Shown: piece by piece, positions 1 through 64,000 of the stretch | Position numbering within the stretch: the first letter of the stretch is position 1 | How the letters are laid out: each line of letters opens with the position of its first letter | From: Desulfatiglandales bacterium | GTDB taxonomy: Bacteria; Desulfobacterota; DSM-4660; Desulfatiglandales; Desulfatiglandaceae | Length of the DNA stretch: 64,000 nucleotides | Assembly (NCBI GenBank): GCA_963662465.1 | Contig: OY759599.1 | Span: 7,584,001 to 7,648,000, forward strand | Direction: 5' to 3' | The notes under the pieces: generated by a model | The model's database searches: none | Seen by the model: the letters and a program-made list of their open reading frames with translations, nothing else | What the model was told of the DNA's origin: nothing | Program-made: the position numbers and the translations under genes

Positions 1-384
1 AAAGCTATCGATAACGCGTGTAAAGGGTTGAATAAAATCATGCCGATTCTGGTGGAAATCAATAGCGGCGAAGAGGCGCAGAAGGCTGGCGTTATGCCGG
101 AAAATGCGATCTCATTGCTTCAGGATATTGCTGGGCTGGTTCATGTGAAGGTCGTGGGGTTGATGACCATGGGGCCTTTCAGCGGCGACCCCGAGGAGGC
201 CCGCCCCTATTTTCGAAAGACCCAAAAGCTTTTTGATGAGATCAGGCGGTTACATCTTGATAAAGTGGATATGTCTCTTCTTTCCATGGGCATGTCCAAT
301 TCCTATGGGGTCGCCATCGAGGAAGGCGCTAATCTGGTGAGAATTGGTACAAAAATTTTTGGGGAACGCATTTGTCGTGCGTAA
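1..384 (+). CDS. yggS: YggS/PLPBP family pyridoxal phosphate homeostasis protein (5' partial)
   Basis: GLMTM, LSMGMS and GANLVRIGTKIFG motifs; frame open to window edge. Confidence 0.92.
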   Translation, partial: KAIDNACKGLNKIMPILVEINSGEEAQKAGVMPENAISLLQDIAGLVHVKVVGLMTMGPFSGDPEEARPYFRKTQKLFDEIRRLHLDKVDMSLLSMGMSNSYGVAIEEGANLVRIGTKIFGERICRA

Positions 385-405
385 ATTAAAGTTCAGGATA
401 CTTTT

Positions 406-1746
406 ATGACAAAAAAGGCAAATGAACTGATTTCGCAAGGTAAGCGGTTTTTGGGAACGGATATCTGGAGAATCCGTCTTGATGCTATTCCCTGGTGGAA
501 AGCCCTTTATCTTCGCCCGTTGCGGGTGGTGTTGCTGGCCTTTCGTGCTTTTAATGAAGATCAGTGCATGTTCAGAGCATCGGCCCTGACGTTTTATTCA
601 CTGTTGTCCATTGTTCCTGTTCTGGCCATGGCCTTTGGCATTGCCAAGGGGTTTGGATTTCAGGAAGCCTTGGAACGTCAGCTTTATCAAAGTTTTTACG
701 GGCATGATGAAATCATCGAAAAGGTAACCGTGTTCGCCAATACAATGCTTGAGAGTACCCAGGGTGGTCTGATGGCGGGCGTGGGGCTTCTGATTCTCTT
801 TTGGGCTGTGATTCGTGTGTTGGGAAATGTCGAGAGCGCATTCAATCATATTTTGAATTTTCCCAGATCCAGGAGCGTGGGAAGAAAAATCAGCGATTAT
901 ATGGCGACCATGCTTATTTGTACGATCCTGTTGGTTTTGTCAAGCACCCTCACCGTTGTCATTAAGAGTCACGTCACAAGTGCGGTTCAATCCTTTTCCA
1001 TCCTGGGATCTGTGAGTCCGGCCATTTTCTTTTTGATGAAATTGCTTCCCTACTGCGCCCTATGGCTTCTTTTTATGGTCCTTTATATGTTTTTGCCAAA
1101 CGGAAAAATCAGTGTGAAACTTGGTCTGCCGGCCGCTATTGCCGCAGGTACGCTGTTTCAATTGTTTCAATGGGCGTATCTCTCATTTCAGTTTGGCGTG
1201 ACCAAATACAATGCCATCTATGGCAGTTTCGCGGCGCTTCCCCTTTTTCTCGTTTGGTTGCAAATGAGCTGGTTGATTGTGTTGCTGGGTGCTGAATTGA
1301 TGTTCTCTATTCAAAACGAACGGGCTTATGAGTTTGCACCGGATTGTTCGCGGATTAGTTACCGGCTGAAAAAAACCATTATGCTGCAGGTGGTTCACTT
1401 CCTTGTGAAAAGTTTTTGTCGCGGTGCCCCTCCCGTTACGTTAACCCGGATTGTGGGTGAACTTAAAGTGCCGCAATCCCTTGCGGAGAAAATTCTGGAG
1501 GAAACGACGGCGGCAGGCATTGTTTCGGAAATCTGTTCTAAGAAAGGAGGCGATCGGGCTTATCAGCCAGGCCGGGATGTGAGTCTGTTTACCGTAAAAT
1601 ATGTCATTGATCAGTTTGAACAGCAGGGATTAAACGATGTTCCCATGCTTTCAGGTCCCGATTTTGAAAAAATCAAGGAGAGCATGGACCGATTGGATGA
1701 GGTTGCTGCAAAGGCTTCGGTAAATGTATTATTAAAAGAAGTTTGA
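406..1746 (+). CDS. YihY/BrkB family membrane protein with C-terminal wHTH-like extension
   Basis: RASALTFYSLLSIVP and YNAIYGSFAALPLFLVWL signatures, about 6 TM segments. Confidence 0.88.
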   Translation: MTKKANELISQGKRFLGTDIWRIRLDAIPWWKALYLRPLRVVLLAFRAFNEDQCMFRASALTFYSLLSIVPVLAMAFGIAKGFGFQEALERQLYQSFYGHDEIIEKVTVFANTMLESTQGGLMAGVGLLILFWAVIRVLGNVESAFNHILNFPRSRSVGRKISDYMATMLICTILLVLSSTLTVVIKSHVTSAVQSFSILGSVSPAIFFLMKLLPYCALWLLFMVLYMFLPNGKISVKLGLPAAIAAGTLFQLFQWAYLSFQFGVTKYNAIYGSFAALPLFLVWLQMSWLIVLLGAELMFSIQNERAYEFAPDCSRISYRLKKTIMLQVVHFLVKSFCRGAPPVTLTRIVGELKVPQSLAEKILEETTAAGIVSEICSKKGGDRAYQPGRDVSLFTVKYVIDQFEQQGLNDVPMLSGPDFEKIKESMDRLDEVAAKASVNVLLKEV

Positions 1747-1888
1747 TTTTAATTGAACCAATGCCCCAAATCGTTTTAATATTGCGCATCCTTGAATCCT
1801 TTAGCGTTTCTTCCTAAATATGGTTAGATTGGCACTGAAGAATGGTTTCCAGATGGTGTGATGTACTCATTTGGTCGGGAGTCGGTGA

Positions 1889-3463
1889 ATGGATAAGAAA
1901 ATGATTCTTGTGGTGGATGATGATGTCAATACCGGCAATATCCTCAAGGAGGCCATCGGGTCTTTCGGCCACGACTGTCGAACAGCGAGTGACGGTTTTG
2001 AAGCGCTGGAATTGATTAGGAACAAGATATTTTCCGCAGCCATTTGTGATATCCGAATGCCGGGAATGAATGGTCTGGAGGTGATGGCGGAGGCCCGCAA
2101 AATAGCTCCTGATGTGTCCTTTATTGTCATTACCGGTTTCAGCCATGAATATGTTTATGATCAGATTATCGAAGCCGGCGCCAGTGATTTTATTCAGAAG
2201 CCCATCAAGCTTGCCGAACTCAAAATTAAGCTTGACCGTGTTTTGGATGAACGGTTGCTGCTGCAAAAGAACAAGGATTTGCTCGAAAGAGCGCATTCCC
2301 TGAATGAGCGGTTGACCAGTCTTTTGGACATGGCTCGGGAACTCAGCATGGAACTCGATTTTGACAGCTTGTTCCCTCTGATTATCAGAAAAGTGACTGA
2401 AGCTGTGGGCGCTGAACGGACCAGCCTTTATCTCATCGATTGGGAGCGGGGAGAAATTTGGACCAAGGTTGCTGAACAGTTCAAGAAAATCCGCCTTCCC
2501 ATAGGACAGGGCATAAGCGGTCGAGTGGCGGAGACCGGTGAGATCATCAACGTGGTGGATGCCTGGGACCTTCCCTATTTTGACAGGAGTTTTGACCAGA
2601 ACTCTGATTTTCATACACGGTCCGTGCTTTGTATGCCCATATCGAACCGTCAGGGAGAGAGGATTGCGGTCATCCAGGCTATCAACAAAGCCGGGAGGGG
2701 ACGCTTTGGCAAAGATGACATGCAGCTGTTAAAGTCCCTTTCCGGTTTTGTGGCCATTGCGCTCGAAAACTCATTTTTAATTGAGGAGCTGGAAAGCTCT
2801 TTTGAGGGCGCCATCAGTACCTTGGCGGCAACGGTTGATGCCAGGCATCCTCTCACGGCGGGTCACTCGGAGCGGGTGACGGAATATGCCCTTGCCCTTG
2901 CAAGGGAGATGAACCTGGATGAAAACGCACTGAAAGAGATAAAATATGCCGGTTTGTTGCATGATATTGGAAAAATCGGTATTAAAGACGCCGTATTGCT
3001 CAAGAAGGGTTGTTTTACCGAAGAAGAACGGTTTGAGATGAAGGACCATGCAAAGAAGACCCTTGTGATCCTGGAAAAATTTCATTTTTCAAAACAGTTG
3101 CGTAACGTTCCCGTTGTGGCGGCCTATCATCACGAAAAGGTGAACGGCCGGGGCTATCCATTTGGTTTAACCGGGGACCAACTGCCGCTGGCATCCAAGA
3201 TCCTGGCTGTGGCGGACGTCTTTGATGCGTTGACGTCGCGTAGGGATTATCCCAAGTATGTTGACAATCAGACGTTGGGATTTGAACAGATGCCCTTTGA
3301 AAAAGTAGTGGGTGTTTTGAAGGAGGGTCGCGGTAGCCATTTTGATCCGGAAGTGGTAGACGTTTTTTTCCGATGCATGCCGACGGTACTTCGTCATTAT
3401 CGGGGAAATTATTTTCCCATCGCCTATGTTGACGGCGCCATTGCTTTTCTTGAGAGGGGGTAA
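1889..3463 (+). CDS. REC-GAF-HD-GYP response regulator, c-di-GMP phosphodiesterase
   Basis: REC (VVDDD, DIRMP, KP), GAF (IQAINK...F...D), LHDIGK and HHEKVNGRGYP motifs. Confidence 0.92.
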   Translation: MDKKMILVVDDDVNTGNILKEAIGSFGHDCRTASDGFEALELIRNKIFSAAICDIRMPGMNGLEVMAEARKIAPDVSFIVITGFSHEYVYDQIIEAGASDFIQKPIKLAELKIKLDRVLDERLLLQKNKDLLERAHSLNERLTSLLDMARELSMELDFDSLFPLIIRKVTEAVGAERTSLYLIDWERGEIWTKVAEQFKKIRLPIGQGISGRVAETGEIINVVDAWDLPYFDRSFDQNSDFHTRSVLCMPISNRQGERIAVIQAINKAGRGRFGKDDMQLLKSLSGFVAIALENSFLIEELESSFEGAISTLAATVDARHPLTAGHSERVTEYALALAREMNLDENALKEIKYAGLLHDIGKIGIKDAVLLKKGCFTEEERFEMKDHAKKTLVILEKFHFSKQLRNVPVVAAYHHEKVNGRGYPFGLTGDQLPLASKILAVADVFDALTSRRDYPKYVDNQTLGFEQMPFEKVVGVLKEGRGSHFDPEVVDVFFRCMPTVLRHYRGNYFPIAYVDGAIAFLERG

Positions 3464-3589
3464 AACCGAACAACGCAAGTCAGACCCTGAAAGAATTGAA
3501 AACATCTGTCGGGTATGTAAGTGAGGCCATCAGGGGTTTTGCCGACAGTTTGGCGCGAAAGGGTTTGATGTTCAATCAGAGACAAGGAG

Positions 3590-4027
3590 ATGGAAATGAG
3601 AAAAAGAATTTTTGTAAGCCTCATGGCGTTTTTGCTGGTGATCCTTTGCGGCTTTCATGTCCATGCGGTGCCGGTTCCCTTGATTACGGAGGCTCAGAAA
3701 GAACAGAGCATCAAGACCATCATGGACTCCGGAGAAGTGGTTAAAGCGACCATTTCGCAGAAGGGCCGTGTGGTGTCTCTTGCCATTATCGCGGATGCGG
3801 GAATATTGGAGATGGATGCGGCGTCATTGGCCCGAAGTTTTGTAAGGGCTGTCAAAATATTCAGCCCGGATATTTACCAGGGTGAAGAGGACCTCGGGAT
3901 CGGAATATACGACTACCGGGTGACGGTTAGGGATGCGGGTGAAAAAGGACTCCTGGCGGCCGGCGAGAAGCCGGCGGAACAATCGGATATGGTGTGGACG
4001 TTGCCTGCGCCGGGAAAAAGCGACTGA
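3590..4027 (+). CDS. hypothetical exported protein
   Basis: AAGGAG RBS; basic N-terminus plus hydrophobic signal peptide ending VHA. Confidence 0.7.
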   Translation: MEMRKRIFVSLMAFLLVILCGFHVHAVPVPLITEAQKEQSIKTIMDSGEVVKATISQKGRVVSLAIIADAGILEMDAASLARSFVRAVKIFSPDIYQGEEDLGIGIYDYRVTVRDAGEKGLLAAGEKPAEQSDMVWTLPAPGKSD

Positions 4028-4060
4028 TATTGCGGTTTGGATCGTTGTTAAGGAGGTTGT

Positions 4061-4627
4061 ATGAAACAGATCATCATGGCAACTTTTGTTGTTGTAACGC
4101 TGGTGTTGTTATTAATTCCATTGGCTCGTGCAGGGTGGAACCCGGAAAAAACAGAAATTGCCGAAAATCAAAATATTCAGGATTACGAAGTAGCGCAAGC
4201 CATTGCTGATTTCAAAAACAGTGATCCCAGCATGAAGGCCTTTTTTGAAAAGGCCTATGGGTTTGCCATATTCCCATCTGTAGGAAAAGGCGGTTTGGGT
4301 ATCGGAGGTGCTTATGGGAAAGGAAAAGTTTATAGCGAGGGAGTCCTGAACGGTACATCAAGTCTGGTGCAAATTACCTTTGGTTTGCAGTTGGGGGGGC
4401 AGGTGTACCGTGAAATCATTTTTTTCGAAGATAAAAGTACACTTGATCTTTTCAAATTCGGAAATTATGAATTCGGCGCCCAGGTATCCGCTGTGGCCGC
4501 AACCTCGGGCGTATCCGCCAATACGGATTATAATAACGGCGTTGCTATCTTTACGATAGCCAAGGGCGGATTAATGTTTGAAGCTTCCGTGGGAGGACAG
4601 AAGTTTCATTTTGAGTCTCTCAATTGA
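4061..4627 (+). CDS. SYLF/Ysc84 lipid-binding domain protein
   Basis: AAGGAGG RBS; FPSVGKGGLGIGGAYGKG and GGLMFEASVGGQKF motifs. Confidence 0.88.
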   Translation: MKQIIMATFVVVTLVLLLIPLARAGWNPEKTEIAENQNIQDYEVAQAIADFKNSDPSMKAFFEKAYGFAIFPSVGKGGLGIGGAYGKGKVYSEGVLNGTSSLVQITFGLQLGGQVYREIIFFEDKSTLDLFKFGNYEFGAQVSAVAATSGVSANTDYNNGVAIFTIAKGGLMFEASVGGQKFHFESLN

Positions 4628-4708
4628 AGTTTATATCATGTTGCCCAGCCCGAAGAACCTGAAATAAAGGGCCGTCAGTAGTTTATTTTGTTCCCCGGTC
4701 TTTACGGG

Positions 4709-4738
4709 TTGACAATGGCGCCCCCACACTTCTAAAAT
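4709..4738 (+). promoter_or_regulatory. putative sigma70 promoter
   Basis: TTGACA-N18-TAAAAT upstream of the DUF2333 gene. Confidence 0.45.
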
Positions 4739-4828
4739 CAATTCTTGACAGGGACTTCATCAACCGATCGCCTTCATGGGTGGGTTTAACCATCGGGGGG
4801 ATATATTTAAGGGGGGAATTCATAAACC

Positions 4829-5788
4829 ATGGCGGAAACACACGCAGACAACGGGAAGAAGCATCGGGGACTGCTGGTCGGAATATTGGTTCTGATTCTG
4901 GTCATTTTTACGATTGTTGTGATGAGCATTAACTCAAAAAAACCGGAGCCGTTGGGGAAAATTGAATTTGATGCCAAAGTCAAGGGCGCGGCCTTTGTCA
5001 GGACCAATCAGATGCTCATTCAGCAGATGTTTGAGAACTGGTTGCCCAATGATATTTATTGGCCAACGGTTTTTCTCGACAATATGCCCAGTTTTCAGAT
5101 CGGCGAACTGGAAGTGGTGCGCTACAATGTTCACGTTTTGAGGGACAATCTTTCCCGAATGAGAACCACTGACAAAATTGATGTTCGGGTCGAGGAGGCT
5201 TTCACGGCCCTTTCCAATGATCCCCACAAATGGTGGTTTCCATCGGCAGAGAAAAAATGGAAAGACGCCTATCATGATTTGGAGGTGTACTACCAGAATC
5301 TGGTGAGTGGCCGGAGCCAATTTTATCCCAGGGGCGACAATCTCGTTGAACTCCTGGATGATTATGCGTCTCTCATGGGGGGCGTGAATACGCGTCTGGT
5401 CAATGCGCCCCAGCGCAGCGGATATGTTCTTCCCGTGGATGCCGGGGATAAGAAAATTGGAAAGGCGGCGTCATCTCTGGTGCCGATCAATATTTCATGG
5501 CGTCATATTGATGACAATTTTTATTATGCTCAGGGGGTGGCTTACGGTCTTTACGAATCTTTCAAGGCCATTCGGGTTGATTTCCAGAAGGTCCTGAAAG
5601 AAAAAAGCGCCATGACCCTGGTGGATAAGATCATTGAGAACCTGGAGCGGTGCTATTTTGAGCCCTGGATCGTGTTTAACGGGTCGTCGCACAGTGTTTT
5701 CGCCAATCATTCCTTGAACCTGTCGGGTGTTTTTAACGATGCCAGACAAAAAATCGATTCCCTGTCAATATCATTGCGGCAGGGTTGA
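4829..5788 (+). CDS. DUF2333 family protein
   Basis: N-terminal TM anchor; LDNMPSFQIG, WWFPSAE, IDDNFYYAQG and ANHSL motifs. Confidence 0.8.
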   Translation: MAETHADNGKKHRGLLVGILVLILVIFTIVVMSINSKKPEPLGKIEFDAKVKGAAFVRTNQMLIQQMFENWLPNDIYWPTVFLDNMPSFQIGELEVVRYNVHVLRDNLSRMRTTDKIDVRVEEAFTALSNDPHKWWFPSAEKKWKDAYHDLEVYYQNLVSGRSQFYPRGDNLVELLDDYASLMGGVNTRLVNAPQRSGYVLPVDAGDKKIGKAASSLVPINISWRHIDDNFYYAQGVAYGLYESFKAIRVDFQKVLKEKSAMTLVDKIIENLERCYFEPWIVFNGSSHSVFANHSLNLSGVFNDARQKIDSLSISLRQG

Positions 5789-5825
5789 TCCGGTGTCTGT
5801 TTTAGAGGAGTGAAGCGAATCCCTC

Positions 5826-6167
5826 ATGCATGAAATGTCCATTGCGCAAAGTCTTCTGGATGTGATCAAAGACGAGATGAAAAAAAACGAGGCAACGGTT
5901 TTAAACTCCGTTCTCCTCCATATTGGACAACTTTCCGCCATTGTTCCTGAGTCCCTTTCCTTTTGCTTTGAAATAATGACGTCGGGTACGGAATTGGAGG
6001 GTGCAAAGCTCAATATGGAAATCATCCCTCTGACGGGAAATTGCCGGAAATGCGGTCAGGCCTTTGAAATTAAAAACTATGCATTTGAATGCCCTTTTTG
6101 CGACAGCACTGATATTGAGACCCTTTCCGGTCAGGAGTTGTCCATTGTGGAGATGGAGGTGGATTGA
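5826..6167 (+). CDS. hypA: hydrogenase nickel metallochaperone HypA
   Basis: MHEMSIA N-terminus, two CxxC motifs. Confidence 0.96.
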   Translation: MHEMSIAQSLLDVIKDEMKKNEATVLNSVLLHIGQLSAIVPESLSFCFEIMTSGTELEGAKLNMEIIPLTGNCRKCGQAFEIKNYAFECPFCDSTDIETLSGQELSIVEMEVD

Positions 6168-6262
6168 GGGGTTTTCTATCTATTGACGCGTTATGCGATG
6201 TTTGTAATCGATGATCGATACATAGAGCAAAAATTTAGTGATAAGATTTAAGGAATTAGAAA

Positions 6263-6895
6263 ATGACGCAATCCCTGGCTCAGTCCAAATATTCGCCGGC
6301 ACAGTACCTGGCATTAGAGCGCGAAGCAGAGCAAAAAAGCGAATACGTTAACGGTCATATTTTTGCTATGGCCGGGGCCAGTCGACAACACAACCAAATC
6401 ACGTTCAACCTTGCCGGTGAACTTCGCGCCCAGCTCAGAGGTCGGCCTTGTGTAGCATATGTAAGTGATATGCGGGTCAAAGTCAGCACAACCGGTTTGT
6501 ACACTTACCCGGATGTGGTGGCACTTTGTGGTGAAGCCGAATTTGAAGATACCTTCATGGATACGCTGCTTAATCCCATGGTTATTATGGAAGTACTTTC
6601 CAGATCTACGGAAGCCTATGATCGAGGAGAAAAATTTGCCCATTATCGAAGGTTCCCTTCGCTCTGCGATTATGTACTCATCACCCAAAACAAAGTACGT
6701 ATTGAGCATTATGTTCGACAGGATAAACAATGGATTCTTTCCGAGTTTGACGATTGGAACAATACGATTCAATTAGCTTCCATTGATTGCAGTTTGTCGC
6801 TTGAAGAGGTCTACGACAAAGTGAAGTTCCCGGAAGAAAATGAAACCGGAACAGTGCCGCTGGGAATGGGTCGGAGTATTACAAGTAAAGGTTAG
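6263..6895 (+). CDS. Uma2 family endonuclease
   Basis: EYVNG..AMAG, YPDV, EVLSRST..YDRGEK motifs. Confidence 0.9.
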   Translation: MTQSLAQSKYSPAQYLALEREAEQKSEYVNGHIFAMAGASRQHNQITFNLAGELRAQLRGRPCVAYVSDMRVKVSTTGLYTYPDVVALCGEAEFEDTFMDTLLNPMVIMEVLSRSTEAYDRGEKFAHYRRFPSLCDYVLITQNKVRIEHYVRQDKQWILSEFDDWNNTIQLASIDCSLSLEEVYDKVKFPEENETGTVPLGMGRSITSKG

Positions 6896-6935
6896 GATCT
6901 TATTTTCAGGTTTTTTTGCCACAAAAAACAAGAAA

Positions 6936-6996
6936 AAAAGACCATTCTCGCTTTGAAGGACCATTTGAAAATCGGGGTCATTGAAGGCGATATCCA
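6936..6996 (+). repeat. duplicated internal hypB fragment
   Basis: 58/61 nt identical to hypB 7794-7854. Confidence 0.9.
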
Positions 6997-7009
6997 AGCG
7001 ACATATCGA

Positions 7010-7080
7010 TTTGCGACAGCACTGATATTGAGACTCTTTCCGGTCAGGAGTTGTCCATTGTGGAGATGGAGGTGGATTGA
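7010..7080 (+). repeat. duplicated hypA 3' end including the stop codon
   Basis: 70/71 nt identical to 6097-6167. Confidence 0.93.
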
Positions 7081-7107
7081 AGCATTTTCTATCGGAGAAT
7101 CGTTGTC

Positions 7108-7314
7108 ATGTATTTAACAATTGAGATTGAACAAGAAGAGGATGGACGATGGATTACCGAAGTATTGGAAATCCCAGGTGCAATGGCGTATGGAAAGACC
7201 AAAAAAGAAGCCATTGCAAAAGTTCAAACGCTTGCTTTACGTGTTTTGGTAGATCGTTTGGAGCAAGGTGAGAACGTCCCTGAAATAAATGCGATTTTTT
7301 CGATAGCCGCATGA
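7108..7314 (+). CDS. hicB: HicB family antitoxin (short form)
   Basis: EQEEDGRW...PGAMAYGKTKKEA motif; ATGA overlap with hicA. Confidence 0.85.
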   Translation: MYLTIEIEQEEDGRWITEVLEIPGAMAYGKTKKEAIAKVQTLALRVLVDRLEQGENVPEINAIFSIAA

Positions 7315-7526
7315 GTCAGTGGCTGGCGACAAAAGCGAAGCGTGTTCTCGCGGCCTTGTTGCGAATTGGGTGGCGTATCACGCGTCAAACAGGTGGTTCG
7401 CATCGTATGCTCTCCCGTGCCGATTGGCCTGATTTTGTATTTGCATTCCATGATCATGAAGAAATAGGTCCTCGTATGCTGTCGCGTATTGCTAAGCGGA
7501 CAGGTCTTCACCCAAAAGACTTTTAG
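7311..7526 (+). CDS. hicA: HicA family mRNA interferase toxin
   Basis: GW...GGSH catalytic motif; 71 aa, basic. Confidence 0.87.
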   Translation: MSQWLATKAKRVLAALLRIGWRITRQTGGSHRMLSRADWPDFVFAFHDHEEIGPRMLSRIAKRTGLHPKDF

Positions 7527-7654
7527 GGCGCAACTGGAGGTTATACGGGATAAATGAGTGTGGTATGCCTGTGGCGGCCACGTTTATTTGTGAGGATGAA
7601 AAAAGTATAAACGAGTAGGTTGCATGGCATTTATATTGTAATGGAGAAGCGCCA

Positions 7655-8308
7655 ATGAAAGTGTCGGTTGTGAAAAATATTCTGGCGGCTAACGATCGGA
7701 TCGCTCAGGAAAACAGGGCTATTTTTGATGAGCATAATCTACTGGTCTTTAATCTCATGAGTTCTCCCGGGGCCGGTAAGACCAGCCTTTTGGAAAAGAC
7801 TATTCTCGCTTTGAAGAACCATTTAAAAATCGGGGTCATTGAAGGCGATATCCAGTCTTCTCAGGACGCGGAGCGGATTGCTGAAACGGGAGCGCCGGTG
7901 GTGCAGATTAACACGGGCGGCGCCTGTCATCTGGATGGCAACATGATTCGCGATACGTTTCATGAGTTTGATTTTGATGCGCTTGACCTGCTGGTGGTCG
8001 AAAATGTGGGCAATCTGGTTTGCCCCGCGGAATTCAAGGTGGGCGAAGATTTCAAGGTGATGATTTTAAGCGTCACTGAAGGTGAAGACAAACCCGCCAA
8101 ATACCCCCTCATGTTTCATGAATCAAAGGCCCTTCTGATTAGCAAAATTGACCTGTTGCCCTATGTGGACTGTTCGGTTGAGCGCATCAGGGAAGAAGCC
8201 TTAAAGGTGAACCCCAACCTGGTGATTTTTGAAATTTCCTGCAAAACAGGGGAGGGTCTGGATGCGTGGTGCGATTGGCTTAAAGGGGAAGTTAAATCAA
8301 AGGCCTAA
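7655..8308 (+). CDS. hypB: hydrogenase nickel incorporation GTPase HypB
   Basis: SSPGAGKT, CHLD, ENVGNLVCP and KP.KYP motifs. Confidence 0.96.
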   Translation: MKVSVVKNILAANDRIAQENRAIFDEHNLLVFNLMSSPGAGKTSLLEKTILALKNHLKIGVIEGDIQSSQDAERIAETGAPVVQINTGGACHLDGNMIRDTFHEFDFDALDLLVVENVGNLVCPAEFKVGEDFKVMILSVTEGEDKPAKYPLMFHESKALLISKIDLLPYVDCSVERIREEALKVNPNLVIFEISCKTGEGLDAWCDWLKGEVKSKA

Positions 8309-8354
8309 CGCGGCATAGCCGCAGTTCTAAGTTTTAGGTTTTAAGTTTTAAGTT
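8305..8354 (+). repeat. 50-bp intergenic element: GCGGC-ATA-GCCGC hairpin plus (GTTTTAA)4 heptamers, copy 1
   Basis: 47/50 identical to the reverse complement of 44377-44426. Confidence 0.85.
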
Positions 8355-8403
8355 TTTCCATCAATGAATTTCTTGTTTGTTTATGGCAGGGTTTCAGGAA
8401 ACT

Positions 8404-10725
8404 ATGAAACGGCGAACCAGCGGTGTTATTGAAGGGATTGTTCAGGGAGTTGGCTTTCGACCCTTCATCTACCAGTTGGCAGGTCGATATCAACTGTCGG
8501 GTTATGTGGGCAATACGGATTTCGGTGTGGATATCGAGGTGGAAGGCGCCCCCCGGGATATTGACTCTTTTACCGAGGCCGTGGTTTCGAACCCCCCGCC
8601 ACTGGCTCATATCGCCTCGGTTTGCTGGACGGATGTCCCCCTAAAAAACCAGAACTCCTTTGAAATTCGAGAAAGCAGCGGCGCACGGGAACGGTCCGCC
8701 CTTATCACTCCGGATGTGGGCATCTGTTCAGACTGCCTCGAAGAGCTGATGAATCCTTTGGATCGGCGATTTCGCTATCCTTTTATCAACTGCACCAACT
8801 GCGGTCCCCGATATACCATCATCAAAGATATTCCCTATGATCGGGCTGTCACCACCATGGCCTCTTTCAAAATGTGCCCGGTGTGTCAACAAGAATATGA
8901 AGACCCCACCAATCGGCGTTTTCATGCGCAGCCCAACGCTTGCTGGGCCTGTGGGCCGGGTGTGTCCTTCTATGACTGTGAGGGCAAAAAAATCTTCTGT
9001 GATGATCCGGTCCAAAAAACAGTTTCCCTTTTGGCTGAAGGGTCAATCCTGGCCATCAAGGGGTTGGGCGGGTTTCATCTTTGTGTGGATGCTGCAAATC
9101 TTTCGGCCGTGGTTCGACTCAGGAGGCAAAAACATCGGGAAGAAAAGCCCCTCGCTGTAATGGTTCGGGATCTTGAGATGGCCCGGAAAATCGTCCATGT
9201 GAGCCAGGTGGAAGCTGAATTGCTTTCGTCCCATGAAAAACCGATTGTTCTTCTCAAGAAAAGAAAAATCACGGGTCTCGCCGAACAGGTGGCGCCGTTT
9301 AACCGTTCTCTGGGCGTCATGTTGCCCTATACCCCGTTGCATGTTCTTCTGATGGCGGGCCCTTTCAGTGCCCTGGTCATGACCAGCGGCAATGTGAGTG
9401 AGGAACCCATCGCGCGGGACAATGATGAGGCCTTTAAAAAACTTCATGGCATTGCCGATTATTTTCTGGCCCACAATCGGGATATCTATCTTCGCGGGGA
9501 TGATTCAGTGGTTCGGGTGGTGGATGGGGTTGGAAGACAGCTCAGGCGATCCCGGGGATACGTGCCGGTGCCTATTTTTTTGCCCCCATCCTTCGGCGCC
9601 ATGCCGGCGGTGCTGGCCCTGGGGGGGGAACTTAAAAATACGATCTGTTTGACCAAAAAAAATCGGGCTTTTTTAAGTCAGCATATCGGGGATCTGGAGA
9701 ATCTGGAAACTTTCGATTTTTTTCGTTTGACCGTGTCGCATCTGCGGCGAATTCTGGAGATTCATCCCGAAGTGATGGTCCACGACCTTCACCCCGACTA
9801 TCTGAGTTCCAGGTTTGCCAGGGAACAACATGAAATTGCGACCTTCGCCGTGCAACATCACCATGCTCATATTGTGAGCTGTCTTGCCGAGCATGGCAGG
9901 GAAGGCCCTGTCATCGGGGTGGCCATGGACGGCACGGGACTGGGATTGGATGGGGCCATTTGGGGCGGCGAAATTCTGATCTCTGATGCCGTTTCCTTTA
10001 GAAGATGCGCCCATTTGTCCTATCTTCCGCTTCCCGGCGGTGATGCGGCCGCCAAATCGCCATGGCGTATGGGGTTGATCTATCTTCATCATGCCTATGG
10101 GGAGAAACTGTTTGATCTTTCCATTCCCTTTGTTCGGAATATGGATCTGGAGACGTCATCTATTATTCTGCAAATGACCCGGAAAGGGGTTCATTCGCCG
10201 TTGACATCCAGTTGCGGCCGGTTTTTTGATGCGGTTTCCGCTTTGATTGGCATTCGCAACGAAATCGCATATGAGGGGCAGGCGGCTATTGAACTGGAGA
10301 TGATTCAGGATTTAAACGAAGAAGGGGCTTATGCTTTCGACATTCATCCACGAGCGAATAAATGGGTCATGGAAACCACCCCGATCATTCAGGGCGTGGT
10401 CAAAGATCTGCTTGAAGGCGAAAGCCAAGGCGTTATCAGCCGCCGCTTTCACAATACCCTGATTCAAATGTTGCACCGGATCTGCATCATCATCAGGACG
10501 GAAAGCGGTATTGAACAGGTGGCGTTGAGTGGTGGGACCTTTCAGAACGAAACCCTGCAGAGCGGTCTGACGAAGGTCCTTGTCTCTGACGGATTTAACG
10601 TCTTGAGCCACGCACTGGTTCCCACCAACGACGGCGGATTGAGTTTGGGCCAGGCGGTTATTGCCGGGATGATTTGTGCCGGCCATCAGGGTCAATTTGA
10701 GGAAACCTATGAAATACATGGATGA
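8404..10725 (+). CDS. hypF: carbamoyltransferase HypF
   Basis: acylphosphatase GIVQGVGFRP, two Zn fingers, QHHHAH, PTNDGGLSLGQ; exact start uncertain. Confidence 0.96.
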   Translation: MKRRTSGVIEGIVQGVGFRPFIYQLAGRYQLSGYVGNTDFGVDIEVEGAPRDIDSFTEAVVSNPPPLAHIASVCWTDVPLKNQNSFEIRESSGARERSALITPDVGICSDCLEELMNPLDRRFRYPFINCTNCGPRYTIIKDIPYDRAVTTMASFKMCPVCQQEYEDPTNRRFHAQPNACWACGPGVSFYDCEGKKIFCDDPVQKTVSLLAEGSILAIKGLGGFHLCVDAANLSAVVRLRRQKHREEKPLAVMVRDLEMARKIVHVSQVEAELLSSHEKPIVLLKKRKITGLAEQVAPFNRSLGVMLPYTPLHVLLMAGPFSALVMTSGNVSEEPIARDNDEAFKKLHGIADYFLAHNRDIYLRGDDSVVRVVDGVGRQLRRSRGYVPVPIFLPPSFGAMPAVLALGGELKNTICLTKKNRAFLSQHIGDLENLETFDFFRLTVSHLRRILEIHPEVMVHDLHPDYLSSRFAREQHEIATFAVQHHHAHIVSCLAEHGREGPVIGVAMDGTGLGLDGAIWGGEILISDAVSFRRCAHLSYLPLPGGDAAAKSPWRMGLIYLHHAYGEKLFDLSIPFVRNMDLETSSIILQMTRKGVHSPLTSSCGRFFDAVSALIGIRNEIAYEGQAAIELEMIQDLNEEGAYAFDIHPRANKWVMETTPIIQGVVKDLLEGESQGVISRRFHNTLIQMLHRICIIIRTESGIEQVALSGGTFQNETLQSGLTKVLVSDGFNVLSHALVPTNDGGLSLGQAVIAGMICAGHQGQFEETYEIHG

Positions 10726-11791
10726 ATATCGGGACGGCGCAGTGGCAAAAGCCCTGTCTGACAGGATCAGGGCCATTTCCACGAAACGGGTGCGCTTGAT
10801 GGAAATCTGCGGGACCCACACCATGGCTATTTTCAGACACGGCATTCGAAGTCTTTTGCCCGAAACCATTGAGCTGGTGTCAGGTCCCGGTTGCCCCGTC
10901 TGCGTTACCGCCATGGAGGAGATTGACCGGGCCGTGAAACTGGCGCGGACCCCGGGGGTGATGGTAACCACCTTCGGGGATATGATCCGGGTGCCCGGCA
11001 GCGGTTTTTCCCTGCAGATGGCGCAGGCTGAAGGGGCCACGGTGAAAATGGTCTATTCTACTTTTGACGCCCTGAAAATTGCTTCCCATAACCGTGACAG
11101 AGAGGTGGTTTTCCTGGGCATCGGGTTTGAGACCACCGCTCCCACGGTGGCGGCCGCCATTCAGACTGCATATGCCAATGGTGATGCCAATTTTTCGGTA
11201 CTCTCGGCCCATAAACTGCTGCCCCCGGCCATGGATGCCCTCCTTTCCGATGGGAATGCCATGGTTGACGGGTTTCTCTGCCCGGGCCATGTGACCACCA
11301 TCATCGGCACGTCCTCTTATGAAACCGTGACCAAAAAGTACAACACGCCCTGTGTGGTGACCGGGTTTGAGCCCGTGGATATTCTTCAGGGGATACTGAT
11401 GCTGGTGGAGCAGATTGAATCAGGCCGGTCGGAGGTTGAGATTCAATATGCCCGCGGCGTTTCACCCGAGGGGAATCCCGGCGCCCAGGCCATCATGAAC
11501 GGGGTATTTGAACCCTGCCATGCGCCCTGGCGAGGGTTGGGAATTATTCCAGGCAGTGGCCTTGCCATCAGGGAAATCTATGAAAGCTTTGATGCGAGAA
11601 ATCGATTTGACCTGGAAGTGCCGCCGGCCCGGGAGCCGTCCGGCTGCCTCTGCGCACGGATACTCCGGGGTGCTGCCAGGCCCCCGGACTGTAAGCTGTT
11701 TCGGAAGTCCTGCACACCGGGGACACCTGTCGGTCCGTGCATGGTATCCAGCGAAGGGACCTGTGCGGCTTATTTTAAATACCATCCATAA
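10709..11791 (+). CDS. hypD: hydrogenase formation protein HypD
   Basis: CGTHT, GPGCPVC, GFETT, PGHV and CMVSSEGTC motifs; start at MKYMDEY with GAGG RBS. Confidence 0.96.
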   Translation: MKYMDEYRDGAVAKALSDRIRAISTKRVRLMEICGTHTMAIFRHGIRSLLPETIELVSGPGCPVCVTAMEEIDRAVKLARTPGVMVTTFGDMIRVPGSGFSLQMAQAEGATVKMVYSTFDALKIASHNRDREVVFLGIGFETTAPTVAAAIQTAYANGDANFSVLSAHKLLPPAMDALLSDGNAMVDGFLCPGHVTTIIGTSSYETVTKKYNTPCVVTGFEPVDILQGILMLVEQIESGRSEVEIQYARGVSPEGNPGAQAIMNGVFEPCHAPWRGLGIIPGSGLAIREIYESFDARNRFDLEVPPAREPSGCLCARILRGAARPPDCKLFRKSCTPGTPVGPCMVSSEGTCAAYFKYHP

Positions 11792-11801
11792 GGAGGAAGC
11801 C

Positions 11802-12182
11802 ATGTTCAAAATTTTGGAAGGAAGTGAAGGCAATGTGCTGGGTGTTGAGGTGGTCGGTGGTTATATGAAAGAAGACATTGAGGAACTGAAAAAAATCTGT
11901 GATGATAAACTTGCTGAGGGGCACGATAAACTGAATTTTCTCATCAGGATCGATCAGCTGGATTTTGGAAAGAGCGAGTTCGGAGCCTTTTACGAGGATG
12001 CCAAATATGCCCTTTCGCATATGAAAAATCTGCGTCATATTGCAGTGGTGGGTCACAGCAAACTGGAAAAAATTTTGATTGAGTTGGATAATAAGCTATT
12101 GGGTAGCGTAAAGAAGGATTTGATTGAAAAATATTTTGATGTGGCCGATATGGATAAAGCCTGGGAGTTCGTGCGCGGCTAG
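11802..12182 (+). CDS. SpoIIAA-like (STAS/SEC14) domain protein
   Basis: AAGGAGG RBS; RHIAVVG...KYF...DKAWEFV pattern. Confidence 0.8.
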   Translation: MFKILEGSEGNVLGVEVVGGYMKEDIEELKKICDDKLAEGHDKLNFLIRIDQLDFGKSEFGAFYEDAKYALSHMKNLRHIAVVGHSKLEKILIELDNKLLGSVKKDLIEKYFDVADMDKAWEFVRG

Positions 12183-12283
12183 GCCTGTTTTTTTCATCCG
12201 TCAATTCGAATATTTTCCCAGGGGATTCGAGATGTTTGTCACGATCACGGAGCCCCCGGGGATTTTTAGCTTTTGATGTCGGT

Positions 12284-13120
12284 CTACCCTTTCCCCAGTT
12301 CAATGGACCGTTTTGTGGCGGATTCAACCGCATTCATGAGGGAAGCGCGAAGGCCGCCTTTTTCCAGCTCATGGATGCCCGCGATGGTGGTGCCGCCGGG
12401 AGAAGTTACCATACATTTGAGTTGCCCGGGGTTCGTGCGGGTCTCAAGGAACATCTTGGCTGATCCCATGAGGGTTTGTGCCGCAAGGGTCTCCGCCACA
12501 TCCCGGGGCAGGCCCATTTTGACGCCGCCGTCGGCCAGGGCTTCCAGTATGATGAACACATAGGCGGGGCCGGAACCGGAAAGACCCGTGGCGGCGTCAA
12601 TCAGCTTTTCTTCAATGCGCACGGTGCGCCCGATGGGATGGAAAAGCGTCTCCACGGTCTCGAAATCTTCGGGACGGGCGGGACTGTCGGAGGCGATGGC
12701 GATGGCGCCTGCCATCACTGTGACCGGCGTATTGGGGATGGTGCGAACAACCCGCGGATGCTGGGGCAGCGCGTCAACGAAAGTCTGAATGGGGACGCCG
12801 GCCACAATGGAAATCAGCAGTTTATCAGGACCCATATGAACGCTGATGTCGTTTAGCACCTCATGGATCACCTGGGGTTTAACGGCCAGAATGAGCACAT
12901 TTGATCGGTCTATCAGCGATCGATTGTCTGCCAGGGTTTCCATGTCAAAGGTCTTGGACATGTGGACTCTTCGTTCATGGGAGATGTCTGATGCCAGAAT
13001 TCGGTCAGGCAATACCACCTGGTTTTTGATGATACCGCGAATTATGGCTTCCGCCATGTTGCCCGCGCCGATAAAGCCTAAGGACTTGTCCTTCAGAGCG
13101 GATTTAATATCTAAAGACAT
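12284..13120 (-). CDS. proC: pyrroline-5-carboxylate reductase
   Basis: GFIGAGNM, LAVKP, TGLSGSGPAY and VTSPGGTT motifs. Confidence 0.96.
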   Translation of the reverse strand: MSLDIKSALKDKSLGFIGAGNMAEAIIRGIIKNQVVLPDRILASDISHERRVHMSKTFDMETLADNRSLIDRSNVLILAVKPQVIHEVLNDISVHMGPDKLLISIVAGVPIQTFVDALPQHPRVVRTIPNTPVTVMAGAIAIASDSPARPEDFETVETLFHPIGRTVRIEEKLIDAATGLSGSGPAYVFIILEALADGGVKMGLPRDVAETLAAQTLMGSAKMFLETRTNPGQLKCMVTSPGGTTIAGIHELEKGGLRASLMNAVESATKRSIELGKG

Positions 13121-13149
13121 AGGGTGTAAGCCTCCTTAACTGTAAGAAT

Positions 13150-14646
13150 CTAAGACCCAAAAAGCGTTTTCACGATGGGTTTGGTCACCTTTCCCATGGG
13201 GTTGCACGGCAGCTTTTTTACCACCAGAACGTTGGTGGGGACTTTGTAGGGCGCAAGCCTTTCCTTTCCCCAGTTTCGCAGTTCCGCCGGTGAGAGCGAA
13301 GCACCCTCTTCAAGAACGATGGCCGCGCAGACCCTTTCTCCCCATTCGAGATCTTCCTTTCCCACCACGGCGCATTCCGTGATATGAGGGTGGCTTCTGA
13401 GGACTTCCTCGATTTCAAGGGCCGAGATTTTAAAGCCGCCGGTTTTGATAATGTCCGTACTTTGCCGGCCCAGAATGCGGTAGTCGCTTTTTTCCACCAC
13501 GGCCATGTCCCCGGTGCGAAACCAGGCGCCGCGAAATGCACTTTGCGTCTCTTGGGTCCGCTGCCAGTATTCCTGAAATACGGATGGTCCACTGACCTCG
13601 ATTTCTCCCGAAGTTCCGGCGGGAACCGCATTGCCGGCTTCATCTACCAGGCGAACGTCCACTCCGGGCAGTGGGGCGCCCACATATCCCGGTTTCCGTT
13701 TTCCATGGAGCGGATTAGAAAGGGCCATGCCGATTTCCGTCATGCCATAGCGCTCCAGCAGTGCATGACCGCTGATGCTTTGCCACTCATGAAAGGCCGT
13801 GGCCGGAAGGGCGGCCGATCCCGAGACCATGAGCCGGAGACGTGCGCAGGCCTTTGCCATGATCTGCTGCTGTTCCGGGGATGATTCCTTCCAGGCCGCG
13901 ATCAATTTGACATAGATGGTGGGTACCGCCATGAACAACGTGATGTTGCCTTCAAGAAATTTTTGCCATACCCGGGCAGCGTCGAAACGGGGAAGCATTT
14001 CGCAACTTGCTCCGGCCCACTGGGCGCAGCACAGCACATTGACGATGCCGTGGGTGTGATGCAGGGGCAGCACGTGAAGGATGCGATCATCCCCGCGCCA
14101 TTCCCAAGCTTTGACCAGGGTCGTGATCTGGACTTGAAGATTGTGGTGGGTCAGGAGTACGCCTTTGGGTTTTCCCGTGGTGCCGCTGGTGTAGAGAATC
14201 ATGGCCGGGTTTTCAGAACTAACCTCGGGAAGTGCCTGAACATCGCTTTTGAGGAGGCTGTCTGTTGATAGGAAAGGGATATCAAGCTTCCGGGCGATGG
14301 GTGCAAGGGTGTCGATAAAATCCGGATGACCGACCACAATGGATGCCCCTGAATCTTGAATGGCATATGCTAACTCTGCTGGTGGATGGACTTCACAGAG
14401 GGGCACGGCGATGCCCCCCGCACGCCAGATTCCCCACTGGACGGTCGGGTAATCAAAATTCCGGGGCACCAGGAATGCCACCCGCCGGCCTTCAAGGTCC
14501 TTTTTCCCCGCCAGAAGTCCCGCGGCCGCCCGCGAAGAGGCCTCAAGGAGTTCACGGTAGGTGAAATCGCCATCCACTGTGGAGATGGCGATTCGTTCTC
14601 CGTGCTTTTCAGCCCTTGCAACAAGGGGAATGCCGGTGTTAACCAT
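13150..14646 (-). CDS. acyl-CoA synthetase, malonyl-CoA synthetase (MatB/ACSF3)-like
   Basis: YTSGTTGKPKG, ERYGMTE, FRTGD and MGKV motifs. Confidence 0.88.
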   Translation of the reverse strand: MVNTGIPLVARAEKHGERIAISTVDGDFTYRELLEASSRAAAGLLAGKKDLEGRRVAFLVPRNFDYPTVQWGIWRAGGIAVPLCEVHPPAELAYAIQDSGASIVVGHPDFIDTLAPIARKLDIPFLSTDSLLKSDVQALPEVSSENPAMILYTSGTTGKPKGVLLTHHNLQVQITTLVKAWEWRGDDRILHVLPLHHTHGIVNVLCCAQWAGASCEMLPRFDAARVWQKFLEGNITLFMAVPTIYVKLIAAWKESSPEQQQIMAKACARLRLMVSGSAALPATAFHEWQSISGHALLERYGMTEIGMALSNPLHGKRKPGYVGAPLPGVDVRLVDEAGNAVPAGTSGEIEVSGPSVFQEYWQRTQETQSAFRGAWFRTGDMAVVEKSDYRILGRQSTDIIKTGGFKISALEIEEVLRSHPHITECAVVGKEDLEWGERVCAAIVLEEGASLSPAELRNWGKERLAPYKVPTNVLVVKKLPCNPMGKVTKPIVKTLFGS

Positions 14647-15235
14647 GGATTTTCATTGCTACCTGGGCAACCCTTTGTCCTAGGCTCTCCACGGTTTTAA
14701 GGCCTGCATCATCCTTTTCAATGCCTTCCGGGTGACCTCCCCACATGGTTCCGCCAAAATGCGCCCCCGGCTTGCCGTCTCCCACCAGGATCATGTCGTG
14801 AACCAGCATGACCGATTGAACCTGCTGTATGGCCGCCTCCTGTCCGCCATTCCGAAATCCTCCCACGGCAATGACGCCGCCCACTTTGTCTTGAAACAGG
14901 AATCCATTGCGCCTGAACATGACGCTGCGATCCAGAAAGGCTTTGCATTGGGAACTCATGGCGCCCAGGTATACCGGGGTTGCCACGATAATCCCCCCTA
15001 ATTCTGGATCTTTGAGGATGGGAATGATGTCGTTAAAATCATCTTTCTGGCTGCATTCCAGTGCTTTCATGCAGTGGCCGCATGCAATACACCCTTTGAT
15101 TTCCATTCCAGCAAGGTCGATGATTTCAGTTTTGATTTCAGGGAAATTTTCAGTAATTGCGCGGATGCAATAGTCCAGGGACGTCCGGGTAGTCTTTCCT
15201 TTTCGAGGGCTGCAGGAAACGCCGACAATTTTCAT
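14639..15235 (-). CDS. iron-sulfur flavoprotein (flavodoxin family)
   Basis: SPRKG, CxxCxxCx5C, TPVY and RNGGQE motifs. Confidence 0.88.
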   Translation of the reverse strand: MKIVGVSCSPRKGKTTRTSLDYCIRAITENFPEIKTEIIDLAGMEIKGCIACGHCMKALECSQKDDFNDIIPILKDPELGGIIVATPVYLGAMSSQCKAFLDRSVMFRRNGFLFQDKVGGVIAVGGFRNGGQEAAIQQVQSVMLVHDMILVGDGKPGAHFGGTMWGGHPEGIEKDDAGLKTVESLGQRVAQVAMKIHG

Positions 15236-15490
15236 GGGATTCTCCTTTCCATGGTTCCGACCGGCGCGGGATAATCATGAATCGCCGGGTTTTGGAACCG
15301 CTTTAAGATTGTATTGATGAAAACATGTTAAACGGGGAATTTAACGATTTCCCATGAAGATTGATATGGCCCATATAGCGCGTGGAGTCAAGGGTATTTC
15401 AGTGAATATGTTTTCGAAAACCGCTAAAATTACCATGACCGCTTGTTGCTTCCGGCGCTTTAACATGGTAATAGAACGACCAACCGTTCA

Positions 15491-15580
15491 CAGGGGGCAG
15501 GGAACAGTTGTCAGGGGGCAGGATAAAATTCGAAGCTGATTTTCTGCACCCTGACAACTGCACCCTGACAACTGTTCCTA
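15491..15580. repeat. inverted heptamer-repeat structure
   Basis: CAG-initiated 7-mers (CAGGGGG/CAGTTGT) followed by complementary CTGCACC/CTGACAA/CTGTTCC 7-mers. Confidence 0.7.
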
Positions 15581-15597
15581 ATAAGGAGACGTATGTT

Positions 15598-17358
15598 TTG
15601 ACCAACCTTTCTTCAGCGGTAGATTATGCCTGGATGAAATTAGAATTTTTTCAAGCCCTTGAAGCCGGTGTTGATCGTGTGGCAGCCTGGGCTGACCTTT
15701 TGGACAGCATCAATGTTTTTCCGGTGGCGGATGGGGATACCGGCAGGAATCTGGTGGTCAGTTTGCAACCGCTCAAGCGCCGGGCCGAAAGCCGGGAAGA
15801 ATTAATTGAAGCACTGCTATTGTCGGCGAGGGGTAACTCGGGGAATATCGCTGCCCGGTTTTTCAGCGCTTTTGCATGTATCGAAAGTCCCCACGAACTT
15901 CACCAAATTGTAAAACGGGGACGGGATCTGGCTTGGAAAGCTGTTCCAGCGCCCAAATCCGGAACCATGTTGACATTTTTTGACGTCTTGGTCGAGGCGC
16001 TTCAGCATTATGATATGGCATCGGATTCGGCGTGCCTCGATGAAGTCCTGGACCGGTTAGAGAAAGTGGTCTTTGATACGCCTGAACAGTTAAAGGAACT
16101 GGCCGTCGCCGGGGTGGTGGATGCCGGGGCTTTGGGCATGTTTATTTTTTTTGATGGCTTTTTTAACGTGCTGTTCAACCGGATGGAAAAATTCCGTTCC
16201 ATCGCGGCGGTATTTGAAAATTTGCTTTATGTGAATTCCTCGTGGCAAACCGACGAGGACGGCGGATACTGTATCGATGCGTTATTGAAACGGGGTGCGG
16301 TGTATGCGGGAGATTCCCTGTCAGGCATCTCTCAAGTGGGAAATGAAGTGGTTGCTTTGGGGCACGGGGATTTTATCAAGGTTCACTTGCATGCGGCCGA
16401 TGAAGCCGGGGCCCGGCGGCGGCTTGAAGGGTTTGGGGATCTGGTGAATTGGAAATCGGATGATTTGAAGGTGCAAACCGCCCAATACCGCGCCCTTCCG
16501 AAAACCCAGGCGCTTCATATTATGACTGATGCAGCCGGTTCCATTACGCGAATGGATGCAAAACGGCTCGGCATTACGCTTCTGGAAAGTTACATCAACC
16601 TGGGGTCTCACAGTTATCCTGAAACCCATATGGATTCGGAACGACTCTATATGGAAATGCGAAAAGGGGTTTCCACCTCTACTGCCCAGGCCTCTGTTTT
16701 TGAGCGGCATCAGCGTTATCAGCAGGCCGCAAGCCTGCATTCTCAAGTCCTCTATTTATGCGTGGGGGCAGGATATACGGGAAATTATCAAACGGCTATG
16801 GATTGGAAAAGCCTTCATGATCCGGAGGATAAGTTGATGGTTGTGGATACCCAAGCTGCCTCCGGAAAGCTGGGGTTGCTGGCCATTGCCGCGGCCCGGT
16901 TTTCCCTGAAAGCGCAAGACCCCCACTTGGTCATCGAATATGCCCTGAAAGCGCAAGCGCTGATTGAAGAACTGATTTTTATCGAAAAACTCCACTATCT
17001 TGCCAGAGGCGGTCGAATTTCAAAGACCGGCGCTTTTTTTGGCGATATGCTCCATGTGAAACCCGTTGTAAGTCCGGCGCCCGATGGGGTTAAAAAGGTG
17101 GGAGTGGTCCGAAACAAGGCTCAGCAGATTGATTTTGCTCTGGAAAAATTGAAGGATGGATTGGGCGACTCGCTGTGTCCCGTGATCATGCTGCAATATA
17201 CGGATAACTATCGGTTGGTGGCAGGTGAATTTAAAGTGGCCGTTGAAAACGAGTTTCCATCAGCCGATGTTTTTGTTCAGCCCCTCAGCCTCACCACCGG
17301 CGCCCATTGTGGCCCAGGCGCCTGGGCCGTGGCTTATTTGCCGGAGATTTTCCTGTAA
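15598..17358 (+). CDS. DAK2 (FakA-like) plus DegV (FakB-like) fusion protein
   Basis: INVFPVADGDTG, ARGNSG, GTML, VDAG, KVHLH, then a DegV domain (LARGGRI, GAHCGPG); TTG start chosen from AAGGAG RBS. Confidence 0.87.
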   Translation: MTNLSSAVDYAWMKLEFFQALEAGVDRVAAWADLLDSINVFPVADGDTGRNLVVSLQPLKRRAESREELIEALLLSARGNSGNIAARFFSAFACIESPHELHQIVKRGRDLAWKAVPAPKSGTMLTFFDVLVEALQHYDMASDSACLDEVLDRLEKVVFDTPEQLKELAVAGVVDAGALGMFIFFDGFFNVLFNRMEKFRSIAAVFENLLYVNSSWQTDEDGGYCIDALLKRGAVYAGDSLSGISQVGNEVVALGHGDFIKVHLHAADEAGARRRLEGFGDLVNWKSDDLKVQTAQYRALPKTQALHIMTDAAGSITRMDAKRLGITLLESYINLGSHSYPETHMDSERLYMEMRKGVSTSTAQASVFERHQRYQQAASLHSQVLYLCVGAGYTGNYQTAMDWKSLHDPEDKLMVVDTQAASGKLGLLAIAAARFSLKAQDPHLVIEYALKAQALIEELIFIEKLHYLARGGRISKTGAFFGDMLHVKPVVSPAPDGVKKVGVVRNKAQQIDFALEKLKDGLGDSLCPVIMLQYTDNYRLVAGEFKVAVENEFPSADVFVQPLSLTTGAHCGPGAWAVAYLPEIFL

Positions 17359-17404
17359 ATGAAACCGGGTTGGTTCACGTCTCAACCTGCTTCCGGTGGA
17401 TTTT

Positions 17405-17587
17405 TTATGTTGGGTCTTTGCAGCCTTCGAGGACCTTTCGCATGTGATTCCTTTCAGCTTTCGATATCCTAAGTTGATCTTTTAGTTCCGCCTGGTTTTC
17501 CCAGGGCGTATCTTCGATTTTTCTCTCCAGTTTTTCAACCTCTCGAATCAATTGGTAGAGGTCCTTTGCGATCATTCGGATGCTCAT
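17405..17587 (-). CDS. small coiled-coil hypothetical protein
   Basis: GGAG RBS, 60 aa, fills the gap between genes. Confidence 0.65.
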   Translation of the reverse strand: MSIRMIAKDLYQLIREVEKLERKIEDTPWENQAELKDQLRISKAERNHMRKVLEGCKDPT

Positions 17588-17735
17588 GAACGTTCAATCT
17601 CCGGGTCTGGCATTCAGACTCCAAATTTTGGCTTGACAATGCGCCAATATAATAATAGGACCCAGCTTTAACAACCAAAAAATAGAAAAAAACAGTATCC
17701 CATCTCTTGTTAAACTGAAGAACCGCGCCCTTTTT

Positions 17736-19580
17736 ATGAAAGGCAGTCCCCTGAAAAATCTGAACGCCTCTTTCATCGCCACGCGCAACAATTTTAAACC
17801 CCTTTGGGTCTACTTTGTAGAGAATCGGTGGGCGCTGGGGGTTGGGGTGTTGAGCCTGCTCATGGTGGATTTTCTTCAGCTCATCATTCCACTGATCATC
17901 AAGAAAGCGATCAATGTGCTGGTTTTGCAGCCTTCCGGAACGGGGGCGCTGCTGTTGAAGCAGGGCCTTATGATCGGCATTATCGCCCTGTTGATCGCCC
18001 TGTTTCGGTATGTGTGGCGGCTTTTGTTGATGGGCCATTCCAGGAAAGTGGAGCAAGGCCTGCGCAACCGGCTCTACGGGCATATTCAGCTCCTTTCCCT
18101 CTCGTTTTTTCAGAACACGAAGACCGGCGATGTGATGGCCCGGGCCATCAACGACATCAATGCCGTGCGAATGGCCTGCGGCATGGGGCTGGTGGCCCTG
18201 GTGGACGGTTTTGTTCTCGGCACAGCCGCCATAGGCTTCATGATGAGCATCGATTGGCGGTTGACCCTTATTTCCCTGATCCCCGCGCCCATTGTCGTTG
18301 TGGCCACCCGGATGCTGGCCAACCAGATGTCGTTACGATTTGAACGGGTGCAGAAAACCTTTTCGGATCTCACCGAACAGTCTCGTGAGGGTTTTTCAGG
18401 CATCCGGGTGATTAAGGCCCACCAGCGGGAAGGGTGGGCGTACGACAGGATGAAAGCGGGAGGGGAACGATACGTTGCGGAAAGCATGCGTCTGGCCCGA
18501 ACCCTTGCCCTCTTTTTTCCCCTGATGACCCTGATTACCAATGCCGGGCTTGCCGTTGTGATTCTGCTGGGCGGACGGTATACCATTGTGGGAACCATCA
18601 CGCCCGGGGATTTCGTTGCCTTTATCAGTTACCTGAACCTGCTCACGTGGCCCATCATGGCCATGGGCTGGGTAACCAGCCTGATCCAGCGGGGATCCGC
18701 TTCCATGCGGCGCATCAACGGGATTTTTGATGCGGTTCCGGAGATTCGGGACCCGGAATCCTCAGACCTTTTTGCCAATGGGGAGGGATACGCCACAATG
18801 CCTCCAGAAAAATCCAATGGCGCCATTGCTTTTCACGGGCTCAGTTTTCGGTATCCCGGCCAGGCTGAATATGCTCTCCATGAGGTTCATTTGGCCATAC
18901 GTCCGGGAGAGACCGCGGCCATTGTGGGGCGCGTGGGATCGGGGAAAACGACCCTGCTGCAGATTGTGCCGCGGCTGTTGGATGTTTCCGACGACACGGT
19001 TTTTGTGAGTGGGTGGGATATTCGAAAAATGCCGCCGGCAACCCTGAGGAAAAAAATCGGGTTCGTGAGTCAGGATGTCTTTATTTTCTCCGACACCGTT
19101 CGCAATAATGTGGCATTCGGAAGGGATGACATCAGCGATGAAGAAGTGCGGCGGGCGTTGGGCGTTGCCGGCGTTCTTGAAGAAATGGAAAGCCTGGAAC
19201 AGGGCCTAAATACCCTGCTGGGGGAGCGGGGGATCACCCTTTCGGGCGGTCAGCGGCAACGGCTTACCATTGCACGGGCCATTGTGGGGAATTTCCCCAT
19301 CCTCATCCTGGATGACGCCCTTTCCATGGTGGATACCCGTACCGAAGAGGGGATTTTGAACCGGATTTTGAACTTGCGGCGGAACCGAACCAATGTGATC
19401 GTTTCCCACAGGGTTTCCACCATTCGCCGGGCGGACAGGATCTTTGTATTAGATCGAGGCCGTTTAAAAGAGGAAGGGGATCACGAAAGCCTGATCGCCC
19501 GAGGGGGGATCTACAGCGCCCTCTACGAAGAGCAGCTTTTAGGGGAAGCGCTTGAAAACGGAGGCGTGAACTCGCCATGA
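17736..19580 (+). CDS. ABC exporter permease/ATPase (MdlA-like, degenerate LDD Walker B)
   Basis: TMD plus GRVGSGKT, LSGGQ and ILDD. Confidence 0.92.
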   Translation: MKGSPLKNLNASFIATRNNFKPLWVYFVENRWALGVGVLSLLMVDFLQLIIPLIIKKAINVLVLQPSGTGALLLKQGLMIGIIALLIALFRYVWRLLLMGHSRKVEQGLRNRLYGHIQLLSLSFFQNTKTGDVMARAINDINAVRMACGMGLVALVDGFVLGTAAIGFMMSIDWRLTLISLIPAPIVVVATRMLANQMSLRFERVQKTFSDLTEQSREGFSGIRVIKAHQREGWAYDRMKAGGERYVAESMRLARTLALFFPLMTLITNAGLAVVILLGGRYTIVGTITPGDFVAFISYLNLLTWPIMAMGWVTSLIQRGSASMRRINGIFDAVPEIRDPESSDLFANGEGYATMPPEKSNGAIAFHGLSFRYPGQAEYALHEVHLAIRPGETAAIVGRVGSGKTTLLQIVPRLLDVSDDTVFVSGWDIRKMPPATLRKKIGFVSQDVFIFSDTVRNNVAFGRDDISDEEVRRALGVAGVLEEMESLEQGLNTLLGERGITLSGGQRQRLTIARAIVGNFPILILDDALSMVDTRTEEGILNRILNLRRNRTNVIVSHRVSTIRRADRIFVLDRGRLKEEGDHESLIARGGIYSALYEEQLLGEALENGGVNSP

Positions 19581-21700
19581 TGGGGGATTATGGATACGCC
19601 GAGGAAGGTAAACTGGGGAAGCCTTACAACCTCAAGTTGCTGAAGCGGTTGGCTCAATTTGCATTGCCCTATGGGAAACTGATTGCGGCAGGTCTTTTGC
19701 TGTCGATCCTGGTCGCCCTGTTTGATCTCTCGGTGCCTTATTTAACCAAGATTGCCATTGACCGGTATATCCTGTCCTCCTGGTTTGCCGTGAGCGGGGA
19801 AATGGCGACGGATCCGGCCTGCCGGAGGTTGGTAAAACGCTATGGCCCTTTGTTTCAGAAGAGCGAAGGCGCTTCGGTTTCGTATATTTCAAATGTGAAT
19901 CTCAAGAAGGTGGATCCCGCAGATCTCCATTTCCTCAAAAGCCAAGGTCTGTTGTCTTCCGAACGGTTTTACCGGATCGAATCCGGCAGGGAAGCGCTAA
20001 AATGGTTTTCCAGGGATCACCGGGATGTCCATAAGATGGTGGATGGCGCCGTCATGGCGCCCTATGACCAATTGGAGCGATTGCCCCGAAAAGAACTCCT
20101 TCAAATCAGGGCCGGCGATGTGAACGGGGTGACGCTCATCGCAGGGGTGTTTTTTAGCCTGCTGTTGCTTTCCCTGGGGTTCAGCTATCTGGAATATTAT
20201 GTCATGGAATTAACGGGTCAGCGGATCATGCAGGACATGCGCATGAGGCTCTTTGACCGGATGCAGGCCCAGACCCTGCGGTTTTTCGATCGGTATCCCG
20301 TGGGGACCCTGGTCACCCGGGTGACCAATGATATCGGCAACCTCAATGAAATGTTCAAGTCCGTTCTGATAACGGTCTTCAAAGACCTGTTCATGATTGT
20401 CGGTATTCTGGGGGTCCTTTTTTACCTCAACCGGCGGCTGGCCCTGTTGTGCTTTACCCTGTTGCCCATTATTTTCGGGTTGACCCTGATCTTCAGCACC
20501 ATGGCCCGGGAGGCGTTCCGGGAGCTTCGAAGCACCGTTTCAAAAATTAATGCGTTTCTTCAGGAGCGGATCAGGGGGATGCGCGTGATTCAGTTGTTTG
20601 TGAGGGAAGCATCGCAAATGACGGCCTTTGTAGGGCTCAACCGGGAAAATTATCGTGCGGGGATGAAGCAGATCCGTGTTTTTGCCCTGTTTATGCCCCT
20701 GATGGAGCTTTTATCGTCGATCTCTATCGGGTTTTTGATCTGGTATGGCGGTGGACAGGTCTTGCAGGAAGAGATGACCCTGGGAGCGCTGGTGGCTTTT
20801 ATCGGGTATATTCAGATGTTCTTTAAGCCCATTCGGGATATCTCCGAAAAATACAATATCATGCAGATGGCCATGGCCTCCATGGAACGGATTTTCGAAT
20901 TCATGGACAAAAAAGAGGTGCTGCCGCGGCCCACGTCCCCCCGGAACCCTTCCCACGTCAAGGGTCATCTGGTGTTTGACCACGTGTCTTTTGGATACGA
21001 CAAAGACAACATGATTCTCCACGATGTTTCTTTTGAAGTGAAACCGGGGGAGACCGTGGCCATCGTGGGCGCCACGGGTTCGGGGAAGACCACGGTGGTG
21101 AGCCTGGTGGAGCGGTTTTACGATCCGGATCAGGGGAGGATCACCCTTGACGGCATTGATCTCAGGGAGTGGTCCAACCTTAGTTTGCGAAAGGTTGTGA
21201 GCCTCTGCATGCAGGACGTTTTTATCTTTGCGGGAAGCGTGGCGGAAAACATTTCCCTGGGAAGGGAGGGCTTGGATGACCATGCGGTGCGCCGCGCCGC
21301 CGAGACCGCCAATGCCCTGGGGTTTGTTGAGCGGTTGGAAAACGGTTTTCAGCAGGAACTGGGCGAGGATGGCGCCAGTCTTTCAGGGGGGCAGCGCCAG
21401 TTGCTCTCCTTTGCGAGGGCTCTGGCCAGTGATCCCCGCCTGCTGATTCTGGATGAGGCCACCAGCAGCGTGGATCCTGAAACCGAACGTCTCATTCAAA
21501 CGGCCATTTCCAAAATGGCCCGGAAGCGGACCACCCTTGTGGTGGCCCATCGGCTGTCCACGGTCAGGGATGCGAATCGGATTATGGTGATGCACCATGG
21601 CCAAATCAGGGAGCAGGGGACCCATGAAGAACTCATGGCCATGGAAGGGCTTTACTTTAAGCTCAGCCGCCGGTGGAATCGGGGGATTCCTGGCGAATAA
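19577..21700 (+). CDS. ABC exporter permease/ATPase (MdlB-like) with a large loop insertion
   Basis: TMD plus GATGSGKT, LSGGQ and LDEAT; ATGA-coupled to its partner. Confidence 0.92.
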   Translation: MMGDYGYAEEGKLGKPYNLKLLKRLAQFALPYGKLIAAGLLLSILVALFDLSVPYLTKIAIDRYILSSWFAVSGEMATDPACRRLVKRYGPLFQKSEGASVSYISNVNLKKVDPADLHFLKSQGLLSSERFYRIESGREALKWFSRDHRDVHKMVDGAVMAPYDQLERLPRKELLQIRAGDVNGVTLIAGVFFSLLLLSLGFSYLEYYVMELTGQRIMQDMRMRLFDRMQAQTLRFFDRYPVGTLVTRVTNDIGNLNEMFKSVLITVFKDLFMIVGILGVLFYLNRRLALLCFTLLPIIFGLTLIFSTMAREAFRELRSTVSKINAFLQERIRGMRVIQLFVREASQMTAFVGLNRENYRAGMKQIRVFALFMPLMELLSSISIGFLIWYGGGQVLQEEMTLGALVAFIGYIQMFFKPIRDISEKYNIMQMAMASMERIFEFMDKKEVLPRPTSPRNPSHVKGHLVFDHVSFGYDKDNMILHDVSFEVKPGETVAIVGATGSGKTTVVSLVERFYDPDQGRITLDGIDLREWSNLSLRKVVSLCMQDVFIFAGSVAENISLGREGLDDHAVRRAAETANALGFVERLENGFQQELGEDGASLSGGQRQLLSFARALASDPRLLILDEATSSVDPETERLIQTAISKMARKRTTLVVAHRLSTVRDANRIMVMHHGQIREQGTHEELMAMEGLYFKLSRRWNRGIPGE

Positions 21701-21721
21701 GGTCGTCATTCCAAGTTTCCA

Positions 21722-21751
21722 TACGCCTGAGTGTCTCATGTCTCAGGCGTA
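21722..21751. terminator. hairpin between convergent genes
   Basis: TACGCCTGAG-N10-CTCAGGCGTA perfect 10-bp stem. Confidence 0.5.
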
Positions 21752-21766
21752 CGATTTGCCTTCGAT

Positions 21767-22183
21767 TTATTTTTCCATTCGTTTCATGGTTATATTGTAG
21801 CTGTCGGCGTCTTTGGCGTTCTCCCCGTCGATGAATGCATTGTAGACGGATGAGCCAACCAGTCGTCCGTCCTCCTGTGCGTTGAGTTTAGCGGTATACA
21901 TCTTTGTTCCGCTTTCGATTACCAGGTAGACAACCTTCCCGTCTACAATACCGTTTACACCGTATGGACCCAGCGTTCCCGTCACTCGGTTTCCATTCTG
22001 GGTGAAAATCCCCTCCCCCCAACCGCCATCCATGTAGGGACCGCAATCCCATTTTCCAGTGATATCCACACCGGCGACAGCCTGTTGCTTTCCATCAAGC
22101 CAGGCAGCGGTTTTATCGGGCATGATGGTTCTGCATGATAAGAGCAGTCCCAGTGCAATTACCAGCAACAACGTCTTTTTCAT
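21767..22183 (-). CDS. hypothetical lipoprotein
   Basis: GGAGG RBS; MKK, hydrophobic stretch and LLSC lipobox. Confidence 0.75.
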   Translation of the reverse strand: MKKTLLLVIALGLLLSCRTIMPDKTAAWLDGKQQAVAGVDITGKWDCGPYMDGGWGEGIFTQNGNRVTGTLGPYGVNGIVDGKVVYLVIESGTKMYTAKLNAQEDGRLVGSSVYNAFIDGENAKDADSYNITMKRMEK

Positions 22184-22392
22184 GATTTTCCCTCCCTTAA
22201 TTAAATTGATATTTTTCTTCACCCGACAAGCGGTCGTAAATAATGATAACTTATTATATCATTTTGTCAATTTTTCTTGACGGAGTTTTTTTCGCTGTGT
22301 TTCCACATGCCGCAGTGGGAACGTAAATCCATATTTTCCTTGAAATATGGTAATAAAAATGAGAATATTATACTTTTAGAAAGGAAAATATC

Positions 22393-23694
22393 ATGAAAAA
22401 TATTCTCAAACGCATTATTTCCGATTTTCACGCCAACTGGATCCCCGAATTCAAGACCAGGGATGCCAGGGTCCCCTTGGACCTCAACAAGGTGATCTCC
22501 ATTGTGGGACCCCGGCGGGCGGGAAAAACCTATTTTCTTTACCAGTTGATGGCCATGCTGGCGGTACGGGGCGTTTCAAGAGAGCGCATCCTGTATATAA
22601 ATTTTGAGGATGAGCGGCTGGATCTTGAAGGCCGTCATGATTTGATTTTCGAAGCCTGTCTTGAGCTTTATCCTGATCTGGACTTGTCGTCCTGCTGGTT
22701 TTTCTTTGATGAAATTCAGGAGTTGGATCAATGGGAAAAATTTATCCGTCGCGTTTATGATACCCTTTCCAAAAATATTTTTATTACCGGTTCCAACGCC
22801 AGAGTGTTGTCAAGGGAAATTGCCACTGCTTTGCGGGGACGAAGCCTGTCCTTTGAAATTATGTCGCTTTCCTTCAGAGAGTTTCTTTTCTTCAAGGACA
22901 TAGACCAGGAGGACAAGCATTCTCTCAAAAACAGTTCCCGAATAGGGAACGCTTTTGAGGAATACCTCATTTGGGGAGGATATCCGGAGCTGGTGGATAT
23001 TGCGCCTCGTTTTAAATCGAACATCCTTCAGGAATATTTCAATGTCATGTTATATCGGGATTTGCTGGAGCGATACGGGATCAGGGACTTATCCCTTTTG
23101 AAGTATTTGATTAAGCGCCTGATCGCTTCTTATACCAAGGAGTTTTCCGTAAACAGAATGTATAACGATTTGAAATCGAGGGGCTTTTCCATTGGGAAGG
23201 ATCGCATCTATGGGTTGATGGAGGAGATCTTTTCCATTTATATGCTCGCTCGCGTTGAAAAATTTGAGCCATCGGTGGTTAAACGGGAGATGAGCAACAA
23301 AAAGGTTTATCTCCACGATAACGGTTTTGCCTCGGCCATTCAGGGGTCCTTTTTTAAAGACAGGGGAAAACTTCTGGAAAACTTGGTCTTTACACATCTG
23401 AGAACCAAAACGGAAAACATCAATTTTATGAAAAACGGTTGGGAATGTGATTTTGTAGTCTTCCCGGATGATGCACCAAAACCCTTGCTGATCCAGGTAA
23501 CGGAAAAACTGGATGATCACAATCTGAAACGGGAAATCAAAGGTCTTGAAGCGGCCCGAAAGCGGGTTCCGGGGGCCGAGTGCCTGGTTCTTGTCCATGA
23601 GCTGGTGGGAGAGGTCGTTGTTCCGGATTGGGCCAGGATTGTTCCGGTGTCTTTATGGATTCTGGAATCCGGCTTTTATGAAACGGGGCAATAA
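22393..23694 (+). CDS. AAA_14/DUF4143 ATP-binding protein
   Basis: GPRRAGKT, FFDEIQ, TGSN, GGYPE, KKVYL.D.G and ECDF motifs. Confidence 0.88.
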   Translation: MKNILKRIISDFHANWIPEFKTRDARVPLDLNKVISIVGPRRAGKTYFLYQLMAMLAVRGVSRERILYINFEDERLDLEGRHDLIFEACLELYPDLDLSSCWFFFDEIQELDQWEKFIRRVYDTLSKNIFITGSNARVLSREIATALRGRSLSFEIMSLSFREFLFFKDIDQEDKHSLKNSSRIGNAFEEYLIWGGYPELVDIAPRFKSNILQEYFNVMLYRDLLERYGIRDLSLLKYLIKRLIASYTKEFSVNRMYNDLKSRGFSIGKDRIYGLMEEIFSIYMLARVEKFEPSVVKREMSNKKVYLHDNGFASAIQGSFFKDRGKLLENLVFTHLRTKTENINFMKNGWECDFVVFPDDAPKPLLIQVTEKLDDHNLKREIKGLEAARKRVPGAECLVLVHELVGEVVVPDWARIVPVSLWILESGFYETGQ

Positions 23695-23733
23695 TCATCT
23701 CTGTTTTGATTCCGAAGCCAAGAATAATGAAGA

Positions 23734-25227
23734 TCAACCTGTGTGCCCTACGGGAAAAAGCACATAAAAAGTACTGCCTCCGGTTGTAAAACACCCTTTC
23801 CGGTCTTTAATGAAGGCGCAGTCTGATATTTTGCCGGGGCAGGCATCCACATCTGTGGGGATGTAGGGGCATCGCGTGGTGTCGAAGTGGATGGCAAAGC
23901 CCATTCGTTCGGAGAAGACCTTCATGCGCAGGAGATCCGCGCCGGCGCCCCCCGCATTGAATTGATAAGGTTTTTTGGAGGAATACATATCCGTGTCCTG
24001 GGTATGAAAGAATCCTCCGAAAATCAAATCCTGGTTGGTCTCGGTAATGCCTACCCCATAATCCCGCATTTTAATCTCGATGCCGTCTTTCAGGGTTTTC
24101 ACACTCAGTTTGATAAGACCCTCGTCCGGCGTGTTTTCGATGGCGTTTTTCAAAAGCCCTGATAAAACCTTCAACAGTATTCCGCGATCCATGGTCAGCT
24201 GGATGGATTCATCCACATGGCATTCGATGTCAAGCACCCTTGATCCCATGGCGGATCGGGCTTCCCGGATCATATCCCGTAAAAAGGGGCCCATGACGAT
24301 GGGTTCCGCATGGGGTTCATAAACCATGAAAAGATCGTCAAGTCGGTGGGCGATGAGTTCCAGTATTTCCTCCTTTTGAGGGCCGCTCCCGTTCTTGAAT
24401 GAATCCACCAAATCTGCCGCATTTTCAATGATATTAAGAAGTTGACGTTGTTCCAGCACCGGGCGCTGGTTTAAGATATCCCCGATTTTTCTTTCCAGAT
24501 CCACCAGTCGCTGGATTTGCCGCTTGCCGCGGGCAAAGGTTTTGTTGGTATTGGGGTCTTTTTCCCGGTTCAGCCGACGGTCCAGTCGTTCAATGCTGGC
24601 TGAAAGCACGGCAAGGGGCGTTTTCAGTTCATGGGACAGGTGGTTGATGACGCGTTCCTTGGCCTTGTCCAGGATTTTGAGGTCGTCATAGAGCTTGGCA
24701 TTTTCCAGTGCGATGGCGATGGTATGACTGGCCGACAAGAGCAGTTCTTCATCGTCTTGGGTAAAGTCGCCGGATGTTTTGTTGATGACCTGCAGGGTGC
24801 CGATACAATTTCCGTGTCGATTGATCAGGGGAACGCACAGGATGTTTCGGGTTTTGAAGTTGGTTTTCAGGTCTACTCCGGGGTAAAATCGCGAATCACC
24901 GTAAGCGTCGCTGATGATCAACGGTTTATGGTTTTGAAAAACCCATCCGGCAATTCCCGTGTGGGCGGGAAAGCGTATTTCGTTGGTTTTCAAATCCGTG
25001 GAGACCCGCGACCAAAGCTCACCTTTTTCCGGATCGAATATGAAAACCGAACACTTTTCCGTGTTCATGAACCGGCGGGTTTGCTCCATGATCACTTTAA
25101 AGAGGACATGCATGTCCATTTCCGAAACGATCATTCGGCTCAGTTCCAGCAACATGCGGTGCTGCTGAAGCTGGTTTTGGAGGATGATTACCGCTTTTTC
25201 AGGATTGTCTGCGTCTATCTTTTCCAT
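23734..25227 (-). CDS. cytoplasmic GAF sensor histidine kinase with atypical HATPase domain
   Basis: GAF, SHELKTPL H-box, KNAIEN N-box, DYGVG G1. Confidence 0.88.
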   Translation of the reverse strand: MEKIDADNPEKAVIILQNQLQQHRMLLELSRMIVSEMDMHVLFKVIMEQTRRFMNTEKCSVFIFDPEKGELWSRVSTDLKTNEIRFPAHTGIAGWVFQNHKPLIISDAYGDSRFYPGVDLKTNFKTRNILCVPLINRHGNCIGTLQVINKTSGDFTQDDEELLLSASHTIAIALENAKLYDDLKILDKAKERVINHLSHELKTPLAVLSASIERLDRRLNREKDPNTNKTFARGKRQIQRLVDLERKIGDILNQRPVLEQRQLLNIIENAADLVDSFKNGSGPQKEEILELIAHRLDDLFMVYEPHAEPIVMGPFLRDMIREARSAMGSRVLDIECHVDESIQLTMDRGILLKVLSGLLKNAIENTPDEGLIKLSVKTLKDGIEIKMRDYGVGITETNQDLIFGGFFHTQDTDMYSSKKPYQFNAGGAGADLLRMKVFSERMGFAIHFDTTRCPYIPTDVDACPGKISDCAFIKDRKGCFTTGGSTFYVLFPVGHTG

Positions 25228-25237
25228 GGAAAGGCCT

Positions 25238-26449
25238 TTATACAATAAAAACTTTTTTGGGGATGCGGCTGATCATTCGACACCCTGTTTCGGTGATAAC
25301 GAAAACGCTCTCAATACCCGCGCCGAATTCATTGATGAAGTTAATTTTGGGTTCGATGGCGAACGTCATGCCCGGCTGCAGAGGGTCATGATTTTTGGCG
25401 CTGATGATGGGTTGTTCCACCAGATCAAGACCGATCCCATGACCCACAAAAGAGACTTTGTAATGGGGCGGCCCCAGATAGGTTTCTTCATATCCCAGAG
25501 CTTTTGCCCTGGCAACCGATGCTTCGAAAAGAGCGTTGATGGGGATTCCGGGTTTGGCTGTTTCGAGGATCTCGTCATGAATTTCCAGGGTTGCCATTGA
25601 TGCATCCATGGCCTTTTGGGGCATGGACCCAATGGCGAACATGCGGGTTTCATCCATGTGGTAACCATTGTGAACAAAACCGAGATCGATAAGAATGGGC
25701 TCATCCTTAGCCATCTTTCGATATCCCGCGCCCATGGGAAAGGCCACCGACGTTCCCACTCCGCTGAAGGGGGAGTCCAGAAGACCGAGTTTTCCGCCGT
25801 TGGGGCCGCTCAATACATGCCAGGGGTAGACTTCGGATTGATAATCCCGAACCCTCAGCTTTCCGCCATGGCCGATTTTTCGGGCGAAGGCCTCAAACAT
25901 GCCCGCAAATTCCATCTCCGTATAGCCTTCTTTCAAATGGTTTCGGATATATTCAAAGGTTTTGGCGGAAAGTTCGGCCGTGTTTTCCATTTGCGCAATT
26001 TCCCACGGGGACTTAACGCTTCTGGCCCCGTGAATGAGCGTAGATCCGTCAAGGTAAGCCTTCACGGGAAATAGTTGTTGGTAAAAATTGAAATGGGTAA
26101 CGGGAAGTACGTCCAGCTCGAAAGCCAGATGGTCAGGCAGTCGACCGTAAAAATCCACAATCCGTCCGGGTACGTCCTTGGGGGACGCGATTTCGATGAT
26201 ATGGGAAATGGCGGATTCTTCCCTGGCCCTGGGTGCGTAACGCTTGATCAACAGAAGTGGGTCTCCCTGGGCTGGAACATACAGAAATCCGTTCTGCGCG
26301 GTCCCCGCAAAATAGAGTAAATCGACCCGCTGAACCAGGAGGAGTCCCTCCATATCTTCCTGCCTCATATTTTTCTGCAGGCATTGGATGCGTTTTTTGA
26401 TTTCAAAGGCCGGGATCTTAAATGACGCTGTCATAGGGATGTTGTTCAC
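25238..26449 (-). CDS. M24 family Xaa-Pro peptidase
   Basis: GYHMDETR, GHGIGL, AIEPK and GIES motifs. Confidence 0.88.
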   Translation of the reverse strand: MNNIPMTASFKIPAFEIKKRIQCLQKNMRQEDMEGLLLVQRVDLLYFAGTAQNGFLYVPAQGDPLLLIKRYAPRAREESAISHIIEIASPKDVPGRIVDFYGRLPDHLAFELDVLPVTHFNFYQQLFPVKAYLDGSTLIHGARSVKSPWEIAQMENTAELSAKTFEYIRNHLKEGYTEMEFAGMFEAFARKIGHGGKLRVRDYQSEVYPWHVLSGPNGGKLGLLDSPFSGVGTSVAFPMGAGYRKMAKDEPILIDLGFVHNGYHMDETRMFAIGSMPQKAMDASMATLEIHDEILETAKPGIPINALFEASVARAKALGYEETYLGPPHYKVSFVGHGIGLDLVEQPIISAKNHDPLQPGMTFAIEPKINFINEFGAGIESVFVITETGCRMISRIPKKVFIV

Positions 26450-26507
26450 ATTTGATTTTTGTTCGTTTCATGGTATGGTATCCAAAAAGAAGGGAGTATG
26501 ACCATAA

Positions 26508-26951
26508 ATGATTACCGAACGGGGTGTTATTAACAAAATTTCGGGCCGAAAGGCCACTGTTGAAATTCAGAAGAGTTCCGCCTGTGCCTCGTGTGAATCC
26601 CGCGATTCATGCGACGTGCATGGGGGAAAACCCATGGAGATCCAAGTGGACAACCGTTTGGACGCGGGTGAGGGAGACCTGGTTGAAATCAGCATTCCGT
26701 CCGGGTCTTTTGTGATCCTCTCACTCTATGTCTATTTTATTCCGGTTGCGGCCCTTATGGGCGGCGCCTATGTCGGCGGCACGTTGTTGGCGCCGCGGTT
26801 GGGTATGGGCGCCACAGCCTGTTCCATTCTACTGGGGTTTTTGGCCTTGGGCGTCACATTTATTTTCCTCAGGCGTTTTGACAAGACGCCGGGCGCCAAC
26901 CGGAAATACCGACCCAAGATGACGCGCATTGTAAAACGACGGCAACCATGA
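26508..26951 (+). CDS. RseC/MucC family protein
   Basis: SSACASC...C, GDLVEI, two TM helices. Confidence 0.85.
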   Translation: MITERGVINKISGRKATVEIQKSSACASCESRDSCDVHGGKPMEIQVDNRLDAGEGDLVEISIPSGSFVILSLYVYFIPVAALMGGAYVGGTLLAPRLGMGATACSILLGFLALGVTFIFLRRFDKTPGANRKYRPKMTRIVKRRQP

Positions 26952-26964
26952 ACCGTAAATGATT

Positions 26965-27004
26965 AAAAAAAGGGATTCTCTTAAAGATAGGGAATCCCTT
27001 TTTT
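26965..27004. terminator. bidirectional intrinsic terminator
   Basis: A7-GGGATTCTCT-N7-AGGGAATCCC-T6 between convergent rseC-like and rnfA genes. Confidence 0.8.
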
Positions 27005-27015
27005 CGCTTGCCACT

Positions 27016-27042
27016 CTCGTTCCCATGTTCTGTGTGGGAACG
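27016..27042. repeat. REP-like palindrome CGTTCCCA-N-TGGGAACG
   Basis: perfect 8-bp stem; degenerate relative at 22299-22322. Confidence 0.55.
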
Positions 27043-27053
27043 TGTGAAGATTC

Positions 27054-27632
27054 TTATACCATCCCCTTAAATGCAAAAAAGGCAAGGGAAAGCATCCCCG
27101 CCGTCACCAGGCCGATGGAGGTGTCTTGAAGCGGTTTGGGAACTCGTGCCAGAACGATGCGCTCCCGAAGACCCGCGAAAAGGACCAGGGCCAGGCCAAA
27201 GCCAATGGCGTAGGCGAAAGACGCGACCAAGGCTTGCATGAAGTTGTATTCCTCCATGATGTTGATGAGGCATACGCCCATGACGGCACAGTTGGTGGTG
27301 ATGAGGGGCAGAAATATGCCCAGGCCCGCATAGAGGGTAGGAATGGATTTTCGTAGAAACATTTCCACGAACTGTACCAGACATGCAATCACCAGGATAA
27401 AGGTGAGAGTTCGCAGGTATTCCAAATCAAAGGGCTTTAGCAGAAAGTTGTTTACCATCCAGGTGATGGACCCCGCCATGACCAGTACAAAAACAACGGC
27501 CATGGCCATGCCCGTGGCCGTTTCCATCCTTTTGGATACGCCTAAAAACGGGCAGTTCCCGAGGTATTGCATCAAAAGGATATTGTTGACGAAAATACAA
27601 CTGACAATCAGAATCAGGTAGTCGGCCATCAT
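27054..27632 (-). CDS. rnfA: Rnf complex subunit A
   Basis: LG.CPFLGVS and LGIFLPLITTNCAV motifs. Confidence 0.95.
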   Translation of the reverse strand: MMADYLILIVSCIFVNNILLMQYLGNCPFLGVSKRMETATGMAMAVVFVLVMAGSITWMVNNFLLKPFDLEYLRTLTFILVIACLVQFVEMFLRKSIPTLYAGLGIFLPLITTNCAVMGVCLINIMEEYNFMQALVASFAYAIGFGLALVLFAGLRERIVLARVPKPLQDTSIGLVTAGMLSLAFFAFKGMV

Positions 27633-27642
27633 TTACTCCTTT

Positions 27643-28236
27643 TTATTTTTTACCCATCATATTCATGATGCACAACATGAGCCCCAGGCATACAAATGCG
27701 CCCGGCGCCTGGACCATAAAGCCAAAGGGTTGAAATGACGGTCCAAAAACCGGAATGTTATAAAATGTGCCATTCCCGAGTATTTCTCGAATGCTGCCCA
27801 ACGCAGCCAGGGACAGGGTGAACCCAAGACCGATGCCGAGTCCGTCGGCAAAGGCGGGGATGACTTTGTTTTTGGCGGCAAAGGCTTCCGCGCGCCCCAG
27901 CACGATACAGTTCACCACGATCAGGGGGATGAATATCCCCAGACTGAGGAACAATGGGTACGCATAGGCCTGCATCAACAATTCCACAACCGTCACGAAC
28001 GTTGCGATGACCGCGATGAAGCATGCGATTCTTACCTTTTTAGGGATGACGTTTCTGAGCATTGAAATGAGGACATTGGAACAGATGAGGACAAATGTGG
28101 TGGCCACTCCCATGCCAATCCCGTTTTCCACGCCCTTGGTCACGGCCAGTGTGGGACAGAGACCTAAGACCAGTCGAAAGGGTGGGATTTCAGCCCAGAG
28201 TCCTTTCGTGAATTCCTGAACAGCCGTTTTTGCCAT
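27643..28236 (-). CDS. rnfE: Rnf complex subunit E
   Basis: LGLCPTLAVT and FIPLIVVNCIVLGRAEAFA motifs. Confidence 0.95.
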   Translation of the reverse strand: MAKTAVQEFTKGLWAEIPPFRLVLGLCPTLAVTKGVENGIGMGVATTFVLICSNVLISMLRNVIPKKVRIACFIAVIATFVTVVELLMQAYAYPLFLSLGIFIPLIVVNCIVLGRAEAFAAKNKVIPAFADGLGIGLGFTLSLAALGSIREILGNGTFYNIPVFGPSFQPFGFMVQAPGAFVCLGLMLCIMNMMGKK

Positions 28237-28250
28237 AACCAATGATCCCC

Positions 28251-28844
28251 CTATCCTTGAGACGCTTTCATTTTGTTTTTGAGATCGCTCTTCAATCGTT
28301 TGTAAATTTCTCCCGACTGGACAACAGCGGCGGAGACTCCACGCGATGAAATGGTAGCGCCGCTGACGGCGTCGATCTGGCCACCGTCCGCTTTGACTTT
28401 GAAGATGTCTGTCACAATTTTATCTTTGAACTGGTTGCCGAAGTCAGGGTCACTCTTTGTTTTTGACCCTACGCCGGGTGTCTCGCTGTGAGTGGTTACC
28501 GCAACTCCGACGATTTTGTCCGTGTCCACATTGACCGCTGTAATGACGCCGATATCGCCCCCGAAGCCTTTGCCGTAAGTTTCAAAGGCCACCACATTTT
28601 TCTTGCCGTCAAATTCACCCACAAAGAAATCTCTTTCTTTGTCTTGATCGCTCATCTTGAATCGATCCTGCAGCGGGTCGTTGGTGCAGCCTTCCATGAT
28701 AAGATTAATGGCGGGGCCTTTGACAAAGACGAGTTGCTGATATTCGATGCGATCCTGGGTGGCATTTCGAACAGAGGCTAAAACCCCCCCGGAGACGGCG
28801 CTGAAGATCACGATGGCAATGAACAGTTTAAACATATCACGCAT
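28251..28844 (-). CDS. rnfG: Rnf complex subunit G
   Basis: HSETPG and DAVSGATISS flavinylation motif. Confidence 0.93.
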   Translation of the reverse strand: MRDMFKLFIAIVIFSAVSGGVLASVRNATQDRIEYQQLVFVKGPAINLIMEGCTNDPLQDRFKMSDQDKERDFFVGEFDGKKNVVAFETYGKGFGGDIGVITAVNVDTDKIVGVAVTTHSETPGVGSKTKSDPDFGNQFKDKIVTDIFKVKADGGQIDAVSGATISSRGVSAAVVQSGEIYKRLKSDLKNKMKASQG

Positions 28845-29805
28845 TTTCCATCTCCTTTCCAATGGCGCTGGGCCTGATTTTGTCCAGCAATGGGTTTGCG
28901 AGATTCAGCATTAGAATGGCGAAGACAACGCCATCCACCATGGCCCCGATGTTGCGAATGAGTACGGTGAGAAGACCGGCCAAGGCGCCATAAAGCAACA
29001 TGGGGATAACATTAACCGGGGAGGAAGAGTCTTCCGTGGCCAGGAAAAATGCGCCGATTAGCGTGTAACCGGTCAGAAGATGAAAAACCGGCCCGGCATA
29101 GGCGGTGGGGTTTGCCAGATTAAATAGAAGGGCCGTGATGAATACGCCCACCAGAAAGGAAATAGCAATTTCCCAGCGAATGAGGCCCCGAAGGATCAAA
29201 TAAACACCGCCAAGGATCAGGCCTAGGCCGAAAGTGGCGCCGATGCCGCCCGTTTGACATCCCATGAGCAGCGCCCCCGCGGTATAATCCGAAACCGCTT
29301 CCACACCGAAGTGTTTCAGGGTGGCCAGGGGATACATCATGGGAAACCCCAATTCGTAATCAAGCAGGGCCTCGTTAAAATCCATGATGCCTTTCCAGGA
29401 CAGAAAGACCATGGCAATGGCCACCAGCGCTGGATTGAGTGGGTTGCAGCCGATGCCGCCAAAGACCTGTTTCCCGATCACAATGGCCAGGAAGGTACCG
29501 ATAAGGACCACCCACCAGGGGGTGGCCGCAGGCAGGAGCATGGCGAACAAAAGCCCGATGACGGCGGCATTGCCGTCGCCGATGCTGACGGGCCGTTTCA
29601 TGACAAAATTCATGATGAGTTCCCAGATCATGGCGCAGCCCATGGAAAAGGTTATCACGCCAAGGGCCGGGGCGCCGTATTGATAGATGCCCAGAGCCAC
29701 GGCGGGAAGGGCTGCCAGCATGATATTATAGCTTTTTACCGCAATGCCGCTCCCATTGTGCCGGAAAGGGGCATGTGAGCTGACAAACAGCTTTTGGTTA
29801 TCCAT
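28837..29805 (-). CDS. rnfD: Rnf complex subunit D
   Basis: KQVFGGIG.N..NPA, GAFFLAT...SSP, multiple TM segments; no obvious SGAT motif. Confidence 0.9.
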   Translation of the reverse strand: MDNQKLFVSSHAPFRHNGSGIAVKSYNIMLAALPAVALGIYQYGAPALGVITFSMGCAMIWELIMNFVMKRPVSIGDGNAAVIGLLFAMLLPAATPWWVVLIGTFLAIVIGKQVFGGIGCNPLNPALVAIAMVFLSWKGIMDFNEALLDYELGFPMMYPLATLKHFGVEAVSDYTAGALLMGCQTGGIGATFGLGLILGGVYLILRGLIRWEIAISFLVGVFITALLFNLANPTAYAGPVFHLLTGYTLIGAFFLATEDSSSPVNVIPMLLYGALAGLLTVLIRNIGAMVDGVVFAILMLNLANPLLDKIRPSAIGKEMENA

Positions 29806-31084
29806 TTAATGCCTCCGCTTTTTCCATCAGGGAAAGTTCATACTTCCCCAGCATGATATAGTGAAATACGGGGATTCGCGCCTCGCATACGTAACTGCAA
29901 AGCCCGCATTCAATGCAGGAAAGGAGGTCGTACTCTCTGGCGGCCTCTTCATACTGAGCGTTTTCAAGGAGGCGCACCAGCATATTGACGGGAATGCGGA
30001 CGGGGCACGCCCTGATGCATTCGCCGCAGTTTACGCACGGGTCATTTCCGTTGAGGGTCAGGTCGTCTTTGTCCTGTACCATGATGGCATCCGTATCCTG
30101 CATGACGGGCATGTCTTCCGTATAAATGCTTCTTCCGGTCATGGGGCCGCCGACCACCAACCTGTCGCCCCGATCCATCTGAATGCTGAGAGCGCTGAGA
30201 ACCGCTTTGATGGGGGTCCCCATGTGTACCCTGATCATTTGGGCGTCCTCATTTTTTCCGATAACCGTGACCATTTTGGCGACAGGGGGTTTTCCGGTCG
30301 CAAATGCGGATTTTAGGGCCAGGACCCCTTCAGCGTCAATGAAGGCGACCCCCAGGGATGAACAGTTCATGCCGGCGGGAACCACCTGATGCAGCACATC
30401 TTTCATGATCATTTTGGGCAAACTGTTGGGGTAAGTTGGGGAGACCGTTTGCACTTCGGCTCCTGATTTGGCAGCCTCGACACTGAGGCCGGGGGGGACA
30501 ACCAGGATAACCTTTGGATTCCCGGTGATTTTTTTCAGGTAGTCTATGCCCTCTTTGAGATCGTCCGCGTGCATTTTAATGACCATTTGCTGGGTCGTTA
30601 CCAGAAGGTCTTTGTCCATACCGTTAACCACAAGGGTTTTTAACGGTGTTTCGGGGTGAATCAGCGCGTCAATATCGGAGATTCCCGGCAATCCATTGAG
30701 GCGCTTTCCCGTTTCTTCAAGGTCAGTCGTTTTGATGGCCGCATGAAAGGCATCGTCCCACTGGTCCGTTTTGGAGACATCAATGCCCACTGAAACAAAA
30801 GTCCGTCCCAGATAGCCTGTTTTTCTTGAAATGTCCGTAATGGTTCCCGTTACGGATGAAGTGAAGGTTGTTTTCGAGAATGGCGAAAGTTGCAGATTCT
30901 GCCCGGTTTTGATTTCATCGCCCACCTGGAACATCAGATCGCTTGCAGCGGGATCAGGCGCTTTGACAAATAGGACGGCCCGTTCTGAAAGAGGGATATC
31001 TTTTATCTCTTTCCGTTGAAGCCCTTCAATGCCGGCATAATCCAGTTTGGGTTTTCCAAAACCGAAAAACGGTTTTTTGATCAT
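29798..31084 (-). CDS. rnfC: Rnf complex subunit C (divergent)
   Basis: GGPMTG, CVNCGECIRACP, CIECGLCSYVC; position in operon. Confidence 0.85.
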   Translation of the reverse strand: MIKKPFFGFGKPKLDYAGIEGLQRKEIKDIPLSERAVLFVKAPDPAASDLMFQVGDEIKTGQNLQLSPFSKTTFTSSVTGTITDISRKTGYLGRTFVSVGIDVSKTDQWDDAFHAAIKTTDLEETGKRLNGLPGISDIDALIHPETPLKTLVVNGMDKDLLVTTQQMVIKMHADDLKEGIDYLKKITGNPKVILVVPPGLSVEAAKSGAEVQTVSPTYPNSLPKMIMKDVLHQVVPAGMNCSSLGVAFIDAEGVLALKSAFATGKPPVAKMVTVIGKNEDAQMIRVHMGTPIKAVLSALSIQMDRGDRLVVGGPMTGRSIYTEDMPVMQDTDAIMVQDKDDLTLNGNDPCVNCGECIRACPVRIPVNMLVRLLENAQYEEAAREYDLLSCIECGLCSYVCEARIPVFHYIMLGKYELSLMEKAEALNG

Positions 31085-31158
31085 ATTTTCCTCCCACCCA
31101 TGAGAAAAAAACACCCTATCTGTCCATGGGTAACAGATGCTTTATTATATGGAGAAGG

Positions 31159-31533
31159 TTACATCACATGGCACTCGGAACAATTTACCGGACCACTGCC
31201 ACCTTCATCATGGCAGCCCTTGCATTGAGAGTGCATTACTTCCATTCGTTTCGGCGCATCCTCGCCTTTCGCGTCATGACATTCACCGCAGGCGGCGGGG
31301 GTGTCTCCTTCATTCTCAATATCATGGTGGCAATCACCGCAGGTGATGCCGTAGCCATTTTCGGAAAAATGTCCTTTATGATCAAAGAGTACATTGCCGC
31401 CTGTATTTTTTAACATGATTCGGATGGGATTTTCCGGGGCTTTTTTTGCGAATGCCGCGTAACAAACCACGCCGATAAGCAGAAAAGCCGCCGCCAGACA
31501 GTAGGCGATAGTTTGAAGATACTTGTTTTTCAT
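31159..31533 (-). CDS. tetraheme cytochrome c3 family protein
   Basis: N-terminal signal/TM, VLFDHKGH, four CxxCH motifs. Confidence 0.9.
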   Translation of the reverse strand: MKNKYLQTIAYCLAAAFLLIGVVCYAAFAKKAPENPIRIMLKNTGGNVLFDHKGHFSENGYGITCGDCHHDIENEGDTPAACGECHDAKGEDAPKRMEVMHSQCKGCHDEGGSGPVNCSECHVM

Positions 31534-31842
31534 GATGATTTTCCTTAAGTTCCCAACATCGGTGTAAGGTTTATGACGACCATGGGGGCGCTGATGAAAC
31601 ACCGCCCATGAAATTAGGACTCTTTTACTGAAAAGGGATTCCTTTTGTCAAGGGAGTTTTGTGGCATATTCCGGGAAAAGCGTTGTGAGATGCGAGCGGT
31701 TGGTGGTTGGTCGATGATTCACAGGCAATGGTTGACGGCTTGACAGTATCGGCGAGGTTTGTTAGAAGCAATTAAAGCCGGTGAGATGTGCCGACTTTAA
31801 AAAAGAGATCCTTTTCCCGTAAACGCTATCGATCCGGTTTTT

Positions 31843-32718
31843 ATGCATTATGAAGGTCCCATTTACCGTCCCCCCAGTGAAGCTGACAGCCTCCTTGTGC
31901 AGGCCACCGTCGGTTGTCCTCACAACAAATGCACCTTTTGCATGGTTTATAAGAAGGGACCCCGTTTTCGGGTGCGGTCCGTTGAAGATATTGAAACGGA
32001 TTTGATGGAAGCCCGGAAGACCTTTGGCGCCGGGGTTCAAACGCTTTTTTTCCCGGCGGGAAATACCATTGCGATGCCCACGGATGCCTTGTGCCATATC
32101 TGCTCCCGCGCAAGGTCTCTCTTTCCCGAACTCAGGCGGATTACGGTATACGGATCCTCTCAATATATCCACGAAAAAGGCCTTGACGAGCTGGTCCGGC
32201 TTAAAAATGCAGGTTTGTCGCGGATACACGTGGGTCTCGAGAGTGGCGATGATGAGGTTTTGCGAAGGATCAAAAAGGGGGTCGATTCGGCCCGGCAAGT
32301 GGCGGCCGGATTGTGGACCAGGGAGGCCGGGATAGAATTGAGCCTATATGTGCTGCTGGGTATCGGCGGTCGGGAACGGACCCTGGAACATGCGCGAGAA
32401 ACCTCATCCGTGCTGAACGCCGTGAATCCTGACTTCATCCGGGTGCGGACGTTCCTTCCGAAAGCGAACACCCTGATGTTGCACCAGATCAGGAAAGGGC
32501 AATTCAAGTTGCTTTCTCCCCATGAAGTTCTGTGGGAACTGGCGCGGATAATTCAAAGTCTGGATGTGACCTCCAAAATTCGAAGCGACCATTATACCAA
32601 TTATCTGAACGTTTCAGGGGATATGCCGAAGGATAAACATCGAATGCTCGACTTGATTCAAAAGGGTCTTAAACAGGATGAACGGCTTTTCAGACCTGCA
32701 TATGTAGGAACCCAATGA
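31843..32718 (+). CDS. radical SAM protein
   Basis: YRPPSEA, CPHNKCTFC and GLESG motifs. Confidence 0.9.
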   Translation: MHYEGPIYRPPSEADSLLVQATVGCPHNKCTFCMVYKKGPRFRVRSVEDIETDLMEARKTFGAGVQTLFFPAGNTIAMPTDALCHICSRARSLFPELRRITVYGSSQYIHEKGLDELVRLKNAGLSRIHVGLESGDDEVLRRIKKGVDSARQVAAGLWTREAGIELSLYVLLGIGGRERTLEHARETSSVLNAVNPDFIRVRTFLPKANTLMLHQIRKGQFKLLSPHEVLWELARIIQSLDVTSKIRSDHYTNYLNVSGDMPKDKHRMLDLIQKGLKQDERLFRPAYVGTQ

Positions 32719-32778
32719 AACCCATATGATTCTTTGCGTATTGCAAATGCGTGCTTCGTTATTACAGTTCCACGGATA

Positions 32779-35173
<2,395 letters not shown>

Positions 35174-35187
35174 ACGAAATAGAAACC

Positions 35188-35212
35188 AGAGGTCAGAGGT
35201 CAGAAGTCAGAA
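35188..35212 (+). repeat. short heptamer tandem CAGAGGT/CAGAAGT
   Basis: about 3.5 copies in the guaB-guaA spacer. Confidence 0.6.
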
Positions 35213-35234
35213 ACCAGGTGGAAGGTAACGCACG

Positions 35235-36791
35235 ATGAATGTCGATCTTTTTACGCAGAAAATACTGATTCTTGATTTTGGTTCCCAGTATACGCAGCTC
35301 ATCGCCAGAAGGGTTCGGGAGGCCAAAGTTTATTGTGAAATTCATCCTTTCAATATGGACCTGGAGGAGATCGGAGCTTTTTCTCCCAAAGGCATTATCT
35401 TGTCTGGAGGGCCCGCCAGCATTTACGACAAGGATGCGCCCTTTGCGGACGAAGGGATTTTTAAGCTGAAGATTCCGGTATTGGGCATCTGCTACGGTAT
35501 GCAGTTTATCACCCATTTGCGGGGCGGCCTGGTGGCCCAGTCCGGTGATCGTGAATACGGGCATGCCACCATGACCATCCTGGATGACAAAGATCTGTTT
35601 CATGGGTTTGACAAGGATGAAAGCTGGACCGCCTGGATGAGCCATGGGGACCGCATTGACCGTATGCCCGAGGGATTTGAGGTCCTTGCCGGCAGTAAGA
35701 ACAGTCCCGTGGCGGCAATGGCCGATGCATCGCGGCGGTTTTTTGGCGTGCAATTCCATCCGGAGGTGGCCCATACGCCCGAAGGCCCGAAAATTCTGGC
35801 CAATTTTCTATTTCATATCTGCGGGTGCCGGCCGTCCTGGACCATGGCATCCTTTGTCCGCGAGACGGTTGCGTCCCTGCGTGAACAGCTTGGAAATGAA
35901 CGGGTGATCTGCGGGCTTTCCGGGGGTGTGGACTCCTCGGTAACCGCGGTGCTTCTTCATGAAGCCATTGGGAAAAACCTGTCATGTATCCTGGTGGACA
36001 ACGGACTTCTCCGAAAAGGGGAGGCTCGAAAAGTGGTGGAGGTATTTCAAGGGTACTACGGCATTGATTTGCATCTGGTGGAGGCGTCGGAACTTTTTCT
36101 GGGTCGTCTGAAAGGGACTACGGACCCCGAAGAAAAGCGAAAGATTATTGGTCGGGAGTTTATCCAGGTTTTTGAAAAAAAGGCGGCTGAATTGGGGTCT
36201 GCTCAATACCTGGCCCAGGGAACCCTGTATCCTGACGTCATTGAAAGTGTGTCGTTCAAAGGACCTTCCGCCACCATCAAGAGCCACCACAATGTGGGGG
36301 GGCTGCCCGATGTGATGAAACTGAAACTGGTGGAACCCCTGCGGGAACTTTTCAAGGATGAGGTGCGCGAAGTGGGTATCGAGCTGGGCCTTCCCAGAGA
36401 ACTGGTTATGCGTCAGCCCTTTCCGGGACCCGGTCTTGCCATTCGAATCCTGGGGGAGATTAACGCCGAAAGGCTTGAAATTTTGCGGGCGGCGGACGTT
36501 ATTGTGCTGGATGAAATCAAAATGGCCGGTCTTTACGAAAAGGTGTGGCAGTCTTTTGCGGTGCTGCTTCCGATCCGCACCGTCGGCGTCATGGGCGATG
36601 AGCGAACCTATGAACATGTGATTGCCGTGCGTGTTGTGGACAGCTTGGATGCCATGACCGCCGACTGGTCAAAGATTCCCTACGAGGTTATGGGTAGAAT
36701 TTCCAACCGGATTATCAACAGCGTCAAGGGGGTGAACCGGGTCGTTTACGATATCTCTTCCAAACCACCGAGTACTATCGAGTGGGAATAA
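35235..36791 (+). CDS. guaA: GMP synthase (glutamine-hydrolysing)
   Basis: LDFGSQY, GICYG, QFHPE, SGGVDS and KPPSTIEWE motifs. Confidence 0.98.
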
Positions 36792-36925
36792 ACAAATTTT
36801 TGATCCGTTAAAACCCCTTCAAGTCGATCTGATCAAACATGGAAGAATTTTATGCCCTATTGTGAGTAAGGACCGAACGGAACCCAAATGGGAAATGGCC
36901 GATAACTCTTGAGGGAGCAGTGTAA

Positions 36926-38362
36926 ATGAATATCAGAATTTTTCGATGGGTGTTTGTGATATCCGTTATGTTGGCAGGATTTATGACGCCGGCCCAAGGC
37001 GCCGAGATTTCAAACAGCGCCATGCAGGATGAAATCCAAGCGCTTAAACAGATGGTGCTGGAACTCCGGAAACGGATACAGCATCTTGAGGCGGGCCGGG
37101 TGGAACCCAGGGCAGCGGCGGACTTCGCTACAATGAGGCCTGTAATTTCTGAACCTGTGAAGAAGGCAACGGCTGAGGCGCCCGTCGATCCGAAAGAAAT
37201 GGGGGTTAACCCCCCGGCGCCTCTTGATATTGGGGGGCATAAGGTCAGGGTGGGTATCGCCGGCGCTATCCAGGCGGACGTGATCCATGATTTCAAGGCC
37301 TTGGGACTCAAACCCGGCGATGGCCAGGCCCGGGAGTTCATTACGGCGAATATTCCCGTGGGTGGACCCGCCGCGGACATTGCCAACCGCACCGCTTTCA
37401 GCCCCAATCAGAGTTATCTCAGCGGGTGGGCCGAGACCGACACGCCGTGGGGACCTTTCAAGGTTTATGCGGATGTGAACCTCATGGGTTCCACCACGGA
37501 ACCGGAATTTCAGATTTACAAGGCCTACGGCCAATGGGGTTGGCTCAAGGCGGGCCTGGATTATACCATTTGGATCAACCAGGCCGCCATCCCGAGTACC
37601 CTGGATTTTGAGGGCCCTAATGCGGCCCCGGAAAATCGCTTTACCCAGGCAAGCCTGAAGATTCCGCTGAGCCCGGGTTCGGAGAATCGAGAATTCTTTT
37701 TTACCGTGGGCGCGGAGGATGCCGAGGGAGACATGACCCTGCCCGCGGGCGTCGCTTCCGTGGACCAGTTTCCGGCGGTCATTGGAAAATTTTCCTACGA
37801 GCCCGATTGGGCCCATATGGAGTTGGCCGGACTCTACCGTCGCCTCAAAGCCGAGGGTACGGGCTACGACCAATCCATAGACGGTTGGGGCGTGGCCTTC
37901 AGCGGCGGCATCGATACCTGGGGGAACGATAACTTTATCTGGGGTCTTGAATATGGGGATGCCCTCGGGGCTTATATCCAGGATACGGCCGGTCTGGGAC
38001 TGGATGCGGCCCCCGTATCCCCCGCCAACGCTACCCTCAGGGCTATTTCGGCTTTCGGCGCCTGGGGCGCCTATCAGCATTGGTGGTCTAAATCCCTTCG
38101 GTCATCGGCCACCTATGGTATTGTGCGTTTGGACAGCGATTTCGACCTGTTGCCCAACCCTGCCGGTGCGGGAACCTACAAACAGACCCAATATGCATCC
38201 ATGAACCTGGTTTGGAGCCCATGGCCTCCCTTTGATGTGGGTTTGGAATACATGTTCGGTCACCGCACCGTGACCAACCCTACGGCGGTGGACGGCAGTA
38301 CCACGGGGCAGGATCACCGCGTTCAGTTCACCATGCGGTGGAATTTTGGGTGGGAGCGATGA
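36926..38362 (+). CDS. DcaP-like outer membrane porin
   Basis: signal peptide, N-terminal coiled coil, TLDFEGPN, YQHWW, beta-barrel pattern. Confidence 0.78.
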   Translation: MNIRIFRWVFVISVMLAGFMTPAQGAEISNSAMQDEIQALKQMVLELRKRIQHLEAGRVEPRAAADFATMRPVISEPVKKATAEAPVDPKEMGVNPPAPLDIGGHKVRVGIAGAIQADVIHDFKALGLKPGDGQAREFITANIPVGGPAADIANRTAFSPNQSYLSGWAETDTPWGPFKVYADVNLMGSTTEPEFQIYKAYGQWGWLKAGLDYTIWINQAAIPSTLDFEGPNAAPENRFTQASLKIPLSPGSENREFFFTVGAEDAEGDMTLPAGVASVDQFPAVIGKFSYEPDWAHMELAGLYRRLKAEGTGYDQSIDGWGVAFSGGIDTWGNDNFIWGLEYGDALGAYIQDTAGLGLDAAPVSPANATLRAISAFGAWGAYQHWWSKSLRSSATYGIVRLDSDFDLLPNPAGAGTYKQTQYASMNLVWSPWPPFDVGLEYMFGHRTVTNPTAVDGSTTGQDHRVQFTMRWNFGWER

Positions 38363-38475
38363 TGGGCCAAGTTTAGGCAGTTATGCGGGTTCCCCCAAAT
38401 CCGTTATAATCAGAAAATGTCAAAAAGAAGAAGCCCCCCCTGAAGGTAAGGTAAACACGAAGACATCATTATAAC

Positions 38476-38510
38476 ACAGCGCCTGTGACGCATTGAGTTA
38501 CAGGCGCTGT
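38476..38510. terminator. hairpin between convergent genes
   Basis: ACAGCGCCTGT...ACAGGCGCTGT 11-bp stem. Confidence 0.55.
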
Positions 38511-38539
38511 TCATGGCTAATCTATACAGAAAAAACGGA

Positions 38540-39316
38540 TCAAGGCTGCCAATTGTCGTAAGGTTGATCAATGGGAGACATGATCTTATCAAAAGTACCG
38601 TCGGCGCGCATCTTTTCGATGGTTTCTGTAAGAAAGGCGTCTGTGACTTGCCCCTTTTCCCCTTTTGGGAGGATGATCTTGACGTCAAAGACCTTGTACA
38701 GCTCCCGGTGGATATTCTTCATCCCTTCCTTCTTGACGATGGGGTCCGAGGCGAAATCCGCAAATATAAACCCGTCGATTCTTCCCGCATTCACTTTCTT
38801 GAGGCTGCTGTCAATTCGAGTGGAACCCTTGACCGGGAAATCGAAATACTTGACATGTGCAAGATCGGTTTCGACCCGATAATCTTTCAGCTTACCTTTG
38901 TCGATGGGTTTGTTCTTGTTGGTGTAGAGTACAAAACTCACATGAAAAATCGTTTCTTTTGAATTTGCGTAATTCAATTTGGTTTCGTCGACGTTTTCAG
39001 GCTTAATGAGGGGCATGTGAAAATCTGCGTTGCCGTCCATCACATCATGCATTGATTTGTTAAAGGGGACCACCTGGATTGCGATATCCTTACCCGATGT
39101 CCGGGCTATGGCCTTAACCAGATCCACAAGAACCCCCTTATCCGTGCTTTCCGCATAAACAGGCATGTTTGCCAGGCTTGCCTTCATGTCCGCTGCTTTC
39201 ACAGGGGAAACCACGTAAACCAAGAGCATCATGGATGCAATGGTTAGGGTCACTATGGCCGGCAGTTTGTTCCAGTGGATCTGTCGGGAAATTCGTTCAC
39301 AAGTTCTCATCATCAT
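38540..39316 (-). CDS. periplasmic substrate-binding protein (polar amino acid family-like)
   Basis: signal peptide; GVLVDL, GRIDGFI and MRADGTFDKI motifs. Confidence 0.82.
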   Translation of the reverse strand: MMMRTCERISRQIHWNKLPAIVTLTIASMMLLVYVVSPVKAADMKASLANMPVYAESTDKGVLVDLVKAIARTSGKDIAIQVVPFNKSMHDVMDGNADFHMPLIKPENVDETKLNYANSKETIFHVSFVLYTNKNKPIDKGKLKDYRVETDLAHVKYFDFPVKGSTRIDSSLKKVNAGRIDGFIFADFASDPIVKKEGMKNIHRELYKVFDVKIILPKGEKGQVTDAFLTETIEKMRADGTFDKIMSPIDQPYDNWQP

Positions 39317-39357
39317 CGTCCTCCTTTTTTAAATCAAGTGTTGTCAAATTCCATCCA

Positions 39358-40959
39358 TCATCCTTTTTTCACCGACGGTTTTGGCGCTGCAATGGCAACT
39401 GCAAACTCCCTCCTTTCCCTTTCCTCCGGATACGCCTCTTCCGAGAAATGTGTGTCACCGGTTTTGGCGGCGCGCCTTCCCGTTCCTCCCACAATAGCGC
39501 CAAGATTACCCACAAAGGCCTGCATTTCTTCAGCCTGAGCGTTCATTTCCTCGGAGGCGGCAGCGGATTGTTCCGCCCCGGCTGCGCTGCTCTGGGTGAC
39601 CCTTTCCATTTCCGTGACTGCCAGATTTACTTGTTCAATGCCCTGGGCCTGATCTTGAGATGCGCTTGCAATTTCTCCCACCAACACAGTGACTCTTTCG
39701 GCAATGGTACTGTTCTGATCCATCACTTCCACCATCTGGGCGTTCAGGTGGCTGGTCTCCTCAATTTTCGCACCTGAATTCTCGATGAGCTCGCTTGTGG
39801 TTTTGGCGGCTTTGGCCGCTCTCATGGCCAGGTTTCTGACTTCGTCCGCAACCACGGCGAACCCTGCTCCTGCCTCTCCAGCCCTGGCGGCCTCCACCGC
39901 TGCGTTCAGCGCCAGCAGATTGGTCTGGAAGGCAATCTCATCAATGGTCTTGATGATTTTTGCTGTTTCCCGGCTTGATTCCACGGTAGCTGCAATGGCC
40001 GTTTTCATCTTATCCATTTGCGCTTTTATTTTATTGAAATTCTCAGACGATTCCGTTGTCATGATTTGATTGACCTGAGATGCGTGTTGGGCGTTTTGCC
40101 GGGTCATGGAGGAGATCTCTTCCAAGGTTGCACTTGTTTCCTCGATGCCTGAAGCCTGTTCAGAAGCCCCTTGTGCCATGTCCTGACTGAAAGAAGAGAC
40201 TTGGGCGGAGGCGGCAGCTACCTGCTCAGCGGCTTCCCGCAATCCCTCGATGATGCGATTCAACGGATTAATGGCGATAATCCTAAGACACAGGCTGATG
40301 GTAATGACCAATGCCAGGACCACCCCGAGGGTGACGCCGACTTGACCGATCAGGGCTTTCCGGAAACTTTTATCCGCTGTTGCCTGAAAAGCCGTAATTT
40401 CTTTTTTGATCGATACTTTGCTCTTTAGAATCTCTTGATTGAGCAAGGCATCGGTGAAAAAGATGCGTACTTTCCCTACGTTTTCCTTTTCCAAAATTGA
40501 ATCTGCGCCCCACACTAGATCCTGATTTAAGTTCAAACTGTCCGGCAAGGTCTTGCCGGTCTGAATTTCCGGTGTTTTCCAGATGGCCAGGAAAGGTTTT
40601 TCTTTATTATCCACGACCCTTATGGCGCGGATAGCCGGCAGTTTCATATAAGGAGAGAGTGCCTTGGCAAGGCCGTCTTCGTCGAAATTGTAAAGAAAAT
40701 TCGAAGCGATCCCGCCACATATTTCGGCGTTCACTTTCATGCTTTCGCTCAGGTCCGCTTTTTGAGTCCCGGCCTGTTCATCAATGGCGGTTTCGACACT
40801 TCGGATATGTTCACCGATCAAGTAGTCGACCAACCCGAGCTCAAGTTTAAGAAATATGACGCTGCTGATCGATAGCAAAATGAGGACTGTCAATCCGCTG
40901 ATGACAGAAGTTCTGACGGATATTCCAAAACGCGATTGTTTTGACATTCTGTTCCCCAT
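39358..40959 (-). CDS. methyl-accepting chemotaxis protein
   Basis: two TMs, periplasmic domain, [23 protein letters not shown] hairpin tip. Confidence 0.95.
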
Positions 40960-41107
40960 GTTGCACCCTCCGGTTAGGCTTTTCCGTAATGTTTTTAAGC
41001 AAATAAGGTGAAGAGCCTCGTTGCGGACGCTGCCCCCAATTCGGCTTGTGTCTTTCCCGTCTTCGAGCCCCCCCCGCGAGGAGGCGGATTTCCAATGCTG
41101 ATTTTAT

Positions 41108-41135
41108 GTATCGGCGATTTTCGGCAAATACTTTA
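41108..41135 (-). promoter_or_regulatory. putative sigma28 (FliA) promoter of the MCP-SBP operon
   Basis: TAAA-N16-GCCGATAC on the minus strand about 150 nt upstream of the MCP. Confidence 0.6.
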
Positions 41136-41284
41136 GCCACAATTTTTTTGGGGTAGTCGTTATGATAACGTTTCCACACGGGGATGCAAACGTCTGTTTG
41201 TAAGCGGACCCGGAAAGTTCTTGAATGGGCGGGTCAATCCGTTCTTTGAGCATTCCATCCTGAAGGCGAAATGACGATTGGCGG

Positions 41285-41563
41285 TCAACTCCAAAAAGGT
41301 CCGGGAGAGTTCAGCCAAGTAGTCAACAGCAAAAGCCTGTGACCATTTTCCGTTTCATGCAATCTTTGGGCTTTTTTTGCAAAATCATGGGCGTTCTTGA
41401 ATTCATGGTCTTGAACGGCTTTCCGGGCTTCCCGGCGGCAAATCCGGGACATTGCCGCCAGTTGCATCAGTTTTGAAAGATCGGCGCCGCATCGGGAGCA
41501 TTCCCGGGTCGCCCGGAATTTAGCCCGACAAACCGGGCACCGAAACGGTTTTACGGGAGTCAC
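41285..41563 (-). CDS. small zinc-ribbon plus helical protein
   Basis: CPVC...CSRCGADL; abuts the Hsp70 stop. Confidence 0.75.
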   Translation of the reverse strand: MTPVKPFRCPVCRAKFRATRECSRCGADLSKLMQLAAMSRICRREARKAVQDHEFKNAHDFAKKAQRLHETENGHRLLLLTTWLNSPGPFWS

Positions 41564-43446
41564 TATTTACCCTCCACAAAAAACAACAACTCGTTCAATT
41601 CTTTGGACGCCTCGGCCAGTCCGGCCGCATCCCCGGAAACCAGGGCCATTTCCATTTGCTCGTGCAGATCAATGGCCTCCTCCTTGTCGTCGTCATGCAT
41701 GACGTCGAGCAGTTTTCGGGAACGATCCAGCAGTTTCCTGGCCTTACTTTCCACCTGAGCATCGAGAGATCCCTCTTTTTCGGCATCCTCGGAAATCTCC
41801 GATGCTTCCGCGCTGCGGTTCACGGGAATATCGATCACGTCGCTTCCGGAAAAGTCATCATCGCCGAATGGGAAGTCGTCATCGGAAAGGGAATCAAAAT
41901 CCAGGGAGCGGGCATCAAACAGGTCCTTGAGACGATTCCTGGCCTCCTGAATCTCCGGTTCACTCTTGGGCTTCAGAGCGTTGTCAATGGTCACCTGCTT
42001 GGATTTTCCGGTTTCTTTCTCAATGGCGGTTACTTGAAGGATGCCGTCAATATCCAGGCTCATTTTGCACAGCACCAGATTAGGGTCCGGTACGGGCTTA
42101 AGCCCTTCCACCAGAAAGTGGCCCAGGGGAATATTTTTCATGGCATCAGTATCCTCTCCCTGAAAGATGTCGAACTCCACTGCTTTCTGGTAGGGGGATG
42201 CGGTATAATATTTTTCCGTGCGGGTCACCGGAAGCGCCGTATTGGACCGGATAATGGGACGGTAACAATGGGGATAGGGCATGCCGTCGCGTTCTCCAAG
42301 GTATGAAGGGCCAAAGGAGTAGGGGGTCACATCCACCAGGACCCGTTCCACATCATGTCCGGACAGCCGGGACGCGAGTACCCCGGCCCCCAAAGCAACA
42401 CACAGGTCCGGGTGTACGTCGTGGCGGGGCCTGATGCCCGCACGTTCCTCAAGTACCTGCATCACCATGGGGATGCGCGTGGAGCCGCCCACCAGGAGGA
42501 TGGCGTCCAGGTCGCCCGTCTGTTTCCCTGCATCCGCCATGGCCTTGGACACGCAATCGAGAGTGGTTTCAATGTGAGGCCGGATCATTTCCTCGAATTC
42601 TTCCCGGGAGATTTCCATTTCCAGGTGGAGGGGCGTACCATTTCGGTCGGCCAGCGCTTCTTCTCTCACCTTGACATAAGGTTCGAAACTCAACCGTTTT
42701 TTCACATCCTCGGCTGCCCGCCACAGTCGTGCCAGGGAGGCGGGAAAACCGTGCGCTAAATCAATGTTGTGCGCTTTTTGAAATTCTTCCAGAAGGCGAT
42801 TTACGAGCAACTGATCAAAATCATCCCCGCCCAGGCGGTTGTCTCCATGGCTTGACAATACTTCGGTAACATCTTGCTCAAGGGTTACAATGGACACATC
42901 AAAGGTGCCGCCCCCCAGATCATAGATCATCACCGTTCGTCTCTCATCCGAACCATAGCCGTAAGCCAGGCTGGCGGCGGTCGGTTCATTGAGGATTCGC
43001 ACCACCTCGAGGCCCGCCAGGGCGCCGGCTTCCCGGGTGGCATTTCGCTGAGCATCGGAAAAATAGGCGGGAACGGATATCACGGCTTTTTTAACGGGAA
43101 ATCCGAGCTTTTTTTGCGCCCATCCCGCCAATTCTCTCAGGATGATGGCGGAAATCTCCTGGGGGGTAAAGGTTTTGTCCCCCAGGGTCACGGTCTCTTC
43201 ACTGCCCATTTTTCGCTTGATGCTTCGAATGGTGAGTTCGGGATAGAGCAGTTGCTGATTTCTGGCGGGCACCCCCACCAGCAGTTCTCCCGAAGTGGAC
43301 AGCCCCACACAGGAGGGGAGCATTTTTGATTTTCCGGATCCGATCATCTGCACCTTGTTCTCAAAAAAGGCGCTGATCTCCGAGTTGGTGGTGCCCAGAT
43401 CAATGCCTACGATGGTTTCATGCGTGTTCAATGTTAAATCCTCCAT
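41563..43446 (-). CDS. Hsp70 family protein (non-housekeeping DnaK paralog)
   Basis: GIDLGTTNS, SVPAYF, NEPTAA, DLGGGTFDVS and LVGGSTRIP motifs. Confidence 0.95.
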   Translation of the reverse strand: MEDLTLNTHETIVGIDLGTTNSEISAFFENKVQMIGSGKSKMLPSCVGLSTSGELLVGVPARNQQLLYPELTIRSIKRKMGSEETVTLGDKTFTPQEISAIILRELAGWAQKKLGFPVKKAVISVPAYFSDAQRNATREAGALAGLEVVRILNEPTAASLAYGYGSDERRTVMIYDLGGGTFDVSIVTLEQDVTEVLSSHGDNRLGGDDFDQLLVNRLLEEFQKAHNIDLAHGFPASLARLWRAAEDVKKRLSFEPYVKVREEALADRNGTPLHLEMEISREEFEEMIRPHIETTLDCVSKAMADAGKQTGDLDAILLVGGSTRIPMVMQVLEERAGIRPRHDVHPDLCVALGAGVLASRLSGHDVERVLVDVTPYSFGPSYLGERDGMPYPHCYRPIIRSNTALPVTRTEKYYTASPYQKAVEFDIFQGEDTDAMKNIPLGHFLVEGLKPVPDPNLVLCKMSLDIDGILQVTAIEKETGKSKQVTIDNALKPKSEPEIQEARNRLKDLFDARSLDFDSLSDDDFPFGDDDFSGSDVIDIPVNRSAEASEISEDAEKEGSLDAQVESKARKLLDRSRKLLDVMHDDDKEEAIDLHEQMEMALVSGDAAGLAEASKELNELLFFVEGK

Positions 43447-43451
43447 TTCGA

Positions 43452-44309
43452 TTATTCGGCGTCTTTCGGCATGCGGGAAACCTTTACCTGAGCCGGTCGA
43501 TACACCTCGCCTCCCATGACATATCCGGTTCGATACACATCAATAACCGTGCCGTCGGGCATATCGTCCCGCTCTTCCGCGTCCACGGCGGTCATGGTTT
43601 GGGGGTCGAACAATTCTCCCCGACAGGAAATCTCGCTCAAGTCATGCTGCAACAACGTTTCATCCAGTCTCTCCAGGCCCAGTTCGTAGCCTTTTTTCAG
43701 GGATGTCGCCATCTCCAGGAATTCCTTTTGCCGTGATTTCCCTCCCCCCCTCCATTTCCCAAACCAATGGTCCTCAGGCTTTTCCTCCATTTTTTGCCGT
43801 GTTTCAATGACCGACTCCAGGCCGATGTTGAGCCGATCCCGAACATCCAGAAACAGATCCAGGAATTCGGCCCGGGAACGGGCACGGGCATCCTGTCGCA
43901 CCTGCGCTTCATGCCTGGTGAAAAGGTCTCGGGCCTGCTCCGCCAACTGTCGGGAGTCGATTACGGCCTCCCGGGTTGTGGCACTGATACCCTCAACGGC
44001 GTCCACCAGGTTCCCAAGGGGTTCGATCTTCAGGGTCAAATCCTTGAAGGCCCTTCCCTGCAATCGCACCTCCTGGGTCAGGGCCGTCATGGCGGACCAG
44101 GTGGAATATAGATCATCGTCTTCGTCCGAGGTCCTGGAAGATAATTCGCCTGTGTCTTCCAGTTCCTTCAGCAATTGCTCATCGATTCCTTCCAGGGGCG
44201 CCTCAGGTTCAAGCACCTCATCCAGCCACGCTTCAAACCGTTGCAGGATTTTCTCCCGGGCCGGGTCTTCCTGTTTATGCCTGGCCTTGAACTTCTGTAA
44301 AATATCCAT
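43452..44309 (-). CDS. GrpE-like nucleotide exchange factor
   Basis: long coiled coil; GELFDP...GTV..VYRTGY...RPAQVKV C-terminus. Confidence 0.85.
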   Translation of the reverse strand: MDILQKFKARHKQEDPAREKILQRFEAWLDEVLEPEAPLEGIDEQLLKELEDTGELSSRTSDEDDDLYSTWSAMTALTQEVRLQGRAFKDLTLKIEPLGNLVDAVEGISATTREAVIDSRQLAEQARDLFTRHEAQVRQDARARSRAEFLDLFLDVRDRLNIGLESVIETRQKMEEKPEDHWFGKWRGGGKSRQKEFLEMATSLKKGYELGLERLDETLLQHDLSEISCRGELFDPQTMTAVDAEERDDMPDGTVIDVYRTGYVMGGEVYRPAQVKVSRMPKDAE

Positions 44310-44376
44310 TGTTAACCCTTTTAGTGCCTTATCGTCTGGTTTTCTGTTACAAAAAACAAGAAAATGATGGCGCAGG

Positions 44377-44426
44377 AACTTAAAACCTAAAACTTAAAAC
44401 TTAAAACTGCGGCTATGCCGCGTTAG
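44377..44426 (-). repeat. 50-bp hairpin plus heptamer element, copy 2
   Basis: reverse complement of 8305-8354 (47/50). Confidence 0.85.
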
Positions 44427-44433
44427 CGGTTCG

Positions 44434-44745
44434 TTACCGCATTATCTCAAGCCACGGTTCCGGACCCACGAATTCCCGTTTTTCTTTCAGACCGTCAAGC
44501 AGGGAAACCAACGGCGCTTTTGGATCTACACTGCTCAAAAACAGCCGCATTCGCTTTCTCGGATCCCGCAGAAGCGCATAGGCATCTCGAATTCTTTCAA
44601 ATGTTTCCGGAGCGCGATCGGGGGGATACATTTTGATCTTTTCCAGATACGCCCGGCGAATATCTTCTTCCCCCGCATCCGCCGATATTCCGAGAATTTT
44701 CCGGGGATCCCGTTCCAAACGCTCCGCATCAACCGTTGTCGTCAT
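44434..44745 (-). CDS. J-domain-only protein with PPD in place of HPD
   Basis: DPRKILGI..DA..EDIRRAY...YPPDR...F..IRDAYALLRDP..R. Confidence 0.85.
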   Translation of the reverse strand: MTTTVDAERLERDPRKILGISADAGEEDIRRAYLEKIKMYPPDRAPETFERIRDAYALLRDPRKRMRLFLSSVDPKAPLVSLLDGLKEKREFVGPEPWLEIMR

Positions 44746-44751
44746 TTGATT

Positions 44752-47643
44752 TCACCTTTTCCGGCCTTTGCCTTTTTGTTTTTTCTTTCGCCCGGGACTC
44801 CCATGGGATTCACCTTTTATGAATTCCTCGAAAAGGCCATCATAAAAGGAAGGCCCCATGGCATCTAAGAAACGTTGCATCAGTTTGGGATTTTTTTTGA
44901 AAATCACTTCCGGATCCGGCATGTCGCCGTTGGCGTCCGTGTATTTCATGGCGATTTCAAACAAGATCGACATCGCTTCCGGGGGAATGTCGTTCCCCAG
45001 TTCATCCGAGAGCATTTCAGGGAAAACCCCGGCTAACAAGCCTTGAAGATCCTTATCCGGGAACTCATCATCCCAATCGTCATCGTCATCATCCCAATCG
45101 TCGTCATCATCATCTTCCTCATCCCAGAATCCCAGGGGCAACCCCATGTTTTTACTGGAAGCCCGGGAGGGAAATTTATTGTCCTCAATTTCGTATTTGA
45201 GAATGTCATCCGCTTGATCCGTATCCATGGACGGATCCCCATCCAGATCAGCGAATGGGGAGAAAAAGCTGAAGGCGCCCCCTCTGCGCCGGCGCAATTC
45301 CAAGGCCTCGTCAATCAGGGGCATGTCCCTTTCCCGACGGGCAAAGGCAAGGGCGGCATCAATACAGTCGTTTCTTCGTTTGGGCGCCCACTCGGGAAAG
45401 GATCGGGCCCGAAGCAGTAGAAACCGGGCTAAAGATGCATCTCGCCTCTTAAGACCGGCCCCGGAAACCGCATAAGCAAGGGGCAATTGCGCATTCAGCA
45501 ACGCGGCCTCGGCAACGGCGCCAAGGGAAACCGCATCCACCGAATTTCCAGCCGTTCCAAGAAACGTCATGATCCGATTGCTGTAATCCGGGAGAATGAA
45601 GACGGAAATCCCCATGTCGCGACCCAGCCGACACCCCCTTGCCACGGCCCCGAATAGTTTTTCGCCAGTTGCATCCACAGCCTCTTTTTTCCCACGAAAA
45701 CGCTTCTCCTGTTTGGAAGTCCCGCAAACCCGGATTAATCCATCCAGAATCATGTTTGCGGAAATCCGATCTTCCAGGATCTGAACCACCCGTTCATGGC
45801 ATTCGTCCCGCCGCGATGCGGCGCCGTTGATCATGGCGCTTATGCATTTCATTGCTTCGACGAATGCCGGCCGGTCTCCCTCGGAAAACTGGGGGAGCTT
45901 TTCCATCTCCATAACGTCTTTTTCCGCCAAATGTATTTTTTTCTGCTTTAAATGCCGAACGGCAGTGGAAACCAGCAGGCGTCTTCGCGCATTTTTCACC
46001 TCGGAACTCAAGCCATCCAGTGCTTCGGCCTCGTTTAAGTATCCCATGGATTTCTGGAAGGCATTTCTTTTTTCAGCGGATCGGGTCAGGTAGAGAAGCG
46101 GACGAACGTCATTGGGAACAGCCTCATGCCAGGCAAGTGCGACCGGGTCCGATTTTTTCCAGGAGGAATACTTATTCTCTATTAACGCCAGCCATTTCGA
46201 GAAGTTTTCAGAGGTGGGATCCACATCACAGGCCATTTTATGCAATTTCTCGGGATTCAAAAAAAAGGGATCTCTTTTGGGTCGCTTTGCTCTTCGAACC
46301 GCTTTCAGAACGGATTCCGGCTGTTGTTCATAATCCGCCTCAAATCCCTCGAAACTTCGTTTGAAATCTCTGAGGTCCTCTTTAAAATCATATTCCGGCA
46401 CACCCGCCAGCAAATCGGCCATGTGCAGATATACCGCCGACAATTCAATACCGTCGGCAGAAAACAAGCCCTCATGTATGGCATGAATTAAAAATTCACT
46501 CCAAAGGGCGGAGGCCAGAATATATTCACCTTCAACTTCCTTTGCACGGGCGTAAAGCCGCCAGTATTCGGCATTTTTCACCGGCGCACCCCCCATGGCC
46601 TCATTCACATTTTCCCGGACATAGTCAATCATCTTGAACCCAACGGAGATGTGTTGTTTCAATTTTTCAAGCAGTTCCGGTCGAAATTTTTCACAGGCCC
46701 AAATCGCCTTCCGGATATCTTTGGAAAAGCCGCGAGAGGGCTCTTGCGCCATAACCCCGTCAAGGTTTCGAAATGCCCGCTCCAATTGGGTCTCGTTGCC
46801 CCTCACCTGTGCCATGAACGCCAATTCTTTTTTCCCAAGACTTTTTTTGGCATCATTTTCAGAAAGCATGGCCCGTACCGCGGGAACCACTCGAGCGGGG
46901 GCCGAGGCCGGGTCCACGGCATCAAGGCATTTCACGCACAATTCATCATCAAACCGATAAAAGGCATCAATCCCCTTGATCAGCATTTTCCACGGCGCCA
47001 GCGGGCTTTTGCGGGAAATGCCCGGCAGGGTAACGTCTTCGTCTTTAACATTTCCGCGAGTGACGGCGTCAAAAGCGCTGAACAGCAAACCAGCCTCTTT
47101 TCGCAGGGAATGATCCTCTGAGAGGGTCTCGCAATGGGCCAGGGCTTTCAAATCCGTCACTTCATTCCTGATGGCTTTCTCGATGGCCTTTCGCGATTCC
47201 GGGGCCATAGATGGATCATTCAACGACACCAGGAGTTCATCCATCTGCCCACTCCGGACTGAAACAAGGGCGCCGATTTCCATCATGATCTCATCGGGAA
47301 AATCATATTTCCCACGAACCATATCCAGGAGCGATGCGGCCTCCGTCATATAGCCTTTCTGGGCCATTTCCAGAATTCTGGCGATATAGGTTTCTTTCAA
47401 AAGGTCTTCGGATTTTTCAGTTTCGAGATGCTTATGAATCTCCTTGGCCCGGCTAAGGGCTGTTTTGCTTTTTCCCTCCAGAACAAGCCGCCGAATTTCA
47501 ACGGCAATCTCGTCATAATCAGGACCGGTATCCCTGGAATTCTGCTTATTTTCCTGATTCACCAAGGCCTTTTCCGGAGTCCCCTGACGGGTTGACTTTG
47601 CTTTTTTAGATTTACTCTTTTTCCGCCGTTTTTTAGGCGCCAT
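44752..47643 (-). CDS. large alpha-helical (TPR-like) hypothetical protein
   Basis: 963-aa ORF, Ala/Leu/Glu-rich helices, basic termini, acidic tract. Confidence 0.8.
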   Translation of the reverse strand: MAPKKRRKKSKSKKAKSTRQGTPEKALVNQENKQNSRDTGPDYDEIAVEIRRLVLEGKSKTALSRAKEIHKHLETEKSEDLLKETYIARILEMAQKGYMTEAASLLDMVRGKYDFPDEIMMEIGALVSVRSGQMDELLVSLNDPSMAPESRKAIEKAIRNEVTDLKALAHCETLSEDHSLRKEAGLLFSAFDAVTRGNVKDEDVTLPGISRKSPLAPWKMLIKGIDAFYRFDDELCVKCLDAVDPASAPARVVPAVRAMLSENDAKKSLGKKELAFMAQVRGNETQLERAFRNLDGVMAQEPSRGFSKDIRKAIWACEKFRPELLEKLKQHISVGFKMIDYVRENVNEAMGGAPVKNAEYWRLYARAKEVEGEYILASALWSEFLIHAIHEGLFSADGIELSAVYLHMADLLAGVPEYDFKEDLRDFKRSFEGFEADYEQQPESVLKAVRRAKRPKRDPFFLNPEKLHKMACDVDPTSENFSKWLALIENKYSSWKKSDPVALAWHEAVPNDVRPLLYLTRSAEKRNAFQKSMGYLNEAEALDGLSSEVKNARRRLLVSTAVRHLKQKKIHLAEKDVMEMEKLPQFSEGDRPAFVEAMKCISAMINGAASRRDECHERVVQILEDRISANMILDGLIRVCGTSKQEKRFRGKKEAVDATGEKLFGAVARGCRLGRDMGISVFILPDYSNRIMTFLGTAGNSVDAVSLGAVAEAALLNAQLPLAYAVSGAGLKRRDASLARFLLLRARSFPEWAPKRRNDCIDAALAFARRERDMPLIDEALELRRRRGGAFSFFSPFADLDGDPSMDTDQADDILKYEIEDNKFPSRASSKNMGLPLGFWDEEDDDDDDWDDDDDDWDDEFPDKDLQGLLAGVFPEMLSDELGNDIPPEAMSILFEIAMKYTDANGDMPDPEVIFKKNPKLMQRFLDAMGPSFYDGLFEEFIKGESHGSPGRKKKQKGKGRKR

Positions 47644-47725
47644 GAAGTTTCCCTTTCCTACCGGTTCAATGGGTTAATTCAAGATTCCCCCGGCTGACTG
47701 AATCCCTGCATCCATTTTCCCGAGC

Positions 47726-47755
47726 AATATGAACCAAATCTATCAAAGATGTCAA
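47726..47755 (-). promoter_or_regulatory. putative sigma70 promoter of the Hsp70 operon
   Basis: TTGACA-N18-CATATT on the minus strand. Confidence 0.4.
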
Positions 47756-47811
47756 GAAGCACCCATGGTCCGGTGAAAAATATATCCAGCCCGATATTTA
47801 AAACTCTTCCC

Positions 47812-49754
47812 GAGGGGTTTGCGCTGTGCTTAAGTCTCTGGTATCCTGGAGGGATTTGGCAGTGTCAAAAAAACATTACCCCAAAAAAAAGATGGGTGGG
47901 CATCCTGAAATCAAGCACTTAGCTAGATCGAGTCGGAATTTTCCATTTTTTCACCCCAAGCGAAAGAACTTGTCGGAATACCTTGATTTTAATACAAAAT
48001 ATTGTACAATGCCTTCATCAGATAACAGGATAGAGTGTTTCTTTAAATATTTGATGGAGGCCGAAACTTGGCAGCAGTGAGTCCGTTTCTTTTTTCGTGG
48101 AATGATGTCGAAGCACGCTCGGATTTGGACCGTTTCTATCTGGTGCGCGATAATCTGCCTGATGAGAATATTGTAGCGGCACTTGAAAAGCGTCGCGGCA
48201 ATGGGAGAGATGATTTTCCGATACGCGCAATGTGGAACGCGCTTATTGCGGGAGTCGTGTTCCAGCATGCATCCATTGAATCTTTGATTCGCGAATTGTC
48301 CAGGAATCCGGCGTTATTAGAGGCATGCGGATTTGATATTCTGCCGAGGCAAAAAAAACCGGTAGCTGAACTGAGACGCAATGAGGAAACGGGCCGAATG
48401 GAAATCATACGGTCTGAGAGCGGAAATGCATATTTTTTGGTTCCAGGTAGTTGGAATTTCTCAAGATTTTTAAGGAGCGTCATAGAACTGGAAGAATATG
48501 GTAATATGGTCAGCGGCATGGTGCGTGGGCTTCGAGAATCCTTAATGACAGAACTCCCTGATTTTGGTTGTCATTTAGGGTATGACGGCAAGGCTATCAA
48601 CAGTTATAGTACGGGACAAGAAAGCCGGAAAACCGGTGAAACCTCCGATACGGATGCAGATTGGGGCAAGCATGAAACGAAAGGGACAGACAGTAAAACC
48701 GGAAAGCAGTGGACAAAAGTAAAAAGCTGGTTTGGATATGGCCTTCATTTGATCGCTGATACCCTATATGAAATTCCGGTGGCAGTTCATGTAACACCTG
48801 CCTCGCATTCGGAACACAAGGAACTGCGAAGCATGATCAAAGAAATTTTTGAGGAAACACCGCAGCTTGGCGAGCGCTGTGATGATTTTGTGGCGGACCG
48901 TGGTTTGGATTCCGGCAAAACTAAGGCTCAGCTGTTGGATGAATATGGGATTCGGCCCGGCATTGATACCCGTGAACTGTGGAGAGATGAAAAGAATGAG
49001 CCGGGATACGATCCTGCAAAACCGATCACACGACCTCTTTATCCTGACCGGGCAGATACCATTGTGTATACTGAGAAAGGGACAGTCCATTGTATTTGTC
49101 CGGCTACTGGAGAACAGCGGGACATGGCTTTTTGTGGCTTTGAAAAAAATCGCAATACCCTGAAATATCGTTGTCCCGCAGCTGCAAACGGCTTTTCCTG
49201 TGAAGGATGTGGAGAGTGTTCATCTGCGGGGCAAGTTAATCCCGGAGATTATGGGCGAATTGTCAGAATAAATATCACTGAGGAAGATCGGCGAATCTTC
49301 ACACCCATTCCCTATGGTACGCAGGGTTGGGACCGAGCGTATAATCGGCGTTCTTCTTTGGAGAGAATCAACAGTCGGATCGATAATGATTTTGGTTTTG
49401 AGAAACATTACATACGCGGCCAAGCCAAAATGCAAACAAGAGTTTGCTTGGCCACCGCCGTAATGATGGCAATGGCCCTTGGTCATGTAAGGGCTGGCCG
49501 TATTGAGCAAATGCGCTCCCTTGTACGGCCAATAGCCAGAGCCGCCTAATCCAATTTATTTAAAATAGTTATAAATAAATGATTTAATTTAAATTTAAAG
49601 GGATTAGCATGTCCAATTATCGGGTTTTTGGGGTATGTCTTTGGAAACCATAATATTCTGCTGCCATGTCGCCCTCTCAGACCTCGCGCCCGCGTTTTTT
49701 TGGGGCCCAGAACACCCCCGGTACGGCACAAAAACGGTACAGCGCAAACCTCTC
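47812..49754 (+). mobile_element. insertion sequence, IS1182-like (IS4 clan), 1943 bp
   Basis: 18-bp IRs GAGGGGTTTGCGCTGTGC / GAGAGGTTTGCGCTGTAC (16/18); TTCCC direct repeats at 47807-47811 and 49755-49759. Confidence 0.88.
48068..49549 (+). CDS. DDE transposase (DUF772 plus DDE_Tnp_1-like)
   Basis: YDGK, WFGY.LH, ADRG and YNRRSSLERINS (YREK-like) motifs, Cys-rich insertion. Confidence 0.9.
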   Translation: MAAVSPFLFSWNDVEARSDLDRFYLVRDNLPDENIVAALEKRRGNGRDDFPIRAMWNALIAGVVFQHASIESLIRELSRNPALLEACGFDILPRQKKPVAELRRNEETGRMEIIRSESGNAYFLVPGSWNFSRFLRSVIELEEYGNMVSGMVRGLRESLMTELPDFGCHLGYDGKAINSYSTGQESRKTGETSDTDADWGKHETKGTDSKTGKQWTKVKSWFGYGLHLIADTLYEIPVAVHVTPASHSEHKELRSMIKEIFEETPQLGERCDDFVADRGLDSGKTKAQLLDEYGIRPGIDTRELWRDEKNEPGYDPAKPITRPLYPDRADTIVYTEKGTVHCICPATGEQRDMAFCGFEKNRNTLKYRCPAAANGFSCEGCGECSSAGQVNPGDYGRIVRINITEEDRRIFTPIPYGTQGWDRAYNRRSSLERINSRIDNDFGFEKHYIRGQAKMQTRVCLATAVMMAMALGHVRAGRIEQMRSLVRPIARAA

Positions 49755-49768
49755 TTCCCAACGAAAAC

Positions 49769-49797
49769 TTGACCCCTCCGGTCTGAATGGCTATGCT
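49769..49797 (+). promoter_or_regulatory. putative sigma70 promoter
   Basis: TTGACC-N17-TATGCT upstream of the DUF89 gene. Confidence 0.5.
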
Positions 49798-49847
49798 CGA
49801 CTTTTCAGTCTTCAAAATGGAGTCATCCAGTAACAGGAGCTAGAGAG

Positions 49848-50762
49848 ATGAAAATTGGACCGGATTGCGTTCCCTGCATCCTCAAAATGTGTCTGGGGTT
49901 TATTCGTAAAACAAGCCTGGGCGATTCAGAAGTAAACACACTGTTCAACGATATCCTTCAGATGCCTCCTTTAAGGGGGGGGGACTGGGATGTCACCAGC
50001 CCCGCCGTTATCGAAGAAGTTATGAAGAAGACATATGACATGCTGGGCGACAACGACCCGCTAAAAAAAGAAAAAGCGGGATTAAACCGGTATCTGCTGG
50101 ACCGGTATGAAATCTTTGAAACAATGGTGCGGGAAGCGGAAGACCCTCTGAAAATGGCTGTCAAGCTGGCCATCACGGGGAATGCCATTGATATCATGCT
50201 TTCAATGGATTTTGCCCACCTCCTGACCACATTCAGAGAAAAGGTGGAACAACCCCTGCCCGAAAAAAGCTTTGAGCAATTCAAAGCCCAACTGGATAAA
50301 ACACGCCGTATGGTCTATTTCGGGGACAACGCCGGGGAGATTGTATTGGACAAACTACTGATTTCGACCCTGAAAAAAATCTATGATTTTGAAATTGTTT
50401 TTGTGGTGAGAAGTTTGCCCACCCTGAATGATGTGACCCTTCAGGAAGCCCGGGATGTAAAAATGGACGACATCGTACCGGTGTTGGAAAATGGCATCGA
50501 CGGCCCGTTTCCGGGAACACGGGTATCAAGATGTTCTCCGAAAGTTCAGGCGCTTTACAAAGAGGCGGATCTGATCATTTCAAAGGGCGGCGGCAATTTT
50601 GACAGTCTTGACGAAGACAAGGCCGTCTACGGACGTAACATCAGTTTTCTACTCCTTTCTAAGTGTTACCTTTACATGAAGCTTCTGAATACGCCGCTGA
50701 ATGGACCCATACTGGCAAATTACCATAATTGGGATATCTTACAGCAAAGAAAGGCAGGGTAA
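49848..50762 (+). CDS. ARMT1-like/DUF89 damage-control phosphatase
   Basis: DCVPC, GNAID, DNAGE, LNDVT and SKGGGNF motifs. Confidence 0.88.
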   Translation: MKIGPDCVPCILKMCLGFIRKTSLGDSEVNTLFNDILQMPPLRGGDWDVTSPAVIEEVMKKTYDMLGDNDPLKKEKAGLNRYLLDRYEIFETMVREAEDPLKMAVKLAITGNAIDIMLSMDFAHLLTTFREKVEQPLPEKSFEQFKAQLDKTRRMVYFGDNAGEIVLDKLLISTLKKIYDFEIVFVVRSLPTLNDVTLQEARDVKMDDIVPVLENGIDGPFPGTRVSRCSPKVQALYKEADLIISKGGGNFDSLDEDKAVYGRNISFLLLSKCYLYMKLLNTPLNGPILANYHNWDILQQRKAG

Positions 50763-50766
50763 AAAC

Positions 50767-51138
50767 ATGTCAAACGGAAATGATAATCAACAAGTTGATG
50801 ATTATGCAAAATTCGTTGGAGAGCATTCCGGTGTGGGGATTGCGGGCCAATCCTTTCAGCGAGATCCGGAAAATAATTTCCTCGCAACCGGCACGAACAT
50901 GGATAGGGATTTGGACTACCGTTACTGTGGAAAATGCCGAACCGTACGTTATAGACCCGATCTGGAAGTAACCGCCGACGGTATACGTTGTAGAAAATGT
51001 GGAAGCTATGATTTAGCGCTTCCTCGTTGGGTTCAATGTCCTTATCGAAAAGGCGCCGTTAAATGTCCCAAAGGCGGAAAAGGGATTATCAAAGACAAAA
51101 CCGGCGACAAATGTTTGGATCAATGTGATTACTTTTGA
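50767..51138 (+). CDS. Cys-rich hypothetical protein
   Basis: 123 aa with 8 Cys (CGKC, CRKC, Cx8C, CLDQC); starts 4 nt after the DUF89 stop. Confidence 0.7.
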   Translation: MSNGNDNQQVDDYAKFVGEHSGVGIAGQSFQRDPENNFLATGTNMDRDLDYRYCGKCRTVRYRPDLEVTADGIRCRKCGSYDLALPRWVQCPYRKGAVKCPKGGKGIIKDKTGDKCLDQCDYF

Positions 51139-51185
51139 ATTAACCAGTCCTTTTTGATCCTCAATGCTCTTCGGGAGGATAAAGA

Positions 51186-52667
51186 TCAGATCAGGAAACT
51201 ATCCTTTATGATTTCTTTTGCTTTATGGTACTGGGGCTCACTCAAGGTAAGAGAACCATCCTCCCGGGTGAAGGGTGGTTCATCAATGGTGTAAATCCTT
51301 TCGGGCAGCGCCGCCTGCATCGCGATTCTTTCCGGCACCTCTGGAAGCACCCCGATGGCTTTTTGCACCTCATCGGGGAATTTCCCCGGATCAGCGGTTT
51401 CATATATGACCGCCAGGGCGTCGTGCTTTCCCCCAAGGAATGTGTCCAGGGCGCGCCATCCCACGGCCCCATGGGGTTCCATCATGATGCCGTGCTCGTA
51501 AACCTCCCGTATGGCGGTATAATGATCGGGATTGTTCACGCTCATGGACCAGAAATCCTTTCGCATGGTCCGAAGATCCGGCGGGATATCCATCACCCCT
51601 TCCTGAATCACCGTGCCCGCTTCATCCCGCTTATCATACACATGGCCGCCATAAAGATCAATGAGCCTGGCGAAATTGCTGGGGTTGGAAACGATCATGG
51701 CGGAAGATGGGGATTTCCGTGAAGGCTTCACCACGTAGGCGTCATTTTTCAGAAACTCGGGGAATTCATCGTTCTCATTGACCCCGCAGATAATCCGGGA
51801 AATGGGCAGTCCCATTTCCCGGGCCAGCACCGTTCCCATCATGTCCCCGAAATTTCCCGAAGGAACGCTTGCAATCATGGGCTCATCATATGCCGCCACC
51901 CGGGAATAGGCAAAAAACGGATAAACCGCCTGGGGCAGCAGCCGGCCCACGCTGATGCTGTTGGCGGAGGTAAAGCGATCCTCATCGTCAAAGATATCTT
52001 TTGCAAAGGGTTTATCTCCCAGAAGACGCTTGGCCAGGGCCTGGCACACATCGAAATCCCCATTTACCTCAAAGGCATACACATTCCCTCCAAGCGTGGT
52101 CATCTGCCGCCGCTGCCGTTCGGTGATGGATCCTTTGGGGAAAAACACGAGGTTGTCCACGCTGTCCAGTCCATGAAGGGCATCAGCCACGGCCCCTCCC
52201 GTGTCCCCGCTGGTGGCCACTGCCACCACCCGTTTGAGCCCGGACCGCTTCAAAAAATAATTGAGCATTCGACCGAAAAACCGGGCTGCGTAATCCTTGA
52301 AGGAGTAGGTGGGCCCGTGAGTAAGCCACATGATGTGGGTTCGGCCGGTCAGGTGCTGCATGGTGGTGGGGATAATGCTGTCGTCATAGGCGTCGTCCAG
52401 CATGGCTTGCAGGTCTTTTTCCGCCACCTCTGCGCCCAGAAACGGGTTCAGGACCTCAAAGGCAATCCGGGCATAGGGCTTACCCTTCATGGCTTTCAGG
52501 GTTTCCGGGGATAACCTGGGGATATCGTCTCTCTTCATCATGTAAAGGCCGTAATGAGAAGCCAGACCGTTCATGAGGGCCGTCTCGAAATTAGCGCGTT
52601 CTGATTTGTTGTTGGTGCTGTAAAAGGCAATGGTCTTCAAAATCAAACTCCCGTCATCGATCCTCAC
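51186..52667 (-). CDS. thrC: threonine synthase
   Basis: HGPTYSFKD, ATSGDTG, SANSI, VPSGNFG and ETADPGKF motifs. Confidence 0.93.
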   Translation of the reverse strand: MRIDDGSLILKTIAFYSTNNKSERANFETALMNGLASHYGLYMMKRDDIPRLSPETLKAMKGKPYARIAFEVLNPFLGAEVAEKDLQAMLDDAYDDSIIPTTMQHLTGRTHIMWLTHGPTYSFKDYAARFFGRMLNYFLKRSGLKRVVAVATSGDTGGAVADALHGLDSVDNLVFFPKGSITERQRRQMTTLGGNVYAFEVNGDFDVCQALAKRLLGDKPFAKDIFDDEDRFTSANSISVGRLLPQAVYPFFAYSRVAAYDEPMIASVPSGNFGDMMGTVLAREMGLPISRIICGVNENDEFPEFLKNDAYVVKPSRKSPSSAMIVSNPSNFARLIDLYGGHVYDKRDEAGTVIQEGVMDIPPDLRTMRKDFWSMSVNNPDHYTAIREVYEHGIMMEPHGAVGWRALDTFLGGKHDALAVIYETADPGKFPDEVQKAIGVLPEVPERIAMQAALPERIYTIDEPPFTREDGSLTLSEPQYHKAKEIIKDSFLI

Positions 52668-53185
52668 ATGGATTTAAAAGACTTCAAATATCGCCGGGCC
52701 AAGTCTTGATAAGTGGAAAGGCCGTCCTGGATCTGTTCTAATTGGGCAGGACTCGTCTCCTTTACCACCCGGGCGGGGGATCCCATGACCACGCTGTGGG
52801 ATGGAATTTCCATTTTGAAAGGGACGAAACTCCCGGCCCCGACTAGACACTCTGAGTGAATGATCACGTTATCACTGACGATGGCGCCCATTCCCACCAG
52901 CACATAAGAGTTGATCTCACACCCGTGCAGAATAGCGCCGTGCCCGACGTGTACATTCGGGTGAAGGATGACGGCGGTATCGGGGAAGGTATGGAATACG
53001 CAGTTATCCTGAACATTGGAGCCTTTCCCAATCCTAATGGACCCGATATCGCCCCGCAGCACGGCGCCGGCGCCCACATAACACTCCGCATCCACTTTTA
53101 CATCGCCGATCAATACGGCATCCGGATGCACAAAGGCCCTGGAATCGACCAGGGGGCTTCTATTTTCAAATTCATAAAAAGGCAT
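52664..53185 (-). CDS. gamma-carbonic anhydrase family protein (YrdA/PaaY-like)
   Basis: hexapeptide repeats; LRGD, NVQDN...H and VGHGAILHGC motifs. Confidence 0.92.
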   Translation of the reverse strand: MPFYEFENRSPLVDSRAFVHPDAVLIGDVKVDAECYVGAGAVLRGDIGSIRIGKGSNVQDNCVFHTFPDTAVILHPNVHVGHGAILHGCEINSYVLVGMGAIVSDNVIIHSECLVGAGSFVPFKMEIPSHSVVMGSPARVVKETSPAQLEQIQDGLSTYQDLARRYLKSFKSM

Positions 53186-53363
53186 TTTTACCACCATTAT
53201 TTATTGGTTTTTTCGAATATGGCTAAAACTGTGCCTGCATTCCTATCATGATATTCATTTCCTTTCAAGCACTTCCAACACCCGCAAAATAACCTGTTGG
53301 TCCGAACGATATTGTTATTGCTGAAGAATCTGATTTATAAATAAGGCCATCTTTAATTTACGG

Positions 53364-53567
53364 ACGCGCCTATCAGTAGATGAAGCCACGCAGCCAAGAG
53401 AAGAAGTGATCATTGCCAAAAATAATCTGCCGCTTGTTGAATTGGCGCCGCACAAACCCAAGGAAAAGCGTAAGCTTGGATTGCCGGCGGGGCAAATTGA
53501 AATACCTGATGATTTCATGGATGAGGATGCAGAAATAAATGCGATGTTCCATGGTAATCATCCATGA
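53364..53567 (+). pseudogene. Phd/YefM (VapB-like) antitoxin remnant
   Basis: reads TRLSVDEA...EEVIIAKNNLPLVEL...RKLG...GQIEIPDDF; no start codon in frame. Confidence 0.7.
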
Positions 53568-53817
53568 GCATCGCGAGTTGATGATTAAGTATCCCATTGG
53601 AAAAATTGATATTGATTTTGATCCGCTTGAAATGGCGAAAAAAATGAGAATTGAGATCCTGAATTTTTCCGGCTCTCACGCCATGTTGCTGGGTCAATTA
53701 CCGCTTCACCATAAGGATCCTTTTGACAGGATGATCATTTCCCAAGCTCTCTTAGATGGGCTTCCGCTGATGTCCGATGACGCCAAATTTCTGAAATATG
53801 ACTGTAACATTTTTTAA
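53564..53817 (+). pseudogene. VapC/PIN toxin remnant
   Basis: ATG overlapping the antitoxin stop reads MSIAS*; another frame carries LPLHHKDPFDRMIISQA; N-terminal LLDT motif absent. Confidence 0.75.
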
Positions 53818-53829
53818 ATATTCGGCTAT

Positions 53830-53988
53830 CTATATCCCGATATAGCCATTGTATCCCGCATACGCCAGGAGTTCGGAATTCGGAGCGTCCGGCCGCCCGA
53901 TATCAGACCAATGAATTGCCTCCAATCCGGCTTCTTCCAAAAAAGACACCTACGTCGGGGAAAGGTTCATATCTATCAGCAGTTTCAT
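53830..53988 (-). pseudogene. DUF5615 PIN-like toxin remnant
   Basis: MKLLIDMNLSPT*VSFLEEAGLEAIHWSDIG..DAP; in-frame TAG at 53950-53952 and 3' truncation. Confidence 0.78.
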
Positions 53989-54221
53989 CCTGATGCTGAT
54001 ACGAGCGGGACGTCTATTTCTTCAACACGCCATGCAGCGTAAGAAAGCGCCTCATCAATGTCTTCCGCCTCCAGATAAGGATACAGTTTTAGGATTTTCT
54101 CTTTACTGTGCCCCGAGGCAATAAGCCCGACAATCATTCCTACAGTCACACGCATACCTCGAATACAGGGTTTTCCTCCCATGATGTCGGCATTGAAAGT
54201 AATTCTGTTTAACGATATCAT
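53985..54221 (-). CDS. DUF433 domain protein (antitoxin-like)
   Basis: GGAGG RBS; IMGGKPCIRGMRVTV...YPYLEAEDI..AL.YAA. Confidence 0.92.
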   Translation of the reverse strand: MISLNRITFNADIMGGKPCIRGMRVTVGMIVGLIASGHSKEKILKLYPYLEAEDIDEALSYAAWRVEEIDVPLVSASG

Positions 54222-54422
54222 TTAAGACCTCCATCAATTGGCTATTTTCCCCGGAACAAGTATACTGCTTTACCCTTTTATTGCAAGCCTTTCCTTAACA
54301 ATATCCCCCACGCTCCCGAGAATATAGGTTGGCTGATAAGCGTATTTTACCAGGTCCTCTTCCACCACGTAATCGGGTTCAAGATCGTCGATGAAATCCC
54401 GATTGCCCATATCTCCATTTAG

Positions 54423-55837
54423 TTTCTAAGCCGCCTGTGCGGCGGTCAACTTGGCGGTAATGCGAATAACGCTCTGAACACTTTTCTAAGCCGCCTGTGC
54501 GGCGGTCAACCCACATCAACCCCAAAATATGGGTCGGTATCATTTCTAAGCCGCCTGTGCGGCGGTCAACACACGCAGTCCGCACGCGGGCTCAGGATTT
54601 TGTTTCTAAGCCGCCTGTGCGGCGGTCAACAATCGCAAAGATGAGTCCTGCAGAATTGGCAATTTCTAAGCCGCCTGTGCGGCGGTCAACGACGTTCATG
54701 CCTTCGTCGGTTTCCGGTGGTGTTTCTAAGCCGCCTGTGCGGCGGTCAACAGCGACTTTGCGGCTTCGGATGTCGATGGGTTTTTCTAAGCCGCCTGTGC
54801 GGCGGTCAACTAAAACTTGAATTTGTTGGTGATCCATTATCTTTTCTAAGCCGCCTGTGCGGCGGTCAACAAAGATGCAAGACCGGGATTACAGCAACGC
54901 TGGTTTCTAAGCCGCCTGTGCGGCGGTCAACACAAGAGCAGGATGCCGTGGATTCGGTTTTACTTTCTAAGCCGCCTGTGCGGCGGTCAACAGTTGAAAC
55001 CGGCATCAACTTTGTAACCGGAATTTCTAAGCCGCCTGTGCGGCGGTCAACCAATTTCGCCAGTTCCCAAACGTAATCATACATTTCTAAGCCGCCTGTG
55101 CGGCGGTCAACCGAGATACGGGCCTGGGGCCCCTGGCCGGACCATTTCTAAGCCGCCTGTGCGGCGGTCAACAATTTGATTTTATATAGATTACAAAAGG
55201 CCCGTTTCTAAGCCGCCTGTGCGGCGGTCAACTACGCAAGTGAGCCTACAGGTCATTCATATGATTTCTAAGCCGCCTGTGCGGCGGTCAACTCCGGTGA
55301 CCTTTGCGTCCGAGTTCAGCGACTTTTCTAAGCCGCCTGTGCGGCGGTCAACTTTGAACGATGCTGTATCAGCATGTAAATATTTTTCTAAGCCGCCTGT
55401 GCGGCGGTCAACCAGATGCCGGGACTCACCCGGCCCGAACGTCATTTCTAAGCCGCCTGTGCGGCGGTCAACACATTATTGCCCCTCGCAGTATTCAAAT
55501 TCGCGCTTTCTAAGCCGCCTGTGCGGCGGTCAACTTTCTTGAGAAACAGGAACGGTTATTTCATCATTTCTAAGCCGCCTGTGCGGCGGTCAACACATGC
55601 CAAAAACACTCAGTCAATCCCATATATTTTCTAAGCCGCCTGTGCGGCGGTCAACAATTACGGAGAAGCCGACCATATTTTCAGCCTTTTCTAAGCCGCC
55701 TGTGCGGCGGTCAACCGAATATCTACGTTTCGAATAACCCGGCGGACTTTTCTAAGCCGCCTGTGCGGCGGTCAACCGAATATCTACGTTTCGAATAACC
55801 CGGCGGACTTTTCTAAGCCGCCTGTGCGGCGGTCAAC
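54423..55837 (-). CRISPR. type I-F CRISPR array, 24 identical repeats and 23 spacers (32-34 nt)
   Basis: 28-nt repeat GTTGACCGCCGCACAGGCGGCTTAGAAA (minus strand) with CCGCC/GGCGG stem, adjacent to csy genes. Confidence 0.99.
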
Positions 55838-55966
55838 CTGTAACATTTTTTGAAAAAACTATGCGACAACGTAAACTTAAAAGAAATTGATCCAAAAAAC
55901 CAAAAAAATCATCCCAATTGCAAATGCTTGAAAACAATATGTTTTTAGGGAAATACTATTTTTAGG
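55838..55966 (-). promoter_or_regulatory. CRISPR leader
   Basis: AT-rich 129 nt between the cas6f stop and the first repeat; IHF-like TTTCAAGCATTTG. Confidence 0.8.
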
Positions 55967-56545
55967 TTAAAACAGCGGCACTGTGGTTGTATTGCTCAAC
56001 CCATAACAGGAATACAGGCCTGCTTGCGGCTGCTCCATTATCCGTCTTTCAATAAACAAACGAAACCGTTGACCGTTTGTTTGGCTGACCATATTAATAT
56101 AAGGCAAACTGCTGAGTTGTTTTTTAAAATCTTTATAATGTACCAGGGCCTGCTGCAATGTTTCCCCTTTACGTTTGGCTCGGCGCCTTGCCAGATTCTC
56201 CTTGTTGCCTTTAGGTTTGATGTGCTTGAAACAAGCGTGCCCCGCTAATTTTTCAGGCACAGGTTTGATGTGGCTTAAATAGAGATAGTCGCTGAGACGT
56301 TTAAGCCATCTTTCACAGCACATTTGCTCCAACAATTTCTCTTCTTCTGCAAACAGTTGCAGTTTTGTACCAAGAGAGTATTTGCCGGCATCGTATTCAG
56401 GAAAAGCCAAACCAATTGCGGATGCGTTATCTGCTCTTTTGTTTTCAACCAAAGCAAGGTGAATCTGTTGATAAAATTTTTGCCAAAGAAAATACAGGCC
56501 TATATCCGCATTGGGTAGCACTGATATTTCTTGATAGTAGTTCAT
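55967..56545 (-). CDS. cas6f: type I-F CRISPR endoribonuclease Cas6f/Csy4
   Basis: IHLALV catalytic His, Arg-rich helix, LPYI.M.S.TNGQ.F.LFI, YGLS...TVPLF. Confidence 0.95.
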   Translation of the reverse strand: MNYYQEISVLPNADIGLYFLWQKFYQQIHLALVENKRADNASAIGLAFPEYDAGKYSLGTKLQLFAEEEKLLEQMCCERWLKRLSDYLYLSHIKPVPEKLAGHACFKHIKPKGNKENLARRRAKRKGETLQQALVHYKDFKKQLSSLPYINMVSQTNGQRFRLFIERRIMEQPQAGLYSCYGLSNTTTVPLF

Positions 56546-56554
56546 CCTCGCTCC

Positions 56555-57604
56555 TTATTTGTCGCTTTTGCCGAATACACCACCACGTACCAGAACAGCC
56601 ATAACGTAGTGTTCATCCTCAACGCGGTCAAGTTTCTCGCCTCGTGCGAATTTATCAAAGAAAGTGTAGAAATCTTTTTTATCTTTTGTAGGATGACGGA
56701 AAGCTTTACCAAGGTTTGTCACTGCGCCATAAGGCTCAACAGCAATAGGGCCTACTGAGTTTTCCGGATCACCAAAGTCGGGATACCAAGTATCGATAGT
56801 GCGCAATGCGTTGCCGATTTTTTGCGAGTGCATTGCGGCAATGTCGTTAACGGAATACAGGATTTTACTTTTTTTGGATTTGCTATTGCCCTTATCCAAT
56901 ACCAATTCCTCGCTGGGATAGATTTCCTGCGCTTTTCCGACTTTGGCGAAACAAGTGATTTCCAGCATCAAAAAATCATTATCACTCGATAGTGCTGCGG
57001 CAATACGCTTCGCCAATGTTTCTATTTGCTCATCATCAATATTAAAATTTTTTGTAGTGAAGTTGGCTGAATCAAATACCCAAAACTTCTCAGATCCTTT
57101 GTTTAAAGCTTCCACCTGCACTTCTATGTTCTCAGTGCCAACTCGATTACGCCATAAAAAACGTGCATTAGCGATGTTTATTGCATATCTTTTTGCTAAC
57201 TCTCTAAATTTTCTTTCACTTATATAGTTTTTTGCTGCTGCGTAGTAACTCTTGTTAAAGGCAGCGTTATTGCAGGCGGATGGATATACAACGCCCCCCA
57301 AAACCTTTAATGTGAAATGTAGCTTCAGTGTATCTTGTTCCGTCCCCAAAGCACTTACATCAACTGTCTGCAAATTAGGATTTTCCACTTTTGCATCGAG
57401 TTTTGCAGGATCTTTTTCAAATGCTGCTTGATCTTTTTTATTCGGTCTGTTTGAGATTGTTCCTCGGACTGACTTTTCAATCAGCTTCAAAGGCGTAGCT
57501 TGCTCGTTTCGCCGATCCCATGTGGTGCCATACATCCGCCCATCTGACGGCACTAATTTCTTTTCAAACGCCAGTACTGATGCGATGTTCTCTTTTTTGG
57601 CCAT
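56555..57604 (-). CDS. cas7f: type I-F Cascade backbone Cas7f/Csy3
   Basis: SVLAFEKKL, KSVRGTISN, NARFLWRN, HSQKIGNALRTIDTWY. Confidence 0.96.
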   Translation of the reverse strand: MAKKENIASVLAFEKKLVPSDGRMYGTTWDRRNEQATPLKLIEKSVRGTISNRPNKKDQAAFEKDPAKLDAKVENPNLQTVDVSALGTEQDTLKLHFTLKVLGGVVYPSACNNAAFNKSYYAAAKNYISERKFRELAKRYAINIANARFLWRNRVGTENIEVQVEALNKGSEKFWVFDSANFTTKNFNIDDEQIETLAKRIAAALSSDNDFLMLEITCFAKVGKAQEIYPSEELVLDKGNSKSKKSKILYSVNDIAAMHSQKIGNALRTIDTWYPDFGDPENSVGPIAVEPYGAVTNLGKAFRHPTKDKKDFYTFFDKFARGEKLDRVEDEHYVMAVLVRGGVFGKSDK

Positions 57605-57883
57605 GACTTTTTTCTCCTAAATCTTGGGCGCTAACCAAAATGGAACCAGTTTTGCTACTCCAAACGGAACCAGATATTGCGCACTGGTCTTTTCCTTTTA
57701 GAAGGGTTTTCTTGTAAATTTGTTAGAGGTTGCATGAAAGAGTATATCAGATGGTATTTTAAAAATGCTGGTGAGACACGTAGCGTTCTGGTTGAAGAAT
57801 CAGTGATGAGGATACCATCAATATGGTGATGGCAGAGAAGAGGGGATTAGATTTTTCGGTTAAGGGCAATGCTTATTGAGGAA

Positions 57884-58093
57884 CTATTTGTCTATGTCAT
57901 AGTCGTCCGGTAAATTCAGGAGGCCTCCCTTCGCCAATTGATCCTCAATCAAATATCCAATTTCCCCGTTTTTTTTCAGCTGTAGAATCATCCATTTGGG
58001 GAGACGAATGGTGAGCAGTTCACGTCTCAAATGTTCCGGTTTCTTTCTTCGGCCGGCGCCTACCCGTTTTCCACCTCTCATTTCAAGCTCCAA
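57884..58093 (-). CDS. small putative DNA-binding protein (RGGxRxGAGR plus RHH-like)
   Basis: RGGKRVGAGRRKK followed by TIRLP strand-helix; start may be the internal Met. Confidence 0.65.
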   Translation of the reverse strand: MELEMRGGKRVGAGRRKKPEHLRRELLTIRLPKWMILQLKKNGEIGYLIEDQLAKGGLLNLPDDYDIDK

Positions 58094-58179
58094 GACAAGG
58101 TAATTTCTGATATTCGTGTAACGAGATTCAAACAGACCGGTGATATTCAGACCTCAAAACCGGCCCTTTGGCGAACATC

Positions 58180-58899
58180 TCATTTTCTGAGGGAAGGACC
58201 ATCAATATGAATGTTGATGCAGCGATGGTTGAGACGATCCAGCAAGGCATCGACCATGTCCTTTGGTTCAAGCAGCGAATACCATTGTTCAGGTTGAAGA
58301 TTGGTCGTAATAATTGTGGACCGACCGGCTTCATAGCGATCTTTCATGAGTTTAAAAAAGGCGTTCATCTGCTCTTTTTTGAGGGTCAGGTATCCCAGTT
58401 CATCGAGCAGAAGCAGGTCATATCTGCAAAGGGCATTGAGGAGTTTCGGGGTGGACCGATCTGCCAAAGACGCATAGAGCTGATCCAGCAAATCCTGAAC
58501 ATTATAAAAACGCCCCCGGTACCCGGCAATAATGGCTTGACGAAGGATCCCCACGGCCAATCCCGTTTTGCCGACGCCGGTTTTTCCATGGAACACGATG
58601 TTTTCTCTTCGGCTGATAAAGTCAAGGCCGGACAACGTCATGATCCGGCTCTTCTGTATTCCCGGCTGAAGATCAAACGGAAAGGAGTTGAGGGTCCATT
58701 CCCATGGAAGCTTTGCAATCTGGACCCGATAGATCATGCTGCGCTCCTGCCGGAAACGTAATTCCTCAGCCAGGAGATTGTAGATGACCTCGTGAATGGA
58801 AAAACCGTTCTTTTCAGCCGAAGCCAACTGTTCTTCGAGAGCCTTCAGCATGCCTTTAAACTTCAAATCAATGAGTAACTGTTCAATTTTCTTTTTCAT
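58180..58899 (-). CDS. istB: IS21 helper ATPase IstB
   Basis: GKTGVGKT, LLLLDELGY, STIITTN and ALLDRL.H motifs. Confidence 0.95.
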   Translation of the reverse strand: MKKKIEQLLIDLKFKGMLKALEEQLASAEKNGFSIHEVIYNLLAEELRFRQERSMIYRVQIAKLPWEWTLNSFPFDLQPGIQKSRIMTLSGLDFISRRENIVFHGKTGVGKTGLAVGILRQAIIAGYRGRFYNVQDLLDQLYASLADRSTPKLLNALCRYDLLLLDELGYLTLKKEQMNAFFKLMKDRYEAGRSTIITTNLQPEQWYSLLEPKDMVDALLDRLNHRCINIHIDGPSLRK

Positions 58900-60278
58900 A
58901 GATCAAAAAAGTCTCCCGCGATATAATCGAGAATAATGTTTTCCAGACGCGACAAATCAAAAAGTCCATATTTAAGCGCCTGTGTTATGGCTTTCAAAAA
59001 AGGTTCCCCGGGATAAGTGCGTTTCAGATGAAGCAACCGACGTAACTTGACCACACCGCGACCGTGACTTCTTTTCTTCAGTTCAGCCACATACTCATCC
59101 AGGATGGCATCCTCTCCCGTCAACAGCTGTTCTTCTTTTGAAGGGATTCGGGGATCTTTTTTTCTTCGAATGGGAACATGGTGACCGGGCAGGGTTGTTC
59201 GGGTGTTGCGTTTATCCAGTATGCGGTCATGTTCCGCCACTTTTGTGTTTTTGTCGTAAACGATGACCTTGAGCCAATGTTTCTGTACTTCCAGGGAGTT
59301 CCCAATCAGCGCTTCAGGGACTGAATAGCGGTTGGTGTCCAAGTGCACATATCCCTGAACATCGGCTACCCTGTGTTCTGCCACATAGACTGGCGGCTGG
59401 TATGCCGGTAAATCAATGAGATATGGCTTTTCAATGACATAGGCCTCATCCGGCGTCATCCCTAAAGCCCGTTTAAACTTTTTATCGCTTGTATTCCGGC
59501 ACCAGTCGATTGCCTGCCGGTTCAAATCCTGCCAGCTAACAAATGTTCTACCGGGAAGAAAATTGTTTTCCACAAAATGAAAAGGCCTTTCCACACGGGC
59601 ACTTCGATTGGCGTCTCCTACAGCATGGGCCTCAAACCGGGTTCCATACATATCGCCGAAGTATTTCATTTCAGGCGCAATCAATGCATCAGGCCCGGTG
59701 CCGCCGGCCACAATAACATTGGTGTTGTCAACCATGCACCGGGAACACACCCCGTCCATAAACTCGAATGCTTTTTTTAGGAAAACCTTGCACTCAAACC
59801 GGGTAAAACAGGGGTAATACTGAATAAAAATCCTTCGGCAAAAGGCCAGGGTCAGGGACGCGCACTGGGTCGACATTTTTTTCCCATTAATGACAACCAG
59901 ATGGGGTGACGTATCATGCTGCATCTCCTGACCGGGTTTAAAATGGTATTGGCCCGCCCGTCTTTTTTTACGTTCCCGGATCTCGTACTTTCTCATAATC
60001 CAGGTCAGACTCTGATAAGGGATTTTGATCTGTTGGCGGCTTTCCAGTTCCTCGGCTACTCGCACGGCATTTCCTTTACATTCCTTGAAAAGCTCGCGGA
60101 TCAACGGGACATGTTCTTCATACCGGGAGTTCCTTTGGGGTACCGCCTCTTCGTCATGATCATCTAAAACCTTCGTGACGGTATTGCGACCGGCCTTCAG
60201 GGTTTTGGCGATGTCGCGCAAACTCATGCCGGTTTTTTTCAATTCCACAATGGCATCTTTTTTGGATTGTCGGATCAT
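58896..60278 (-). CDS. istA: IS21-family DDE transposase IstA
   Basis: N-terminal HTH; PGQEMQHD, VDN, RVER triad; NRYSVP C-terminal domain. Confidence 0.92.
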   Translation of the reverse strand: MIRQSKKDAIVELKKTGMSLRDIAKTLKAGRNTVTKVLDDHDEEAVPQRNSRYEEHVPLIRELFKECKGNAVRVAEELESRQQIKIPYQSLTWIMRKYEIRERKKRRAGQYHFKPGQEMQHDTSPHLVVINGKKMSTQCASLTLAFCRRIFIQYYPCFTRFECKVFLKKAFEFMDGVCSRCMVDNTNVIVAGGTGPDALIAPEMKYFGDMYGTRFEAHAVGDANRSARVERPFHFVENNFLPGRTFVSWQDLNRQAIDWCRNTSDKKFKRALGMTPDEAYVIEKPYLIDLPAYQPPVYVAEHRVADVQGYVHLDTNRYSVPEALIGNSLEVQKHWLKVIVYDKNTKVAEHDRILDKRNTRTTLPGHHVPIRRKKDPRIPSKEEQLLTGEDAILDEYVAELKKRSHGRGVVKLRRLLHLKRTYPGEPFLKAITQALKYGLFDLSRLENIILDYIAGDFFDL

Positions 60279-61159
60279 AATTGGGTCGCTTTCTTGAGTT
60301 CCAGTGCTTGTTTTTCTATCTTTTTCACCCAGGTTTTGAGCGTTTGTTTCTTCAACTGATCGCTTTTTGGGTAATGGACATGCGAAACGGTTTTCACCAG
60401 ACGTTTGAGAACCGCATATGCCATTTCAATATCCTTGAACCATTTGCCTTCCGGTCCATCATGAACTTCTTTGGCTTGTTTAGACTGGGTTCTTTGTTCG
60501 AGAACTTTTATGAAAAGGGATGGATTTTCCAGCATGTGGTCTCGAACAGACCGGTTGCTTTTCTGGTAATGTGCGTAGAAACGGGCCAGTTCCCTTGTGG
60601 ATAGAGGTTCTTTTTCCAGGTGGGCCAACAGTTTTTGTGCGTCTTCACCGTTGGCGCGCGCCAACGGCGCCATGACACGGCTGGCAGCCCAGGTTGAAAG
60701 TGAGCCTGCAATCACGGTTCTCAAAATATTTTCCGGCAGGGCTTCAACCAGGTCCAGCCGCCGTTTTACAAAACTCTTGTCGCGCCCTATTCGGGTTGCA
60801 ATATGGGAGAGGCTGCACCCAAAACGCCGATGTAATTCCTGAAGTAAAACAGACTGCTCAATGACTTCCCATTGCCGTTCATTGGCCTTGGTTAAAAGCG
60901 AAAACATGGCATTTTGTTCGTTTTCTTTTGAGAATTGGACACATATCCGGTCCTTTCCACAAGCACAAAGCGCTCGAACACGCAGGTAGCCATCAATCAG
61001 AATCAGTTTGTCTTTTTCTTCAATAGCCAGGGCCGGAACGATCTGCCCGTAAGTTTCGATGGAATCCCTCAATCGCTTTAAAGCCTGGTGATTCATTATC
61101 CGGCAATGAGCGTAACGCAACTCCAGCAAATGAATATCAACGGTTCGGATGGATTCCAT
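60275..61159 (-). CDS. ParB/Srx N-terminal domain plus HTH protein
   Basis: L..SI..YGQIVP, LIDGYLRVRAL, HTH LSHIATRIGRDKSFVKRRL. Confidence 0.85.
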   Translation of the reverse strand: MESIRTVDIHLLELRYAHCRIMNHQALKRLRDSIETYGQIVPALAIEEKDKLILIDGYLRVRALCACGKDRICVQFSKENEQNAMFSLLTKANERQWEVIEQSVLLQELHRRFGCSLSHIATRIGRDKSFVKRRLDLVEALPENILRTVIAGSLSTWAASRVMAPLARANGEDAQKLLAHLEKEPLSTRELARFYAHYQKSNRSVRDHMLENPSLFIKVLEQRTQSKQAKEVHDGPEGKWFKDIEMAYAVLKRLVKTVSHVHYPKSDQLKKQTLKTWVKKIEKQALELKKATQL

Positions 61160-61556
61160 ACCCAGTCTCCCGAAAGATTTCCTCTATGGTTTCTCCAAGA
61201 CTGACCCAATTTCCTTGCCGGATCTCCTTTACCTGTTTCACAATCACAGGACGTCTGGGAAGCGAAAGAACCTGAAACAGACGGCCATCAAACCCAATCA
61301 GATCCTTGTCCAACAAGCCATCGCGGGCATCGATATATTGATCCAAATGCACCTTTAAAATCCGGCAGATTCTGTCGTAACCATAATAAGAGAGCCCGTT
61401 TTTGTCAGATACCAACACCAGAAAAATGTAGAGCAGCAGCTCATGATGATTCAGGCTCTCCCAAAAGCCGTTTCTCAAAAAACGATGCTCCAGAAAGCCG
61501 AAGCTTCCATTGATGACACGCACTCTTTCGGGAAAAAGGACTCTTTTTTTGATCAT
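61137..61556 (-). CDS. putative winged-helix protein
   Basis: AGGAG RBS; ELLLYIFL...GLSYYGYDRIC..L......ARDGL...DLI pattern. Confidence 0.72.
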   Translation of the reverse strand: MIKKRVLFPERVRVINGSFGFLEHRFLRNGFWESLNHHELLLYIFLVLVSDKNGLSYYGYDRICRILKVHLDQYIDARDGLLDKDLIGFDGRLFQVLSLPRRPVIVKQVKEIRQGNWVSLGETIEEIFRETGYGIHPNR

Positions 61557-61568
61557 TTTTTTCTCCTG

Positions 61569-61985
61569 TCATGGATATGGGGTTTTCTCAAAGCCTGTTA
61601 CATCTGAAAAAACCCTCCCTGCATAAGCACGGCGAGGAAAATGGTCCACAACAACCCCGATCGACCCGCAAAAAAGACAGCTGGGTCGGTTCCCCGACCG
61701 CTTTTTGGGTTCAATATCACAGTCTTTTTGAGGTGTTGAACTATCATCACCAGGGTTCAGTCCATTTTTTTTGGATTTTTTTGTTTTTTCGTACAAACGA
61801 CGGCGCTCTTTCCCTTTTTTCGAATTGCGGTATTTCCCCTGAGCTTTCCGGTGCAGCTGTCTTTGGCGTATCCTGCGACATCGTTCCCCACAATAGGCCT
61901 GGCCACGCCAACACGACCGACAGACGTGAAAAAAGCAACCACAACATCGGCATTGAACCACTCTTAAAAGGACATCTCCCATCAT
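61569..61985 (-). CDS. Cys-rich putative zinc-finger protein
   Basis: CRCC..F.VCRSC.RGQAYC...CR, basic helix, C-terminal CLFC; start uncertain (61985-62012). Confidence 0.72.
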   Translation of the reverse strand: MMGDVLLRVVQCRCCGCFFHVCRSCWRGQAYCGERCRRIRQRQLHRKAQGKYRNSKKGKERRRLYEKTKKSKKNGLNPGDDSSTPQKDCDIEPKKRSGNRPSCLFCGSIGVVVDHFPRRAYAGRVFSDVTGFEKTPYP

Positions 61986-62061
61986 TCCAGCCTTGCAATT
62001 GGCCGGAAACACACTTATATAAAATTGGCGTGTGTGTGGCTTCCGGCTCTATCCGGTGGTC

Positions 62062-62097
62062 AAAAAAGAAGGCCCGAAGCGGCTACTTCGGGCCTTC
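62062..62097 (-). terminator. intrinsic terminator inside the upstream end of the IS21-like element
   Basis: perfect 12-bp stem GAAGGCCCGAAG/CTTCGGGCCTTC followed by T6 on the minus strand. Confidence 0.75.
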
Positions 62098-62360
62098 ACC
62101 ATCCATTCTACAAAGTAAATCGCATTTCCACTTAACCAAGCCTCTGTCTTGGAAGAAGAAAACCAAATCCAAAGAAAATAGATTTTATAAAAATTTATTG
62201 AAAAGTAAATCTACATCAACGACTCCTTTGCCGCCACTTATGGATCCCTCATCGTCCGCTATACCTGAGGGCCGTACTCACCGGCGGTGACAGCCAATGG
62301 TTCAATTTCCATTAGCAAACTTGGTTCAGTTTTGATTAGCGTTGAAGCCTAAATTTATTA

Positions 62361-63302
62361 TTATTGGTTTAAGTCGCTTTGACTGGTTTGTTGACACAGG
62401 TATAGACCCTGTTCCATATCAGCATGATAGCGCCAAAAGATTTCATCCAGGGTATGGAGTCTGTGCGGCATACGGAATTCACCCAGCGTTACCACACTTT
62501 CGGCAAAACGATGCTGCGTATCCGGATCACGCTGGTTTTTTGCCGACCCTAATTCGGTGATGCCATGAAAGCCCGTGGCGATTGGAACGATCCATCCCGA
62601 TGTTTTTCGTTGGCTTGCCCAAGTAACATTGCCGTCATCGTCTTGTTCACAAGTGTGATGAAGCGCCAGATAATCCAGCATGGTATCAATGGGGTCCTGG
62701 CCTTGCGCCATGGCCTCTATCATCAATTCACGGCGTTCGATTATTGCATAACCCGGCATTAATTGCCGAGTCAGCCTGTGCAGTTCGGCGTCGTTACCTT
62801 CTTCTATTCTGTGCAGTGTCGGTTTTTGAAAAGATAAAATATCGCCACCGGCTATTTTCATGGATACATTTAGATGATGGGTAACCTGCCCTATTAATGC
62901 CTCTTCATCGTCTTTGTTTATGCGGGAGTATTCAATAAGTAGAGAAACATTCAAATGGCATCGGGCTTCCTCGATAAATGATGGCGCTGAGCCGGCATTA
63001 AAATCGGTAAGCTCTTTCTTAGTTGAAGGTGGACGCTTTGGAACAATTATGGACTGAACAAAATCGCCATCTACAAATTTTGTTTGAAGGTCCATACCAT
63101 GGCTAACAACCGCCACACTGCTAAAAATCAGGTTTTGCAATCCTTCTGATCCTGCGGCGTTCACTTTACGCTGCAACGCATGCATTGCGCCCAACCAGGC
63201 CGTCATAGCTGGAAAACCAACCGTAAACGGGCTGGATAAGGCATTGGCATTCTGCACCTTGATATGCGGCAAAAGTAAAACTCGCCTGATATCTCCGATC
63301 AT
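62361..63302 (-). CDS. cas5f: type I-F Cas5f/Csy2
   Basis: VQNANALSSP.TVGFPA.TAWLG..HALQR, GW.VP...G and H.FAES motifs. Confidence 0.95.
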   Translation of the reverse strand: MIGDIRRVLLLPHIKVQNANALSSPFTVGFPAMTAWLGAMHALQRKVNAAGSEGLQNLIFSSVAVVSHGMDLQTKFVDGDFVQSIIVPKRPPSTKKELTDFNAGSAPSFIEEARCHLNVSLLIEYSRINKDDEEALIGQVTHHLNVSMKIAGGDILSFQKPTLHRIEEGNDAELHRLTRQLMPGYAIIERRELMIEAMAQGQDPIDTMLDYLALHHTCEQDDDGNVTWASQRKTSGWIVPIATGFHGITELGSAKNQRDPDTQHRFAESVVTLGEFRMPHRLHTLDEIFWRYHADMEQGLYLCQQTSQSDLNQ

Positions 63303-64000
63303 CGTAACGCCTCCCTGTTATTAGTCACAATTTTATAAATATGCAGGCGAACATCTTCACCCAATTTATATGCCTGTTTGCCCAACAACTTTTCATAGGT
63401 GAGGACGATCCAACCGCTAATTTTCCTACACAGTTTGTTGAGCCATTCATTTTCTTCTTGACGTGATTGTTGAAATCCTTCGCAGAGCCATGTTTCCTGA
63501 TGAGGTTTTAACTGTGAGCTCTTCGCTTGATATTGTTCGGTACAAACAGCCCGCACCGCCCACATTTTGTTAATAATTCGGTCCATTAAATCCTGTAAAC
63601 GATAATCACGCCCTTCTCTTATGTGTACATTGTTGTATTCTGTTTTGAACAACCTATGCAGCGCATCAAAGACCTCTCGATATTCGTGATATCGAAATGA
63701 TTCCCTGAAGAAATTCTGTTTGGGAAAACGGATTCCGCGCTTTTGTAAAGTTGGTGGGGCAGAATATAATAAATAATACCATTGATATGTATTGTTTAAT
63801 CCACTGATATTTTTTGGGTGTTCCCCACCATGACGGGTGACGGTCAAATTTGGTATGGTTGAAAATCCAGTTTGGGAATATTTATTATCTTTCCTTAATT
63901 TCTTTCCTGTATAAGCTTCCGGAGATCTTTCGTTAATAGTGTCTATTTTCTCTTTTACGGAAAAGACCAACGCCGATGGCGTCAGTAATGACAACGAATG
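63299..64000 (-). CDS. cas8f: type I-F Cas8f/Csy1 (5' partial)
   Basis: GGEHPKNIS.LN....YLL.S.PP motif; ATGA overlap with csy2. Confidence 0.9.
   Translation of the reverse strand, partial: HSLSLLTPSALVFSVKEKIDTINERSPEAYTGKKLRKDNKYSQTGFSTIPNLTVTRHGGEHPKNISGLNNTYQWYYLLYSAPPTLQKRGIRFPKQNFFRESFRYHEYREVFDALHRLFKTEYNNVHIREGRDYRLQDLMDRIINKMWAVRAVCTEQYQAKSSQLKPHQETWLCEGFQQSRQEENEWLNKLCRKISGWIVLTYEKLLGKQAYKLGEDVRLHIYKIVTNNREALR

Follow-up and report, generated by a model that had tools for sequence, protein, structure and literature searches.

An IS21-family element with six genes

The window (the whole 64,000-nucleotide stretch of DNA that was analysed) contains a 4,725-bp IS21-family element at 57623-62347, in which six co-oriented genes form an operon on the minus strand. 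The element and its boundaries are as follows.

57623-62347, minus strand: whole IS21-family element, reading from 62347 to 57623; 21 full-length copies with identical ends
62297-62347, minus strand: terminal inverted repeat at the 5' end of the operon, with sub-repeats at 62298-62316 and 62322-62340; outer end 5'-CTT; conserved in relatives
57623-57673, plus strand: terminal inverted repeat at the 3' end of the operon, with sub-repeats at 57630-57649 and 57654-57673
57616-57622, no strand assigned: left copy of the target-site duplication CCTAAAT, overlapping the AGG of the csy3 ribosome-binding region
62348-62354, no strand assigned: right copy of the target-site duplication CCTAAAT

The terminal repeats are imperfect inverted repeats, with 37 of the 50 outermost columns identical in an end-to-end alignment, and each end has a pair of direct sub-repeats, both about 20 nt long, at a spacing of 24 bp. 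A repeat search with 9-nt seeds did not list them, as none of their exact runs is as long as the seed. Across the genome there are 21 full-length copies, 19 of them 4,725 bp and two 4,744 bp long, with 99.5-100% identity and the same boundaries, as well as broken copies. Direct repeats surround 17 of the 21 full-length copies (7 bp in eight, 8 bp in seven, 6 bp in one and 5 bp in one) and are absent from the other four. All copies and relatives end in 5'-CTT...AAG-3' and not in a reactive 5'-CA-3'. The element is a real, mobile unit and an active member of the IS21 family. The sequence-only reading had placed inverted repeats and a 7-bp duplication around six co-oriented genes, and the coordinates, the CCTAAAT flanks and the 21 copies with the same ends all agree.

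The window copy lies in a type I-F cas operon, where csy2 and csy3 flank it; of the 26 copies, it is the only one inside a cas operon. These 26 copies make up about 1.5% of the genome, as estimated from the copy listing. Among the insertions there was no sign of a target-sequence preference, of an orientation bias (15 co-oriented versus 11) or of gene avoidance (14 of 17 in genes versus 84% of random sites). A circle junction of the element was looked for and not found.

The genes and leader features, in the direction of the operon, are listed below.

62182-62209, minus strand: promoter-like block TTTACT-16-TAAAAT, conserved in five related elements; a consensus match only
62058-62097, minus strand: terminator-like hairpin with T-run in the leader; 12-13-bp GC stem invariant in five related elements, loop variable
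61569-62012, minus strand: Cys-rich basic protein ("Zn2" type) with CxxC motifs at both ends; likely start ATG at 61985
61137-61556, minus strand: winged-helix protein (wHTH, HTH_36-like), an optional module present in 7 of 61 loci
60275-61159, minus strand: ParB-like protein with a ParB/Srx-type N-domain containing DGYLRVRA, an HTH and its own C-terminal helical domain with a GPEGKW motif
58896-60278, minus strand: IstA DDE transposase; D122, D184 and E230 invariant in a clade alignment of 16 sequences
58180-58899, minus strand: IstB AAA+ helper ATPase; 225 bits to NF038214 (cut-off 200) and 200.6 bits to Pfam IstB_IS21
57884-58093, minus strand: small 3' ORF encoding a 69-aa basic protein, an optional module; homologs downstream of istB in some relatives

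IstA matches NF033546 over model positions 3-294 of 294 (E 1.9e-37; 129.4 bits, below the curated 160) and Mu-transpos_C_2 with 60.9 bits, as an IstA-type DDE transposase should. The istB gene directly follows istA, which is the gene order of the IS21 family. ATGA overlaps join the ParB-like gene to istA (60275-60278) and istA to istB (58896-58899), and the wHTH and ParB-like genes overlap by 23 nt (61137-61159); the ORF coordinates bear out the same chaining as first read from the sequence. Rather than the two ORFs of IS21, six are present, four of which are conserved across the clade. The sequence-only reading puts classic IS21 elements at about 2-3 kb, compared to 4.7 kb here. No ParA-like ORF was found among the six genes, as had been noted before, and the sole ATPase is IstB.

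The Cys-rich protein matched no family in Pfam, NCBIfam, PHROG or PADLOC. The wHTH protein scores 23.3 bits against Pfam HTH_36, under the cut-off of 25 that its relatives exceed, and its structure model is a winged helix. Homologs of the 69-aa ORF also occur in other IS21-type elements of the same genome. By eye this small protein looks ribbon-helix-helix-like; no family hit backs that resemblance. A search of more distant relatives did not reveal the leader hairpin.

Linkage and co-descent of the accessory genes

Loci of at least 3 kb, seeded with the ParB profile, had IstA directly downstream in 42 of 44 cases; one exception is cut by a contig end and the other (L079) is a ParB fragment without IstA. 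Conversely, metagenome loci seeded with IstA (53-88% IstA identity) had the ParB-like gene directly upstream in 76 of 80, and the remaining four are cut off, with less than 100 bp of upstream DNA. A Cys-rich ORF lies upstream of ParB in all 61 loci having at least 500 bp there. In a sample of 401 genomes of the phylum, ParB stood beside IstA in each of the three other genomes with an IstA of at least 50% identity; the IstA matches of 27% identity or less in that sample had no adjoining ParB. IstA of this element shares only about 25% identity with that of ordinary IS21 elements of the phylum.

All 18 ParB-linked IstAs fall in one clade (SH-aLRT 99). The ParB tree recovers the same groups as the IstA tree, and the pairwise distances correlate with a Pearson coefficient of 0.93 (0.88 without locus L110). 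The accessory genes show dN/dS values of 0.16-0.34, i.e., purifying selection. The clade is a distinct, widespread group of the IS21 family with a conserved core of four genes, encoding the Cys-rich (zinc-ribbon-like) protein, the ParB-like protein, IstA and IstB. These results support the view that the ParB-like and Cys-rich genes are fixed, vertically co-inherited parts of this IstA clade and not cargo. Two further genes of this copy, wHTH and the small 3' ORF, are optional additions to that core. A wHTH homolog heads ParB-less IS21 elements and another heads a three-recombinase element in the same genome, where related IS21 types carry primase-like CHC2 or Toprim modules.

The sequence-only reading had taken all of the accessory genes as core machinery rather than cargo. 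That claim is supported for the ParB-like and Cys-rich genes (76 of 80 and 61 of 61 loci, congruent trees). It is not supported for the small 3' ORF or for wHTH, which only 7 of 61 loci carry. Two of its grounds for doubt, that close IstA homologs might lack these genes and that the trees might disagree, were not borne out, given the ParB-like gene in 76 of 80 loci with the remainder cut off and the agreement of the ParB and IstA trees (Pearson 0.93).

The ParB-like protein

The profile of the ParB-like family matches solved CTP-bound ParB and Noc chains over the N-domain and HTH (best E 1.2e-14), and its structure model matches the folds of ParB, Noc, KorB (8qa9_A, E 2.8e-7) and sulfiredoxin in Foldseek. 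The GxxRxxA box characteristic of the N-domain is present, with G57, R60 and A63 invariant in 20 ParB-like sequences, and the HTH is recognized by HTH_ParB (PF17762) at 29.1 bits (cut-off 22.6). Pfam ParBc was listed for some relatives and did not reach E <= 0.1 on the window's protein, which scored 44 bits against TIGR00180, under the cut-off of 58.

The canonical GERRxRA box is incomplete, reading DGYLRVRA, and its Glu and first Arg are replaced across the family. The Glu mutated in solved entry 7o0n is Tyr in the ParB-like protein, and the first Arg is Leu. CTP hydrolysis, and even CTP binding, may have been lost because these two residues are replaced. A simple repressor would have no need of a ParB N-domain, so that a direct part in transposition is also conceivable.

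A conserved palindrome within the ParB-like gene

What is new here is a conserved, covarying palindrome within the ParB-like gene.

60650-60665, no strand assigned: perfect 16-bp palindrome GTTGGCGCGCGCCAAC in the ParB-like gene, encoding P-L-A-R-A-N; candidate parS-like site

Its dyad symmetry reaches 60648-60667, and it is the sole perfect palindrome with arms of at least 7 in the element. Conservation was assessed in 67 ParB genes less than 90% identical. A perfect 16-mer was present at the same codons in 36 of the 67 and at least seven of the eight pairs in 60, leaving seven genes with six pairs or fewer; ten genes (class GTTGT) have the palindrome with a fixed central mismatch. Elsewhere in these genes only 2 further perfect 16-mers occurred in 58,485 positions. 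The eight best-conserved 16-nt windows of the ParB gene all lie on the palindrome site. Codon entropy at its centre is 0.00 bits for Ala and 0.11 for Arg, compared to 1.7-2.5 in other conserved Ala/Arg columns, and third-position conservation of the six palindrome codons ranks 3 of 308 windows with the Met and Trp columns kept in.

The two arms also change together. Paired cells amount to 94.3% versus 81.0 +/- 1.2 in shuffled alignments (0 of 500 reach the observed value), and fall to 21-48% when the partners are slid. Changes on both sides were found at three of the eight pairs, and some compensatory changes alter even the amino acids; because the sequences are related, these represent a handful of events and not 54 independent ones. 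At the aligned codons, ParB genes of only 20-22% identity have another sequence, which is likewise a perfect palindrome, of 14 bp. These results show that the DNA dyad symmetry of the palindrome is under selection.

The symmetry is continuous through the centre with no loop, and the innermost synonymous pair switches by lineage, from G:C in GCG|CGC to A:T in ATA|CGT. The HTH recognition helix differs by palindrome class, a link confounded by descent, and it shifts in step with the palindrome's outer bases. No comparable conserved palindrome was seen in ParB-less IS21 elements with the same Cys-rich and wHTH genes. The palindrome is a putative docking site of the element's own ParB-like protein.

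Comparison with known systems

Like canonical IS21 elements (IS21, IS5376), the element has IstA and IstB homologs in the same order, encoded by overlapping genes (PMC10122671, PMC11208146). Its end repeats consist of two direct sub-repeats as in IS5376, spaced 24 bp here and 23 bp there (PMC10122671). Short target duplications and the absence of strong target specificity are also shared with canonical IS21. However, the target duplications of 17 of 21 copies, which measure 5-8 bp with 7 and 8 bp predominating, differ from the 5 bp of IS5376, and 5'-CTT...AAG-3' ends differ from the reactive CA ends given for canonical IS21 (PMC10122671). The gene content also differs, with six genes (four in the clade core) as compared to two.

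KorB, a CTPase clamp of the ParB family, works with the small protein KorA to silence promoters at distances of up to 1.5 kb, and as a repressor it shows that a missing parA is not unusual for ParB-family regulators (PMC11790492). The system described here resembles KorB-KorA of plasmid RK2 in its ParB-family N-domain and HTH with no ParA needed for a regulatory role, its candidate palindromic operator, its small DNA-binding proteins encoded nearby and a proposed action over about 1.5 kb (PMC11790492). Unlike KorB-KorA, it is carried by a transposon and not a plasmid, its single site is hidden in the protein's own coding sequence, its GERR box is degenerate, and neither candidate partner (zinc-ribbon, winged helix) is related to KorA.

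Domain order, the GxxRxxA motif and a (candidate) 16-bp palindromic site are shared with chromosomal ParABS. Some chromosomal parS sites likewise lie within parB/spo0J. Unlike ParABS, the element lacks ParA, its ParB-like protein has its own C-terminal domain (GPEGKW motif) and replacements of the residues mutated in solved hydrolysis mutants, and the multicopy transposon setting places 25 dispersed sites in the host chromosome. In the early region of phage Mu, repressor c and Ner lie upstream of MuA and MuB, so that there, too, genes for DNA-binding regulators come before those for a DDE transposase and an AAA+ target-choosing ATPase. The regulator proteins are unrelated, however, and the palindrome here is a candidate operator only. 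IstA resembles MuA (PMC10122671).

Possible roles of the ParB-like protein

We consider it on balance probable, by analogy with KorB, that the palindrome is parS-like and that the ParB-like protein controls the element in cis, as a negative control of the transposase operon. A ParB-like dimer most likely binds the 16-bp palindrome in its own gene, one site per element, and from there would act in cis on the element's DNA. Transcription may be blocked at the internal site, or the protein may slide along the DNA to the leader promoter, about 1.5 kb away, where a small DNA-binding partner would retain it; the Cys-rich protein, the wHTH protein and the 69-aa ORF are candidates for this KorA-like role. 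For this scheme we infer the ParB-like protein as the palindrome binder, the use of CTP, and repression as the outcome.

The same linkage, co-descent and cis-site evidence would also suit a ParB-like protein that is a working part of transposition, as the sequence-only reading had suggested, loading at the palindrome and spreading, either for target immunity, with IstB kept off nearby DNA, or for pairing the ends for IstA. The ParB-like gene overlaps istA by ATGA and both proteins are therefore made together; the whole N-domain with GxxRxxA is conserved, and a spreading clamp therefore fits better than a plain repressor; and IstB-type ATPases choose targets under transposase control (PMC11208146). 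This role is nevertheless a minority possibility, since IstA and IstB suffice for transposition of canonical IS21 (PMC10122671), and the insertions display no sequence preference, orientation bias or gene avoidance, although 26 copies at about 1.5% of the genome are too small a set for judging self-avoidance. It is unlikely that the palindrome is an mRNA hairpin or a site for the Cys-rich protein, IstA or a host factor. Covariation is equally compatible with RNA pairing, and the Cys-rich gene is found just as universally as the ParB-like gene, but a hairpin loop would not need the innermost pair that switches from G:C to A:T in a symmetry without a loop, ParB-less elements with the same Cys-rich and wHTH genes showed no comparable conserved palindrome, and the recognition helix changes with the site's outer bases.

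Maintenance or replication of an excised circle, with ParB as partition protein and wHTH as Rep-like initiator, seems very improbable. The ParB-like protein and a centromere-like palindrome are present, related IS21 types in the genome carry CHC2 or Toprim modules, and the wHTH model weakly matches plasmid Rep initiators (5kbj, E 0.037); however, the Rep matches have E values over 0.001 and come up alongside generic winged-helix regulators, wHTH is missing from 54 of 61 relatives, parA is absent, and every one of the 21 full copies is inserted in the chromosome and has fixed ends. Equally hard to credit is that the extra genes are passengers (e.g., for anti-defence or host benefit) with no part in the element's life cycle. 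The window copy's place in a CRISPR-cas operon and the free swapping of the Cys-rich slot and wHTH between elements would fit cargo, whereas IstA linkage in 76 of 76 informative loci, congruent trees, translational coupling and purifying selection do not; a PADLOC comparison at E <= 0.01 assigned none of the accessory proteins to a defence family, and 25 of the 26 copies lie outside cas operons.

Beyond cis-acting repression of the transposase operon, it is conceivable, if doubtful, that a ParB-type nucleotide-switch clamp is a fixed third subunit of a DDE/AAA+ system, loading at the in-gene palindrome and spreading to mark "self" for IstA-IstB. The Cys-rich and winged-helix proteins would then be exchangeable clamp-locking partners common to other mobile elements, such as the recombinase trio. 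If this were true, the clamp could provide cis-immunity, end pairing or a copy-number sensor acting through 25 dispersed sites. A ParB-type protein with a likely in-gene site in an element of the IS21 kind points to an unstudied form of transposition control.

The transposing unit and its insertion in a cas operon

The element at window positions 57623-62347 is filled by six co-oriented ORFs on the minus strand.

ORFs of the element
61569-62012, minus strand: Cys-rich basic protein
61137-61556, minus strand: winged-helix protein (wHTH)
60275-61159, minus strand: ParB-like protein
58896-60278, minus strand: IstA
58180-58899, minus strand: IstB
57884-58093, minus strand: 69-aa ORF

The ORF coordinates confirmed the ATGA overlaps between ParB and IstA and between IstA and IstB, as well as the 23-nt overlap of the wHTH and ParB genes, that had been described in the sequence-only reading. 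The inverted repeats and 7-bp target-site duplication of that reading were also recovered. The inverted repeats are imperfect, with 37 of the 50 outermost columns identical, and CCTAAAT is present at both element junctions. Each end is composed of two direct sub-repeats of ~20 nt with 24 bp spacing. Only these terminal sub-repeats and one 10-nt repeat occurring twice were found when the non-coding ends were scanned for repeat arrays.

Twenty-one full-length copies, with identical boundaries and 99.5-100% identity, were found in the 8.16-Mb source genome; partial matches derive from several interrupted copies. Direct repeats of 5-8 bp flank 17 of the 21 (7 bp at eight copies, 8 bp at seven, and 6 bp and 5 bp at one copy each). 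Flanking repeats are lacking at the other four, and no matches were found when the flanks of these four were compared for pairing. In contigs of a sequencing run that is probably the source sample, element depth was ~25-35x flank depth. The element is active. Because copies with identical boundaries are accompanied by flanking duplications and raised depth, the transposing unit is the whole 4.7 kb. No end-to-end or tandem joints were seen in contigs of four public runs, a type of data that cannot show rare forms. Contigs from two RNA libraries span most of a ~98% identical element variant, with possible DNA carry-over, and hence are not evidence of expression.

Several copies are unusual. Two (G000:C1:360993-365736 and 174103-178846, on the source contig) are 4,744 bp long, with 19 bases more than the rest. 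Three others (G000:C1:1533098-1539753, 5974616-5981271 and 6833271-6839802) are split by insertions of ~1.8-1.9 kb with 9-10-bp overlaps in element coordinates, where other insertion sequences landed in the element. In the NaphS2 genome (L022:4874-6441), the last 522 bp of one copy of the related 4,464-bp element, comprising the istB end and the terminal repeat, are repeated twice more in tandem after it.

In the window, the element occupies the 13-bp csy2-csy3 gap of a type I-F cas operon, with which it is co-oriented.

cas genes around the element
55967-56545, one side of the element: Csy4/Cas6f
56555-57604, same side as Csy4/Cas6f: Csy3
62361-63302, other side of the element: Csy2
63299-64000+, same side as Csy2: Csy1

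The CCTAAAT duplication covers the AGG immediately upstream of csy3, and csy3 and cas6f are parted from csy1 and csy2 by 4.7 kb that include a terminator-like hairpin. Because the insertion is co-oriented and carries this hairpin, it is probably polar on csy3 and cas6f.

The ParB-like gene is linked to istA across the clade

With the ParB-like protein as query, a homology search found 984 relatives (E <= 0.001). Most of them lie on contigs no longer than 5 kb, and those with titles come from several phyla, chiefly from sediment and anaerobe genomes. When loci were seeded with ParB, IstA lay directly downstream in 42 of the 44 genome loci that span 3 kb or more, followed by IstB where the DNA allows, and this linkage reaches down to 26-40% ParB identity. 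The two exceptions are a locus cut by a contig end and L079, a ParB fragment without IstA. Seeding with IstA gave the gene-neighbourhood result in the other direction, as close IstA homologs (53-88% identity) had ParB directly upstream in 76 of 80 metagenome loci and the remaining four had less than 100 bp of upstream DNA. In a phylum sample of 401 genomes, ParB stood beside IstA in all 3 other genomes with IstA of at least 50% identity. In one genome of this sample (G206), ParB adjoins two of three IstA matches of 31-32%, the third being a decayed copy with a stop codon. One further IstA match lay at a contig edge, and ParB was absent next to a 36% match (L095) and next to all matches of 27% or less.

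All 18 ParB-linked IstAs formed one clade in a quick tree (SH-aLRT 99), with L095 and a second locus, L110, on long branches. The ParB tree recovered the groups of the IstA tree, and pairwise ParB and IstA distances were correlated (Pearson 0.93, or 0.88 without L110; Spearman 0.64 and 0.47). Close IstA homologs thus carry the gene and the two trees agree, so for ParB the earlier proposal of core machinery rather than cargo stands. In comparisons with three relatives, the Cys-rich, wHTH and ParB genes gave dN/dS values of 0.16-0.34, while IstA gave 0.09-0.16 and IstB 0.05-0.07.

Modular head of the operon and optional genes

A Cys-rich gene was found upstream of ParB in 61 of 61 loci with at least 500 bp of upstream DNA. 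Four sequence types were distinguished among these genes: 29 are Zn2, the type of the present element, 26 are ZnK, 5 are Zn3 and 1 is of another type. Homology between ZnK and Zn3 was supported (95%), the link between ZnK and Zn2 was weak (26%, E 7e-4), and homology between Zn2 and Zn3 was unsupported in this comparison. No similarity was found for Cys-rich proteins of 216 and 229 aa.

The wHTH gene is present in only 7 of the 61 loci, scattered over the IstA tree, and the 69-aa ORF is missing from the NaphS2 element while having homologs in two other IS21-type families of the source genome. Since the Cys-rich and ParB genes are always present whereas these two are sporadic, the core consists of the Cys-rich protein, ParB, IstA and IstB. 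The view that all accessory genes are core therefore holds for the ParB-like and Cys-rich genes and fails for the wHTH gene and the small ORF, which are add-ons. ZnK and wHTH genes also head IS21 elements that have no ParB (L096, L097, L100, L103 and L112) and whose IstA is only ~25% identical to that of the window. Two loci of the source genome, L197 (G000:C1:3489000-3494600) and L199 (G000:C1:284000-289000), share a layout of a Cys-rich protein of ~210 aa, a wHTH homolog 50% identical to that of the window and a trio of tyrosine-recombinase genes. The wHTH module therefore occurs in mobile elements of unrelated kinds.

At L198 (G000:C1:6813000-6823000), two other expanded IS21 types lie adjacent to one another. 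One, with 2 copies in the genome, comprises a Cys-rich ORF, a ParB-like protein, IstA, IstB, a CHC2 zinc-finger protein and a small ORF; in the other, with 3 copies, a 901-aa IstA that carries a Toprim domain at its C terminus is followed by two small ORFs and IstB. At G000:C1:393219-393593, a Zn3-type ORF (E 4e-23) with a CHC2-like frame beside it lies 500 bp from an element copy and is probably the remnant of another IS21-type element into which this element inserted.

Identity of the encoded proteins

IstB is a clear IS21 helper (NF038214, 225 bits; cut-off 200). IstA aligns with the IS21 transposase model over its full length (E 1.9e-37), yet its 129 bits are below the curated cut-off of 160; in the alignment, D122, D184 and E230 are invariant within the clade. 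The ParB-like protein passes Pfam HTH_ParB (29.1 bits; cut-off 22.6). Its family profile matches solved CTP/CDP-bound ParB and Noc chains over the N-domain and HTH (best E 1.2e-14), and the top fold matches of its AlphaFold model (pLDDT 77) are ParB, Noc and KorB. G57, R60 and A63 (GxxRxxA) are invariant in a box that reads DGYLRVRA, not GERRxRA, and the C-terminal third, where a GPEGKW motif is invariant, is particular to the family. With 23.3 bits, the winged-helix protein resembles HTH_36, for which relatives exceed the cut-off; its model shows a generic winged-helix fold, and no PDB entry matched at E <= 0.001. The Cys-rich protein and the 69-aa ORF had no family in Pfam, NCBIfam, PHROGs or PADLOC. 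The Protein Atlas returned unnamed clusters only.

A conserved palindrome within the ParB-like gene

GTTGGCGCGCGCCAAC at 60650-60665 is the sole perfect palindrome with arms of at least 7 in the element, its symmetry extends to 20 bp, and it encodes an invariant P-L-A-R-A-N. Its conservation was surveyed in 118 ParB ORFs (98 distinct), of which 67 less than 90% identical were kept. At the same codons, a perfect 16-mer was found in 36 of the 67, arms of at least 7 in 44 and at least 7 of 8 pairs in 60, while only 2 other perfect 16-mers occurred in 58,485 positions of those genes. A fixed mismatch at one pair marks 10 of the 67 genes (one class). Ranked by conservation, the top eight 16-nt windows of the gene all fall on this site, where codon entropy is 0.00 bits at the central Ala and 0.11 bits at the Arg, as compared to 1.7-2.5 bits in other conserved Ala and Arg columns.

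Variants in which both arms are changed keep the symmetry: TATGG..CCATA (P-M-A-R-A-I), TATTG..CAATA (P-I-A-R-A-I), CATTG..CAATG and ATTGG..CCAAT. In such compensatory changes, one arm may be synonymous while the other alters a residue. In a gap-free alignment, 94.3% of cells were paired as compared to 81.0 +/- 1.2 in shuffles (reached by 0 of 500), with G-T counted as a pair and kinship inflating the figure. Cells changed on both sides numbered 54 versus 19.3 +/- 3.2 in shuffles, counts that kinship likewise inflates, and slid partners paired at 21-48%. Selection is shown to act on the dyad symmetry of the DNA at the palindrome.

In a distant IS21 type with ParB and a CHC2 zinc finger, whose ParB is 20-22% identical to that of the window, the aligned codons (F-I-R-M/I-N) hold a different perfect 14-bp palindrome, TTCATACGTATGAA or TTTATACGTATAAA. 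Palindromes of the GTTG classes go with the HTH recognition helix DKSWVKRRLDL and those of the xAT classes with (N/K)QSWVS(R/G)RLAL; this suggests that the helix tracks the palindrome class, a relation confounded by descent. We infer that a dimeric ParB-like protein would read the palindrome.

The exact 16-mer occurs 26 times in the genome (~0.002 expected by base composition), 25 of them inside element copies. The lone copy (G000:C1:3732981-3732996) lies in an AT-rich intergenic stretch outside any element copy. No extra half-sites were found in the element. A palindrome in wHTH genes recurs at the same codons in only 2 of ~20 distinct sequences (L096 and L197) and was taken as an accident of the shared QKEIL motif.

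A possible role in control of the transposase operon

Among characterized systems, KorB of RK2 comes closest: this ParB-family CTPase clamp is described as loading at palindromic operators, sliding up to 1.5 kb and being locked at promoters by the small protein KorA (PMC11790492). In this element, a promoter-like leader block (62182-62209, minus strand), conserved among five related elements, precedes the palindrome by ~1.5 kb, and the operon encodes up to three small DNA-binding proteins besides the ParB-like one. The leader also contains a strong hairpin with a T-run (62058-62097, minus strand), ~110 nt downstream of the block. Its stem is invariant and its loop varies in the five related elements; it is absent from more distant relatives and matched no family in Rfam. 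The hairpin could serve as insulation against read-through or as an attenuator.

It is on the KorB likeness, the distance between site and promoter-like block and the candidate partner proteins that we favor a model in which a ParB-like dimer at the internal palindrome would exert cis-acting negative control of the transposase operon. The main rival is a direct role of the ParB-like protein in transposition. A complex prediction for IstA, IstB and the ParB-like protein reached a score of 0.29 (mark 0.32), which tells nothing either way about binding. The insertion pattern gave no sign of targeting: insertions showed no replication-orientation bias (15 co-oriented versus 11), there was no target consensus around 17 insertions, and 14 of 17 lay in long frames as compared to 84% of random sites, which is no difference.

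Relation to known IS21 elements

For AAA+ ATPase control of a DDE transposase, IS21 is a structural model, and descriptions give it two genes. This clade has the IstA/IstB pair and end architecture in common with it and differs in gene number and length. Described members have two ORFs between repeats of two sub-repeats 23 bp apart, a reactive terminal CA and, in IS5376, 5-bp duplications (PMC10122671). In contrast to this terminal CA, the termini here are CTT...AAG in all copies and relatives. Within the literature searched for IS21, IstA or IstB with a ParB-like gene, and for passenger genes of IS21, no such element is described. A plasmid collection gave no match to the DNA or the ParB protein, and with IstA as query the HRM2 plasmid element (28% identity) was the only match.

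On a plasmid of Desulforapulum autotrophicum (L200; NC_012109.1 9243-17595), a related element is annotated as separate genes with no transposase called, under the names 'chromosome partitioning protein ParB', 'helix-turn-helix domain-containing protein', 'ATP-binding protein' and 'CHC2 zinc finger'. Under such names the elements escape recognition as transposons, and their ParB genes can pass for partition loci. The elements described here form a large IS21-family clade that always carries a ParB-like and a zinc-ribbon protein. The placement of the palindrome within the ParB-like gene is a clear example of DNA-level selection overriding codon and even amino-acid choice. With a candidate DNA site that is now well defined, the clade makes it possible to test directly whether a ParB/CTP-type switch works outside partition, within a transposon.
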